Source: Candidatus Melainabacteria bacterium
GTDB taxonomy: Bacteria > Cyanobacteriota > Vampirovibrionia > 2-02-FULL-35-15
Direction of reading: 5' to 3'
Assembly: GCA_023250155.1 (NCBI GenBank)
Contig: JAHFBG010000009.1
Location: 18,826 to 82,825, forward strand
Length of the DNA stretch: 64,000 bases
Positions 1 through 64,000 of this stretch are shown one piece after another. Both the position numbers and the translations under genes were made by a program. The notes under the pieces are model-generated. The model saw only the letters and a list, made by a program, of their open reading frames with translations, did not search any database and was not told the DNA's origin. How positions within the stretch are numbered: position 1 is the first letter of the stretch; the number at the start of each line of letters is the position of its first letter.

Positions 1-635
1 AACTCATATTCATATGATCCCTCTCTGGCATATGTCATAGCTAAGATGTGTGCATTTTTTGATATTTCAGCAGCTTTTTCCATACAAGCTATTTCATACT
101 TATCCTTAATTAATCTCATTTTATGAATAATGTCTCGAGAATCTGAAATCGATTTTGGTGATTTGATTGTAGTTCTATTACTTGTTTTTAACTCATTAAA
201 TATGTTTATGACTTTTAAGTCGAGCTCCTTATCTACTCCAAATGTAAAATAAAGAAATTCAATGTCTTTTGTCAATTCTCTAAAAGTTGTTTCAAAGTTA
301 AGAACCGGAAAAGAAAGATCAGCTTTAAATATTGATTTTGCTCTTTCAAGACCAATTTTTTTTCCTGTCCAAATTTCTCTGTTTTTATCTTTCGGTTCAA
401 CCAATAAAATAAATTGAAATGATTTTTTTTCTTTTTTTAAAATACAAATTGAATTAGGTTCATCAAGTCCAGTTAGATAGTAGAAATCACTGTTTGGTTT
501 ATATTTGTATTCAACATCATTTGATCTGATCGATATAGGTTTGTTTGGTATTACGACCAATGAATAATCTGGTAAATAATTAATAAAAGCTTTTCTTCTT
601 GCTTCAAAATACTTTAGGTTTTCTTTTAGTATCAT
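1..635 (-). CDS. pepP: Xaa-Pro aminopeptidase (aminopeptidase P), 5' part; runs off the window start
   Basis: Not in the ORF track. Manual translation from ATG at 635 gives MILKENLKYFEARRKAFINYLPDYSLVVIPNKPISIRSNDVEYKYKPNSDFYYLTGLDEPNS, matching the AMP_N motif RSNDVEY..SDFYYLTG. Confidence 0.88.
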   Translation of the reverse strand, partial: MILKENLKYFEARRKAFINYLPDYSLVVIPNKPISIRSNDVEYKYKPNSDFYYLTGLDEPNSICILKKEKKSFQFILLVEPKDKNREIWTGKKIGLERAKSIFKADLSFPVLNFETTFRELTKDIEFLYFTFGVDKELDLKVINIFNELKTSNRTTIKSPKSISDSRDIIHKMRLIKDKYEIACMEKAAEISKNAHILAMTYAREGSYEYE

Positions 636-665
636 TCAATCAATTATGAAATATATTTTTTATTT

Positions 666-737
666 TAGCTGTTAGCTGTTAGCTTTTAGTCTTTGGGTAT
701 TCAGCTGATAGTTAATAGCCAATTGCCAATAGCTAAG
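666..737. repeat. Degenerate heptamer tandem repeats (TAGCTGT-type, then inverted AGCTAAT-type), STRR-like
   Basis: tagctgt tagctgt tagcttt tagtctt ... agctgat agttaat agccaat tgccaat agctaag in the divergent pepP/pilB intergenic region; similar units occur at 6323-6360. Confidence 0.6.
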
Positions 738-977
738 ATAGTACAAATATCTTACTGCAATTGTATTAACCCAATAGGGATATCCATAAGATATATTTAT
801 ATGGGTGTTTACTTAGCTTCAAAATAGGAATTTTAACCATATATTTTGTCTTTTTTTGATTAAAATGTTATTTTCAGTTTAAGAAACGTTGGTTATCTTA
901 TCGTCAACAATTATTTAGAGTTTATAAAATATTGAAATGAATTAGTTTAATAAAAATAAAAAGGGAATAATAATCAT

Positions 978-2672
978 ATGGTGACTGCAAATCCAGCAAA
1001 AATATCATTAGTACAGTTATTAAAAAGTGGCAAAGCAACATTAGATGATGCTTTAAATCTATTGATTGATAATACTGGCACATTAAATTTTGAATATCTA
1101 GATAAGAACTTGCTTTCAGCTATGCCATCGGCTTGGCCTGCAGAACAAGCTATACCGCTCCTTTTTTGGAATAACAGATTATTTGTTGGTGTACCTGCAG
1201 ACAATCCTGAGACTTCATTGAAAGGAAGTCTTTCAGATTTCTTAAATGGTTGTCAAATCGAACTTAGAAATGTTCATGCTGAGAGCTGGAATAAATGGTT
1301 TCAGTTAATTGGAAAAACTTCTGCAAATATTCCTGTTCAAAATGTTCAATCATATACTAAAGCTCCTCAAGTTAAACAAGAAGAACAAAAAGCTACAACA
1401 CAAGCTCAATCTACTCCACAGGCTTCAGCTCCACAAACTAAACTAGGAGCTGAATTAGAAGCTACAATTGAAAAAATTCCCCTTCGTCAAATCATGGCTA
1501 CTGATGAAGGTGCAATAGCTAATGATGTTAGAGCACTAATGGCAGAAGCACTAAGTCACAGAGCAAGTGATATTCACTTTGAACCTACGACAAAAGGCTT
1601 AATCGTAAGATTTAGAGTTGATGGTGTTTTAAAAGATATTTGTAGATATTTTTCTACTGTACAAGATTTACGAAAAGTTGTACTTGCTCGTATAAAAATC
1701 ATTGCAGACTTAAATATTGCTGAACAAAGGCAACCACAAGATGGACGTGTATCTGAAGTATTAGGTGGTCAAAGAGTAGATCTTCGTGTATCAACACTGC
1801 CTACATTACACGGTGAAAAATGTGTTATTAGAATACTTCCTCATGAAAACAATTACAGCAACTTATTAGATTTAGGAATGCCTAAAGGTAGATTAGCTAC
1901 TTATGAAGAATGGCTTGGTAGGAGCCAAGGAATGATCTTGATTACAGGCCCAACAGGTTCTGGTAAAACAAGCACTCTGTATACAAGCTTAGCCAAACTT
2001 GTAGACACTTCAAAAAATGTTGTAACTGTAGAAGATCCTGTTGAATATCAATTAGCCAGAGTAAATCAAGTTCAGGTTAATGTTAAAGCAGGACTTACTT
2101 TCTCTGCTGGATTAAGAAGTATTTTGCGTCAAGATCCTGACATTGTTATGATTGGTGAAATTAGAGATACAGAAACTGCTGAAATTGCAATACAAGCAGC
2201 GTTAACAGGTCACTTGGTATTAAGCACCCTTCATACAAACGATGCAGCAAGTACAATTGTAAGACTTATGGATATGGGAATTGCACCTTATTTAATAGCT
2301 AGTGCATTAATTGGCGTTGTAGCTCAACGATTGGTAAGAAAAGTGTGTCCTTGTCATCAAACATATAAACCTTCTACTGAGGAACTAGAGTTATTACATT
2401 TAACGTCTTCAACAGATGAGCTTTTTGCAAAAATAGCTGGTTGTGAAAAGTGTGGAAATTTAGGTTATTCTGGTCGGGAAGGTGTTTTTGAAATTATGCC
2501 TGTCAATGATAAGATTCAGCTAATGATACAAGAAAAGTCAAACTTAAATGAGATTAAAGCTGAATTAGTTAGACTAGGAGTGCCTTCCTTAGCACATGCT
2601 GGTATTCAAAAAGTAAGAAAACGTAAAACCACACTTGAGGAATTATTAAGAGTAATTCCTATTTCAAAATAA
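978..2672 (+). CDS. pilB: Type IV pilus / type II secretion assembly ATPase (PilB/GspE family)
   Basis: ASDIHFEP, RFRVDGVL, Walker A GPTGSGKT, TVEDPVEY, LRQDPDIVMIGEIRD, TGHLVLSTLHTN and a tetracysteine motif. Confidence 0.9.
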   Translation: MVTANPAKISLVQLLKSGKATLDDALNLLIDNTGTLNFEYLDKNLLSAMPSAWPAEQAIPLLFWNNRLFVGVPADNPETSLKGSLSDFLNGCQIELRNVHAESWNKWFQLIGKTSANIPVQNVQSYTKAPQVKQEEQKATTQAQSTPQASAPQTKLGAELEATIEKIPLRQIMATDEGAIANDVRALMAEALSHRASDIHFEPTTKGLIVRFRVDGVLKDICRYFSTVQDLRKVVLARIKIIADLNIAEQRQPQDGRVSEVLGGQRVDLRVSTLPTLHGEKCVIRILPHENNYSNLLDLGMPKGRLATYEEWLGRSQGMILITGPTGSGKTSTLYTSLAKLVDTSKNVVTVEDPVEYQLARVNQVQVNVKAGLTFSAGLRSILRQDPDIVMIGEIRDTETAEIAIQAALTGHLVLSTLHTNDAASTIVRLMDMGIAPYLIASALIGVVAQRLVRKVCPCHQTYKPSTEELELLHLTSSTDELFAKIAGCEKCGNLGYSGREGVFEIMPVNDKIQLMIQEKSNLNEIKAELVRLGVPSLAHAGIQKVRKRKTTLEELLRVIPISK

Positions 2673-2763
2673 ACAGCTGTTTTAAGTAATAAATATAATT
2701 TATTTTATGCAGATAGTTTTCTTACTGCTTGTTATCATGAATGGATCAATATAAGTTACTTTT

Positions 2764-4842
2764 ATGATGGATATGGATGTATTTGAACAAAAAGAAGAGG
2801 TTTTAGCTAAGTTAAATACTTATCTAGATAAAAACCCTCTTTCAATTTCATATTCTAGCTTTAGTGGTGTTCCAAGAGTAGATTTTAAAAAGCTAAAACT
2901 CTCAAAACTGCAAAATTTGGATGGTCACTTAAAAACAAAAAATATAACAAGATTTTTCTTAGATGAGGCTTTTTTACAATTTGGTTTACCAGCTACTTCT
3001 AAAGAAACTACAGAAAAAAAGGTTGAAGAACAAAGAACTAATCCTCTTAGAAAAAAATTTGAAAAAGAAGAAAATATTCCAATCATTAGTGACATTGCAG
3101 AAGAACCGGCAATAATCATAGAACCTGAAGTTATTGAAGTTGAAAAAGAAATTATAAATCAACCAACGATAGATACTACTGAAGAAGACAAACCAAAGCC
3201 AAGTGTTACCTTTAACTTAGAAGCTCAAATTGCTCAAGATGAAGAGTCTGTAATATTTTCACCAAGCATTGTATCCTTACCACCATTAAAAGAGGATGTG
3301 ATTAGTACATCAGGAGAACAATCTTCTTTTGTTTGGCCACCTCCTGAAGAAATATCAAACAAAGAAAATCTCTCAAGTTCTAAAAAAAGAAAAGAAAAGA
3401 AAAAATCTAAAAAACCATATTATATAAATCTTGAACAAAAGGAAGAAAAATCAAAAGAAAAGCTAGAAGAAAAGTCAGAAGTAAAGCCAGAAGAAAAACC
3501 GGAAGAAAAAATAGAAGAGAAAAAGGCTAGTCCTAAAACTGACCTTACACCCAAATTCCCTTGGTTAGCATCAGAGCAAAATTACTTAGGGCTTGATGAT
3601 ATTGTACATGATAGTCTTGAAACCGAACTCCTAGGTGAACCAACTGATAATGATGAAATTAAAAATATTTTTGATGTTAGTAAAAAAGAAAAACAAGAAG
3701 AAGAATTAATATTTCAAACTAAAGAAGATACAAGTAGTAAATATGAACAAGAAATTACAGATTTTAGTCAACCAAGTTTATTAAAAGCTCTATCCCCAGA
3801 AATCCCAGATGACTTATACAAGATAAATATTTTTAATGAGCTTGGTAAACAAGAAATCTCAAAAGTATCTTTTACCGGCTCATTTGAATTACCTAGTAGT
3901 ACAGAATCTGGTAAAATTTCTAATGATACAAGAAAGGCAAAAACAATGTTTGGTAAATCTCAGGGTAGTGGTAATAAACTTTCACCTATTGGAATAATGC
4001 TCTTAGGAGGATTAACAGCAACTCTTAGTTATCTGGCTTGGATTTATGTTTTTCCTGAAGTTGTATCAAGATTAGAAGAGAAAACAAACAACAAGATTGT
4101 AGTACGTAATCTATTCAAACAATCTAATGCCTATAAACGAAGAAATATTCTTGCTACACCTAAACCACAAGCCCAACCACAGAAAAAAGACAATAAACCT
4201 ATACAAGAAGAAGAAAAGAAAAAAGATAGTGAAGATTTGGGATTAAACTTAATTACTGATAAAGATAGAGAAGAGTTGATTCAAAAAGCCAAGGAATCAA
4301 GAGAAGAAAGAATTGATCCATTTGGTGAAGATCAAGTTTTACCACCTATCACGGAGGAAACTAAAGAAGTTAAAGAAGAAGATAAGCCCCCTCCAGACAT
4401 TAGTCTATTAAGAAAACAGGTTGAGTTAGTAGGTATTTTAAGTACCATCGATAAGAATCTTGCTTTAGTAAATATTTATAGTGCTGACTATGCAGTAGCT
4501 CCAGGTGACGATAAAGAGGCAAGAGATTCAAAATTAAAAACTGCTTTAAGCATGACTGTTCCAAACAGAATTGAAGTTTCACTACTTGATCCTATTGAGG
4601 ATTGGTATGTAAAACAAATCATCAAGAGTAAATCTAGGAGTGATGATCCTACTATTGAGCTTGTTAAAGGAGATAAAAAGTTTAAGTTAAAGGTTGGACA
4701 AAAGCTTCTACTACCTGAAGAAAGACCTTTTGATGAAGTATTAAACGAGCATTTAGAAAAATATGGACCCGTAGATAAAAAGAAAAGCAAAACAGCTAAA
4801 TCTGAAGATGAAGCTGTTTCAAAAGATGAAAATAAAATTTAG
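2764..4842 (+). CDS. Single-pass membrane protein with a long acidic/Lys-rich N-terminus and a PilP-like C-terminal domain
   Basis: One TM segment (IGIMLLGGLTATLSYLAWIYVF). C-terminal RIDPF...VELVGIL...ALV resembles the PilP/GspC pattern; the gene follows pilB. Confidence 0.5.
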   Translation: MMDMDVFEQKEEVLAKLNTYLDKNPLSISYSSFSGVPRVDFKKLKLSKLQNLDGHLKTKNITRFFLDEAFLQFGLPATSKETTEKKVEEQRTNPLRKKFEKEENIPIISDIAEEPAIIIEPEVIEVEKEIINQPTIDTTEEDKPKPSVTFNLEAQIAQDEESVIFSPSIVSLPPLKEDVISTSGEQSSFVWPPPEEISNKENLSSSKKRKEKKKSKKPYYINLEQKEEKSKEKLEEKSEVKPEEKPEEKIEEKKASPKTDLTPKFPWLASEQNYLGLDDIVHDSLETELLGEPTDNDEIKNIFDVSKKEKQEEELIFQTKEDTSSKYEQEITDFSQPSLLKALSPEIPDDLYKINIFNELGKQEISKVSFTGSFELPSSTESGKISNDTRKAKTMFGKSQGSGNKLSPIGIMLLGGLTATLSYLAWIYVFPEVVSRLEEKTNNKIVVRNLFKQSNAYKRRNILATPKPQAQPQKKDNKPIQEEEKKKDSEDLGLNLITDKDREELIQKAKESREERIDPFGEDQVLPPITEETKEVKEEDKPPPDISLLRKQVELVGILSTIDKNLALVNIYSADYAVAPGDDKEARDSKLKTALSMTVPNRIEVSLLDPIEDWYVKQIIKSKSRSDDPTIELVKGDKKFKLKVGQKLLLPEERPFDEVLNEHLEKYGPVDKKKSKTAKSEDEAVSKDENKI

Positions 4843-4844
4843 GC

Positions 4845-5666
4845 ATGATTGATGATTTACTATTAATAGCTTTAAATGAAGATTTGCTTCCTGGTGGAGA
4901 TGTTACAACTGATTGTTTAATTGATAATAATCACAAATCTGACTTTGAACTTGTAGTAAATGAAAATGCGATTTTAGCCGGTGGCTCATTGTTTGAAGAA
5001 ATTTTTTATACTCTTGATAAGAATATAAAGATCGTAAACAACTATGCAGATGGAAATAAACTTTCACGCAGTACTGTTGTTGCTAAACTCTCAGGCAGTA
5101 CTAGAGCAATTTTAAAAGGAGAACGTTCTGCATTAAATCTGATTAGTCATTTATCAGGAATAGCTTCCATAACAAGAGAATTGGTTGAACTTATAAAGCA
5201 TACAAATGTTATTTTACTTGATACAAGAAAAACAACACCAGGATTAAGAAGTTTTGAAAAAGCAGCTATTCTTGCTGGTGGTGGAAAAAATCATAGGTTT
5301 AATCTTAGTGAAATGGTTTTAATAAAAGATAACCACATAAAAAATGTAGGTGGTGTTAAAAAAACTATCTTAAAAGTAAGAGAGTGCTATAAAGACAAAT
5401 ATAAAATCGAAGTTGAAGTTAATGATATTCATGAATTAGAAGAAGCCCTTGAATGCAATCCTGATGTTATTATGCTAGATAACTGGGAAATTCCAGATAT
5501 AAAAAAAGCTTTAAAGCTTATACCTAAAAACATTCCTATTGAAGTTAGTGGACAAATAAACAAAAAAAATATTTTAGAGTATGCAGAGCTGGGTGTTAAT
5601 TATATTTCTACAAGCTATATGATTAAGAATACAAAATGGGTGGACTTTTCATTGAATGCTGTTTAA
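4845..5666 (+). CDS. nadC: Nicotinate-nucleotide pyrophosphorylase (quinolinate phosphoribosyltransferase)
   Basis: GDVTT, ERSALN, DTRKTTPGLR, NHRFNLS, LIKDNH, EVEV and IMLDN motifs. Confidence 0.95.
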   Translation: MIDDLLLIALNEDLLPGGDVTTDCLIDNNHKSDFELVVNENAILAGGSLFEEIFYTLDKNIKIVNNYADGNKLSRSTVVAKLSGSTRAILKGERSALNLISHLSGIASITRELVELIKHTNVILLDTRKTTPGLRSFEKAAILAGGGKNHRFNLSEMVLIKDNHIKNVGGVKKTILKVRECYKDKYKIEVEVNDIHELEEALECNPDVIMLDNWEIPDIKKALKLIPKNIPIEVSGQINKKNILEYAELGVNYISTSYMIKNTKWVDFSLNAV

Positions 5667-5671
5667 GAATG

Positions 5672-6250
5672 CTATTTCTCGGTTAGAACATCTTGAAAGA
5701 GCTTTTTTAAAGCCTCACTATCAATTTTATGTTGCTTCATGTCTTCATCAAATTTATGTTGCAAAGCCTCATTAGCTTCATAACGTTCATATTGCCTAAT
5801 AATTTCTAGAGCTCTGTCTAAGTTTTCATGGTCGTTTTGAGCTTTTCTTTGATACCCTTCTTTTAAAACCCTCCACTCTTTTGCCTCTTTCCTATCTAAA
5901 GCAATGGCTGCAGCCATGAATCCACCAAATACAGTTAACCCCACTGGTATTGCAGCTTTTGAAAGCTCACTAACAAACATCTCCTTTTCTGTTATTAAGT
6001 CAATTGTAGTTGGTATTAAAGCAACAGACAGCATACCAAAGCTTACTCGAAGAAGAATGTCTGTATACAAACTTATCTTTCTAGGAGTCTTATATGGTGC
6101 TTCCTCATTCACTTCCTCTTGTAGCTGTTCAAAGCTTTTTGAAATATTTAAAGGAAGAGCTTCGTCCAGATCTTCTGGTATGCGTATTTTTTGTGAATTT
6201 TTAGAGTAGAGTGGTATGCCTGGTTTTATTGAGTGAACTTTTATACTCAT
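5672..6250 (-). CDS. Hypothetical membrane protein (2 TM segments plus coiled C-terminus)
   Basis: 192-aa ORF with GAGGAG RBS and two hydrophobic segments. Confidence 0.7.
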   Translation of the reverse strand: MSIKVHSIKPGIPLYSKNSQKIRIPEDLDEALPLNISKSFEQLQEEVNEEAPYKTPRKISLYTDILLRVSFGMLSVALIPTTIDLITEKEMFVSELSKAAIPVGLTVFGGFMAAAIALDRKEAKEWRVLKEGYQRKAQNDHENLDRALEIIRQYERYEANEALQHKFDEDMKQHKIDSEALKKLFQDVLTEK

Positions 6251-6267
6251 TTTATTTACTCCTCATA

Positions 6268-6418
6268 TTTTAATGACGGTAATTCTAGCAAAATCCAAGT
6301 TTAAGAAGGTTAAATCGAATATTAGCTAAAAACCAAGAGCTAATAGCTAATAACTAATTAATATGTCTTTCTTTTTATATAACACAAAACTTAAAACGTT
6401 TTAGTACCGTCATTAAAA
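6268..6418. promoter_or_regulatory. Perfect 14-bp inverted repeat placing TACCGTCATTAAAA just upstream of both divergent genes
   Basis: TTTTAATGACGGTA at 6268-6281 and TACCGTCATTAAAA at 6405-6418. Confidence 0.55.
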
Positions 6419-6426
6419 GAGTATTT

Positions 6427-8085
6427 ATGTCTAAGAAATTAAAACAATTAGTTTTTTGTTTTACAGTTTTTATTGTTTGTTGTAATTTTTGTTGTGGTAA
6501 TGATGATATAAATCTTTCAATTTCTCAAAATCCACCAGAGTCAAATATAATCAATGAAAATATTGATACTACTAACAGCATGTTAGAGGATGAACTTTTT
6601 AGTGCAATGGATTTTGAGAACAGTTTAGATACCACTATTAAATTAGAAGCAAGAATAGATGTTCCACTAGAACTTAGTTTAGAAAAAGCCTTAAATACAG
6701 CTATTACACAAAACTTGGATTTGATTTTTGCAAAATCACAAACTACTGTTGAAAAATGGAAACTTTGGGACAATGTCTCAAACTGGCTACCAGACTACAA
6801 AGCAGGCTTCATAGGACAAAGGCTGGATGGAAACTTCTTAGTAGGTGGAGTTTTTCCAATTATGACATTAACTAGTAGTTTTAATGCTTTTATGAGATTT
6901 GATTATAGATTTTTTGAAGGGGGTAGTGGTGTTTTTAATACATTAGCCCAAAAGAAAATCTACAATGCATCAAAACAAGATCTTGCAAGTACTTTAAACA
7001 ATCTTTTGCTAGATGTTAGTCACTCTTATAATCAACTTTTAAGAGAACAAGCTCAATTAAATGTTTATGCAAAATCTATTGAAGAAGCAAATGCGCAAGT
7101 TAAATTAAACGAAAACTTAGAAAAACAAGGAGTTGGTACAAAATTTGATGTTCTTCAATCTGAAGCTCAACTTGCTGAACAAGAACAAGAATACATTGTT
7201 CAACAAACAAGACTTAGAGAAGCATCAATTGAATTAGCTAAATTGTTGAATATAGATCAAGGAGTTATTATAAAACCAGACAACTCTGATCTTAAAATTA
7301 AAGATATAAGTAATTTAAATAAACCTATATTAGATTTAATATCCTTAGCTAAAGAAAACCGTCCTGAGGCAAAATCATTAAAGCTTCGATATTTGGCTCA
7401 GAGGAATCATATAGGTACAGCTTTTTCTAGTTATTTACCAAGAGCAAATTTCTTTGGTCAATATGGCGGTACTGGAAATGCAATTTTTCATAGGTCTAAA
7501 GTTAAGGGTTTTATACCTGATGCAATTGCTTTAGATGATACTGGAAATCCTGTCATTTCAATGGTTAGTAAAAACCAGGTTAGCTTAAATGATACATCAA
7601 ATGTTTCAAATATCATTAGAGGTGGTGGTTCACCAAGCATTATAAAATTAGATGATTCATTAATGGCTAGTAAATCACTGGGTGTCCAGTTAGATTGGGA
7701 TATTGGTGATGGACTTGGTTTAACAACACTTTCTAAAATTAATCAGGCAAGAAACATAACCAAAGCAGCTAAAACTAGCTTTGATATTTTAAATCAAAAA
7801 GTAGAACAAGAAGTCAGAATTACATTTTTAAAACTTCAAGCTGCTCAAAAGCTACTATCTGTTTCTGAAAAAAGAATAAGTGCTGCTACTGAAGCTCTTC
7901 GCTTAGCAAAATTAAGATTAGAAAATGGTGTGGGAATAAACACTGAGTTATTAAATGCTCAAAAACAATATATAAGTGCTTTAGCCTCTAAAGTAGATGC
8001 AATAATTGCCTACAATAATTCCCGTGCTGAGTTTTTACATGGTTTAGGTTTAATCAATATAAAAGAACTGGTGAGGGATTTTTAA
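6427..8085 (+). CDS. TolC-family outer membrane efflux protein
   Basis: Signal peptide, LSLEKAL...QNLDL, and two OEP repeats (GVGTKFDVLQSE; RLENGVGINTELLNAQ). Confidence 0.88.
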   Translation: MSKKLKQLVFCFTVFIVCCNFCCGNDDINLSISQNPPESNIINENIDTTNSMLEDELFSAMDFENSLDTTIKLEARIDVPLELSLEKALNTAITQNLDLIFAKSQTTVEKWKLWDNVSNWLPDYKAGFIGQRLDGNFLVGGVFPIMTLTSSFNAFMRFDYRFFEGGSGVFNTLAQKKIYNASKQDLASTLNNLLLDVSHSYNQLLREQAQLNVYAKSIEEANAQVKLNENLEKQGVGTKFDVLQSEAQLAEQEQEYIVQQTRLREASIELAKLLNIDQGVIIKPDNSDLKIKDISNLNKPILDLISLAKENRPEAKSLKLRYLAQRNHIGTAFSSYLPRANFFGQYGGTGNAIFHRSKVKGFIPDAIALDDTGNPVISMVSKNQVSLNDTSNVSNIIRGGGSPSIIKLDDSLMASKSLGVQLDWDIGDGLGLTTLSKINQARNITKAAKTSFDILNQKVEQEVRITFLKLQAAQKLLSVSEKRISAATEALRLAKLRLENGVGINTELLNAQKQYISALASKVDAIIAYNNSRAEFLHGLGLINIKELVRDF

Positions 8086-8164
8086 CTTGCTTTCTTTTGT
8101 CTTCTACTTTCATATTTGTGGGTTACACTTTTGTATAAAATAACTTAGCCTAGGTTACAACCTG

Positions 8165-11100
8165 TTATGTAGATTGTGGTCGCGACCACAATCTACTAAT
8201 AAGCACATAAACTACTGGAATAACTACTAACGTAAAAATAGTAGAAAAAACAAGACCACCTACTATTGCTAAACCCATTGGATGACGACTTTCAGCACCT
8301 GCACCACTTGCAAAGACAAGAGGTAATGCTCCCAGTATCATAGTAGTACTTGTCATAAGAATGGGTCTAAAACGGGTCTTGCATGCATCAGTAACTGCAT
8401 CTAACAATGTTAACCCTTTTGCTTTGGCTTGGTTTGTATATTCAACAATTAATATTGCATTTTTAGTTACAAGCCCTACTAAAAGTATTATGCCAATTGC
8501 ACTATAAAGATTTAAAGTATTTCCTGATATTAAAAGTGTAGCTAGTGAACCAAAGACAGCAAGCGGAACACTAATAAGAATGGTTAGTGGATAGATAAAA
8601 CTCTCAAACAAAGCAGCAAGAACAAAATAAATAAACAATATTGCAATTGCAAAGGTAAAATATATTTCAGTTGATGTTTCAGAGAACTCTCTAGATGCAC
8701 CAGCAAGCGCTGTAGTATAACCTGGCAACAACTCTTCTTTAGCAATTTTATTTATTTCATCTAAAGCTTTGCCAAGCGGAAAATGAGGTGCAAGACTTGC
8801 ACTGATCGTTACAGAGCGCTGAAGATTATAGTGATTTACTTGTGCTGGTGCTGTTTTTGTCACTACTTTTATAAAACTACTTAGTGGTATCATGCTCCCA
8901 TTTCTACCATGTATATAAATGTGGCTTATTTGTTCTGGAATACTTCTATACTTTGGTAAAAGAGCAGTGATTACATCATACTGTTTATTGTGAAGAACAA
9001 AATCATTTACTCTTCCTTCTGAAAACAAGGTCTGCAGACTGTTTAAAATATCTGATATGGGGACACCAAGATCACTTGCACGATCTCTGTCAAATACAAT
9101 ATCAATTTGAGGAGTACTAATTAATAAATCACTATCTACATTTATCAGTCCTGGTATTTGACGGACTTTTTCAAGAATTGAATTGCTTATTTTTGCAAGT
9201 TCTTCTAAATCATTTGAAGAACCTTTAATAATAAATTGCACATCTTTACTGATAGCACTTTGTCCAAGTGAAGGCGGATTAAGAACAAATACCAATGAAC
9301 CCGGCAATCCTATAAGTTTTGGAAAAAGTTTTTGAACTATACTTTGCTGTTTTACTTTTCTTTCATACCAATGTTTTAGCCTTGAAAAAACAAGACCGTT
9401 ACTCGTATTTGGAGGTCCACCTACAGCAAGTCCTATTGCAGAAAAATATCCTTCAACCTCAGGTATCTTAGATATTTCTTTTTCTACTTTTTGCTGAGTG
9501 TGATTTGTATAAGCAAGCGTTGAACCTTGTGGAGATTTTATAATAGTGACAAATAAACCTCTGTCTTCAACAGGTATAGAAGTCTTTGGAATAATGATAA
9601 ATAATCCAACTATTCCAATCAATACAACAAACAAAAAAGACACTATAACAGATGAGTGAGAAAGTACCCATTTTAAGCTTTTTTCATATGCATTATTTAA
9701 CATGCTAAAAAAAGTCTCAAGAGAAGAATAGATAACTCCATGCTTAGATGTATATTGAAGATACTTTGAACAAAGAACAGGAGTTAAAGTCAATGCAACA
9801 AAACCAGATATGGCTACACTAATAGCTATGCTAACAGCAAACTCTTTAAAGAGCCGTCCTGTATATCCTACAAAAAGTGATAAAGGAATAAAAATAGCAA
9901 TAAGTGAAATAGTAGTAGCAACTACAGGAAAAACAATTTCTCTTGAGCCTATAAGAGCAGCATCTAGCTTGTTTTCTCCATGTTCTTGATGTCTAAAAAT
10001 ATTTTCCAAGACAACAATTGCATCATCTACAACAAGCCCTATAGCAAGGACCAATGCAAGAAGAGTAAGAACATTGATGGAATATCCTAAGATTTGTAAT
10101 CCTGCAAAATGACCTATTATAGAAGGTGGTATTGCTAAAGCGATGATTATTGTTGGAGAAATAGCTCTTAAAAAAATAAAAGTTACCATTATCACTAATA
10201 AAACAGCTATTAACATTGTATTTGTTACTTCTTTAAGTGATTCTTTTACAAACTTTGAATTGTCAACAGCTACCTGAAATGAAATGTCCTTGGGAAGAGC
10301 CTCTCTGATTTTTGGTAACATTTCTCTTACTTCATCAGCTACTTTTAATTCATTGGCTTTTGACTGTTTTATAACCCCTACTCCAACTGCAGGTTTTCCT
10401 CTATATCTTATGATCGTGTCATAGTTTGCTGAACCAAGCTCTACTCCACCAATATCTTTAATTCTAATTAAAGTCCCATTCTGATTGCGAATAACAAGAT
10501 TTGAAAATACGTTGGGGTCTGCAATTTGTGCATTTGCATAAATGTTAAACTTTCTTGTTTCTCCTTCTATTTTTCCTGCTGGCAATAATAAATTGCTCAT
10601 TAAAACTGTGTTTCTTACATCACTTGCATCTACTCCATGTGCTGCCATCTTTTCAGGATCTAACCAAATTCTCATTGCATATTTTCTTTGTCCACCTATG
10701 ATTACTGAACCAACACCAGGTAGTACTTGTAGTGGAGTTTTTACAATACGATCAGCAATATCACTTAACTTTTCAGGCTTATATGTATCTCCCTGAAGCA
10801 CAATCCACATAAGCGCTTGAGAGTTTGCAGGAGTTTTTGCAATTATAGGTTTATCTGCAGATTGAGGAATCTTTCCAAGTGCACTTTGAACTACATTGTT
10901 TACATCAGTAGCTGCTAGGTCTATATCTCTTGAAGGGACAAATTCTATATTTATAGTACTAATGCCTGTTGAACTAATAGACGAAATAGATTTAATTCCA
11001 TCTATTCCATTTAGAACTTCTTCTAAAGGTTGTGTAACTGTACTTTCTATTGTCTCAGAACTTGCTCCAGTATAGTTCGTAGTTATTGATACTATTGGAG

Positions 11101-11221
11101 TTTCAACATCAGGATACTCACGTATAGGAAGTGCTCTATATGCCACAATACCAGCTATTAAGATTAGAATATTTAATACTAATGCTAGTACTGGTCTTTT
11201 TATAGATATATCTGAGATCAT
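8165..11221 (-). CDS. RND efflux transporter permease (AcrB/AcrD/AcrF family)
   Basis: 1018 aa with LPIREYPDV, GLVVDDAIVVLENI, GLVTKNAILIVE and RFRPILMT motifs. Confidence 0.95.
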   Translation of the reverse strand: MISDISIKRPVLALVLNILILIAGIVAYRALPIREYPDVETPIVSITTNYTGASSETIESTVTQPLEEVLNGIDGIKSISSISSTGISTINIEFVPSRDIDLAATDVNNVVQSALGKIPQSADKPIIAKTPANSQALMWIVLQGDTYKPEKLSDIADRIVKTPLQVLPGVGSVIIGGQRKYAMRIWLDPEKMAAHGVDASDVRNTVLMSNLLLPAGKIEGETRKFNIYANAQIADPNVFSNLVIRNQNGTLIRIKDIGGVELGSANYDTIIRYRGKPAVGVGVIKQSKANELKVADEVREMLPKIREALPKDISFQVAVDNSKFVKESLKEVTNTMLIAVLLVIMVTFIFLRAISPTIIIALAIPPSIIGHFAGLQILGYSINVLTLLALVLAIGLVVDDAIVVLENIFRHQEHGENKLDAALIGSREIVFPVVATTISLIAIFIPLSLFVGYTGRLFKEFAVSIAISVAISGFVALTLTPVLCSKYLQYTSKHGVIYSSLETFFSMLNNAYEKSLKWVLSHSSVIVSFLFVVLIGIVGLFIIIPKTSIPVEDRGLFVTIIKSPQGSTLAYTNHTQQKVEKEISKIPEVEGYFSAIGLAVGGPPNTSNGLVFSRLKHWYERKVKQQSIVQKLFPKLIGLPGSLVFVLNPPSLGQSAISKDVQFIIKGSSNDLEELAKISNSILEKVRQIPGLINVDSDLLISTPQIDIVFDRDRASDLGVPISDILNSLQTLFSEGRVNDFVLHNKQYDVITALLPKYRSIPEQISHIYIHGRNGSMIPLSSFIKVVTKTAPAQVNHYNLQRSVTISASLAPHFPLGKALDEINKIAKEELLPGYTTALAGASREFSETSTEIYFTFAIAILFIYFVLAALFESFIYPLTILISVPLAVFGSLATLLISGNTLNLYSAIGIILLVGLVTKNAILIVEYTNQAKAKGLTLLDAVTDACKTRFRPILMTSTTMILGALPLVFASGAGAESRHPMGLAIVGGLVFSTIFTLVVIPVVYVLISRLWSRPQST
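8169..8196. repeat. Perfect 28-bp GTAG-type REP-like palindrome within the last codons of the RND gene
   Basis: GTAGATTGTGGTCG|CGACCACAATCTAC is its own reverse complement. Confidence 0.8.
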
Positions 11222-11231
11222 CTTCTATATC

Positions 11232-13265
11232 TCATTCCTGGGTTTGTTTTTCTAACATAGGATTGTGAATATCATTAAATGGTTTTGGAATTACTTGACT
11301 GCCAGGACGAACTTTTTGATGACCTGCTGTAATAATTACATCATTAATCATAAGACCATCTGAAATTAAAACAAGATCCTTATCCCATCTGCTTACTGTA
11401 ACATCCTTAAAGATTGCTTTATTATCCTCTGTAACCACTACTACTTGTTTTTTATTTCCATCTTGAATTAAGGCTTCTTCAGGAATGGAGATGGCATTTT
11501 TAATATTTGAAACTTGAAGTGCTATATTGGCAAATTGTCCTGGTAATAATTCTCTTTTTGAATTTTGAATAGTTGCTTTTATTTGTACAGAACGAGTAGA
11601 TGGATCAATATAAGGATCAATTACAGAAACCTTACCTGAATATTCTTTTGTAGAGTTGCTAATTTTAAACTTTATGTTTTGACCAATCTTTGCATCTGAT
11701 ACATATTGTTCAGGAAGATTAAAAATAAGATAGAGTGGATCTAACTGGCTAATTCTAACTATAGAATCACCTGGATCAATATACTGTCCCAAGCTTATTT
11801 TCCTTATACTAAGACTTCCACTAAAAGGTGCAGTTATATCTGTCATTGAATAAACAGAACTTACACGATTAAACTCACCTTCAGCTACATGTAAAGTTTC
11901 ACTTGAATTATCTAAAGACTGCTGGGATACTGCGCCTTCATCTTTAAGAGATTTTATTCTATTAAAATTGGTTTTAGCATTTTCTAACTTTGCTTTTGCC
12001 ACCTCAATTTCAGCCTGGTTTGTTGTATTGTTTACTTTTGCTAGTACATGTCCACTTTTAACAGACTGTCCTTCTGGTATATCAAGGAAAATAATTTTAC
12101 CTGCCACCTCAGAAGTTAATTCTGTAGTTTGTGGGCTTTCAAGCGTACCCGTAGCTTTCAGTTCTCTTGCTAAAGTATTTTCTGTAATTTTTATTACCTC
12201 AACTTCAACAGGAAAATTCATATTGTGCCTATTAGCCATGTTTTGAGATGAACACCCACAAAGAATTAAAGCTATAAACAATATTGAAAAAGTAGGATCT
12301 TTTAGCGGAATTTTTAACCATATTCTTAAAAACTCACGGAGTTGTCCAAATACTCTTACCAGCCTAAACTCAGACCAATAGTATATTTTTTTATTTATCA
12401 GACTAATTCCTAAAACAAACATAACTATATAAAAAGGTACATGTAAAAATAATCTCATTAAAAACCTAATCAAATCAAGCAGTGGATACTTCCGGCCACC
12501 TTTTCTAACAGTCGATATCCCATTTCTATAGTGCCAGCTTTTTATAAATTCTTTACTCATACGATAAATTGAAACAGGATGATAAACAATTGCTTTTGGA
12601 TAATAAAATATTTCTTCCTTATTTCTTAACAACCTTGAACAAAACTCAGTATCCTCACAAGGTATACCGCCATATCCTACTCTTCCAAGATCTTCTCTAA
12701 AACCTCCATATTTTTTAAACAGTTCTTTATGAAACCACATGTTTGCACCAATTGGATTAGCTTCATCTTTTGTAATAGGATAAAGCCTTGATGTATCGCC
12801 ATTGTCATGAGCTGGAAAGATTTTTTGATTGAGTGCAAAAAAACCATTTAAGTTTATATATGCTGGCTTATCCTTTTCCCACATGGGTATGACTTTCCCA
12901 CCAAAAGCTTTGTATTGATACTGGGTTAAGGAAGTTAGTATTTCAGCTAACCAGATTTCATGGAGAATTATGTCATCATCTATAAAAACAATGATATTAC
13001 CCTTTGCTAGTTCTAGCCCTTTATTCCTAGCTACTGCAAGTCCTTGTTTTGATTCAAAATGATAAGTCAAGAAACTAGCATTTTCTTTATGTTTTAAGAC
13101 AGTTTCTTTTGTAGCATCGTTTGAATTATTGTCTATTAATAGTATTTCAATATCACTTCTACTAGTATTCTTAACTTGTTTAATAAGTTCAATTAGTAAA
13201 GGCTCTAAAAGCTTTGCTCTATTATAAGTACAGAGTAGAATAGTTAGGTATTGAGCGTCTTCCAT
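11232..13265 (-). CDS. Fusion of a family-2 glycosyltransferase and an RND periplasmic adaptor (membrane fusion protein)
   Basis: N-terminal GT2: LCTYNR, IDNNSND, GLAVARNKG, FIDDD, GANM, EDTEF. Then hydrophobic segments and ILCGC. C-terminal MFP: SEVAGKI, ITAPFSG, IDPSTRS, LLPGQF, IPEEAL. Confidence 0.85.
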   Translation of the reverse strand: MEDAQYLTILLCTYNRAKLLEPLLIELIKQVKNTSRSDIEILLIDNNSNDATKETVLKHKENASFLTYHFESKQGLAVARNKGLELAKGNIIVFIDDDIILHEIWLAEILTSLTQYQYKAFGGKVIPMWEKDKPAYINLNGFFALNQKIFPAHDNGDTSRLYPITKDEANPIGANMWFHKELFKKYGGFREDLGRVGYGGIPCEDTEFCSRLLRNKEEIFYYPKAIVYHPVSIYRMSKEFIKSWHYRNGISTVRKGGRKYPLLDLIRFLMRLFLHVPFYIVMFVLGISLINKKIYYWSEFRLVRVFGQLREFLRIWLKIPLKDPTFSILFIALILCGCSSQNMANRHNMNFPVEVEVIKITENTLARELKATGTLESPQTTELTSEVAGKIIFLDIPEGQSVKSGHVLAKVNNTTNQAEIEVAKAKLENAKTNFNRIKSLKDEGAVSQQSLDNSSETLHVAEGEFNRVSSVYSMTDITAPFSGSLSIRKISLGQYIDPGDSIVRISQLDPLYLIFNLPEQYVSDAKIGQNIKFKISNSTKEYSGKVSVIDPYIDPSTRSVQIKATIQNSKRELLPGQFANIALQVSNIKNAISIPEEALIQDGNKKQVVVVTEDNKAIFKDVTVSRWDKDLVLISDGLMINDVIITAGHQKVRPGSQVIPKPFNDIHNPMLEKQTQE

Positions 13266-15869
13266 ATGAATAATTCTACATTAATTGAGAAAGTTGAAAA
13301 AGTAACCGACAAACTAGAGTTATGGCCTCATAACTTAGATCAGTTTACACCATTAATGAAGCAATATCTTGAGACTAAATATAAATATGACTTAGAAGTT
13401 TTATTGTTTTTTAGAGTTGGGGATTTTTATGAGTCATTTTTTGAAGATGCAAAGATAATTGCAAAAGAATTAGAAATAACTCTAACAAGCAGGGCAGAAA
13501 CCAGTTATTCAGGTGGAAGAATTCCAATGGCTGGTGTACCTGCAAAAGCAGTCACTAATTATGTATCAAGACTATTAGATAAAGGATTTAAAGTAGCAAT
13601 CTGTGAACAAATGGAAGATCCAGCTTTAGCCAAAGGCATTGTTAAAAGGCAAGTCACAAAGCTTTTAACACCAGGTACAGTTTTAGAAACTGAATGGTTA
13701 CCACAAACAAAAAACAATTACCTTGTCTCTATATTTAGAGATAAAAAGAAAGAAAAATATGGCTTTGCCTATACTGATGTATCTTGTGGTGAGTTTTATT
13801 TTACTGAGCTAACTTACGATGAACTCATCTCAGAAATAAACAGAATCAACCCATCTGAAATAATTGTGCCAAGCACTTATAAAAAGAATGATAAACAAGT
13901 TGTTAAAGAAAAAACTCTTGATATTGATGAAACCATTAAGAACACCTGGTTTTGCAGTGGTTTAGAATTTGATTTTTTTAATTTTGATTTTGCATCTAAA
14001 AGAATTAAAGATGAGTTAGGAATTCACACACTTGATAGCTTAGGAAATGACTTAGAACTAGGTCTAATTGCTTCTGGAGCAATATTAGCCTACACAGACA
14101 AAACACAATTAAGTGAAAAACCTTCATTTCAAATGATTAGACCTTATAATGTTGCTTCTTTTTTATCCCTTGATAAAACCACAAGAAAAAATCTTGAACT
14201 TACTGAAACCATGAAGGATAAATCCTATGATGGTTCATTACTGTGGGCTATTGATTATACAAATACTCAGATGGGAAAACGCAGACTGAGAAGCTGGCTT
14301 GAGCAACCTCTCTTAGAAATTAGTTCAATAAAAAACCGTCAGGAGTGTATAGAAGAATTAATTAAAAATAAAGATACTTTTGATTCCTTAGCCAATTCAC
14401 TAGATAAAATCTTTGATCTTGAGAGAATCACCTCACGCTTAAGTGCCAGTGCTATTAATGCACGTGAGTTAATAGCGTTAAAAGATTCACTACAAGAGAT
14501 ACCTTCTTTAGCACTTTTACTTAAAGGTTTTCAATCTTCCTCTTTTCAAGACATAATTAACTACCCAAAAGAAATAATTGCTGTAGTTGAACTTATTGAA
14601 AATGCCATTTTTCCTAATCCCCCGATTTTGTTAACTGATGGAAATTTAATTAATTCAAATTTTAATACTGACGTTAAACAGCTAAGGGAAATTATTGAAA
14701 ATGGAGATAGCTGGCTAAGTACATTTGAAACGATTGAAAGAGAAAGAACAAAAATTAGAAACTTAAAAGTAGGCTTTAATAGAGCATTTGGTTACTTTAT
14801 AGAAATCAGTAAGGGAAATCTTTCTTTAGCTCCATCTGACTATATTTGCAAACAAACACTTGTAAATGCTTCACGTTTTATCACCCCTGAATTAAAAGAC
14901 TTTGAGCACAAGGCACTTCACGCTGAACAAAAAATAAAATCCTTAGAGTATGAAATATTTTGTAGGATAAGAGAACAAGCAAAACAATATAGCTCAATCA
15001 TTAGAGAGTTAGCTTTTAACATTTCTAATCTTGATGCTCTGTTTTCCTTGGCAAAAGCTGCAGTAGTAAACAATTATAAAAAACCTATAATAGACAATTC
15101 CTCTGTAATAGATATAAAAGCATCCAGACATCCTGTAGTAGAAAAGAAGGTTGGTTTTAATGATTTTGTTTCTAATGACTGCTGTCTCAATGGTGGCACT
15201 GGTTCTACAGAACAACAATTAATTATTCTTACAGGTCCTAATATGGCTGGTAAAAGTACTTATATGAGACAAATTTCCCTAATCGTAATTTTAGCTCAAA
15301 TAGGCTCTTTTGTTCCATGTGATTATGCACATATTGGTGTAGTAGATCAGGTTTTTACAAGAGTGGGTGCATCTGATGATATTTCAGTTGGTCAATCTAC
15401 ATTTATGGTAGAGATGGTAGAAACAAGTGCCATTTTAAACAAAATGACTGAAAAAAGTTTGGTTCTACTTGATGAAGTAGGGCGTGGTACAAGCACTTAT
15501 GACGGTGTAGCAATTGCCTGGGCATTAGGTGAGTATTTAGTAAGCAATAAAAAACCAAGAACTATCTTTGCTACTCACTTTCATGAGTTAAATGGTTTAG
15601 CTGATTTTTACAAATCAATATCTAACTATCAGGTAACTGTAAAAGAAGAAAGTGGACATGTCATTTTTCTTAGAAAAGTTATCCCAGGTGGTGCTGATAA
15701 AAGCTATGGAATAGAAGTAGCAAGAATGGCAGGTCTACCAAAAGAACTTTTAAATAGAGCAAATACTATTATGAATACAATGTACACTAAATCAAAAAAC
15801 ACTATAAAAAAAGAAACTATCAAATCCCAAATTGAATCAGGACAATTGAGCTTGTTTAAGAATTTATAA
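13266..15869 (+). CDS. mutS: DNA mismatch repair protein MutS
   Basis: TPLMKQY, FFRVGDFYE, PMAGVP, TGPNMAGKSTYMRQ, STFMVEM, DEVGRGTST, FATHFHEL, SYGIEVA. Start set at ATG 13266; the track uses TTG 13251. Confidence 0.96.
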   Translation: MNNSTLIEKVEKVTDKLELWPHNLDQFTPLMKQYLETKYKYDLEVLLFFRVGDFYESFFEDAKIIAKELEITLTSRAETSYSGGRIPMAGVPAKAVTNYVSRLLDKGFKVAICEQMEDPALAKGIVKRQVTKLLTPGTVLETEWLPQTKNNYLVSIFRDKKKEKYGFAYTDVSCGEFYFTELTYDELISEINRINPSEIIVPSTYKKNDKQVVKEKTLDIDETIKNTWFCSGLEFDFFNFDFASKRIKDELGIHTLDSLGNDLELGLIASGAILAYTDKTQLSEKPSFQMIRPYNVASFLSLDKTTRKNLELTETMKDKSYDGSLLWAIDYTNTQMGKRRLRSWLEQPLLEISSIKNRQECIEELIKNKDTFDSLANSLDKIFDLERITSRLSASAINARELIALKDSLQEIPSLALLLKGFQSSSFQDIINYPKEIIAVVELIENAIFPNPPILLTDGNLINSNFNTDVKQLREIIENGDSWLSTFETIERERTKIRNLKVGFNRAFGYFIEISKGNLSLAPSDYICKQTLVNASRFITPELKDFEHKALHAEQKIKSLEYEIFCRIREQAKQYSSIIRELAFNISNLDALFSLAKAAVVNNYKKPIIDNSSVIDIKASRHPVVEKKVGFNDFVSNDCCLNGGTGSTEQQLIILTGPNMAGKSTYMRQISLIVILAQIGSFVPCDYAHIGVVDQVFTRVGASDDISVGQSTFMVEMVETSAILNKMTEKSLVLLDEVGRGTSTYDGVAIAWALGEYLVSNKKPRTIFATHFHELNGLADFYKSISNYQVTVKEESGHVIFLRKVIPGGADKSYGIEVARMAGLPKELLNRANTIMNTMYTKSKNTIKKETIKSQIESGQLSLFKNL

Positions 15870-16053
15870 GATACGCTCAGTCCTTACTAAAAAATCTTTT
15901 TTAATCTCATACATTTATACTACAAATTTTCAACAAACCTTAAATCAGCTTTAACTTTTATAGGACTATCCCTACTCAATAACATGGTTCATTTAATCAG
16001 TGATTATAGCTTTTTAGAGAGGGAATATCACTAAGTAGCAACCCTATTTTGAG

Positions 16054-19000
16054 GTGAATTTGTTTTATACAAACAAAAATACTCCTGTAATGCCTAACAG
16101 AATGTTAATTCTTGGAGCAGTTGTTTCTTTTTATAATACTGGGCCAAAACTATTTTCATTTAAAAATATCTTTAAAACAATTATTTGTTTGCTTTGTGTA
16201 TTTTTAACTACTCTTCCTACCCTTGCTTTAGGTTTACAAAAAACTCCTGAAGAGATAATGAGAGCTGAGCTTTTATATGATGCCAGAAACAATGTAAATA
16301 AAATGTTTTTTGAAAGGCAAAGGGATTTAAGAAAAGATAAAAGTTTAATAAGTCAACTAGAAACTGTACCAAGCATTCCTGAGTCACCTGTAGAAAAGGC
16401 ATCAGTAAATCCACCAGATACTACAGCATCTGATCCAGTTGCAGATACTACAAACTGTGAAATAGTTCAAGAAGGATTACTTCTTGATTTAAGTGCCCCT
16501 ACAACACCAAACACAGAACAAGCACAAGCTCAAGGACTAAACTCAAACAATTTTACACTTGAACTATGGATAAATCCTAGTGCTGAAACAGCAGAAGCAG
16601 AAGCACAAGCCCAAAATTCTATAGTAAATGTTTTAAGTATAGGTAATAGCAATAATGTGGTTCTTAAAAATATAACCTCACATGATGCAGCTACTAACAC
16701 AAATACAAATGATTTTCACCTGACTTATACAAGCAAATCTAATACAAATGAAGGGTTAAATATAAAAACACCATTAGAGCAAAAAGATGAGTGGTCACAT
16801 TTTGTACTTATAAAAAATGAAAACACTATCATCCATTATTTAGATGGTAGTGAAGTAGCAAGAGGAATAGTTCAAGATAAAGAAATAAATTATGGTAATA
16901 ACGAAGTAGCAAATTTATATATTTCAGGATGGAGGCAGCTTGATCCTACACAAGCCAATCAAGTATTTAAAGGCTCTATTAACAAAGTTAGAATTTACAA
17001 TAGAGCATTAGAACTAAATGAAATTCAACAAAACTTTAAGGCTGAATATAACTCTTATTATGATGAGCCTATATATTGTGAATCATCACAAAATACTTCT
17101 AGTGAGCCTACTGAAACACAACCAGCAGAACCAGCAGTAGCACCAGTTCAAGATCTCACAAAAGATTCAGATAATGATGGAGTGTTAGACTCAGACGATC
17201 CAGATGATGACAATGATGGAACACTTGATGAGAAGGACAATTGTCCACTATTAGCAAGTTATGAACAAACTGATACTGATGGCGACAGCATAGGTAATCC
17301 CTGTGATCCTGATGATGACAATGATGGTGTAGATGATGGCAATGATCGCTGTCCACTTGTAAAGAATGAAGATCAAACTGATACTGACAACGATGGACAA
17401 GGTGACTTTTGTGACCCAGATGATGACAATGATGGAATACTTGATGAGAAGGACAATTGTCCACTATTAGCAAGTTATGAGCAAACTGATACTGATGGGG
17501 ACAGCATAGGTGATCCCTGTGATCCTGATGATGACAATGATGGTGTAGATGATGGCAATGATCGCTGTCCACTTGTAAAGAATGAAGATCAAACTGATAC
17601 TGACAACGATGGACAAGGTGACTTTTGTGACCCAGATGATGACAATGATGGAATACTTGATGAGAAGGACAATTGTCCACTATTAGCAAGTTATGAACAG
17701 ACTGATACTGATGGGGATGGACAAGGTAATGCTTGTGATCCATGTCCTGATGATCCTAATCCTTCTTGTGGAGTTACCACAACACAGCCAACTACTCCAC
17801 CAGCACAAGTACCATCGGTACCAGCAGCACCAACAGCTCCAACTACTTCGCCAGCACAAATACCAACAGTTCTACCACCAAGTACTAGTTGTGGTGATGG
17901 AACTATACAATCTACATTAGGTGAAGAATGTGATGATGGTAATACTAACAGTAATGATTACTGTGATTCTAAGTGCAAAAAAGAAATCTGTGGTGATAAA
18001 GTCATTCAAGATGGCATAGGTGAAAATTGTGATGATGGTAATACTGTAAGCAATGATGGTTGTAACTCAGGTTGTCGAAAAGAATATTGCGGTGATGGAA
18101 CTATACAATCTACATTAGGTGAAGAATGTGATGATGGTAATACTAACAGTAATGATTACTGTGATTCTAAGTGCAAAAAAGAAATCTGTGGTGATAAAGT
18201 CATTCAAGATGGCATAGGTGAAAATTGTGATGATGGTAATACTGTAAGCAATGATGGTTGTAACTCAGGTTGTCGAAAAGAATATTGCGGTGATGGAACT
18301 ATACAATCTACATTAGGTGAAGAATGTGATGATGGTAATACTAACAGTAATGATGGCTGTTCTGCTTCTTGTACTATTGAGTTAAGTGGTAGTGCAAATC
18401 CAACACAACCTACACAGCCATCTGCTCCACCAGCACAAGTTCCATCGACACCAGCAGCTCCATCTATACCACCAACCCCACCAGCACAAGCTCCATCGGC
18501 ACCAACACCAACTGAAACACCAGTAGTAATTCCACAAGCAGTACCATCTTCAACGCCTACTTCAATTCCACCACCAACTGAAACACCAGTAGCAATCCCA
18601 CAAGCAGTACCATCTTCTACGCCTACTTCAACAACAACACCAACTGAAACTCCTACAACAACTCCACCAGCACAAGTACCAGCAGCAATCCCACCAAGTG
18701 AAATACCTACAGTAGTTCCACCAGCTCAAGTACCTACAACAACTCCACTAGCTCAAATTCCTGCAGCACCTCCACCAACTGAAACACCAGTAGCAATCCC
18801 ACAAGCAGTACCATCTTCTACGCCTACTTCAACTCCACCACCTACTGAAACTCCTACAATAACTCCACTCGCTCAAGTTCCTGCAGCACCACCACCTACT
18901 GAAACACCAGTAGCAATCCCACAAGCAGTACCATCTTCTACGCCTACTTCAACTCCACCACCTACTGAAACTCCTACAATAACTCCACCAGCTCAAGTAC

Positions 19001-22000
19001 CTGCAGCAGCACCACCAGCTGAAACTCCTACAATAACTCCACTCGCTCAAGTTCCTGCAGCACCACCACCTACTGAAACACCAGTAGCAATCCCACAAGT
19101 CGGTGGAACAAGACCAACCATAAACCAAGGAGTAGTACCACCAGTAGTGAATCCGGGTGCAGGACCAGCAATACCGTCTTCTACACCTACACCTACTCCC
19201 ACACCAACTCCGACTCCTACTTGCAATCCTCCTTGTTCAGTGGGACAAGTCTGCACAAATGGTACTTGTACTAATAGTGTAGCCGTATGTGGAAATGGTA
19301 TTAAAGAAGGGGATGAAGAGTGTGATGATGGGGATAATCCTGATTTCAAATGTCTGAGTGACTGTACTGATAATGTTTGTGGTTTAGGAGGCATTCCTGT
19401 CTGCTATGAACTAACTGAATCAGAAAAGAAAGAACTAGACAAAGATGTTGAAGAAAAAGAGAAAGAAGAAGAAGAAAACACTAATGTAGATGAGATTTTA
19501 TTTGGTGATATTTATGATCAGTCTTGTGAAACAGATCCTCTTATACCAGATGAAGATGATAAGACTACTTGTAATCCTACTCAGGGAGGAAATGGAAATA
19601 ATCCTATTCTTGGTAGAAATAACCCTGCTCCAGCTGGAAATAATCCTGCTCCTGCTGGAATTGATCCTGTCGTTGGTGGAAACAACCCTGCTGCTTGTGC
19701 AGCGAACCTACAAGCAGGACCCATCAATCTACAAAACTTTCCACTTACAGCACGTGATTCATTAAACCCTTCTATACCCAGACTGGCACAAATAGTAAGA
19801 AGTGGACTTGAACGTTATCCTTTACCACCTCCTGATCCACGTGGATACTTCTTTAAAATAATAAATAATCTAGATATAGTAGCTATTGCAGAAGGTGGAC
19901 CTTTTACTGCACTTAGTAGAGTAGTTGCTTTAGATTTGGGTGAAACCGTAACACAGGTAGAAGGACTAGACCCGATAAATCAAAATACTTTCCCTCCAAA
20001 TGGGGGACTTGCAGGTCCAAGAACAGAATCTGGCAGATATTACTTCACGACTACTGATCTTGTAAATAAAAAACGATCATTGTTAACAGTAGATGAAATT
20101 TATACAGTAGCCTATGGAAGAGAGCTTCCTAAAGATCCTCCTCCACTATTACAACAACTTAGAACTGTTTTAGATAGACCATTAATTTTTAAACAAGGGA
20201 ATAACTGCATTCTTGAAGACAAGGTCAATAACACAACAGTACCACTTAACTGCAATGGTGATAATAGGATAATAACAAGAGCTTCAGCACAACCTTATGG
20301 CATCTTAGTAACAGATTATACAAAAGAAGAAAAAGTAATTGGAACTGCAAACGATTTCATTAAAGATATATTAGAGCAAAAAGATTTAAGCGGTAAACCC
20401 ATTTACACATGGAACAACATTTTATCAAGAACAAATTCAGCACCATTGGAATGTAATCTTGGAAAACTTGAAAAAAGTTTGGATGGGAAATATTTATTTT
20501 ATGATGGAAGAGACGATGAACTTATAGTAAGACCTTTAAGTTATATCTTCAGTGGCAGGCAAGCTGCAGAACTTCATAGAATATGGTATCTGCCAAAAGA
20601 AGAAAGCAGTGATAAAACTCCTGGTGATACTAGAATCTTTGTGCTAACTCCTGAAGAACCATATTATACATTTGTAAGTGGAGATTTGAAAACTCTTATA
20701 GTAAGAGATGGAAATTTTTCATTTGAAGCTAGTTTCCCTGATCCAAATGGCTTATACAATGCTTCTTCTGATGAAAAGAAATTTCAGGGAGATATAAATG
20801 AATTAAGAAATAATATTGACAATGAGAAAAGAAAAAGATTACTAACTTTATTTAGAAATAAATATGATTTACTAAATGCAAGAGTAGATTCTCTAAAGAA
20901 GGTTCAAAACAGTCTTACTGATTTTGAGCAAGTCGAATTAGAAATGCTTGAAAAAAGGAGAGATAGTCTTATTGCAGCAGTAGATGAAATTGCTCCTGAT
21001 ATGAAAGCATATATTGAGAGCCAAAGAGCAATACTTCAGCAACAACCACTTACAAGTGATATAGCAAATGAATTATGGGGGCTTGCAAAAATCGAAGCAG
21101 ATTTAATGTTTGATGAAGCAGAAAGACAAAGGCTTTTAGGAGTAGTAGTGAATGCTTTAGGTAATGAAGCATTGATGGTACTTCTAATTGAAAGGGGAGT
21201 AATAGAAGAGAAAATTTATTATGAAGAACATATTGAACAAATAGAAAAAGACGTAAAGAATTTAGAAACTGAGCTAAAAGATGCACCACAAAAACCAACA
21301 AAATCAGACTTAGCAAGACTTAGAAGATTAGCAAATCAATTTAAATCCCAGTTAGAAGCTTTAGAGAGGAGACTAAAACGATGGATACAAAGATTTTCTC
21401 AATATAGCTCAAGAATGATGCATTTAATAGACGGTGAGTTGATAGTAATAAATCAAAACCTGGATATATTAAATGATATATTGCATAACATAGAATTAAT
21501 AGACTCTCCTGATGTGAAATCCATTGCAGATATTTATAGAGCATGGGGAGTTCCAATAGGTGAGGTAAATGACCTTGCTGACCAGACTTTAGAAAGTTTT
21601 TCAGAAGAAGATATTCAAAAAGTAGATGCAAACTTAGCAGTACTTGAAAACTTAAACAGAGTCGAAAAAATAGGTTGGACAACTAAGGTTCAAGACGTTT
21701 TAGGTTCATCTTTTCTTAATATTAATAAAGTAACATTAGCTCGTCAACTTGCAACATTTGGTACACAATTCATTTTTAGTGATGACTTTGGCTTACTTAT
21801 TTCTACTAACTTTGCTGATGAGCTTGTAAAACCGCATAGAAGGGGGCTTAATCTTGCGATAGCACTAATTCAAGAAGATATCACAGAGATTAATAGTAGA
21901 CTGAGGGATGCTCTTATAAGAGCCAACAACAATGGTTCCAGGACTTATGGTATCTGGACAGATATTTTTACGGGGTTTCGCTTGGGCTCTCAAATAGAAG

Positions 22001-29405: not shown

Positions 29406-30062
29406 CTAATGATGCTCATGCGGTTTGTGTTCGTGAACCCTTTTCTTTTCACTTGTTATATAGCCAATGACAGCTATTACTACAATAAAAACAGATGATG
29501 CTTCTAGCATAGCTAGCAGTTTTGACAACCAACCCACAGGATGTGGAATTCCATACCCAAGAGATATTCCTGTCACCACACTAAAATAAAGTGAATCAAA
29601 AAAACTGTCTAAAGCTGGTTTTGTTCCTGCAACTAATGGCAAAAGCGTTCCTAATGCCCTATACAAAATAGCAAAAATAATCATAATTTCTAATGCATTT
29701 CCTATTACTAATAAAGTAATTCTATTAACAGATTTCCAGTCTCCTCTTATTTTATAAAAACCTTTTACAAGTATTGATGAAAGAACAAACATAATATCAA
29801 CAAATCTAAAGCTTACTAAAAATACAAAAACATATGTTCCAAGTCCCATCCAATGAAAGCATTTACTACAAACAACAATACTTATCATTTCCAATAGCCA
29901 CCATAAACCAAGGTAAATATCAATCACTAAAGCAGAATCTTTTGGAAGCCATAATGATGGGGACCAATATTTATTCGTAGCAAGTAACCGCCAAGCCAAA
30001 GGATACCAAATTCCTAAATGATACCCAAATTCAGGCTTCAGTTGAGGTTCTTCACGTGTCAT
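29406..30062 (-). CDS. Membrane protein with potassium-channel pore domain (Ion_trans_2-like)
   Basis: Several TM segments; FFDSLYFSVVTGISLGYG pore helix and filter. Confidence 0.75.
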   Translation of the reverse strand: MTREEPQLKPEFGYHLGIWYPLAWRLLATNKYWSPSLWLPKDSALVIDIYLGLWWLLEMISIVVCSKCFHWMGLGTYVFVFLVSFRFVDIMFVLSSILVKGFYKIRGDWKSVNRITLLVIGNALEIMIIFAILYRALGTLLPLVAGTKPALDSFFDSLYFSVVTGISLGYGIPHPVGWLSKLLAMLEASSVFIVVIAVIGYITSEKKRVHEHKPHEHH

Positions 30063-30187
30063 GGTTAAGATTCTATCATTATTTCAATCAGTCTTAAGAT
30101 AACTATAAACAACAATATCTTCCTACCTTAGAATGATGGAAAGGAAATATAAATTAGAGATTATGTTAGTGAAAGGAATTTAAAATT

Positions 30188-30637
30188 ATGACATTAGCAA
30201 CAGAAACGCATGTAAACCAAATCATGCAAACTGATTTAGTAACAGTTACATCTAAAACAAATTTATTTGAAGCAGCAAGTTTAATGGAAGAACAAAATGT
30301 AGGTACTGTACTTGTAGTAGGTGAACAAAGTAAATTATTAGGTATGGTAACTGATAGACAAATTGTTACAAGAGCAATTGCACATAAAAGAGATTTATAT
30401 ACAACAACATGTGAAGAGATAATGACAAAGTGGCCTATGAGTATATTTCCTGAAACTACCTGTAAGGAAGCATTAGACATAATGGGAGACTATGGTTATA
30501 GAAGACTCCCTATAGAAGAAAGTGGAAAGCTTGTAGGAATTATTTCTATAAGTGACCTTGCACCTGTAGTCGAATTTGATGATGAGTGTATAGAAGATAT
30601 GGTAAAAGAATTAAGCAGTGATGCAAGGTATAAGTAA
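30188..30637 (+). CDS. CBS domain pair protein
   Basis: IMQTDLVTV, AASLMEEQNVG, GMVTDR, RRLPI, LVGIISISDL. Confidence 0.92.
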   Translation: MTLATETHVNQIMQTDLVTVTSKTNLFEAASLMEEQNVGTVLVVGEQSKLLGMVTDRQIVTRAIAHKRDLYTTTCEEIMTKWPMSIFPETTCKEALDIMGDYGYRRLPIEESGKLVGIISISDLAPVVEFDDECIEDMVKELSSDARYK

Positions 30638-30644
30638 GAACTAG

Positions 30645-30735
30645 CGTAGAGCGGATAGTAGAACAGAGGACAGGAGCAAGAGGCATGAGGCAAGAAGCAT
30701 AAGGCAACGATGAGACGCATGCAACGTCCAACAGA
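30645..30735. repeat. GC-richer intergenic heptamer (GAGGCAA-type) repeat with degenerate REP-like tail
   Basis: gaggaca ggagcaa gaggcat gaggcaa gaagcat aaggcaa ... gagacgcatgcaacgtc; a related run lies at 50433-50472. Confidence 0.55.
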
Positions 30736-30758
30736 GGTAAAACGAAAAGGAGTTAATT

Positions 30759-31625
30759 ATGATTAAAAGTATTTTAGTGGGTATGGATGAAGCAACTGAA
30801 AGTAGCAAATCAGCACTAAATGTTGCTATAGAAATTGCAAAAATATCAAATGCAAAAATTAAAGGATTATACATTGAAAATATTCTCAGACTTCTTGAAT
30901 GGCAGCCCGTTGAATTAATGGGTGCAGCTATAGGAGTTTCTTCTGGTATTCCAAGTTCTAGACCTACAATAGAACAAGTTGAGGTAGAAAAAGAGTTCAT
31001 AAAAGAAGCAAACAAATTAAAAGACATTTTTGATACTGAATGTTCAAAAGCTAAGGTCAATGGCACATTTTGTACCAAGAGAGGCCGTGTAGATGAACTA
31101 ATAGTAGAAGAATCAAGAAAAGTAGATATTGTAGTTATAGGGAAAAGAGGAAAAACATATCCTGAAAATTCACAAGAACCGGGACCAACGACAGAAAGCC
31201 TTTTAAGACATACGACAAAACCTGTTGTTGTTGTACCAGAAGGAGCTAAACTGTCTAATAAAATTCTTATTGGATATGACAGTAGTCAAACAGCTCAAAG
31301 AGCCTTAAGTATGGGTGCTTTGTTTGGAACATTACAACCATCAGAGATTAGAGTAGTTAGTGTCGGGGATGATATTGATTCTGCTAATAGACCTTTAAAT
31401 GAAGCAGAAGAGTTTCTAGCTTCTTATGATTTAAAAGCAAATTACATAGTAGATTTTGGACAAAATAAACCTTGGAAAGCAATCATAGATCAAGCCAAGG
31501 ATTTTCAAACAGGATTAATAGTACTTGGTGCATTTGGTACAAATAAGCTTCTAGAATCAATTTTCGGGAGTACCACAAAAGAAGTCCTGATTAAATCTAC
31601 CTGCCCAGTTTTGCTTTGCAGATAG
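30759..31625 (+). CDS. Universal stress protein (tandem UspA domains)
   Basis: KSILVGMD, DIVVIGKRG, KILIGYDSS, LIVLGAFG, FGSTTKEVL, CPVLL. Confidence 0.92.
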   Translation: MIKSILVGMDEATESSKSALNVAIEIAKISNAKIKGLYIENILRLLEWQPVELMGAAIGVSSGIPSSRPTIEQVEVEKEFIKEANKLKDIFDTECSKAKVNGTFCTKRGRVDELIVEESRKVDIVVIGKRGKTYPENSQEPGPTTESLLRHTTKPVVVVPEGAKLSNKILIGYDSSQTAQRALSMGALFGTLQPSEIRVVSVGDDIDSANRPLNEAEEFLASYDLKANYIVDFGQNKPWKAIIDQAKDFQTGLIVLGAFGTNKLLESIFGSTTKEVLIKSTCPVLLCR

Positions 31626-31637
31626 ATTTTTAATTTG

Positions 31638-33152
31638 TTAACTTGGTGGATTTTTTTGAAAATATTGAAAAGGATTAGAGTTCGTAAGAAGTTTTTTTGT
31701 TTGCTCCAATTGGTTTATTGTATCTGATGTAGCATTATCTTCTTGTTTAATTTGTTCGACTTGCTCAACTTGTTCGACTTGCTCAACTTGTTCGACTTGC
31801 TTAACTTGTTCAACTTGCTCGACTTGCTCAACTTGCTCGACTTGCTCAACTTGTTCGACTTGCTCAACTTGTTCGACTTGCTCAACTTGTTCGACTTGTT
31901 CGACTTGCTCAACTTGTTCAACTTGTTCAGACTGTTCAGCTTGGTTTATTCTTGACTGAAATGGATTAGACATTCTTTCAGTAACATCTCTTGCTACTAT
32001 AATCACCTTATCAGGCTGACCATTTTCATTTTTAATACAGCTGCCAACTGATTCAATATACCTAATACTTCCACCCTGCAACACAAATCTATATTCTGCT
32101 CTTTGTGGAAGACCCGTAGTAATTACTTCTACAAAAGCTTGTTTAATTTTGTCTTTATCTTCAGGATGAATTTCATTAAATGAATCACTACCTGACTGTA
32201 GTCCGTCACCAAAAATCTTTTTATAAGCAGGATTATTATAGACTCTCGTACCATCTAAATTTACCACTGCTACCAGATCATCCATATTGTCAGTAATTAA
32301 TCTACAAACCTCTTCACTTTTACGTAAAACTTCCTGCGTTTCTTTAAGTTCTTGAAGCTCATTCTGGAGCTCTGTATTTAGCTTAGTTATAGTCAAGGTA
32401 CGTTCCTGTACTTTTTTCTCTAAGTCTAAGTTTGTAGTTTCTAGTTCTTTAAATGAACTTTGAAAATTCTTTACGATAGGACGAAAGATAAAAAAGCTGG
32501 AAATTAAAATAAGCAACATTGTTACAACAAAAATAATATTTTCAAGATTCTTCATGCTTTCTATATCTTGTTTATTCTCAACAATCAACTGATTTACTAA
32601 AGCTTTAATACCTTTTTTTATCTTGGCAGGTGTTTTACTTTCTAAAACAGATAATGCCTCTTCATTTTCAGGAGATATTGTTTCATCAGAGATTTCTAAT
32701 AAAGTCTGAACTTCCTTTGCGTAACCTGAAAGTTCTTTATCAAGACGGTTTGGTTTTTCAAAATAAATTTCATTTATTTTTTGTGATTTATTTGCTGTCG
32801 TATGAAGCTTAGTATCTCCATTAACTATAGCCAAATGATAGCAATTAAACTCTTGTAATAAAACCTTTAACTCATCTTTTAGTTTTTTACACTGTTCCAA
32901 ACTAGGAGTATAAACAATCTCATTTATTATGCGATCTGACTTTTCTAATATTTCTTCTTGCTTAAAAGCAAGTTCTATTTTTTTTACATTAAAATCAGAG
33001 GATTTTAATGAACCTTGCAACATTAAATAACCATCAAATATAAGAACAATAAACATTACTAAACCAAAGATATACATGACATTCATGCTTTTAGCCGTTT
33101 TAGTAACATCAAAAGCTTCTTTTACTTTTTGTACTTTTTGCTGAACTGCCAT
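31638..33152 (-). CDS. Membrane sensor-like protein: 2 TM segments, periplasmic helical domain, coiled coil, PAS domain, QVE repeat tail
   Basis: LEKKVQERT S-helix and PAS (IHPEDK..., IIVARDVTER). No kinase or other output domain. Confidence 0.8.
   Translation of the reverse strand: MAVQQKVQKVKEAFDVTKTAKSMNVMYIFGLVMFIVLIFDGYLMLQGSLKSSDFNVKKIELAFKQEEILEKSDRIINEIVYTPSLEQCKKLKDELKVLLQEFNCYHLAIVNGDTKLHTTANKSQKINEIYFEKPNRLDKELSGYAKEVQTLLEISDETISPENEEALSVLESKTPAKIKKGIKALVNQLIVENKQDIESMKNLENIIFVVTMLLILISSFFIFRPIVKNFQSSFKELETTNLDLEKKVQERTLTITKLNTELQNELQELKETQEVLRKSEEVCRLITDNMDDLVAVVNLDGTRVYNNPAYKKIFGDGLQSGSDSFNEIHPEDKDKIKQAFVEVITTGLPQRAEYRFVLQGGSIRYIESVGSCIKNENGQPDKVIIVARDVTERMSNPFQSRINQAEQSEQVEQVEQVEQVEQVEQVEQVEQVEQVEQVEQVEQVEQVEQVKQVEQVEQVEQVEQVEQIKQEDNATSDTINQLEQTKKLLTNSNPFQYFQKNPPS
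31755..31925 (-). repeat. 19 x 9-bp tandem repeat encoding (QVE)n
   Basis: Units caagtcgaa, caagttgag, caagttgaa, caagtcgag, plus one caagttaag (QVK). Confidence 0.95.
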
Positions 33153-33330
33153 GATATACCTCTATCAAGTCTTCTTCCATTGTTCTCTTAACTTATAACA
33201 GTTAACTCCTATGGCTATCTCTAAACCTTAATATTTATTTATATTGGCTTGTTTCTGATAATACTTTCTTACATTCAAAACAATTGCCTACAAAATACGT
33301 TTTAGTGGAATAACTAGATTAATAGAAGTT

Positions 33331-34437
33331 ATGGAAAAAACAAAAGACGAATATTTAATTAAACTTCTTGAAGCTGCGGCTATTGTAGAATCTTCTTACG
33401 ATGCAATTATTGGTGAAACATTTGAAGGAATTATAACAAGCTGGAATAAAGCTGCTGAAAGGATTTATGGATATACAGCAGAAGAAGTAATTAATTCAAA
33501 ACACATATCAATATTAGTTCCATCTGAAAGACCTTTTGAAGTTACACCAATCGTTGAGAAAATCAAACGTGGTGAACGTACTGAATACTATGAAACTACT
33601 CATGTTACAAAAGATAAAAAAACCATAAACGTATTATTAACTATTTCCCCATTTAAAAATCAAAATGGTGAAATAGCAGGAATATCAATAATCTCAAAAG
33701 ATATAACTGAAAAGAAAAAAGCTGAAGCTATACTGATAGAAAAGACAAAAGAACTAGAACGCTCAAACAAAGAGCTAGAACAGTTTGCACATGTAGCATC
33801 ACATGATTTACAGGAACCGCTAAGAAAAATACTTGCTTTTGGAGATAGGTTAAAGGTACATTGTGAAAATCTCCTTGATGAAGAAGCAAAAGACTATCTC
33901 AACAGAATGGAAAAATCTGCTGCAAGAATGAGAGAGCTTATAGAAAACCTATTACAATATTCAACACTAACTTCAAAAGAGCAATTACAAACTGAAGTAG
34001 ACCTGGAAAGCATTATTAATGAGGTTTTATCAGATTTAGAAATAAGAATTCAAGAAACAAATGCAAAAATTGAGATTTACAATTTGCCTAAAATTATTGC
34101 AGATAAGATACAAATGCAAGCATTGTTTCAAAATTTAATTACTAATTCTTTAAAGTTTCGAAAAAAAGATATAACACCTCATATAATTATAAAAAGTGAA
34201 ATAAAAGATAAAAACATAATAGAAATCACGCTAGAAGACAATGGTATAGGTTTTGATGAAAAATATCTTGATAAAATTTTCAAACCATTTCAGCGTCTCC
34301 ACACAAAAACTGAATACGAAGGAAGTGGTATAGGACTAACTGTATGTGAAAAAATTGTATTGGTACATGGTGGTAAAATTACAGCTAAAAGTGAGCCTCA
34401 AAAAGGAACAAAATTTATAATAACTTTACCTGTATAG
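33331..34437 (+). CDS. PAS-domain sensor histidine kinase (Cph1/BphP-type kinase core)
   Basis: AAIVESSYDAII, FAHVASHDLQEPLR, FQNLITNSLKF, DNGIGF, FQRLH, GSGIGL. Confidence 0.93.
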   Translation: MEKTKDEYLIKLLEAAAIVESSYDAIIGETFEGIITSWNKAAERIYGYTAEEVINSKHISILVPSERPFEVTPIVEKIKRGERTEYYETTHVTKDKKTINVLLTISPFKNQNGEIAGISIISKDITEKKKAEAILIEKTKELERSNKELEQFAHVASHDLQEPLRKILAFGDRLKVHCENLLDEEAKDYLNRMEKSAARMRELIENLLQYSTLTSKEQLQTEVDLESIINEVLSDLEIRIQETNAKIEIYNLPKIIADKIQMQALFQNLITNSLKFRKKDITPHIIIKSEIKDKNIIEITLEDNGIGFDEKYLDKIFKPFQRLHTKTEYEGSGIGLTVCEKIVLVHGGKITAKSEPQKGTKFIITLPV

Positions 34438-34455
34438 TTTTAGAAAGGTTAGAAA

Positions 34456-34905
34456 ATGGATGCACTAAATAAAATAGCAAACATATTAATGGCTGATGAT
34501 GATGATGATGATTTTTTATTGGTAAAAACTGCTCTTAAAGCTTCTGATCTCCCTCATACTTTACACCATGTGTGTGATGGTGAAAAACTAATGGATTATC
34601 TCTTTCGCAAAGAACCATTTACAGACACAAAACAATATCCATTCCCTACAATCATACTTTTAGATTTAAACATGCCTAAAAAAGATGGTCGCGAAGCACT
34701 TGCAGAAATCAAATCACATGAAGAACTTTGTAGAATTCCAATAGTTGTTCTTAGTACTTCAAACAATAAAGACGATATTTTTAAATGCTATAAACTTGGA
34801 GTTAATTCTTATATTAGAAAACCGACCGACTACAAACATCTTGTAAGTATATTTCAAGCTTTTAAACAGTACTGGTTTGAGGTAGTAGAGCTACCTGAGG
34901 ATTAA
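34456..34905 (+). CDS. Single-domain response regulator (Rcp1-like)
   Basis: ILMADDD, LLDLNMPKKDGRE, IPIVVLSTS, NSYIRKP, YWF. Confidence 0.93.
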   Translation: MDALNKIANILMADDDDDDFLLVKTALKASDLPHTLHHVCDGEKLMDYLFRKEPFTDTKQYPFPTIILLDLNMPKKDGREALAEIKSHEELCRIPIVVLSTSNNKDDIFKCYKLGVNSYIRKPTDYKHLVSIFQAFKQYWFEVVELPED

Positions 34906-34985
34906 CCTTGCAATCATTCTTATGGCTTTGATATTTACTTCCAAATAAGCTATAATTAAGCCTATTACAGTACAGGGAGGTACAT

Positions 34986-35807
34986 ATGACAACAAAAACA
35001 TCTGGTAATCATAAAGTGAAAGATCTTAATATTTTTAAACAAAGAATTGAAAAAGAATTTTTTCAACACCCTGTAATCGTTAATAACCCATACACTAAAT
35101 GGTTCAAACAAGGTACAGCTAATACTGAACAAGTAAAGGATTTAATCCGACAATTTTCTGTTTTTTCCAATCACTTTATAGTGGTTCAAACAAAACGAAT
35201 GGTAAATGCAAGAACAATTAAAGGTGAAGAAGCTGCAAGAGCTATCTTATTAAATGAATGTGGGGTGGGAATAAACGTTAAAACAGGAAGCATTGAAGGA
35301 CAAAGATTTACCACACCAAATGCTCATATTAACTGGCTAAGAAAAATGTCTGAAATATTAGAAATAGATATGAAATTAATTGGTAGATGGGAAACGGGCA
35401 CAAAAGCTACTCATGATTTTTTAAATGGATTAGACAAAACTTATGGCAGCTATGATGAACAAGTTGGTTCTGGAGCTAGTTTTGCCATAGAAACGTGGGC
35501 TGCATTTGGCATTGGACATGGTGAAGGGCAAGAATCTGATAATTTCTGGAAAGAACTTATCGTAGGTTTAGAAAGTTATAATAAACATCACCGAATATCT
35601 AAGAACCTAAAACCTGTTCCACTTGGATTTTTTCAATATCACTTTGAAACAGAAGAAGGTCATGGCGCCAACGTCTGGCATGAACTCGAAGAATCATTTC
35701 AAGAAGATGATTTTGATGAAGAAAAATATATAAGTGCTGGAAAAATAGCACTAGAATCTATTTATACTTTTTGGTTAGGGTTAGATGAAACAAGAAAAAA
35801 ACTCTAA
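34986..35807 (+). CDS. Heme-oxygenase-like helical enzyme (TenA/PqqC/CADD superfamily)
   Basis: HPVI..NPY..WF, QFSVFS, NE...AHINWL, AIETW, FFQYH...EEGHG: a putative metal-ligand pattern. Confidence 0.65.
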   Translation: MTTKTSGNHKVKDLNIFKQRIEKEFFQHPVIVNNPYTKWFKQGTANTEQVKDLIRQFSVFSNHFIVVQTKRMVNARTIKGEEAARAILLNECGVGINVKTGSIEGQRFTTPNAHINWLRKMSEILEIDMKLIGRWETGTKATHDFLNGLDKTYGSYDEQVGSGASFAIETWAAFGIGHGEGQESDNFWKELIVGLESYNKHHRISKNLKPVPLGFFQYHFETEEGHGANVWHELEESFQEDDFDEEKYISAGKIALESIYTFWLGLDETRKKL

Positions 35808-35810
35808 CAA

Positions 35811-36350
35811 ATGAGAATTTCAAAGCTAACCAAAATCTTATTGGATGAAATAGTAAAAATACAACAATCAAATAACAAAGGAAAAACAGAACCAGAAATT
35901 GAAAGAAGATTTTTTGTTAAATCCTTGCCCCCTAATTTAGACAAGTATCCTCATGCAGAGATAACACAAGGATATTTAAAATCAAATGATGGAACCTCAA
36001 TAAGAATCAGAGAAATAGATGATAAATATTACACCACTACTAAAACTGGTTCAGGAAAGATTAGAATTGAAAAGGAAGCAGAAATTTCAAAAACATTATT
36101 TAATTCATTGTGGCACCTGACTAAAGATAGAAGACTTACAAAAACACGTTATGAAATTCCCTACCAAGGACATACGATTCAGCTAGACACCTATCATGGC
36201 AAACTAGAAGGATTTGTAACTGTAGAAGTAGAGTTTGAAGATGAGAAAACTTGTGATGAGTTTATACCACTAGATTGGTTTGGAAAAGAAGTTACTGATG
36301 ATGGAAGATATAGCAATAAAAGCTTAGCTACTCATGGATTGCCTGAATAA
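35811..36350 (+). CDS. CYTH domain protein (triphosphate tunnel metalloenzyme)
   Basis: EIERRFFV, ITQGYL, IRIR, KTRYEI, VEVEF, EVTDDGRYSN. Confidence 0.9.
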   Translation: MRISKLTKILLDEIVKIQQSNNKGKTEPEIERRFFVKSLPPNLDKYPHAEITQGYLKSNDGTSIRIREIDDKYYTTTKTGSGKIRIEKEAEISKTLFNSLWHLTKDRRLTKTRYEIPYQGHTIQLDTYHGKLEGFVTVEVEFEDEKTCDEFIPLDWFGKEVTDDGRYSNKSLATHGLPE

Positions 36351-36352
36351 GA

Positions 36353-37132
36353 CTACACTTTTGATAGTGATTTTTTCTTCTTAGAATAATCCAGCATTGT
36401 TTTTTCAGCATCAGAAATATCACTATCAGTGATTTCCCAAACATGTTTTTTCTCTAATTTTTTTTGTAACTCCAGCATAAGATCATGATCTAAAAATGGT
36501 ACTACTTTTCCGCCTTGGTATTCTTTTTCTTTTTCACCATAAAGACCTAAGAAAGTTTTATCTCTAAACCATGATTCACGATTGTGTTCTTCTAGTTTTT
36601 TAAGAAGTGCTTCAGTTGGGTTTCTTTGGACATATTCAAAGAACATACCACTTGGTTTTCCTCCTGGGAAATACCACTCACCACTAAAGACCTGAATAAG
36701 ATCTTCATCATCATCTTTAAGAATAGGTGTAATAAAATTAACTCCTCTTTCTAAAGCATACTCATGAAAAGCTAATAAATCAGATGTTCCAAGCGCTACA
36801 TGTTGCCAGTGTGCACTTGCATTATGCCCCACTAACATCTCTCTCACATGTGATGGCTGACTTTCCGGCTCTGATGGCTGAACCAAAGCAATGATAGTGT
36901 TTTGAAGTGTCGTATCTACCTTAGCACCACGTCCTATACATGCTGCAAATGTCATGGATTTTTCACCAAGTCCTTTTTTCCATTCCTTACGTTTTTCATA
37001 GATAATGTCGTCTTGTGTACACCCAAAAATTGTTTTAAAAATAACATAAGTTATGTTATACATCTTAGGCTCTACAAGCATAGTCATATGATCTACATGA
37101 AAATTTAAAAATGAGTGTTTTTTACTTGGCAT
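36353..37132 (-). CDS. 4-hydroxyphenylpyruvate dioxygenase-like protein (single catalytic VOC domain)
   Basis: VDHMT, QHVAL, LIQVFS and FFEYVQR give the His-His-Glu triad; in an operon with hmgA and FAH. Confidence 0.75.
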   Translation of the reverse strand: MPSKKHSFLNFHVDHMTMLVEPKMYNITYVIFKTIFGCTQDDIIYEKRKEWKKGLGEKSMTFAACIGRGAKVDTTLQNTIIALVQPSEPESQPSHVREMLVGHNASAHWQHVALGTSDLLAFHEYALERGVNFITPILKDDDEDLIQVFSGEWYFPGGKPSGMFFEYVQRNPTEALLKKLEEHNRESWFRDKTFLGLYGEKEKEYQGGKVVPFLDHDLMLELQKKLEKKHVWEITDSDISDAEKTMLDYSKKKKSLSKV

Positions 37133-37151
37133 AATTTTTCTCCTTTTTCTC

Positions 37152-38375
37152 TTACCTGCTCCCTATTTTTGATTTTGCCTTATACCAGCTCATGCTATAG
37201 TCCTTATCAGAATATTTATAACCATGATCTGTAACTCTTATACTTTCAAAATAAGTATCCACCATGACAGCTAATCTCTTATTCATCTTTCCACGATCAT
37301 TCATCGATCGTAAAGCTGAGTCCCCATGCGGACTGTGAGGAATAGAGCCTGGATGGAAAGTAATAGAACCTTCTTTAATCACTCCTTCACGAGCACCATA
37401 ATCAGAGCTTGAAAAGAACATTACCTCATCAGAATCTACATTTGAATGTGCAAATGGTGCAGCTACATCTTTTGGATGCCAACCCTCCATCTGTGAAACA
37501 AAAGAACAAATTGAAATGCCATTGAAGGGTACATTTCCAGCTTGAAATGTTTGATGAACCGGTGGCGCAGTATGAATCTCTCTGGCTATTCCATGATGAT
37601 TTTTTATATCAAAACCAAATGGATACACAGCGCCTTCCCACCCTGCAATATCAAAAGGATGATGATCTAATGTCAGCCTTGTCACATGACCACCATCATG
37701 TTTTATATCTATAAAATATTCTCCACTTTTATCTATAGGTTCCTGAAACATAGGTACATCAATTTCAGTTTCTACAACTGGTGCCATTAAAGTAGCTTGT
37801 CCAGCTTTATTCATATAGTGAGGGGGAAACTCTACTGGATAGATGGATTCCATAATTAAAAAGTAAGCGTTTTTTGAAGTAAGTTCTATTTGATAAATAG
37901 TGCCTTTTGGAATTATGAGATAAAGTCCTTTTCTGAAAGATATACTCCCGTATTCAGTTTTTAATTCACCTGTGCCATCCTGAACATAATATGCTTCATG
38001 CTTTTCACCATTTCTAAAAAACGTATTTGGTGACATGCTGTGAACTGGCTTACTAATAGAAATAATTGTACTTGTACCAAATAGAATTGGTTTTCTGCTT
38101 TTCATCGGACAAGCTTCAAATGGAACTTCACTCGACAATATATGATATGGCTGTAATACATCAACTAAAGCAACTCTTGAAACAAGGTCATAGTCTGCCT
38201 TTACAGGAGGTTGTAATTGTTCTGTAGGATATGCTCTTACATGGAGTTTTCTAGTATATGGTCCTGAAAAACCATAGGTACCATGTATTTCTTCCAAGGC
38301 TAAAACTTTTTCTACTGCATAAAACTCTGTATGCGGTATAGCTGATATCTTTCCTTTTTTTACTATAACGCTCAT
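37152..38375 (-). CDS. hmgA: Homogentisate 1,2-dioxygenase
   Basis: GFSG, FFRNG, HPFDIAGWEG, HTAPPVHQTF, PFAHSNVDSDEVMF, HPGSIPHSPH, LAVMVDT. Confidence 0.88.
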   Translation of the reverse strand: MSVIVKKGKISAIPHTEFYAVEKVLALEEIHGTYGFSGPYTRKLHVRAYPTEQLQPPVKADYDLVSRVALVDVLQPYHILSSEVPFEACPMKSRKPILFGTSTIISISKPVHSMSPNTFFRNGEKHEAYYVQDGTGELKTEYGSISFRKGLYLIIPKGTIYQIELTSKNAYFLIMESIYPVEFPPHYMNKAGQATLMAPVVETEIDVPMFQEPIDKSGEYFIDIKHDGGHVTRLTLDHHPFDIAGWEGAVYPFGFDIKNHHGIAREIHTAPPVHQTFQAGNVPFNGISICSFVSQMEGWHPKDVAAPFAHSNVDSDEVMFFSSSDYGAREGVIKEGSITFHPGSIPHSPHGDSALRSMNDRGKMNKRLAVMVDTYFESIRVTDHGYKYSDKDYSMSWYKAKSKIGSR

Positions 38376-38432
38376 TTTTTACTCCTCATTTTTATTTAAA
38401 TAACCAATTTTCAATTAATCAAATTTCAATTC

Positions 38433-39395
38433 TCAATTTTTAATTCTCAATTTCTCCTTTTGAGATTCTTCTTTCTTTTTAAAATTTAACTCTCTTTGTT
38501 CTTTTGGATATCCAACAGTATTTCGCAATGTTCCTAATTTAGGTACCTCAAGTTCAATCTTATCTCCTGGTTTTATCCACCTATCTAAATCTAAGCCACA
38601 ACCCTTATGAAAAGTGCCAGAACCTAAAATATCTCCAGGGTACATAGTCTCTTCCTGTGAAACATAATGAACCATTAGTGGAAATCCCCAGTACTGATCT
38701 TTAAAATGTCCTTCTGACCATGTTTCACCATTTACCATAACTTTTAATGAGAAATCTTTTTGTGGATTAACTTCATCACTAGTGACTAAATAAGGTCCAA
38801 AAGCATTTGCAAAATCTTTTCCCTTAGCTGGTCCCATTCTAAGTGCCATTTCTTTTTTTTGAATATCCCGAGCAGAAAAGTCATTGAATATCATATAACC
38901 AAATACATAATTTTGTGCATCATCCAAAGGGATGTTTTTCCCTTTTTTCCCAATCACACAAGCAATCTCACATTCAAAATCAAGTTTTCTTGTATAAAAA
39001 GGCCATGGTATTTCTTCACCTGAACCATAAATCTCTCTGTGATTTCCTTTATAATATGCAGGAATCTCATACCATTCTTTTGGTATCTCTTCATTTCTTC
39101 TTCTTGCTCCAGCTTTAGCATGTTCTTCAAATGCAAAAAAATCCTTTAGCGCTGGTGGATTTAGAAGTGGTGCCTTAAGCGCAATTTCACTTAAAGAATA
39201 AGTAACTGTTTTTAAATTTTTATTTAACAGTTCTTTAGCTGTATTTAAAAACTCATTCCCACCCTCAATAAAAGAAAGCATATTAGAAGGTAGTTCACCA
39301 TTTGATGCTTCATTTAAATCTATAACATGATTATCTTTAATAAAACCTAGTCTTGGCTTACTTTCTTTTTCTCTTATATAAGTAACTAACTTCAC
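38433..39395 (-). CDS. Fumarylacetoacetate hydrolase family protein
   Basis: DFFAFEEH, LDFECEIA, FNDFSARDIQ, GPAKGKDF, PGDILGSGT. Confidence 0.92.
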   Translation of the reverse strand: MKLVTYIREKESKPRLGFIKDNHVIDLNEASNGELPSNMLSFIEGGNEFLNTAKELLNKNLKTVTYSLSEIALKAPLLNPPALKDFFAFEEHAKAGARRRNEEIPKEWYEIPAYYKGNHREIYGSGEEIPWPFYTRKLDFECEIACVIGKKGKNIPLDDAQNYVFGYMIFNDFSARDIQKKEMALRMGPAKGKDFANAFGPYLVTSDEVNPQKDFSLKVMVNGETWSEGHFKDQYWGFPLMVHYVSQEETMYPGDILGSGTFHKGCGLDLDRWIKPGDKIELEVPKLGTLRNTVGYPKEQRELNFKKKEESQKEKLRIKN

Positions 39396-39415
39396 GAACT
39401 CTGACCTCTTGCTTT

Positions 39416-39739
39416 TTATCCCTGTTCCACAGGGTATCCTGCTTCAAGCCAGGCTTTTATTCCACCTTCAATAACAAATAAATCTTTATAGCCACATGAA
39501 GCTAAATGCTCTGCAGCTTTAAGTGCTCTCTTTCCTATCCCACATAAAAAATAAGCTGGAGTATCATTTTTAATTACATTCATCTTTTGTTCAAACTCTG
39601 ACAATGGAACAAGCTTAGAACCTGAGATACGAACGTATTGATACTCAGGTACCTCACGTACATCAACTATCTGACATGTTGGGTCTTTCTCTCTTAAAAG
39701 GTTTAATTCTTCTACTGTTATATGGTTAATAGTATTCAT
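39416..39739 (-). CDS. Rhodanese-like domain protein
   Basis: IVDVREVPEY, LCGIGKRA, IEGGIKAW...GYPVE. Confidence 0.9.
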   Translation of the reverse strand: MNTINHITVEELNLLREKDPTCQIVDVREVPEYQYVRISGSKLVPLSEFEQKMNVIKNDTPAYFLCGIGKRALKAAEHLASCGYKDLFVIEGGIKAWLEAGYPVEQG

Positions 39740-39808
39740 AGGTTAGTTTATATTATACACAATTTCATTTCTATCATCTTTTTATATCTACAGTATAATT
39801 AGCCTATA

Positions 39809-41884
39809 ATGAGAGATACACTTCATACAAAACCAAAAACCATCGTATTAGCAGGAAATCCAAACGTTGGCAAATCAGTATTCTTCCATTATTTAAGCAC
39901 TGTTTATGTAGATGTTAGTAACTATCCTGGAACTACTGTTGAAATTACAAGTGCAAATTTAAATGAGAACTTAGTTATAAAAGATACCCCTGGAATATAT
40001 GGTGTAAGCAGTTTTAACGATGAAGAAAAAGTAGCAAGAGATGTAATTTTATATGCAGATGATATTTTAAATATAGTCTCTGCTATTAGTCTTGAAAGAG
40101 ATTTATTTTTAACCAAACAACTAATAGACATGGGAAAGCCTATTATTGTTGCTCTCAATCAAATGGATGAAGCTAAGTCAATTGGTTTAGAAATAAATAT
40201 TGAAAAGTTAAGTAGTTTACTTGGTGTACCTGTAATTCCTACCATTGCTATAACAGGTGAAGGAATGGAAGAAATAAAAAAAGCAATATTTGAAAGTCAC
40301 AAGGCTAAAACTGGAAATATAGATCCTGTCTTAAAAAACACTTTAACTGAATTACTCTCCTGTGTATCAAATCAAGCAGAAGCTCTTCTCTTACTAGAAG
40401 GAGATTTAGTTATTGCTGAAAGACATAAGATAGAACCAAGAAACCAAAGAAGTGAGATTTATTCCCAAAGAAGAAAAGAAGTAAATGAAATCATAGAAGC
40501 TACAATTACATCAAAAACATCAAAAGAAAGATTTTTAACAAAAGTATCAAACTTTTTAATAGAACCTTTTTGGGGCACAATAATAGCCTTGTTTATTGGA
40601 TTTATATTTTTGTATCAATTTCTAGGAGTAATTGTTGGGAACGATTTGATAAACATAACTGAAAAAAAAATAATGAATGTTTACTATGAACCTTCTATTC
40701 GTGAAGCTACAGGACTTTATTTCCCCACAGAAATAGTACTAATAAACAATAGTAAAAAGAAAGATAAAAAAACAACATATAGTTTCCCAAAAGGATTTTT
40801 AGCCGAAAAGCAAAAATACAAAGAGCTAAAACAATTATTAAAACAAAACCCAAATATTCAAAAAAAGTATTACTTTAGTCCCAGTGATTATATTGAGACA
40901 AGCACAAGTTCTGTAAGGGCAGGTTTCAAACCCACTCCTACGACACTTCCTAACAATCTTGTCAGTGCCATTGGTACCATTCTTTCTGGGGAATATGGCA
41001 TCCTTACATTGACAGTAACTTATTTATTTGGATTGCTTTTACCACTTGTTATTGCATTTTATGCTGCATTAGCAGTCTTAGAAGATAGTGGTTATCTACC
41101 TCGCTTAGCAGTACTTGTAGATGGGCTTTTATCAAGAATTGGTATGAATGGACGTGCAATTATCCCTTTGATTCTTGGTCTTGGCTGTGTCACCATGGCT
41201 ACAGTTACGACAAGGCTTCTAAGCACTAAACGTGAAAAAATAATTGCCATAACCATTCTAGGCTTTGCTATTCCTTGCTCAGCACAACTTGGAGTCATAC
41301 AAAGTCTATTAGCAAAAAATGGTGGTATACAAGGTTGGCTTATATGGTTGTCAGTGATTGCTCTTGTACTGGTTATAACTGGATATGTTATGAACAAATT
41401 TTTACCAGGAAAAGCTACGCCACTATTGATTGACCTACCACCACTAAGAATTCCAAGACTAAAAAATATTTATCACAAAGCAAAAACAAAAGTTTTTTTC
41501 TTCATGTCAGAAGCAATTGGAGCATTCTTCTTAGCTGCTTTTATAGTAGCTGTTTTACAAGTCACAGGACTACTTTCACAAATCATACAGTTCACGGAAC
41601 CAATGACTCAAAACTTACTTCACTTACCAAAAGAAGTATCTATCTCATTTATACTTGGCATGGTAAGAAGAGATTTTGGTGCCTTTGGACTAACAGAAAT
41701 ACCTCTAACAAGTGCTCAAGTAACTGTTTCTAGTGTGGTACTTACTTTGTTTGTACCATGTATAGCTACTGTTGCTGTTATAGCTAAAGAACAAAGCTGG
41801 AAAGTAGCTGTAGGTATATGGTTCAGCTCAATGATATTAGCTATCAGTATAGGCGGAATACTTGCTAGAATACTAGGTGCATAA
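39809..41884 (+). CDS. feoB: Ferrous iron transporter B
   Basis: GNPNVGKS, NYPGTTVE, DTPGIYG, LNQMDE, LEDSGYLPRLA, LGLGC, IPCSAQL, FVPCIAT. Confidence 0.95.
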   Translation: MRDTLHTKPKTIVLAGNPNVGKSVFFHYLSTVYVDVSNYPGTTVEITSANLNENLVIKDTPGIYGVSSFNDEEKVARDVILYADDILNIVSAISLERDLFLTKQLIDMGKPIIVALNQMDEAKSIGLEINIEKLSSLLGVPVIPTIAITGEGMEEIKKAIFESHKAKTGNIDPVLKNTLTELLSCVSNQAEALLLLEGDLVIAERHKIEPRNQRSEIYSQRRKEVNEIIEATITSKTSKERFLTKVSNFLIEPFWGTIIALFIGFIFLYQFLGVIVGNDLINITEKKIMNVYYEPSIREATGLYFPTEIVLINNSKKKDKKTTYSFPKGFLAEKQKYKELKQLLKQNPNIQKKYYFSPSDYIETSTSSVRAGFKPTPTTLPNNLVSAIGTILSGEYGILTLTVTYLFGLLLPLVIAFYAALAVLEDSGYLPRLAVLVDGLLSRIGMNGRAIIPLILGLGCVTMATVTTRLLSTKREKIIAITILGFAIPCSAQLGVIQSLLAKNGGIQGWLIWLSVIALVLVITGYVMNKFLPGKATPLLIDLPPLRIPRLKNIYHKAKTKVFFFMSEAIGAFFLAAFIVAVLQVTGLLSQIIQFTEPMTQNLLHLPKEVSISFILGMVRRDFGAFGLTEIPLTSAQVTVSSVVLTLFVPCIATVAVIAKEQSWKVAVGIWFSSMILAISIGGILARILGA
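40913..40941. repeat. Degenerate REP-like hairpin in frame inside feoB
   Basis: GTAAGGGCAGGTTT-C-AAACCCACTCCTAC (10/14 arm match) encodes VRAGFKPTPT within a loop insertion. Confidence 0.65.
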
Positions 41885-41888
41885 TTTT

Positions 41889-42110
41889 ATGGCAGAATGC
41901 AAAACAATTAATTGCCCTATCTGTGGCTGTACCATAAGTGAAACCTTTGTCGAGCAAAAGTGTCCTCGATGCCAAGCACTAATTGAATCAAAGTTCATCT
42001 GTGGAAACTGTCATAATTGTAGTGAAACCTCTATAGATAGTGAAGTTACAAACACTGCAAAAAAAAATATATTCGACAAACTCATATCTAAAGTCTTTAG
42101 GAAGAATTAA
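41889..42110 (+). CDS. Small Cys-rich (Zn/Fe-S ribbon) protein downstream of feoB
   Basis: CPICG, CPRC and CGNCHNC motifs; ATG 4 nt after the feoB stop. Confidence 0.7.
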   Translation: MAECKTINCPICGCTISETFVEQKCPRCQALIESKFICGNCHNCSETSIDSEVTNTAKKNIFDKLISKVFRKN

Positions 42111-42112
42111 TC

Positions 42113-42880
42113 CTAATCATCAGTTTTTACTCGAACAATTTTAGAATTAAACTTTCCATTTTCAAGCTCTATAACTCTATACCCTCCTGAAACTGTATCC
42201 ATAGTAAAGACCTCTGTTTTAGGATGTATTTGATAAGCTGTTGATGGAACACTTCCATAAAACGTTCCATTTATATTTGACTCAAAAACCTGATGAATAT
42301 GCCCATATAAAACAGCTTGTATTTGTGGGTACTTTTCAATAACAGAATTAAATTTTTCATAATTAATAAGCATCATTCCATCCATCCATGGACTAATACT
42401 CTTTAGTGGGTGATGATGCATAAAGACTATCGTGTGTTTGTCTTTATTTTTTTTTAATCTATTTTCAAATCTTATAAGCTGCTCTTCTGAGAAAGCTCCT
42501 TCATCTCTTTGATATAGTGTTGAATCTATACAACACAAAAGATAATCACCAAGCTCAATACTATAATCAACATTATCAATAATCCATTTAAAATCAAAGA
42601 CTTTATTTATACTTTCTACGTCATCATGATTTCCAGGCATTAAATAATACTTTATTCCAATCTTATTAAGCAGGTTTGCTATATGCTGATAAGATTCAAA
42701 AGTACCATCCTGAGAAAGATCTCCAGTAACCATTAAACAATCAGCTTTTTCAAAAGTGGTTTTTATATGGCTAAGTATTTTATTTAAATTACTATAAGAA
42801 TTAAAGCCATTTATTCTTCGGCTTTTATCACCAAATAAATGAGTGTCAGATATTTGAATTATTGTATGTTTTGAAGTCAT
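42113..42880 (-). CDS. cpdA: 3',5'-cyclic nucleotide phosphodiesterase (Icc/CpdA metallophosphoesterase)
   Basis: QISDTHL, TGDLSQDG, PGNHD, MHHHP, GHIHQ, PST. Confidence 0.88.
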   Translation of the reverse strand: MTSKHTIIQISDTHLFGDKSRRINGFNSYSNLNKILSHIKTTFEKADCLMVTGDLSQDGTFESYQHIANLLNKIGIKYYLMPGNHDDVESINKVFDFKWIIDNVDYSIELGDYLLCCIDSTLYQRDEGAFSEEQLIRFENRLKKNKDKHTIVFMHHHPLKSISPWMDGMMLINYEKFNSVIEKYPQIQAVLYGHIHQVFESNINGTFYGSVPSTAYQIHPKTEVFTMDTVSGGYRVIELENGKFNSKIVRVKTDD

Positions 42881-43011
42881 AAGTATATCCAGAACTTAAA
42901 AATAATATGCACAACTAATCAAACTCTTAAAACAATATTTTACCCTTGACTTAATAATTTGCTTATAACTGTTTAAAAGTACTATTATCTAGAATAAAAT
43001 CCCTTTACAAA

Positions 43012-43509
43012 TCATAAAGTAACGTTTAAACCGGATGATTTTGCACAACACTTTGCTACATATTTAGCAAAATCTTTTTCACAGATTGCTTGTGCAATTA
43101 TAGATATTTTTTGAATCACTTTATTGTGACACCATAAGTCTGGTTGGCTAAGGAGTGAACTATAAATAAATTCATCTTCATAGCTACCTTTTCCACCTTG
43201 TTGTAAGACTTTAACTGCTTCTTTTATCAAGATCACAAAACTAAGTGGATCTATTTCTTCATTTTTCGGTAATGTGGCTGCTAAATATTTTCCTACTGAG
43301 CACAATGGATCATTTTCTATCCTGCCACTTAAATAATTAGAAGGTATAAATTCCTCTAAAGAGTTTAAACGATCTGCAATTACACCTGAATTAATAACTA
43401 ATCCATTTTTTTTATACTCTTCATGGCTTTCAAAAGCTGTAGGAATTCCATCTAATATTTTATTTAAATTTAGCGGTACAAAAGCCCAGCTTATTCTATT
43501 AGTCGTCAT
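43012..43509 (-). CDS. Hypothetical protein
   Basis: 165-aa ORF filling the gap between cpdA and the SLH gene; no motif recognised. Confidence 0.55.
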   Translation of the reverse strand: MTTNRISWAFVPLNLNKILDGIPTAFESHEEYKKNGLVINSGVIADRLNSLEEFIPSNYLSGRIENDPLCSVGKYLAATLPKNEEIDPLSFVILIKEAVKVLQQGGKGSYEDEFIYSSLLSQPDLWCHNKVIQKISIIAQAICEKDFAKYVAKCCAKSSGLNVTL

Positions 43510-43575
43510 AAAATTACCAAGTATATTTAAAACTTGATACTAAGATACAGCAAAACAGTTTAAAATTCAATGTTT

Positions 43576-44289
43576 TTAATTGACTTCTTGAGGAGGTTCT
43601 TGAAATTCCGGTGCATTACCAGGATTTTCTTCATTATTAACACTGTTAACACCTTTAACAAAAGGCCCACTTACTGCAGCAAACATACCTCTTGATAAGT
43701 CTCTAACATCTACTACTACACCTTTTACAAGTCTTTCTAAGATAAAACCTTTTCTTCGTTCTGAATAAGCTAAGCGTTGTTCATGCTCCTCTAGCTTAGT
43801 AGCATGCTCTGCAACCTTTCCTTCTAATTCTATCGTTTTAACATCAATGTCTTTAACCTTAGCTTCTAGTTGATCTACTCTTCCTTGAATTGTTTTCATT
43901 TCACTAGAAAACTCATCTAGAAGTTTGGCTAGTTTAGCAAGATCATCTCTATCTAATGCAATTTCATCACTAAAATATGTTGCTAAATCATAAACTGCTG
44001 CTGCCAACTCAAATCTTGTAGATGGTTTTTTACCACGAAATGTACCATCTGGATACCCTTCTAAAACATCATACTTTTCAACTAACTGCTGCACTGAATT
44101 ATATGCCCACTCACCACCTTCTAAATCACTTAGTTCATTAACTGCCACTATTGATGCATCTTTTTGCTTGGCTGATGGTTGTGAAATTTCTTCTACTTGT
44201 TTTGCAGCTTGTGAATATGCTACATTTTCCAAACATAAAACTAAAATTGTCAACAAAATTAATTTAACTATATTTTTAAGACTCATCAA
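43576..44289 (-). CDS. S-layer homology (SLH) domain plus coiled-coil protein
   Basis: Signal peptide; LSDL..EWAYNSVQQLVEKY..LEGYPDGTFRG....TRFELAA followed by a coiled coil, as at the N-terminus of cyanobacterial porins. Confidence 0.85.
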   Translation of the reverse strand: MMSLKNIVKLILLTILVLCLENVAYSQAAKQVEEISQPSAKQKDASIVAVNELSDLEGGEWAYNSVQQLVEKYDVLEGYPDGTFRGKKPSTRFELAAAVYDLATYFSDEIALDRDDLAKLAKLLDEFSSEMKTIQGRVDQLEAKVKDIDVKTIELEGKVAEHATKLEEHEQRLAYSERRKGFILERLVKGVVVDVRDLSRGMFAAVSGPFVKGVNSVNNEENPGNAPEFQEPPQEVN

Positions 44290-44381
44290 CTAATTCTCCA
44301 TTTAAATAAGCTACATATAATATGTATGATAGCTCAATTTATAAATATTTTTCATTACAGATTCAAATTAGTAAAAATATG

Positions 44382-45509
44382 TTATGTTGTGGGCCGAAGC
44401 AAAAGCATGAGGTCATTACCAATTAAACGATGGCTAAAAATCTTAAATCTCCTAGCTGTACCTATATTTTCTAATATTTCTAAATTAAAACTTGGAATAG
44501 CATCTTTATCTCCAAATATTTTTGGTGCAATAAACAAAAGATATTCATCTAATAAACTACTAGTAATCAATTGACTTCCTAAACCTGGACCAGCTTCTAC
44601 TAAAACACTTAAAATCTCTCTTTTACCGAGTTCTATAAATAACTGCCTTAGGTTTAACTTACCTTCCTCCGCCTCATCTAATTCCAAAATCTCTATTTCA
44701 TTATTTAACTTTAAATAGTCATTTAACTTCTCTTTTAAATGTCCTTTTTTTGTAGCCAATAATACCTTAGAATCCTTACAATAAACATTTGATTTTGGAT
44801 TAGTAGTTAAGTTCATATCTAAAATTACCTTGATTGGGTTCTTACTATTTTCAATCCCTCTAACAGTAAGATAAGGATTGTCAATCGATACAGTGTTTTC
44901 ACCCACCAAAATAGCATCATAACTATTTCTTATATAATGAACCTTTTTTCTGGCTTCTTCGTCGGTAATCCATTTGCTGTCATTATTTCTTAAAGCAATT
45001 TTTCCATCCAATGTTTGAGCTTGCTTTAAAGTGACCCATGGGAGTTTAGTCTTAATCCACTTAAAAAAGAATTTATTTAGTTCTAATCCTTGTTTTTCTA
45101 AGACATTAGAAATTACATTTATATTATTTTTTAATAATAATTTTTCACTCTTTGAATCAACCATTGGATTTGGATCATAGTTTGAAAAAATCACTTCTTT
45201 TAGTTTGTTTTTTATAATGAGATCAGTACAAGGAGGAGTTTTTCCCTGGTGACAACAGGGTTCTAAATTAACGATTAAAGTTCCACCATTTGCTTTATCT
45301 CCTGCTTCTTCTATAGCCACAACCTCTGCATGCTTATCACCTGCTTTTTTATGATAACCTTTTCCAACAGGAATTCCGTCCTTATCCAAAACAATAGCAC
45401 CTACTATAGGATTAGGAGATGTTCTTCCAAGAGCACGTTCTGCAAGATCAAAACACTCCTGCATATAGTACTCTGCTTGTGTTAAATCATATTCTGTATC
45501 ATCATTCAT
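44382..45509 (-). CDS. ribD: Bifunctional riboflavin biosynthesis deaminase/reductase
   Basis: TSPNPIVGA, HAEV, LEPCCHQGKTPPC, TLDGKIA, SKWIT, DNPYLTVR, LVEAG. Confidence 0.95.
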   Translation of the reverse strand: MNDDTEYDLTQAEYYMQECFDLAERALGRTSPNPIVGAIVLDKDGIPVGKGYHKKAGDKHAEVVAIEEAGDKANGGTLIVNLEPCCHQGKTPPCTDLIIKNKLKEVIFSNYDPNPMVDSKSEKLLLKNNINVISNVLEKQGLELNKFFFKWIKTKLPWVTLKQAQTLDGKIALRNNDSKWITDEEARKKVHYIRNSYDAILVGENTVSIDNPYLTVRGIENSKNPIKVILDMNLTTNPKSNVYCKDSKVLLATKKGHLKEKLNDYLKLNNEIEILELDEAEEGKLNLRQLFIELGKREILSVLVEAGPGLGSQLITSSLLDEYLLFIAPKIFGDKDAIPSFNLEILENIGTARRFKIFSHRLIGNDLMLLLRPTT

Positions 45510-45523
45510 TCATGTTAATTAAA

Positions 45524-45664
45524 TTAAGATATACTTTCAAGCTCTTTCCTTGCTCTTTTCTCGCGCCTTTCTTTAGACTTTTTTTCTAGTGAATAAAACA
45601 AATAACCCAATCCGCCTATAAAAACAATAAATGCACCTAAATAAACCAACATTCCTATATTCAT
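45524..45664 (-). CDS. Small single-TM protein (46 aa) with basic C-terminal tail
   Basis: Not in the track. MNIGMLVYLGAFIVFIGGLGYLFYSLEKKSKERREKRARKELESIS*, with GGAAGG RBS, fills the gap between co-oriented genes. Confidence 0.75.
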   Translation of the reverse strand: MNIGMLVYLGAFIVFIGGLGYLFYSLEKKSKERREKRARKELESIS

Positions 45665-45683
45665 AATTTATCCTTCCATAATA

Positions 45684-47063
45684 CTACGTCTGCCCCACTG
45701 GCTGCAATGGGCTATTCACTCTAATCGTTCTCCTACTAATAACAATTGGATAGTTAACTCCTGGCAATTCACCTAAAACACTAATGAGATAAAGTCCACT
45801 CATTCCCTGATAATTTAAATCTATCTTCCCATGAAACTCACCTTTAGAATTGGCTTTAATGCCACCTTTAAAAGGGATTTCTTTAGGTGGTCCATTTTGA
45901 ATTGATGAAATTAAGGAAGGAGCTAATATTGCTGTAGCACCTCCTGTAAAAGGCGCTCCGCCAATGGCACCTATAACTCCAAGCCCTTTAATAACTTTAA
46001 TGAAATTGCTTTTTGCAGTGTCTCCATAAGCGATATAATCCTGGGGTGGAAAATAAGGCTTAAGATTTTCATCACTAAATGAACCATCTTCACTGTTTAA
46101 ATCTGTAAAATCTTTTACATCATAATATGCAAGGGTGACTGCCTTAAATTTGAATGGCGACTTTACTGTTCCACTTATATTGATTTTCTCCCCCCAGTTG
46201 ATTTGAGGTTTTAAAGGCTCAAAAACTCCTGAACTAATTACAAACTCACAAACAGAAGCAAATTTTCCCTTGCTCTTAGAGAAAGCATAACCAGTACCAA
46301 ACTGAGTAATATAAGGACTAAATAAAACTTGGGAATCATCTGGATTTGCAATTATCGCTTGTACAAGTTGTTGAGCTAAAAGCTCTGTGAGTTTTATACT
46401 TTTACCATTTTCTTCTTCAAATCCTTTTAAAATTTCTACAATAGCTCCAGTTCCACCATGAGTCGTATATCGTTCATCAGGGTTTTGATTTTTTTTATTG
46501 TAGTAAGACAAGCTCCCTTTTTCTATCAAATCTAGAGCTTGCTCACCTGCTACTTTTTGTGCAATATCATCTCTAATAAGAGGTAAAAGTCCTCTCAAAC
46601 TTCTTTCATTGTTTATATTAGTTAATACCAAGTCCAAAAATGCTAGCTCATTAACTTCTTTTGTTTTATTATTTTCATAACCCTGAACTGTTTTCAATGG
46701 CTTGCTTTTTTTACTTACTGTTTTGGGCTTGGTTTCACTATCATTAAAATCAGTTATTTCATAATCATTTTGTAATCCATCTTCTAAATCACTATTTCCT
46801 AAAACGGCTGATTTTATACGATTTGTTCTATCAAATAAAGACTCACTTTCAAAAGTCTTACCAAAAATATTTTTCTCTGCCTGAGAAAGTCTATCTGCAA
46901 TCTTTAATTCAGGATTTGCTTTACCAAACAATACAACTTCTACTTTTCCTATAACTGGATAGTTGTCTTGCAGAGAGACGCTTAAACAAGAAATTGTACA
47001 AATGAAAAAACATAAAGCTACTGTTGTAAAAAGTAAGAAATTATTTTTTTTTATTCTAATCAT
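45684..47063 (-). CDS. Exported CAP/SCP-like domain protein
   Basis: Signal peptide; INNERSLRGLLPL..D..AQKVA..QALDL...PDERY...GG and ITQFGTG fit a degenerate CAP fold. Confidence 0.65.
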   Translation of the reverse strand: MIRIKKNNFLLFTTVALCFFICTISCLSVSLQDNYPVIGKVEVVLFGKANPELKIADRLSQAEKNIFGKTFESESLFDRTNRIKSAVLGNSDLEDGLQNDYEITDFNDSETKPKTVSKKSKPLKTVQGYENNKTKEVNELAFLDLVLTNINNERSLRGLLPLIRDDIAQKVAGEQALDLIEKGSLSYYNKKNQNPDERYTTHGGTGAIVEILKGFEEENGKSIKLTELLAQQLVQAIIANPDDSQVLFSPYITQFGTGYAFSKSKGKFASVCEFVISSGVFEPLKPQINWGEKINISGTVKSPFKFKAVTLAYYDVKDFTDLNSEDGSFSDENLKPYFPPQDYIAYGDTAKSNFIKVIKGLGVIGAIGGAPFTGGATAILAPSLISSIQNGPPKEIPFKGGIKANSKGEFHGKIDLNYQGMSGLYLISVLGELPGVNYPIVISRRTIRVNSPLQPVGQT

Positions 47064-47079
47064 TAATTCTCAATCCTCT

Positions 47080-48891
47080 TCAATCCTTCGGATACATAGA
47101 GTCTATTATTTGTTTGTATTTTTCAGATACAAATTTTCGCTTGACCTTCATCGTAGGAGTAATTTCACCTGACTCAATTGTAAATTCTTTAGGCAAAATA
47201 GTAAACCTTCTAATCTGTTCATAATCAGCATCTGAAGCAGTTTCCCTCTTTATTTCCTCATCAATTAGCTTTATAACTTCAGGATGTTTACATAATGACT
47301 CAATACTATCATCATAAGAAATATTATGTTTTTTTAAATACTCAATAACCGATTGATGCTCTAGAGTTATTAGAGCTGATAAATATTTTTTCTTATCCCC
47401 GATTACAACTGCATTACTAATATAAGGTGAGATTTTTAAAGCATTTTCAAGATTTTGTGGGGCTATATTTTTCCCGGCAGAGTTTATAATCAAATCTTTT
47501 TTTCTATCAGTAATTATTAAAAAACCATCCTTGTCAAATCTTCCTATATCACCTGTAAGAAACCAACCATCATCAAAGGCTTCTTTTGTTGCTTTTTCAT
47601 TTTTATAATAACCATTAAATACAGTTGGTCCTTTAACTAATATTTCACCATCATTTGCAATTTTTACTTTTATATTAGACATCGGCTTACCAACTGTTCC
47701 AGTTCTCAAAGCAGAAAGGCTATTCACACTTAATGGAGCTGAGGTTTCAGTTAAACCATAACCTTCTAAAACAGGTATTCCAATGATATTAAAAAAATCT
47801 GCAATGTCTTTTGATAATGGTGCACCACCTGAAATAAAACATCTCAATGTTGGTGCTAGTTTTTTTCTAATACTAGAAAATACAAGGTTTTGAAAAGCAT
47901 AATTCTCAATACTTTTCAAAGCAGTTAGTGGCAAAAACTTCCCATTATTGTTTAAAAGGTCTTTTCCATTATCATAAGCAATCTTAAAAATCTTTTTCTT
48001 ATTTTCAGGTAAAGTTTGTAATTGCGATTGGATTTTTGCATAAAGCTTCTCCAACAACCTTGGTACAACAAGCATTATAGTTGCCCCTGAGTCTTTCAGA
48101 GCAAATGCAATTTGATCAACACTAGAACAATAAGTAACAGTACAAGCACAAGAAAGTGCATAATATAATCCACCAACTCTTTCAAAAACATGTGATAACG
48201 GTAGAAAAGAAAGGAACTTGTCGGAAGGCTTTATCGGTAAAGAATTTGGTAGTACATCTAAAACACTAAGAATATTTCTATGTGTCAACATAACACCTTT
48301 TGGTGGACCTGTTGTTCCTGAAGTATAAATTATTGTAGCTAAATCATCACAGGACACTTCTTTAATATGATTTTGTACCATATAAGGATCAATTGAAAAA
48401 TTAAGCATTCCCTTATCCTTCAATGACTTTAAACTTAAAATTCTTGAATCATTAACAGGCAAGTCACCTAAATCTTCCATTACAATTGCATATTTCACCT
48501 TAGGTAAAGCACCCCATTGTGATCTAATCTTTTGTAACTGTCCTTTATCTTCTAAAATAACAATGCTGCACTCAGAGTTGTTTAAAATATAATTAACTGA
48601 TTCATCTGGCAAGGTTGGATAAAGAGGTACAACAACTCCTCCACAACTTAAAATTGCTAGATCACAAGCCGTCCACTCATACCTTGTATTTGACAGTATT
48701 GCAACATTATCACCTTTTTTTAAGCCAAGTTCTATTAACCCATAGGCTATTTGATGAACAATAGTTCGTAAATGAGTCCACGATATTGTTCTGTAAGGCT
48801 CGGTTCGTCTTAACCTATATTCAATAGCAACCTTACTTTTATTTCTTTCTGCTTGCTTTATAAAAAGTTCTGCTAAATTATTTGCCATCAT
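47080..48891 (-). CDS. Long-chain fatty acid-CoA ligase (AMP-binding)
   Basis: IIYTSGTTGPPKGVMLTH, LPLSHVFER, SGGAPL, EGYGLTET, GWFLTGDIG, ITDRKKD, TPTMKVKR. Confidence 0.93.
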   Translation of the reverse strand: MMANNLAELFIKQAERNKSKVAIEYRLRRTEPYRTISWTHLRTIVHQIAYGLIELGLKKGDNVAILSNTRYEWTACDLAILSCGGVVVPLYPTLPDESVNYILNNSECSIVILEDKGQLQKIRSQWGALPKVKYAIVMEDLGDLPVNDSRILSLKSLKDKGMLNFSIDPYMVQNHIKEVSCDDLATIIYTSGTTGPPKGVMLTHRNILSVLDVLPNSLPIKPSDKFLSFLPLSHVFERVGGLYYALSCACTVTYCSSVDQIAFALKDSGATIMLVVPRLLEKLYAKIQSQLQTLPENKKKIFKIAYDNGKDLLNNNGKFLPLTALKSIENYAFQNLVFSSIRKKLAPTLRCFISGGAPLSKDIADFFNIIGIPVLEGYGLTETSAPLSVNSLSALRTGTVGKPMSNIKVKIANDGEILVKGPTVFNGYYKNEKATKEAFDDGWFLTGDIGRFDKDGFLIITDRKKDLIINSAGKNIAPQNLENALKISPYISNAVVIGDKKKYLSALITLEHQSVIEYLKKHNISYDDSIESLCKHPEVIKLIDEEIKRETASDADYEQIRRFTILPKEFTIESGEITPTMKVKRKFVSEKYKQIIDSMYPKD

Positions 48892-48995
48892 TTTAATGAG
48901 CTTTCAGCTTACTGAACGTTGTTTGCTAAATTCAACACAAAACATCATAATGATTATATAATTCTAACTTATAAGCTACACAAAAAGAAAATTTT

Positions 48996-49532
48996 ATGAA
49001 TGTGATCCTTGACAGTAATGAATTAACAAAAACCTTAAAAAGGTTAGCACATGAGGTTATAGAAAATTATGTTAACTTAGAGAATCTTGTAATTATTGGA
49101 ATTGTCACTAGAGGTGAGTTCTTAGCAAAAAGATTACAGAACTTAATCTTAGAAATCGAAAAAACTGAAGTATCTTATGGCTACCTTGATGTAACCTTGT
49201 ATAGAGATGATCTTGATCACCGAAAGTCTTTAAAACCAAGCAAAATCAGTAAAGTACCAAACATTGATCATAAAAATGTCTTATTAGTAGATGATGTACT
49301 ATTCGAAGGACGAACAGTAAGAGCTGCTATGGATGCCCTGAAAGACTTTGGTAGACCATCTTCCGTAAAACTACTAGTTTTAATTGATAGAGGACATAGA
49401 AAATTACCTATAAGTGCTGATTTTACAGGAAAAAAAATATCTACAAGTTTAAATCAAACTGTTAAATTAAATATTACTGAAATTGACAATAAAGATTCAA
49501 TAGAAGTTGAAGATAAGGTAATGGCATCATAA
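48996..49532 (+). CDS. pyrR: Bifunctional pyr regulator / uracil phosphoribosyltransferase PyrR
   Basis: RLAHEVIE, LDVTLYRDD, VDDVLFEGRTVRAAMDAL, DRGHRKLPI. Confidence 0.93.
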   Translation: MNVILDSNELTKTLKRLAHEVIENYVNLENLVIIGIVTRGEFLAKRLQNLILEIEKTEVSYGYLDVTLYRDDLDHRKSLKPSKISKVPNIDHKNVLLVDDVLFEGRTVRAAMDALKDFGRPSSVKLLVLIDRGHRKLPISADFTGKKISTSLNQTVKLNITEIDNKDSIEVEDKVMAS

Positions 49533-49545
49533 TATATTAAATATA

Positions 49546-50658
49546 ATGAATACCGAAGAATCCAAATCTAATGCTTCTGTCAATTCTCAATTCTCAATTC
49601 TTAATTCTCCCGCTCACGAAGTGAGCGAGGCTCGCCCTACAGGGCGGCAATCCTCCATTCTCATTCAAATAAAAAATCTCACAAAACATTTTCCTATCCA
49701 ACGTGGTTTTTGGTCTAGAACAATAGGTCACGTCAAAGCTCTAAATGGAATAAATTTAAATATTCATCAAAATGAAATCATAGGAATAGTAGGTGAATCT
49801 GGCTGTGGAAAATCCACCCTTGGAAAATTGATTTTAAAACTCATAGAACCAACAAGTGGTGAGGTTCTTTATTTAAACAAAAATATTTTTACCATTCCAG
49901 AGAAAGAGCTAAGAGCTCTTAGAAAAAAACTCCAAATGGTTTTTCAAAACCCATACTCAAGCTTAAATCCACGAATGAAAGTTTTTGAGATCATTAAAGA
50001 ACCACTTATCGTACATAAAATTTTCAATGAAAAAGAACAAATCAATAACAGGATTTATGAGTTGTTAAAACTTGTAGGATTAGAAAAAGAACATTCCACT
50101 AAATATCCTCACGAACTATCTGGTGGTCAAAGACAAAGAGTAGCTATTGCAAGAACGTTATCACTTAATCCTGAATTTTTAGTTCTGGATGAGCCTGTAA
50201 GTGCTTTAGATGTATCAGTACAAGCACAGATACTAAACCTTTTATTAGATCTACATAAAAACTTAAACCTGACTTATCTATTCATCTCACACAATTTATC
50301 TGTAGTTAGCTATATAGCAACTCAAATAGCAGTAATGTATTTAGGACATATAGTAGAAATTGGACCGAAGGAAAAAATCATCAATAATCCAAAGCACCCG
50401 TATACAGTAGCTTTGCTAAGTGCAGCACCGAGGATAGAACAGAGGCAGGAGGCAAGAGGCAAGAGGCAAGAACAAGCTCAACACAAAAGAATTATCTTAA
50501 CAGGAGAAATCCCAGATCCATCAAATCCACCAAGTGGCTGTGTGTTTAGAACCAGATGTCCTATCGTTAAAGAAAAATGCTCAATTGAAGAACCAATACT
50601 CACAGAATATAATGGACAACTTGTAGCTTGTCATTATGCTGGGGAATTGGTTGGGTAA
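49546..50658 (+). CDS. Oligopeptide/dipeptide ABC transporter ATP-binding protein (OppF/AppF type)
   Basis: GESGCGKST, FQNPYSSLNPR, ELSGGQRQR, DEPVSALDVSVQAQ, HPYT, GCVFRTRCP. Confidence 0.93.
   Translation: MNTEESKSNASVNSQFSILNSPAHEVSEARPTGRQSSILIQIKNLTKHFPIQRGFWSRTIGHVKALNGINLNIHQNEIIGIVGESGCGKSTLGKLILKLIEPTSGEVLYLNKNIFTIPEKELRALRKKLQMVFQNPYSSLNPRMKVFEIIKEPLIVHKIFNEKEQINNRIYELLKLVGLEKEHSTKYPHELSGGQRQRVAIARTLSLNPEFLVLDEPVSALDVSVQAQILNLLLDLHKNLNLTYLFISHNLSVVSYIATQIAVMYLGHIVEIGPKEKIINNPKHPYTVALLSAAPRIEQRQEARGKRQEQAQHKRIILTGEIPDPSNPPSGCVFRTRCPIVKEKCSIEEPILTEYNGQLVACHYAGELVG
49581..49660. repeat. CAATTCT heptamer run plus double GC hairpin inside the 5' end of the ABC gene
   Basis: (CAATTCT)3 TAATTCT, then CGCTCAC-GAA-GTGAGCG (49611-49627) and CGCCCT-AC-AGGGCG (49633-49646). 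Confidence 0.7.
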
Positions 50659-50700
50659 GAATCTTCCAAGCAATCCAGATCAGTTATTATGGTTAACAAT

Positions 50701-51447
50701 TTATTCAGTCCCTGGTAAGTCATGAATTACTTTATTAATAACCGCTTGATATTCAGCTACTGGACTAGATTCTAGTGAATCATCAGAGTTGTAAGATGAT
50801 AAACAAAAGGGTTGATCTGTTACAGATATTTCTATATGAGTACCATGATCAATAACAGAGTGTGCTATTCCTTCTAATTTGGTTTTTAAAGCTGTGGCTG
50901 TACTTTGATCCTTGGAAATGATTGAGTAGTTAGAATAATATAATGGTTCATTAAAAACAGATTGAAGAGATGTAGGTCCTGGGCTACTATCTGTACCACT
51001 AACTGCTACATTGCATTGAAGTACTTCAAAAAGACTAAGAACTATTGCTTTTAAAGATTTTGTATTAAGCTCTGCTTCCTTATTTTCTTCCTGAAGAAGA
51101 TAATCATCTATTCCTGCACTAGGTGACACAATAAATTGTGGTTTATTACTTAAATTGTTAACTAAAATATGAACCAAAGGTGATTGTAATTGATTACCAT
51201 TTTCTACAGAACTAGCTTTAATATCAGCGATTCTAACAATTTCATTTTCTTTTAATACTGTATTCTTGTCTACTCTATTAATAACATCAAATTTTATGCT
51301 ATTTGCTTTTTTGCTTAAGGTTATTGAAAACTTAGTAAGTATAGCTTGTAAGTCTTCAATAGTTTTATTTTGTTGTTTTGAAAGTACGTCCCTAGTAGAA
51401 CTAAGGGATTGTTCTTTTATTAAATATATTACTGGTGAAATTGACAT
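50701..51447 (-). CDS. Hypothetical cytoplasmic protein (248 aa); candidate immunity protein for toxin B
   Basis: ATG at 51447 lies 1 nt after the toxin stop (TAA-C-ATG), with RBS AGAGGA inside the toxin 3' end. Homologous fragments follow toxin A. Confidence 0.7.
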   Translation of the reverse strand: MSISPVIYLIKEQSLSSTRDVLSKQQNKTIEDLQAILTKFSITLSKKANSIKFDVINRVDKNTVLKENEIVRIADIKASSVENGNQLQSPLVHILVNNLSNKPQFIVSPSAGIDDYLLQEENKEAELNTKSLKAIVLSLFEVLQCNVAVSGTDSSPGPTSLQSVFNEPLYYSNYSIISKDQSTATALKTKLEGIAHSVIDHGTHIEISVTDQPFCLSSYNSDDSLESSPVAEYQAVINKVIHDLPGTE

Positions 51448-51448
51448 G

Positions 51449-54400
51449 TTAATTTCCTCTCTTTTCAAAAATAGTTATTAATCTCTTATGAAATTCAGGG
51501 TTAGTGTTATAGTTCTTAGGAACAGTTAGTATATTACCTGTTAATGAAGGTGGATTATTGTTTGATGCCACTTGAATTTCTATAGAATCCCCCCCTATAG
51601 ATAAAAATGCTTTACCATTATTAGTTTGTGCAGTATGAATCAAGCGTATTAATTGATCTGGCTTTTTACTAATTTTCTCTATCATTGCAGCATTAGTATT
51701 CTTAGTTTCAATATAATGTTTTGTGCCATTTGGAGCAATTGCTACAATATCTATTTCACCAGCCCCTCTATTTATCCCATCTATTATAGTATCTTTTAAT
51801 TTAAGTCCTAAACGCTCAATAGTATAACCCTCTTCTATAAGCAATCTTGCAGCTTTAAGTTCATATGTTAATCCTTGTAAATCCTTACTAGAAGCTCCTG
51901 GTTTACCAATAAATCCACCTTTATGACCATTGCCTTGTAAGGCTTGTAATAAATCAGCTCTTGCTTGTTGAGTCATATTTGGGTGTCTAATTAAAGAATT
52001 AAATTCACTAAGAAATTCTTGAGCTATATGTAATCCACGATCACTACTTAATGGAGAAGTAACCGGAAGATGATTATCCACCTCTGCTAAAAATCTATTT
52101 AATCGTTGCTGGAATTGTGGATCCATATGCAGACCAAGTTGTACAGGTACATTCTGAAGAAAACGTTCAGCTATAATTGTTCTATGTAAATTAGCTAAGT
52201 CTGTTTGTATTCTTGAGACACTGTTTAAATTTAACGCTCCTGGTGTTTGTAAATCATTCAAGACAATATTTAGTAGTCCCTCATGTTCTTGAGAAAGTCC
52301 TTGTAATTCACGAATAGATTCAAGCCTTCTTCGTAATGTATTTTTAATTTCTTGTGGCATATTAAGTGGTAGCTTATCTATATTAGAAATAGCATTGTTA
52401 ATAGCTTCACCTAAAGGATTATGATTTCCTATTTGTACTAGAGCTTGAGTCCTTGGATTTCTATTTACATTGTATTGATAGTCAGCTTTAAATCCTTGCA
52501 TGTAATTTCTAAGACCATTAGCTTCTGCATATTCAATCGCTTCCTTCAACTTGTTTTGCCTAATAAGTTCTTGTATTCTTCTTGAGTGCTCTGCATTAGG
52601 TCCATGAGGTGCTTCACCTGGGTTTCGTCTTGCTCTAACATTAAACTCTTCAAGCGCGCGCCTTGCTAAATATTCGGGCTCAGACATTTTCGTGCCATTT
52701 TGTCTTACTGGATCAATAATTCCTGTCCTGCGATTAGCATGAGCAATTTCATGCTCAATTATTCTTGAATTGTTTAACGTACCTGCATCTTTTACTCTAA
52801 TAATAGTTTCTCTAGTACCATTTGGATTCACTCTAACTTCAGCATGAGCTGGACGATTTGCTGGTAGTGTAGGATCTATTTCAAATGTAACTCTTCTTCC
52901 ATCTCTATTTGCATATTGAAAAGCATTACTATTGCGGACTTCAAGAGGAAGATTTTCATGAGGTATTGATGCTAGCTGGCGTTGCATTTCAGGAGTTATG
53001 TTATTCTTTGAATAAAATTCCTGAATCTCTCTTAAGGTTCTATTTCGCACACTAGTTTCAAGAACTTGCTCATGAAGTTGTGGGAGTCCTTTAAGTTTCA
53101 ATTCTAATAGTCGTAATTGTTGTAATCTTTGTAAATTATTAGCAACAAAATTATTAGGATTATTACCATGACTACTCCTATTTAATAAATCCAGTAAATG
53201 TTGAGTTCTTCTATTTAAAACATTTATTTCTAATATTGTGTTACATGCTTGTAGTTCTCTACCTAGAGCTTCAATTATTGGTTTTAATTCAGGCGAAGGA
53301 TTTCCAACCTCTCGAAGCGTATTTAAATCATTTATAATTCTATCCCTTCTTATTCTTGTAAACTCCTGACGAGCATGATATTCCTCAGGCGTACTAAAAT
53401 ATCTCATGTTTGCTCGTTCATCTATCATTATCATATAATTTTCTCTTACAACAATTCTTTCTCTAAAATTATTTCTGAGAGCTATTCTTGCCGCATCATT
53501 TTCTATATTTAGTGGAGGTAAATTGTTAGCTTGAGGAACTCTTCTTTGTAAAATCGCTTGAAAAGCAACATTTTGTGTTTCCAAAGTATTTGTCAGTACT
53601 CTACGCATAAGTACTTCCCGAGAAGCAAGGTCAAGGTTAGTAAAATTTCTTTCTAGGATTGCACGATGATTCTTAATAAAGTTTGCAACATCTTGTTCTA
53701 GTACATTGCGTGATGAGTTATTTCCAATGTGTTTTTCTACTAATGCTCTTAGATCATTATGACAACTTTCAGGCATATTAATCCTGCCATGAGGAGTTCC
53801 TGGTTCTCCTTGACTTATATTTCCTTGTTGAAGTAGGTTAAAAGCTTCTTGTCGTAAGAAATTTTGTACCTGTGCTTCTGGTATTCGCGATAGAAGCATT
53901 GCACTTTGTGCATGTCGAGATTCATGAATTATAGTATCTCTAAAGTGTTGATGAAGTATTCCTGCCAACGGGTTTTGATTATTTCCTTTTACAAGATGAT
54001 TAAAGATATTTCTATTTAATCGTATTGTATGATTCGTAGGATTATAGCTACCGTATGTACTACCAGGTAAATCTACAAATTCAATTTTTGGTCTTGCGGC
54101 TACTGGTATATCTTTAAAATACTCATTTAAAACTTGATTTGCACGAGTTTCTATTTCACTGTGGCTTAATCTTTCTCCTGGTACTCCTTCAAAAATTTCT
54201 CTTACAGTTCTTCGACTTATATCATGCCCATTTTGATTTGCTCTAGCAACTTCTTGGTATACACTTCTCTCTAAGTTTGCATAAAATTCTCTACTTGGTG
54301 TGTTCTGGTGATTTTGGAAAGGTGGTGTTACATGACTATTTCCATTAACCTGGGGGGTATGTGCTTGTATTGAAGAGTGTGGATGTAGTATAAGAGGTGC

Positions 54401-57400
54401 ATTTCCAGCTTGCCAAATAATTATTCTTTCACCTGTTCTTTGTACAAAACAACCTCTTTCTCTTGCAGTATTTAAAAAACGCTCAAGTGCTGTTCTAAGA
54501 GCAGGTGTACTTGTATCATAAGTAAATGGCATTGCCCTGTTTGTTTCATTTAACCTTATAGCACCACCAGCAAATCCTGATATACTTTCAGCATGACCTT
54601 GTCTTATTCCATGTCTTGTACCCATTATCGTACAGTCTATTATTAATGCTAAATGTCCAGCTTGATGCCCAAACAATTCTTCTAATCCAGCACGAAGTGG
54701 TTCTACCCGAGCCATTGTTCCTAACTGACTTATAGTTTCTGCTCTTAGGATATTTAAAAAGGACATGGCTTGTCCATGTAGTGGAGTCCCTCTTGTTCCA
54801 GATTCAATTGTTCTAATTCTTGATGCTAGCCTTGTTATTGACTGTCTTATGCTTAGACTTCTTGCAGCAGGTCCTAGAACTAAAGCTCTAGCAAAAGCTC
54901 CTGAAGTCTGACTTACTACACCTCCAACAAATGCCATACAAAAATCCTGGTAAAACCTTTCACCATAATGATCTTCCAAACTTTCCAATGTAATTGTGCT
55001 AGTAGATCCATTTATACCTAATTCTCTATCAGGAGTATATGTTTGTTCTCCTAATCTCATAATCATTGGAAGTCCATTATAGTTATTGTTATAACTATGT
55101 TGGATTTGATGATTAACATAACCACCTAGATCACTGCCTACAATTCCACCTACTGTTCCAGCAAGTGCTGCAACTAATAATGGTGCACCACCACCGCAAG
55201 TAGCTATGGTAACTGCCATAGCACCAATGCTACATATAAGTCCTCCAAGCATCTTAAGTCCATCATTTCTAAACCAATCAGCCCAACTGTGAGAGTTAAA
55301 TTTTGCAGGATCTTTTACAAAATCACAAAACTTTTTAATGCCATCATTGTTTAAAACCTTTAAAATCCCTTCATATGTTTCTATAGATTTCCTAATATCT
55401 CTTTTTAATTCTGTGTTTCCAGTTGTTTGTTTTATTTGTTCTTCGAGTTTTTTAAGATCTTCAAGTTGCTGTGTAAGCTTTGTAACATGTCCATTTTTAT
55501 GTAGTTCACTTCTTAACCTTTCCATTTCTTCCGCTTGTGCACGAACAAAATTTACTACCTCAGTACTTGTATACCTGCCTCCTTTTAGATTTGCTTGTAC
55601 AAGACCATTTATAGTCATTGCAATGTTATTAATTCTTCCAACAGCATGAGATGTAGTTAAAAGAGTGGGATTTCCATCAGTAATATTTCTAATTGCACAA
55701 GAATAAGCAACTGAATGTGTTGGGCGATGATTAGTTGTTGGTTGTAGAAAAGCTAGTGTATTAGTGAATCTAGTGTTTGAATCTTCATTAAATAAATTTC
55801 TTGTTAATTCTAATTCTCTTCGTTGTAGTCCTTGTCGTCCTTGACTTTCAATAAGACCACCAGGTCCTATAATCATTCCCCAAATTGTAGGAGACAAGTA
55901 ACTAAGATGCATTCCATGTCGATTTAATAATTCTCGTAGTTTTACATTAGCCTCAATAGTATCTCCTTTTAATCTCAGTTCAATAATCCTTTGAGTATGA
56001 AATGCAATTTCTATAGATAAGCTTTGCCTTTGAGATTCTCCTAATTGAGTTTGTAATTCTTTTATTTTATTTGAGTAGAAATTTAAACCTTGCAATGCTC
56101 TGTTTTGATCATGTTGTCGCCAGTAACTATCATTAAAAATGTCAACAATACGCTCACGATTCGCTATACCCCTTTCTAAGTTAGTTAAAGTGTTATTAGA
56201 TCTTTGTCCCAGTCTCTTTAAAGTTTGATTAAGTTCATTTTCATTATCTCGTCGCTCTCTTAGTAATTCTTGTAATTTCTGTGTTAAGTTATTTCCTAAT
56301 AAAAAATTATGACTACTATTATTGTTAAACGTACCATTTACTAACTGCCCAGTAATGTTAATGCTGGAAATATTATTTTGATCTCTTAATTGTTGTGCTT
56401 GATCTTTTAATTCTTGTGATTTAAGTTGCAGATCATTATATCTTCTTATATTTGCATAAAGTGTTCCACGTTCTGCTTCACTTAATCCGCTAATAACTTG
56501 CAGTGCTCTATCAGGTACAGTAATTTCAGTACCTAGAATCTCTATAGTTTTTCCGCTAATAACTTGCAGTGCTCTATCAGGTACAGTAATTTCAGTACCT
56601 AGAATCTCTATAATTTTTCCGCTAATAACTTGCAGTGCTCTATCAGGTATAGTAATTTCAGTACCTAGAATTTCTATAGTATTTCTCGTTTTTCTTCTAA
56701 TGTCGGCTGCAAGGGTGTTCAACTCATTTGTAATACTGTTCGACTCATTTTCTAACCGCTTAATATTATCTGAATTATCTACATATGCTGGATTTATTAA
56801 TCGTTTTAATTCAGGTGGTAGAGTATTATATGTTTCAATATTTGCATAAAGTTTTCTAAGTTCTTCTTCGCTATACTGGCTAGTAACTTGCTGTGCTATA
56901 CTCTGCACAGTAATTCCACCAACTTCTATTCCAAATCCTATATTAATCCCACTATTTGGAATATCTCTAAATCCATGGCTATAGAGAATTTGTGCAAATG
57001 AAGTAGCTCTTAAATTATTGGCTCTTGATCTTAAAAGATTGATATTACTGCTTAATTGATTTAATTGAGTGATTGTATTATTAGTAAGACCACCATCGTT
57101 TTGTCTAATTAGATTAATATTAACTTGTCCATTTACAGTAGGTGGATGATTCTGTTCACCATAGGGATGAACTCCTGGTGCATAATTAGGACTTCTTCTT
57201 CTAGCTTCTTGAATCATGCGATTTGATACATAGTTAACCCTCTCTTGAACCAAGTTCCAATTAGGTGCACACATTACCTCTTTAAGAAATGTTTTAAGAC
57301 TACTTGTATGGTTTATATCTAATAAATTGGTAAGTGTCTCTTTTATGTCAAATTTATCCATGCCAAATGTTTCTTTTAGAAAAGCAGGTCTAGACTCAAG

Positions 57401-60355
57401 AAACTTAATTATTGCAAAGAGTCTTTTTGTCTTTTCTTCATTGTTACCACAAACTTCTGAATGCACTCTTCTTACCAGGGGAGCTATCTCTGTACCTACG
57501 GGCTGTAGTGTAGAACCTACCTGTCCAATTACTAAAGAAAGATTATTTCTTATTGCATCTACACTTACACTATTTCTTAAAGCATTAAATCTTGGTGCTA
57601 CAACTAACCTACGAGCAGCAAAAGAATAACCTAGGCTTATTCCTGGTATTGTTATAGCCTCAATTAAGGTATTACCCGTTATTGAGGTATTTGTATTATT
57701 TTCTTCTTGTGTCATTCTATGCTGAATCAGGCTGGAAGTATCTTCTGCCCAATTAGGATTTAAACCAAAGTTGAAGTGACCTACTCTATCTAAAATAAAA
57801 CTAGCTGCTTGGTTACTTCTGTTGTTAGCTAATATGGCTTGTATGGTTGTATCTATGTTTATTGAAGTTTGTCCTGTTAGTCTATTTAATATTTCTGGGG
57901 GCAAATTTTTAAGAGTTCTAATTACTGCTAATATTCTTACTGCTTTTTCTTCACCGATAGAAGGATTATTTTTAAGACTATTAAAGAGATTTCGCAGATT
58001 CTGCTGCTCTGGATTAACTGGATTGTTAGGAGGAAGTAGATAAAGACCATAACCATCATTTCTAAAATTACTGAAATATGATTGTAAAGTTGTTCCTATA
58101 CTAGCTCTAAATCTTTCAATATCTGCTATTTCTGTTGGTGAACCATTTATCTGATCAATACTTTGAGGGACTCTTTGTTGTAGAGCTTGAAAATCAGCCA
58201 TTAAACGATTTATAGTTTGGGGTGAAATGCTAATTCCATTTCTTCTTTGTCTCTCAAGTTCTTCTAGTCTCTCTTGAAGTTGTTGTGCCTGTCTATTAAC
58301 TGGAGATATAACTAAGTCTAGCTGTACAGGATATCGATCTAATATGAACTCTGCCATGTCTACGCCTAGTCCAGTTGTAAGTTGTTCTCGTCGTCTTTGA
58401 GTAGGATCTGTTATTAAGCTATCCATTCCTCGTTGATATTGCCTATGTAATCTCTCCATAGCAGAACGTAAAGAGGTTTCTAACTCATCTAGATTTTTCC
58501 CTCTAAGTTGAACCCCGCAGAGCTGTTCTATTTCTTGTAAAGTACTATCATCAGGTCGTCTTCTATCATCACGTACCAAGTGCCAAGCTTCTCTTACTCT
58601 TCCATAAACTCTTCTATGATTTTCTACAAAAGCTATTTTATACCATCTTAGTGTTTGATTTAGAAAAGCAAGCTCAGGATTTGGTGGGGCTTGTGGGTTA
58701 GGAGGATTAAGAGTCAGCCGTCCAATTCTATTTACTACTCCTTCCATTGTCCTTAAAAGTTCTCCCTCTTGATGGGTAGTTAGACGTGTGTTAGGTGGAA
58801 TAGGACGAATAAAGTCCCTAAATGGACTAGTTAAACCAGGATCCCATGAATTAGCCGTTGGACTAACCGTCATTAGTCTTCTGACTAATAAGTGATTGCT
58901 ACCAGAAAATAGTCTCCAGGTAGTAAATGTTGCCTGCTCCATATGAGTAAGTACTTGTGAATTGGGATCTTGAATATGTTGAAGGTGTTTTTTAATTAGT
59001 CTTTTAATTTCTTTTTCATAATCAGTATCATGTATGCTTTCATAATCCGCATAAATTTTCAACTGAGCATCAGTAAGGAATTGTCCGTTGTTCATTGCAT
59101 TACGAACAGGGGCAAATTGTGCTTCTATTTGTTGGTTCCTTGCTCGATCTGCTCTTATCCTTGCTTGTATAGTTTTATAATTAGTATTATATGTGGTAAG
59201 TCCAGCATTAAGTATCGTTCTTTCATCTACCGTTAATTGTTCACCTTGAATATAACTTCTTATATATAGTCGAGCTAAGTGTCTTTGTTCTGGAAGATGA
59301 AACCTACGCCAACATTCAGCTTGTGTAAGTATTGTTCCAGGAGGTTCATTAACATTATCTATAACGGCTGGAATGATTGGATTGTTAGGGTTATTGGGAT
59401 TGTTTAGTACTGTAAATTCAATAGCACACTGTTCAGCTGCTTCTATGTTGTTTCCTCTTAATATAAAATATTTAATCCAGTCACGTGGATGAAGAGTTCG
59501 TCCTATATTTATTTGCTGTTGCAAGACAGTTATTTCATCAGAGTGACTATCAAGATTCAGTAATATTAATTCCTGAAGAATTCGAGGCATTGTTTTTTTA
59601 GGAGTATTGTCACCATTACCGATAGGAATATTATTTAAGTTAAGTAAAGGAATATTCAAGACGCCTACAGGAGCAGGAAGATTTCCACCAATTGCAGGAG
59701 CATCAAATGGCTTTTTATCATAATATCTTGCAATTGATCTTACTAAATCAGGTGATGCATTATTTAAAAGGAGATATTCCAAAAATTCATCCAATGAAAG
59801 ACCCTGACCTTTATTTCGGTTTTGATTAAATCTTTGTTCGAGAATATTTCTCCTTTCATTTCTTTGATGTTCAGATAAACTAGCCAGTCTGTCCTTAATT
59901 TCTTTAAGGTTTTTAGGAAGTGGTTTTGAAACTCCAGTTAAGATATCCACATCTACATCCCACTCATCAGATAGGTCTTGATTCCCATTAACTGGTACAA
60001 AAGCATCACCTTGAACTGGTTTAGGTTTATCAATTTGTGGTGGAGGTGGGCTTACAAATAAAGATATTTCTTCTCCATTACTGAATCTTAAGGTATATCT
60101 TCCTGCTGCTCTATATGGATCAGCCTCTGGATTAAAGTTAAACTTCCCGTTTTGATCTATGCTAAAACCACTATTATATTCAAATCCTGGTTGTGTAAAT
60201 GCTGTTGCTCCATGAGAGGTTGCTCTTACTCCAGTGATTGTTACTCCTTGTGGAAGCTGAATAGTTCCTTGTACTCCTACACCTGCTTGTATTGGTGGCA
60301 ATGTTTCTATTGCTTGAGGTGGTTGTGAATACTGATTTTGTCTAATTGCAGTCAT
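51449..60355 (-). CDS. Giant (2968 aa) protein with hydrophobic segment, two HEXXH zincin motifs and C-terminal PD-(D/E)XK nuclease; candidate polymorphic toxin B
   Basis: No signal peptide seen; short beta-rich N-domain; long helical region; GGLICSIGAMAVTIATCGGGAPLLVAALAGTVGGIVG; HESRH and HEIAH; GLTYELKAAR..GEIDIVA..YIETKNT. Confidence 0.8.
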   Translation of the reverse strand: MTAIRQNQYSQPPQAIETLPPIQAGVGVQGTIQLPQGVTITGVRATSHGATAFTQPGFEYNSGFSIDQNGKFNFNPEADPYRAAGRYTLRFSNGEEISLFVSPPPPQIDKPKPVQGDAFVPVNGNQDLSDEWDVDVDILTGVSKPLPKNLKEIKDRLASLSEHQRNERRNILEQRFNQNRNKGQGLSLDEFLEYLLLNNASPDLVRSIARYYDKKPFDAPAIGGNLPAPVGVLNIPLLNLNNIPIGNGDNTPKKTMPRILQELILLNLDSHSDEITVLQQQINIGRTLHPRDWIKYFILRGNNIEAAEQCAIEFTVLNNPNNPNNPIIPAVIDNVNEPPGTILTQAECWRRFHLPEQRHLARLYIRSYIQGEQLTVDERTILNAGLTTYNTNYKTIQARIRADRARNQQIEAQFAPVRNAMNNGQFLTDAQLKIYADYESIHDTDYEKEIKRLIKKHLQHIQDPNSQVLTHMEQATFTTWRLFSGSNHLLVRRLMTVSPTANSWDPGLTSPFRDFIRPIPPNTRLTTHQEGELLRTMEGVVNRIGRLTLNPPNPQAPPNPELAFLNQTLRWYKIAFVENHRRVYGRVREAWHLVRDDRRRPDDSTLQEIEQLCGVQLRGKNLDELETSLRSAMERLHRQYQRGMDSLITDPTQRRREQLTTGLGVDMAEFILDRYPVQLDLVISPVNRQAQQLQERLEELERQRRNGISISPQTINRLMADFQALQQRVPQSIDQINGSPTEIADIERFRASIGTTLQSYFSNFRNDGYGLYLLPPNNPVNPEQQNLRNLFNSLKNNPSIGEEKAVRILAVIRTLKNLPPEILNRLTGQTSINIDTTIQAILANNRSNQAASFILDRVGHFNFGLNPNWAEDTSSLIQHRMTQEENNTNTSITGNTLIEAITIPGISLGYSFAARRLVVAPRFNALRNSVSVDAIRNNLSLVIGQVGSTLQPVGTEIAPLVRRVHSEVCGNNEEKTKRLFAIIKFLESRPAFLKETFGMDKFDIKETLTNLLDINHTSSLKTFLKEVMCAPNWNLVQERVNYVSNRMIQEARRRSPNYAPGVHPYGEQNHPPTVNGQVNINLIRQNDGGLTNNTITQLNQLSSNINLLRSRANNLRATSFAQILYSHGFRDIPNSGINIGFGIEVGGITVQSIAQQVTSQYSEEELRKLYANIETYNTLPPELKRLINPAYVDNSDNIKRLENESNSITNELNTLAADIRRKTRNTIEILGTEITIPDRALQVISGKIIEILGTEITVPDRALQVISGKTIEILGTEITVPDRALQVISGLSEAERGTLYANIRRYNDLQLKSQELKDQAQQLRDQNNISSINITGQLVNGTFNNNSSHNFLLGNNLTQKLQELLRERRDNENELNQTLKRLGQRSNNTLTNLERGIANRERIVDIFNDSYWRQHDQNRALQGLNFYSNKIKELQTQLGESQRQSLSIEIAFHTQRIIELRLKGDTIEANVKLRELLNRHGMHLSYLSPTIWGMIIGPGGLIESQGRQGLQRRELELTRNLFNEDSNTRFTNTLAFLQPTTNHRPTHSVAYSCAIRNITDGNPTLLTTSHAVGRINNIAMTINGLVQANLKGGRYTSTEVVNFVRAQAEEMERLRSELHKNGHVTKLTQQLEDLKKLEEQIKQTTGNTELKRDIRKSIETYEGILKVLNNDGIKKFCDFVKDPAKFNSHSWADWFRNDGLKMLGGLICSIGAMAVTIATCGGGAPLLVAALAGTVGGIVGSDLGGYVNHQIQHSYNNNYNGLPMIMRLGEQTYTPDRELGINGSTSTITLESLEDHYGERFYQDFCMAFVGGVVSQTSGAFARALVLGPAARSLSIRQSITRLASRIRTIESGTRGTPLHGQAMSFLNILRAETISQLGTMARVEPLRAGLEELFGHQAGHLALIIDCTIMGTRHGIRQGHAESISGFAGGAIRLNETNRAMPFTYDTSTPALRTALERFLNTARERGCFVQRTGERIIIWQAGNAPLILHPHSSIQAHTPQVNGNSHVTPPFQNHQNTPSREFYANLERSVYQEVARANQNGHDISRRTVREIFEGVPGERLSHSEIETRANQVLNEYFKDIPVAARPKIEFVDLPGSTYGSYNPTNHTIRLNRNIFNHLVKGNNQNPLAGILHQHFRDTIIHESRHAQSAMLLSRIPEAQVQNFLRQEAFNLLQQGNISQGEPGTPHGRINMPESCHNDLRALVEKHIGNNSSRNVLEQDVANFIKNHRAILERNFTNLDLASREVLMRRVLTNTLETQNVAFQAILQRRVPQANNLPPLNIENDAARIALRNNFRERIVVRENYMIMIDERANMRYFSTPEEYHARQEFTRIRRDRIINDLNTLREVGNPSPELKPIIEALGRELQACNTILEINVLNRRTQHLLDLLNRSSHGNNPNNFVANNLQRLQQLRLLELKLKGLPQLHEQVLETSVRNRTLREIQEFYSKNNITPEMQRQLASIPHENLPLEVRNSNAFQYANRDGRRVTFEIDPTLPANRPAHAEVRVNPNGTRETIIRVKDAGTLNNSRIIEHEIAHANRRTGIIDPVRQNGTKMSEPEYLARRALEEFNVRARRNPGEAPHGPNAEHSRRIQELIRQNKLKEAIEYAEANGLRNYMQGFKADYQYNVNRNPRTQALVQIGNHNPLGEAINNAISNIDKLPLNMPQEIKNTLRRRLESIRELQGLSQEHEGLLNIVLNDLQTPGALNLNSVSRIQTDLANLHRTIIAERFLQNVPVQLGLHMDPQFQQRLNRFLAEVDNHLPVTSPLSSDRGLHIAQEFLSEFNSLIRHPNMTQQARADLLQALQGNGHKGGFIGKPGASSKDLQGLTYELKAARLLIEEGYTIERLGLKLKDTIIDGINRGAGEIDIVAIAPNGTKHYIETKNTNAAMIEKISKKPDQLIRLIHTAQTNNGKAFLSIGGDSIEIQVASNNNPPSLTGNILTVPKNYNTNPEFHKRLITIFEKRGN
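56487..56680 (-). repeat. Three 66-bp tandem repeats encoding (T/I)IEILGTEITVPDRALQVISG(K)
   Basis: Near-identical units start at 56487, 56553 and 56619. Confidence 0.92.
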
Positions 60356-60384
60356 TTATTTTCTTTGCTAATAGGTTAGATACA

Positions 60385-60433
60385 CTAGAATAAAAGTAGT
60401 GGTAGAAATTATCTATATAGTAAGTAAGTACTA
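60385..60433 (-). promoter_or_regulatory. Shared promoter motif copy 1 (upstream of toxin B)
   Basis: Minus strand: TAGTAC-ttactta-CTATATAG-N16-CTTTTATTCTAG. Confidence 0.7.
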
Positions 60434-60482
60434 TCTAATAGCAAAGTAAGATTAAATAAAATTTATTTAATCTTACACAAAA

Positions 60483-60532
60483 TAGTACAATAGGCCTATA
60501 TAGTATGTTTATACTCCTTCCTTTTATACTAG
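60483..60532 (+). promoter_or_regulatory. Shared promoter motif copy 2 (upstream of LRV-repeat gene)
   Basis: TAGTAC-aataggc-CTATATAG-N17-CTTTTATACTAG; contains the -10-like TATACT. Confidence 0.7.
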
Positions 60533-60558
60533 GATAGAAATTCTAGATAGGAGTATTT

Positions 60559-61959
60559 ATGGCAAACATTTTTAGTCTATTTAATATAGCTTCAAGTTCT
60601 ATATCTACAGTATTAGGGCAAAATCCACCGCCAGTGGGTAATCTGCCAACACCTGTAGTTCCTCAAAATGATCGTTTTGCAAAAAATAACAGACCTCATC
60701 CTCAAGTAACAGAAGAACAATTCAATACCTTGATTCAAAATCTAGGCTCTGGTCCATTTGCTACAAGGCAAGCAGCATCAGCACAACTAAGAGAACTTAT
60801 TAATAACTGTCCATTAAATCAACTCCCTGCTTTCCTTGCAAGGCTTAGTAATGAAAGAACACGCAGTAGTGATTTAGAAGTTAAACGCAGAATTACACTT
60901 GCACTTAGAGCTACTAATAATAATCTTATTAATAGAGTAAATATTGAACAGAATGCTGAAACTAAATTAAATTGCATAGCCGCCCTTGCTCAAGTAGGAA
61001 CATTAGATTTTGGTAATAGAAATCATAGAGAATTATTTAACTTTTTATTTACAAATATAAATGGACTTCCACAAAATACAATAACTTCAGTAAGTCAAGC
61101 AATCATTAATCGTATTAGTGGTCCTAATGGTGTAAAAGAAAGAAGACAACTTGCACAACATGAAAATGCTCCTCCACAAATATTAACCATACTAGCTAGT
61201 GATCAAGAGCGTGGTGTAAGACTTGATGTTGCAAGACATCGAAATACGCCTGCTCCAGTATTAACAACTCTTGCTGGTGATCAAGATGTTGGAGTAAGAG
61301 ATAGAGTTGCAAGGAATCCAAATACTCCTGCTCCAACATTAACAACTCTGGCTAGTGATCAAAATATTGACATAAGACGTACTGTTGCAATAAATCCAAA
61401 TACTCCTGCTCTAGCATTAACCACTCTGGCTAGCGATCAAGATATTGATATAAGGTGTATTGTGGCAGTACATCCAAATACACCTGCTCCAGCATTAACA
61501 ACTCTTGCAGGTGATCAAGATGTTGACATAAGACGTTCTGTTTCAATACATCAAAACACATCAGCTCCAGCATTAACAACTCTTGCAGGGGATCAAGATG
61601 TACTGGTAAGACGTGCTGTTGCATGGAATCCAAATACACCTGCTCTAGCCTTAACCACTCTCGCAGGTGATCAAGATGCCATGGTAAGAAGTAATGTTGC
61701 TAGTCATAGGAATACACTTGCTCCAGTATTAATTACTCTCGCTGGCGATCAAAATATTGACATAAGACGTGCTGTTGCAATAAATCCAAATACACCTGCT
61801 CCAGCATTAACAACCCTTGCAGGTGATCAAGATGTTCAAATAAGACTTACTGTTGCACAACATCAAAATACACTAGCTCAAATATTAACTAATCTTACTC
61901 AAGATCAAGACCCTGCTGTAAGAGCTGCTGCTCAAAGAGCTTTGAATTCTAGGAGATAA
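60559..61959 (+). CDS. HEAT/leucine-rich-repeat-variant (LRV) 24-aa repeat protein
   Basis: About 11 repeats of VRRAVAxNPNTPAPALTTLAGDQD; N-terminal LGSGPFATRQAASAQL; RBS AGGAG. Confidence 0.85.
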   Translation: MANIFSLFNIASSSISTVLGQNPPPVGNLPTPVVPQNDRFAKNNRPHPQVTEEQFNTLIQNLGSGPFATRQAASAQLRELINNCPLNQLPAFLARLSNERTRSSDLEVKRRITLALRATNNNLINRVNIEQNAETKLNCIAALAQVGTLDFGNRNHRELFNFLFTNINGLPQNTITSVSQAIINRISGPNGVKERRQLAQHENAPPQILTILASDQERGVRLDVARHRNTPAPVLTTLAGDQDVGVRDRVARNPNTPAPTLTTLASDQNIDIRRTVAINPNTPALALTTLASDQDIDIRCIVAVHPNTPAPALTTLAGDQDVDIRRSVSIHQNTSAPALTTLAGDQDVLVRRAVAWNPNTPALALTTLAGDQDAMVRSNVASHRNTLAPVLITLAGDQNIDIRRAVAINPNTPAPALTTLAGDQDVQIRLTVAQHQNTLAQILTNLTQDQDPAVRAAAQRALNSRR

Positions 61960-62185
61960 TGCTACTTATAATTTGTATAAAAATACACTATAATCCTTAC
62001 CCAAAACTGAATAGTTTATTCTTTTGTTTTGCTGTCTTGATTTTTTCGACAAGCTATATGTGAGGAAATCTAGATAACGTAAAATTCTCAACTTAATCTA
62101 ATTGCCAGAAAAAGAATCATTACATAACAATAGTTAAGACTTCTTATATTTTTCTGTTGCATTTAATTTTAGAACTCAAGAACTA

Positions 62186-63412
62186 CTAACTTTGATATCT
62201 TCTTAAAAATTGTAATTGTCTAGCTTGTGGATTTTCATTTATGAAGTTTTGAAAGAATTGTCTTAAGGCTCGTGAATTAGGATTATTATTAGCATAGTCA
62301 AGGAAAGCACTAAGCTGTCCACCTGGGTGACCTTCATATCCTTGAAAGTATTCTCTTGCTTGATTGTAGAGGTTAGTGCGTTCTGTTGCATTTGTAGTTA
62401 AAAACATTTGTGCAATTCTTGCAACACCAGCAGTTACTTCATTTGTATGGCGAGGTATGCAATTATCAATGTTAAGTAAAGTTGTTAATGATGATAATAT
62501 TTCACTCAATTCTCCATTTTGATTTTGACTAAACCTTTCAAGTAAGTCACTTTGTCTAAGTTGTGGAGAGTTATTCCTAAACTGTTGAAAAAAATTTCTA
62601 ACCGCTTGAGAATCTCGTGCTTCTGTAGACATAGCAAATGTTCTTAATTGTCCTAAAGCAGCTATTTGTTCACGTACTCTTTGTTGAATTCTTTGTTTTT
62701 CTTCAGGTGTTCCTGGGAGAGGATTCTCAGGACTATCTTCTACTGATTGTTCTAATTGATTAAGTAGCATGTCAAATTCTTGTTCTAATCTTTGGCGTTT
62801 TTGTGAATCTGCCGGAGCAATAGCAGCTTCACTAATTGTTGAAACCATACTTAGTATCATTTCGCTTTCAGTAGGATTTTCTGGACTAAAAGAACCAATT
62901 ACTCTTCTAAGTGCACCATATAATGCTTGATTTTGATTTTGAGCAAATTGATTCATTAGATTAACTTGTGCTCTTTGAGGTGATTGATTTGAAAACTGTT
63001 GAAAAAACGTACGAACACTAGCAGTACTTCTACTTTCCATTGCAGATCTTCTTAAGTTTTGAAGTGCATTATAAAGATTAGGCATATCTTCTTGAATTTC
63101 ATTTAGCATATTGTCAACTTGTCTGGTTAGTGCGGGGCTTGGATTTAAAACTTCTTCTGCAATTATGTTTAATCTATCTAAGAATTCGTTGGGGTTACTT
63201 TGTCCTTGAGTAATTGCTTCTTGAAGTCGTGTACGCATAGCTCGTGGAAGAGTTATAATTTGTGCTTCTTGAGATCTTACTGTCCTAGGTGGATTTGCTG
63301 GGGTGGGATTTGCAGCAAAGTGTTGTTGTGGTACTGCTACAACATTCTGTCCTGGATTTGCCTGTTGAAATAGCCATGGTAATTGAATCCTTTGTAATAT
63401 TTGGGATATCAT
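62186..63412 (-). CDS. Hypothetical Gln-rich helical protein with three internal repeats
   Basis: VRTFFQQFSNQSPQ, VRNFFQQFRNNSPQ and LRQFFQNFINENPQ recur. Confidence 0.75.
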   Translation of the reverse strand: MISQILQRIQLPWLFQQANPGQNVVAVPQQHFAANPTPANPPRTVRSQEAQIITLPRAMRTRLQEAITQGQSNPNEFLDRLNIIAEEVLNPSPALTRQVDNMLNEIQEDMPNLYNALQNLRRSAMESRSTASVRTFFQQFSNQSPQRAQVNLMNQFAQNQNQALYGALRRVIGSFSPENPTESEMILSMVSTISEAAIAPADSQKRQRLEQEFDMLLNQLEQSVEDSPENPLPGTPEEKQRIQQRVREQIAALGQLRTFAMSTEARDSQAVRNFFQQFRNNSPQLRQSDLLERFSQNQNGELSEILSSLTTLLNIDNCIPRHTNEVTAGVARIAQMFLTTNATERTNLYNQAREYFQGYEGHPGGQLSAFLDYANNNPNSRALRQFFQNFINENPQARQLQFLRRYQS

Positions 63413-63454
63413 AAGTTTGTTTCCTTCGTTTTCTTTGCTAATAGACTAGATACA

Positions 63455-63503
63455 CTAGTATAAAAGTATTGGGAAAAATTATCTAAATAGTCCTTATGTA
63501 CTA
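63455..63503 (-). promoter_or_regulatory. Shared promoter motif copy 3
   Basis: Minus strand: TAGTAC-ataagga-CTATTTAG-N16-CTTTTATACTAG. 63429-63503 is 64/75 identical to 60359-60433. Confidence 0.72.
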
Positions 63504-63696
63504 TTTAGGTTATTAGCAAAATAAAAAAAAATTAATCTACAAAATTTGTCAACTTGTATTTTTAATAATTTCATCACCATCAGTTGTCGGATGTAGAAAT
63601 CGATTTGAACTTAATTGCATATATCCAGGAGGCAAGCCTCCTAGTTTTATGCTTCTCTTCGTGTGGTATAGATATAAAAGTTGATAGTGTTTAAGA

Positions 63697-64000
63697 TTAA
63701 GCAACACCTGTCAAGGCTCTATAAAATGGATCAGTGGCAGTAATAGCTGCTCCACTAAAACAAGAATGAATTAGAATACCTGTGCTGATGTCACTGGTAT
63801 ATCTATTCAGGAGAGCTTTAAAAGCATCTTCATTAAATCCTTCTGGCACTCTGTTTAAACCAAAAACATATCTTCTGCTTCCTTCTAAAATGCGGTTTGC
63901 AAGAGTAATTCCACTTTGAAATGTATTATTTGTAGTTATAGGAGAAACTCCAGTTACTCCATCATGAATACCATGCCCTAGGTACATAATATAAAGTCTT
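63697..64000 (-). CDS. 3' end of a gene with a caspase-like (clan CD) peptidase domain; starts beyond the window
   Basis: The frame is open to the window edge: RLYIMYLGHG ... GILIHSCFSGAA, a His-Gly / Ser-Cys dyad after hydrophobic strands. Confidence 0.65.
   Translation of the reverse strand, partial: RLYIMYLGHGIHDGVTGVSPITTNNTFQSGITLANRILEGSRRYVFGLNRVPEGFNEDAFKALLNRYTSDISTGILIHSCFSGAAITATDPFYRALTGVA

Follow-up and report, generated by a model that had tools for sequence, protein, structure and literature searches.

The question raised by this locus is what role is played by the small protein encoded directly behind a giant open reading frame in a Candidatus Melainabacteria bacterium. The window, by which we mean the whole analysed stretch of 64,000 nucleotides, carries on its minus strand the 2968-aa giant ORF B (P0002, 51449..60355) and, immediately downstream, the immunity-like gene P0001 (50701..51447, stop codon 50701-50703). 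The first-pass annotation had proposed that P0001 belongs to a novel immunity family and is the cognate antitoxin of the REase-fold tip of ORF B. Based on the gene order in seven of seven contexts, the fold match, a controlled complex prediction and the E...D...ExK...Q signature of the tip, we suggest, with good though not full confidence, that ORF B ends in a nuclease domain of PD-(D/E)xK type and that P0001 serves as its cognate immunity protein, or antitoxin, as had been proposed.

The minus-strand text across the junction of the two genes reads AAG AGA GGA AAT TAA C ATG TCA. ORF B closes with TAA (51451-51449), which is followed by a single spacer C (51448) and by the ATG of P0001 (51447-45), and the start of P0001 therefore lies one base past the stop of the giant ORF, in the TAA-C-ATG arrangement described in the first-pass annotation. 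The ribosome binding site that had been placed in the last toxin codons was also found there: within the junction region (51448..51460, minus strand), AGAGGA occupies 51460-51455 ahead of the last codon AAT, its AGAGG lies within the final ORF B codons (K R G N), and the distance from GAGG to ATG is 8 nt. The layout is compatible with translational coupling as far as the sequence can tell. The span originally annotated, 50701-51451, is the P0001 ORF plus four junction bases, and the ORF translates to the 248 aa given for it. While the ORF listing offers a longer alternative start, TTG at 51468, the family alignment showed that all homologues open with M-S/A-I/V-S/T-P at the residue aligned with the ATG at 51447, and the start was thus assigned to this ATG. 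A scan for promoters and terminators gave nine promoter-like sites against 7.5 expected, and no terminators. The peak Kyte-Doolittle mean over 19 residues of P0001 was 1.55, below the usual 1.6, and was located in a modelled helix, in line with the soluble protein that had been described.

The partner of P0001 would be the tip formed by the C-terminal 200 residues of ORF B (51452..52051, minus strand), which is PD-(D/E)xK-like and carries G60, E64, D101, E115, K117 and Q133 in the 200-aa numbering. When we aligned 13 tips, G60, D101, K117 and Q133 of the signature G-x3-E...D...ExK...Q were invariant and E64 and E/D115 were retained in most, and the catalytic residues E...D...(D/E)xK that define PD-(D/E)xK enzymes stood in conserved order. 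None of the Pfam nuclease models reached its threshold on the tip. Below threshold, the 13 tips were touched by UPF0102 (5/13), NERD (3/13, with 0.0063 for the B tip), Mrr_cat (1/13, 8.3e-5) and Tox-REase-7 (1/13, E 0.15), and on the entire protein of one relative Mrr_cat scored 22 bits, its cut-off being 21. A sequence profile of the tips searched against the PDB gave nine matches, six of which are PD-(D/E)xK proteins, all sub-threshold, namely YraN-like 3fov (the best, 0.066), AF1548 (0.093) and four Hjc resolvase entries. Tox-REase-5 was matched by none of the 13 tips at E up to 10, VRR-Nuc found no match in the tip of ORF B, and a comparison of the 200-aa tip with longer proteins, a search of weak evidential value, returned nothing. 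Taking the motif and these weak matches together, the tip is a probable PD-(D/E)xK-type nuclease.

The same module ends a second giant in the window, the 3019-aa ORF A (16054-25113, plus strand). Its C-terminal module (24010..25113, plus strand) is homologous to that of B in BLASTP (30-31% identity over 321 aa, E 1e-31) and keeps the signature residues intact. The two giants are alike only in their last ~320 aa, and the remainder is unrelated. ORF A has a signal-peptide-like N-terminus, LamG, TSP3 and Cys-rich extracellular-type repeats, and no known trafficking domain in Pfam or NCBIfam. ORF B, in which no Pfam or NCBIfam family was found, has a hydrophobic stretch at about residues 1699-1745, a 23-aa repeat in three tandem copies, and HExxH motifs at 2144 and 2535. 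Elsewhere, the tip also terminates proteins of 460-613 aa, so that one C-terminal module is carried on different N-terminal carriers, as is characteristic of polymorphic toxins. A HEAT/LRV-repeat gene (60559-61959) adjoins ORF B, and another adjoins the tip gene of one relative.

By sequence, P0001 belongs to a small family. A profile search among 1.84 billion proteins gave 24 representative members, and a 26-sequence alignment showed near-invariant columns at M1, P109 and S172. None of the Pfam or NCBIfam models was matched by P0001, consistent with the original description of a protein without a recognisable motif. The Imm52 model (PF15579) was matched by none of the 26 family members at E up to 10. 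Zhang et al. 2012 (PMC3482391) give the conserved residues of Imm52 as 'W, GT, F'; a conserved W or GT column was absent from the 26-sequence alignment of the P0001 family taken by itself. PDB sequences, TsiT included, gave no match to the profile of this alignment at E up to 10, and a second family profile gave a single chance-level match (0.35). A word-index protein search with P0001 returned only P0001 itself, genome contigs gave 122 pattern matches and no relatives, phage and plasmid collections had no tblastn match, and PHROGs had no match. One candidate relative (L005 in G020, E 0.001) is a histidine-kinase-like ORF that the profile failed to recover, and it was set aside as spurious. 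A MutS query against genome contigs gave matches of only 37-52%, spread across many phyla, and so yielded no placement of the organism. In the literature on polymorphic toxins and immunity proteins, Melainabacteria were not mentioned among the matches listed.

We then consider the gene order. In all seven cases where the DNA context of a full-length family member could be read, its gene directly follows, on the same strand, an ORF that ends in the tip, which is the position of an immunity gene behind a toxin C-terminal domain. These contexts are the window pair, C18 of the same genome, G001, G010, G092 and the metagenome loci L105 and L106; the last two came from a search of metagenome contigs with a 4-sequence alignment, and the contig of L106 holds only the final 82 aa of the tip ORF. 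Among the representative proteins of the profile search, P0003, P0004 and P0007 correspond to loci whose context was read. The expectation that homologues always follow such tips was thus borne out by every readable full-length member. An eighth case of a tip followed by immunity sequence is the remnant behind ORF A. From the tip ORF to the start of the immunity gene, the distances in the seven loci are 1, 2, 24, at least 61, 124, 149 and 160 nt, and the close junction that had been emphasised at first therefore holds for the window pair (1 nt) but not as a trait of the family. The tip/immunity pair is present at two unlinked places of one genome (the window and C18), and the order has been retained despite divergence of both genes to 22-30% identity and wholly different upstream carriers. 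Across six pairs, the similarity of tips and that of immunity proteins increase jointly (Spearman 0.58, from 15 non-independent comparisons).

The tip also occurs without this partner. When the tip profile was searched against 401 genomes of the class, 13 places were matched. Seven tip-like ORFs (L014, L015, L016, L017, L018, L019 and L022) have no P0001 family member or remnant inside about 1.5 kb, and these tips are either served by other immunity proteins or not self-toxic. Two further candidates were not counted as tips, L020 as a 152-aa YraN/UPF0102-type protein and L024 for its missing signature. In several relatives, tip homologues adjoin a phosphoribosyltransferase gene at a conserved chromosomal place, without a P0001-type partner.

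In order to compare folds, we used an AF2 model of P0001 with a pLDDT of 91; the first model, built on three sequences, reached a pLDDT of 46 and was not used. The best matches in the whole PDB were TsiT, BPSL2088 and PA0821, so that two of the top three are named immunity proteins, and none is a T6SS adaptor or chaperone. The model has the alpha+beta fold of the solved TsiT structures. The ESM Atlas's own model likewise had Imm52 clusters among its neighbours at TM 0.50-0.57, which we take as a lead only. Arginine kinases, which Foldseek had returned at E about 1e-3, superposed poorly (TM 0.25) and were rejected. P0001 is thus predicted from the models to be soluble and two-lobed, an alpha+beta protein that shares the Imm52/TsiT and DUF3396/TsiV fold. 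The novelty claimed for this immunity family accordingly stands for the sequence, for which Pfam, NCBIfam and the PDB gave no match, but not for the fold, which is that of Imm52/TsiT and DUF3396/PA0821.

The first-pass annotation had called for a multimer prediction with the tip, and the outcome favours direct binding. The predicted complex of tip and P0001 had a median ipSAE of 0.66 (0.67, 0.63 and 0.66 in the three runs), while the best of three controls had 0.00. Of 157 solved complexes, 116 attain this ipSAE mark, as do 2 of 215 mismatched pairs, a calibration that is only rough with custom alignments. The runs agreed in at least 78% of contacts, with a partner pLDDT of at least 82. On the side of the tip, the confident contacts involve residues 59-61, 64, 94-101, 115-116 and 128-133, around the signature residues, and P0001 is predicted by the model to sit on the catalytic face of the tip. 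On the side of P0001, contacts are predicted for the conserved N-terminal M-S-I-S-P and for residues 106-117. Since TseT-TsiT complexes have already been solved, part of this score could reflect likeness to them.

Detailed comparison with the known systems revealed a common predicted fold and different partners. TsiT (PA3908, Imm52, PF15579; PDB 6jdp, 7dym, 9oz0 and 9owg) is the immunity protein to the T6SS effector TseT (PA3907, Tox-REase-5) of Pseudomonas aeruginosa, and PMC9635880 describes it as counteracting this PD-(D/E)xK effector. The model of P0001 shares the fold of TsiT at a sequence identity of 7-9%, whereas the P0001 family lacks a PF15579 match, its partner tip does not match Tox-REase-5 and no T6SS marker was found in the genome. 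The two may also differ in the way they act: TsiT reportedly disturbs the oligomerisation of TseT (Wen et al. 2021, as cited in PMC9635880), while P0001 is predicted to cover the active site. PA0821 (7drg), which the same source calls an immunity protein and the nearest structure to TsiV3, a DUF3396 immunity protein, belongs with TsiV1-4 to the DUF3396 proteins that give immunity to VRR-Nuc effectors TseV (PA0822; Salmonella bongori TseV1-4). P0001 is 6-8% identical to PA0821, which is larger (345-361 residues in its chains), and has no Pfam match; TsiV and PA0821 are partnered with PAAR/T6SS effectors that carry VRR-Nuc, a domain that the tip of ORF B does not match. The identity to BPSL2088, a Burkholderia pseudomallei protein whose PDB entry 4rho names it hypothetical, is 10-11%; no function was found on record for it, and a whole-word full-text literature search gave no paper about it. 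On the nuclease side, the signature of Tox-REase-7 (PF15649), given as 'GxxxE, IxD, ExK, Q' by Zhang et al. 2012 (PMC3482391), who report the family from several phyla including cyanobacteria, is close to G60-x3-E64, I-D101, E115-x-K117 and Q133 of the tips. Nevertheless, only the one sub-threshold hit mentioned above touches the Pfam model, and the immunity partners reported there, ImmHEAT, Imm23 and Imm54, are other families. Systems in which an Imm52-type protein is paired with an REase-fold toxin have been published; the P0001 family is new by sequence, while its fold and the type of pairing are already known.

The region behind ORF A holds the paralogous tails that had been noted at first, and these proved real. 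Tail 1, an immunity-gene 3' end with the text YQAVIK (about 25101-25166, plus strand), overlaps the end of ORF A in another frame; it looks alike by eye and scored weakly (E 2 in the window frames). Tail 2, a second such 3' end (25156-25266 plus the stop, to 25269, plus strand), matches positions 202-237 of the family profile with E 2.3e-4 in the whole genome and 3.6e-6 in the window frames. A third immunity-gene end with YQEVIRKLL, which had not been listed, was found from a repeat and its translation at 26619..26668 (plus strand; tail about 26620-26662): the 50-nt direct repeat 25238-25287 / 26619-26668 is 74% identical and 1381 nt apart, and a DUF4143 ATPase gene (25354-26559, minus strand) separates the third tail from tails 1 and 2. 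Contigs from two further runs of the same study carry identical DNA of this region, with 0 differences. ORF A thus keeps all signature residues and is followed by an immunity gene only in fragments, which suggests that its tip is tolerated without a full-length immunity gene of its own, that A is silent or inactive, or that P0001 cross-protects.

Based on these observations, we propose that P0001 and toxin B would be made from one transcript, and that the placement of the start and ribosome binding site probably keeps the output of P0001 in step with that of the toxin. P0001 would bind the tip directly, covering the face with the G-x3-E, D, ExK and Q residues, and the nuclease would thereby be kept inactive in the producer cell. 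The occurrence of the ~320-aa module on two unrelated giants and on proteins of 460-613 aa, together with the joint divergence of tip and immunity protein, suggests that the two genes may act like a polymorphic-toxin cassette whose parts diverge together.

Here, we need to consider that the nuclease might act inside the producer. As an intracellular toxin-antitoxin or abortive-infection-type module, the pair would release the nuclease upon loss of the inhibitor, as might happen when phages attack, and this is the strongest of the alternatives, albeit an unlikely one. It agrees with the lack of any known secretion or trafficking domain in B (Pfam, NCBIfam) and of a known secretion domain in the 460-613-aa tip proteins, with a 95.2%-complete genome in which the T6SS sheath VipB, VirB4 and a phage-type sheath were not found, and with Tox-REase-5/Imm52 pairs, which the preprint 10.1101/835710 reports as toxin-antitoxin systems turned into T6SS effectors. 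Against it, PADLOC defence models gave P0001, its paralogue and the carriers chance-level matches only (Csm5 0.0089 and type IV Cas11 2.7e-4, over short stretches), PHROGs were silent, and a nuclease at the end of two unrelated proteins of ~3000 aa, one with extracellular-type repeats, better fits exported polymorphic toxins.

Binding without protection, with P0001 as a chaperone or adaptor for export or as the regulatory subunit of a housekeeping nuclease, appears very improbable. Known adaptors are usually encoded ahead of the effector that they serve, which counts against P0001 as an adaptor; its closest folds point to immunity proteins, and the predicted contacts cover the catalytic residues as an inhibitor would. 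The points in favour are that binding is a matter of prediction and that the partnerless tips beside the phosphoribosyltransferase gene hint at a non-toxic resident role. Least credible of all is that P0001 is an unrelated lineage-specific protein travelling beside the end of a tip-coding gene: shared descent could partly explain the order in a small family limited to close relatives, but the order survives the sequence divergence and a complete change of carrier, the pair stands at two unlinked places in one genome, and fold and complex prediction agree in direction.

With P0001 read as the immunity protein of the tip, a function is offered for a family that is absent from the domain libraries, and the 26-sequence alignment is a possible seed for a new immunity-family model. 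A nuclease tip with a downstream immunity protein is a textbook system, and only a new delivery route would make the gain more than incremental. After Imm52 and DUF3396, the pair would be the third in which the TsiT-type fold is matched with a PD-(D/E)xK nuclease domain, again of another kind, which would support this fold as a general inhibitor scaffold for such nucleases. We tentatively extend this, as a speculation that may well prove wrong, to the view that Imm52, DUF3396 and the P0001 family are branches of one ancient, widespread fold dedicated to inhibiting PD-(D/E)xK toxins, each with a different nuclease family, and that the ~3000-residue proteins A and B are an undescribed delivery scaffold for polymorphic toxins. 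For the organism, two proteins of ~3000 residues and several shorter ones are probable toxin carriers in an uncultured groundwater lineage, and, as these carriers lack a known export route, new delivery mechanisms could be sought in this lineage.

P0001, the immunity-like protein, is encoded on the minus strand (51447-50701, 248 codons with an ATG start) directly downstream of the giant ORF B (P0002, 51449-60355, minus strand, 2968 aa). A single base separates the TAA stop codon of ORF B from the ATG codon of P0001. In the minus-strand reading the junction is AAG AGA GGA AAT TAA C ATG, which places a Shine-Dalgarno-like AGAGG 8 nt 5' of the P0001 ATG, within the last codons of ORF B. Thus, the TAA-C-ATG junction with a ribosome-binding site in the last toxin codons, as described in the first-pass annotation, is present in the sequence. 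The same annotation had described a soluble 248-aa protein with no recognisable motif, and this agrees with our results: the ORF was confirmed, P0001 contains no hydrophobic segment exceeding the usual threshold, and searches of Pfam and NCBIfam with P0001 matched no family.

In a word-index protein search P0001 matched only itself. The genome that carries the window (2.8 Mb in 20 contigs, 95.2% complete) encodes a paralogue of 256 aa on a separate contig, with 27% identity (E 1e-8) and the same M-S-I-S-P start, and a third family member was found in a genome of the same genus. When a three-sequence profile was searched against 1.84 billion representative proteins, 24 proteins of 177-264 aa were retrieved at E <=0.001, 13 of them at E <=1e-10. 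None of the 26 aligned members showed a convincing family match in Pfam, and the family profile matched no PDB sequence. The family is rare and narrow: counting the genome that carries the window, it was found in 4 of the 401 genomes sampled from the class and in 2 of 401 genomes of the phylum sample, and no member was found in phage and plasmid collections.

The AF2 model of P0001 built from three sequences was poor (pLDDT 46), and the model from the 26-sequence alignment reached a pLDDT of 91.0 and a pTM of 0.90. When this model was compared with the PDB using Foldseek, the top usable superpositions were PA0821 (7drg, E 5.6e-6), BPSL2088 (4rho, E 1.1e-5) and TsiT, the last represented among the top matches by entries 9oz0, 7dym and 6jdp. 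According to PMC9635880, TsiT counteracts the PD-(D/E)xK effector TseT, and the nearest structure to TsiV3, the DUF3396 immunity protein of the VRR-Nuc effector TseV3, is PA0821 (7DRG). Two of the three best PDB neighbours of P0001 are therefore described anti-nuclease immunity proteins, and the superfamily of nucleases that they counter is the one pointed to by the signature of the tip, the C-terminal domain of ORF B. No function was found for BPSL2088 in the full-text literature. As leads only, the structural neighbours of the ESM Atlas's own model of the exact P0001 sequence include Imm52 clusters, at TM 0.50-0.57, and one neighbouring cluster carries Tox-REase-5 on 24% of its members; Tox-REase-5 is listed as the toxin partner of Imm52 by Zhang et al. 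2012 (PMC3482391). P0001 has the predicted fold alone in common with Imm52/DUF3396, and it is not a demonstrable member, since neither a profile match nor the conserved residues nor the partner toxin family were found. The earlier proposal of a novel immunity family thus holds for the sequence family, which is absent from the libraries searched, but not for the fold, which is common to known immunity proteins.

The tip was expected to have a REase fold. In the alignment of 13 tips, G60, D101, K117 and Q133 are invariant (numbering within the last 200 residues of ORF B) and E64 and E/D115 are mostly retained, giving the signature G-x3-E...D...(E/D)xK...Q. No Pfam nuclease model reached threshold on any of the 13 tips, and the sub-threshold matches were nearly all to PD-(D/E)xK families: UPF0102/YraN was weakly matched by five tips, NERD by three and Mrr_cat by one (8.3e-5), and SfsA, Card1, Hjc and Tox-REase-7 each by one tip, weakly. 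Six of the nine matches in a PDB profile search with the tip were the YraN-like 3fov, AF1548 and four Hjc entries. The tip signature also resembles the one given for Tox-REase-7 in PMC3482391, a likeness that does not demonstrate membership. The expected fold is backed by a PD-(D/E)xK-type signature with invariant residues, but every nuclease-model match stays below threshold.

A complex was predicted between P0001, supplied with its 26-row alignment, and the 200-aa tip of ORF B, supplied with a 13-row alignment. The median ipSAE score was 0.66 (0.67, 0.63 and 0.66 in individual runs), compared with 0.00 for the best of three controls. Scores this high were seen for 116 of 157 solved complexes and for 2 of 215 mismatched pairs, counts that are rough since custom alignments were used. 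At least 78% of the contacts agreed between runs, with a partner pLDDT of at least 82. On the tip, the contacts predicted with confidence fall at residues 59-61, 64, 94-101, 115-116 and 128-133 and bracket the conserved signature residues. P0001 makes contact through, among others, residues 1-4 and 6 of its conserved N-terminus and the segment surrounding P109, which is nearly invariant. The prediction supports binding of P0001 to the tip, and the predicted contacts read as occlusion of its catalytic face. Part of the score may reflect likeness, because TseT-TsiT complexes have already been solved; the sequence identity between P0001 and TsiT is only 7-9%.

The expectation that homologues always follow such tips was borne out in all seven full-length members with readable DNA (the window, contig C18 of the same genome, the relatives' genomes G001, G010 and G092, and metagenome loci L105 and L106), where the gene lies on the same strand after an ORF with the tip domain in its last ~150 residues. 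At L106, the upstream ORF is represented on the contig by its last 82 residues only. The spacings are 1, 2, 24, at least 61, 124, 149 and 160 nt, indicating that tight coupling would be a trait of the window copy and not one general to its relatives. In G010 the copy (L008 1471-2160, minus strand) is a frame of 229 open codons with none of ATG, GTG and TTG at the position aligned with the relatives' start (...F-L-S-I-S-P...); its start codon may be unusual, or the gene may be decaying.

The second giant ORF, A (16054-25113, plus strand, 3019 aa), contains LamG, TSP3 and Cys-rich repeats and has only the last ~320 residues in common with ORF B (30-31% identity, E 1e-31 between C-terminal pieces). 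Its tip retains the signature residues. Elsewhere, the tip forms the C-terminal end of 460-613-aa proteins, and the similarities of tip and immunity protein correlate across six pairs (Spearman 0.58, 15 non-independent comparisons). A tip-plus-immunity cassette on different carriers, with co-varying similarity, is typical of polymorphic-toxin modules. Neither VipB nor VirB4 nor a phage-type sheath was found in the 95.2%-complete genome, and no recognised trafficking domain was found in ORF B. ORF B, which has no library domain, contains three tandem 23-residue repeats (residues ~1250-1320), a pair of HExxH motifs (2144 and 2535) and a Gly/Ala-rich hydrophobic stretch (~1699-1745; Kyte-Doolittle 19-residue mean >1.6 at 1699-1726). 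These features could be membrane-insertion and metallopeptidase-like, perhaps self-processing, parts of a delivery scaffold.

No full immunity gene lies downstream of ORF A. The paralogous tails reported there were recovered as three plus-strand copies of the C-terminal end of the P0001 family: at about 25101-25166, overlapping the end of ORF A in a different frame; at 25156-25266 (profile positions 202-237, E 2.3e-4 genome-wide); and at about 26620-26662. The first two remnants occupy 25101-25269, and the third falls within 26619-26668. They are separated by a DUF4143/AAA_14 ATPase gene (25354-26559, minus strand), which is flanked by direct repeats of 50 nt that share 74% identity and lie 1381 nt from each other. 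Two additional runs from this groundwater study yielded contigs in which the end of ORF A and the tails show no differences, one spanning 23800-25246 and another 25103-25766, so they are not a single-assembly artefact, although the runs are not independent.

ORF A thus persists with an intact-looking tip and without a full immunity gene, and neither a member nor a remnant of the P0001 family lies within ~1.5 kb of seven tip-like ORFs in relatives (L014-L019 and L022). Several tip genes without the P0001 family adjoin a phosphoribosyltransferase gene, as does ORF B, where this gene lies at 48996-49532 (plus strand); its counterparts lie at L017 2562-3134, L018 518-1048 and, on a metagenome contig, L105 228-770, beside carriers of 300 to 2968 aa. 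This neighbour in the window, two relatives and a metagenome contig marks a conserved chromosomal neighbourhood of tip genes, and the tip domain may therefore be an old lineage resident that is not always guarded by the P0001 family. A HEAT/LRV-repeat gene (60559-61959, plus strand) lies divergently beside ORF B, and in a relative a HEAT-repeat gene (L018 2101-3396, minus strand) adjoins, in convergent orientation, a tip gene without the P0001 family. HEAT repeats are among the immunity partners of Tox-REase-7 listed by Zhang et al. 2012 (PMC3482391), so the HEAT protein could be an alternative immunity protein. A ~120-aa ORF, 45-57% identical among copies, lies convergently just 3' of three tip genes without the family (L014 688-1059, plus; L016 3182-3532, minus; L017 809-1186, plus), with a second related ORF at two of these loci; it may represent another partner family or plain synteny. 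In G004 (L015), tandem tip-type ORFs (916-2007 and 2031-3404, plus strand) occur without an immunity-family gene, the second matching the tip profile weakly (E 0.0017).

Based on the conserved gene order, the TsiT/PA0821-like predicted fold, the complex prediction and the tip signature, P0001 quite probably acts as an immunity protein, binding the tip and blocking it, and its proposed role as the cognate antitoxin of tip B has a good likelihood. On present evidence, it would work like TsiT and TsiV. Neither P0001 nor the tip carriers matched defence-system and phage families beyond chance level, and DNA of the window was found in groundwater metagenomes of one study. Among the full-text matches listed, Melainabacteria were not linked with polymorphic toxins, which is weak evidence of nothing in print. 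What is new is a probable immunity family whose sequences are missing from the libraries searched, its pairing with a tip that no curated toxin family accommodates, and its occurrence in a lineage and on carriers not known for toxin-immunity systems. The toxin-immunity principle is well known; what is gained is a new family of immunity proteins and a lead to toxin carriers not yet explored.
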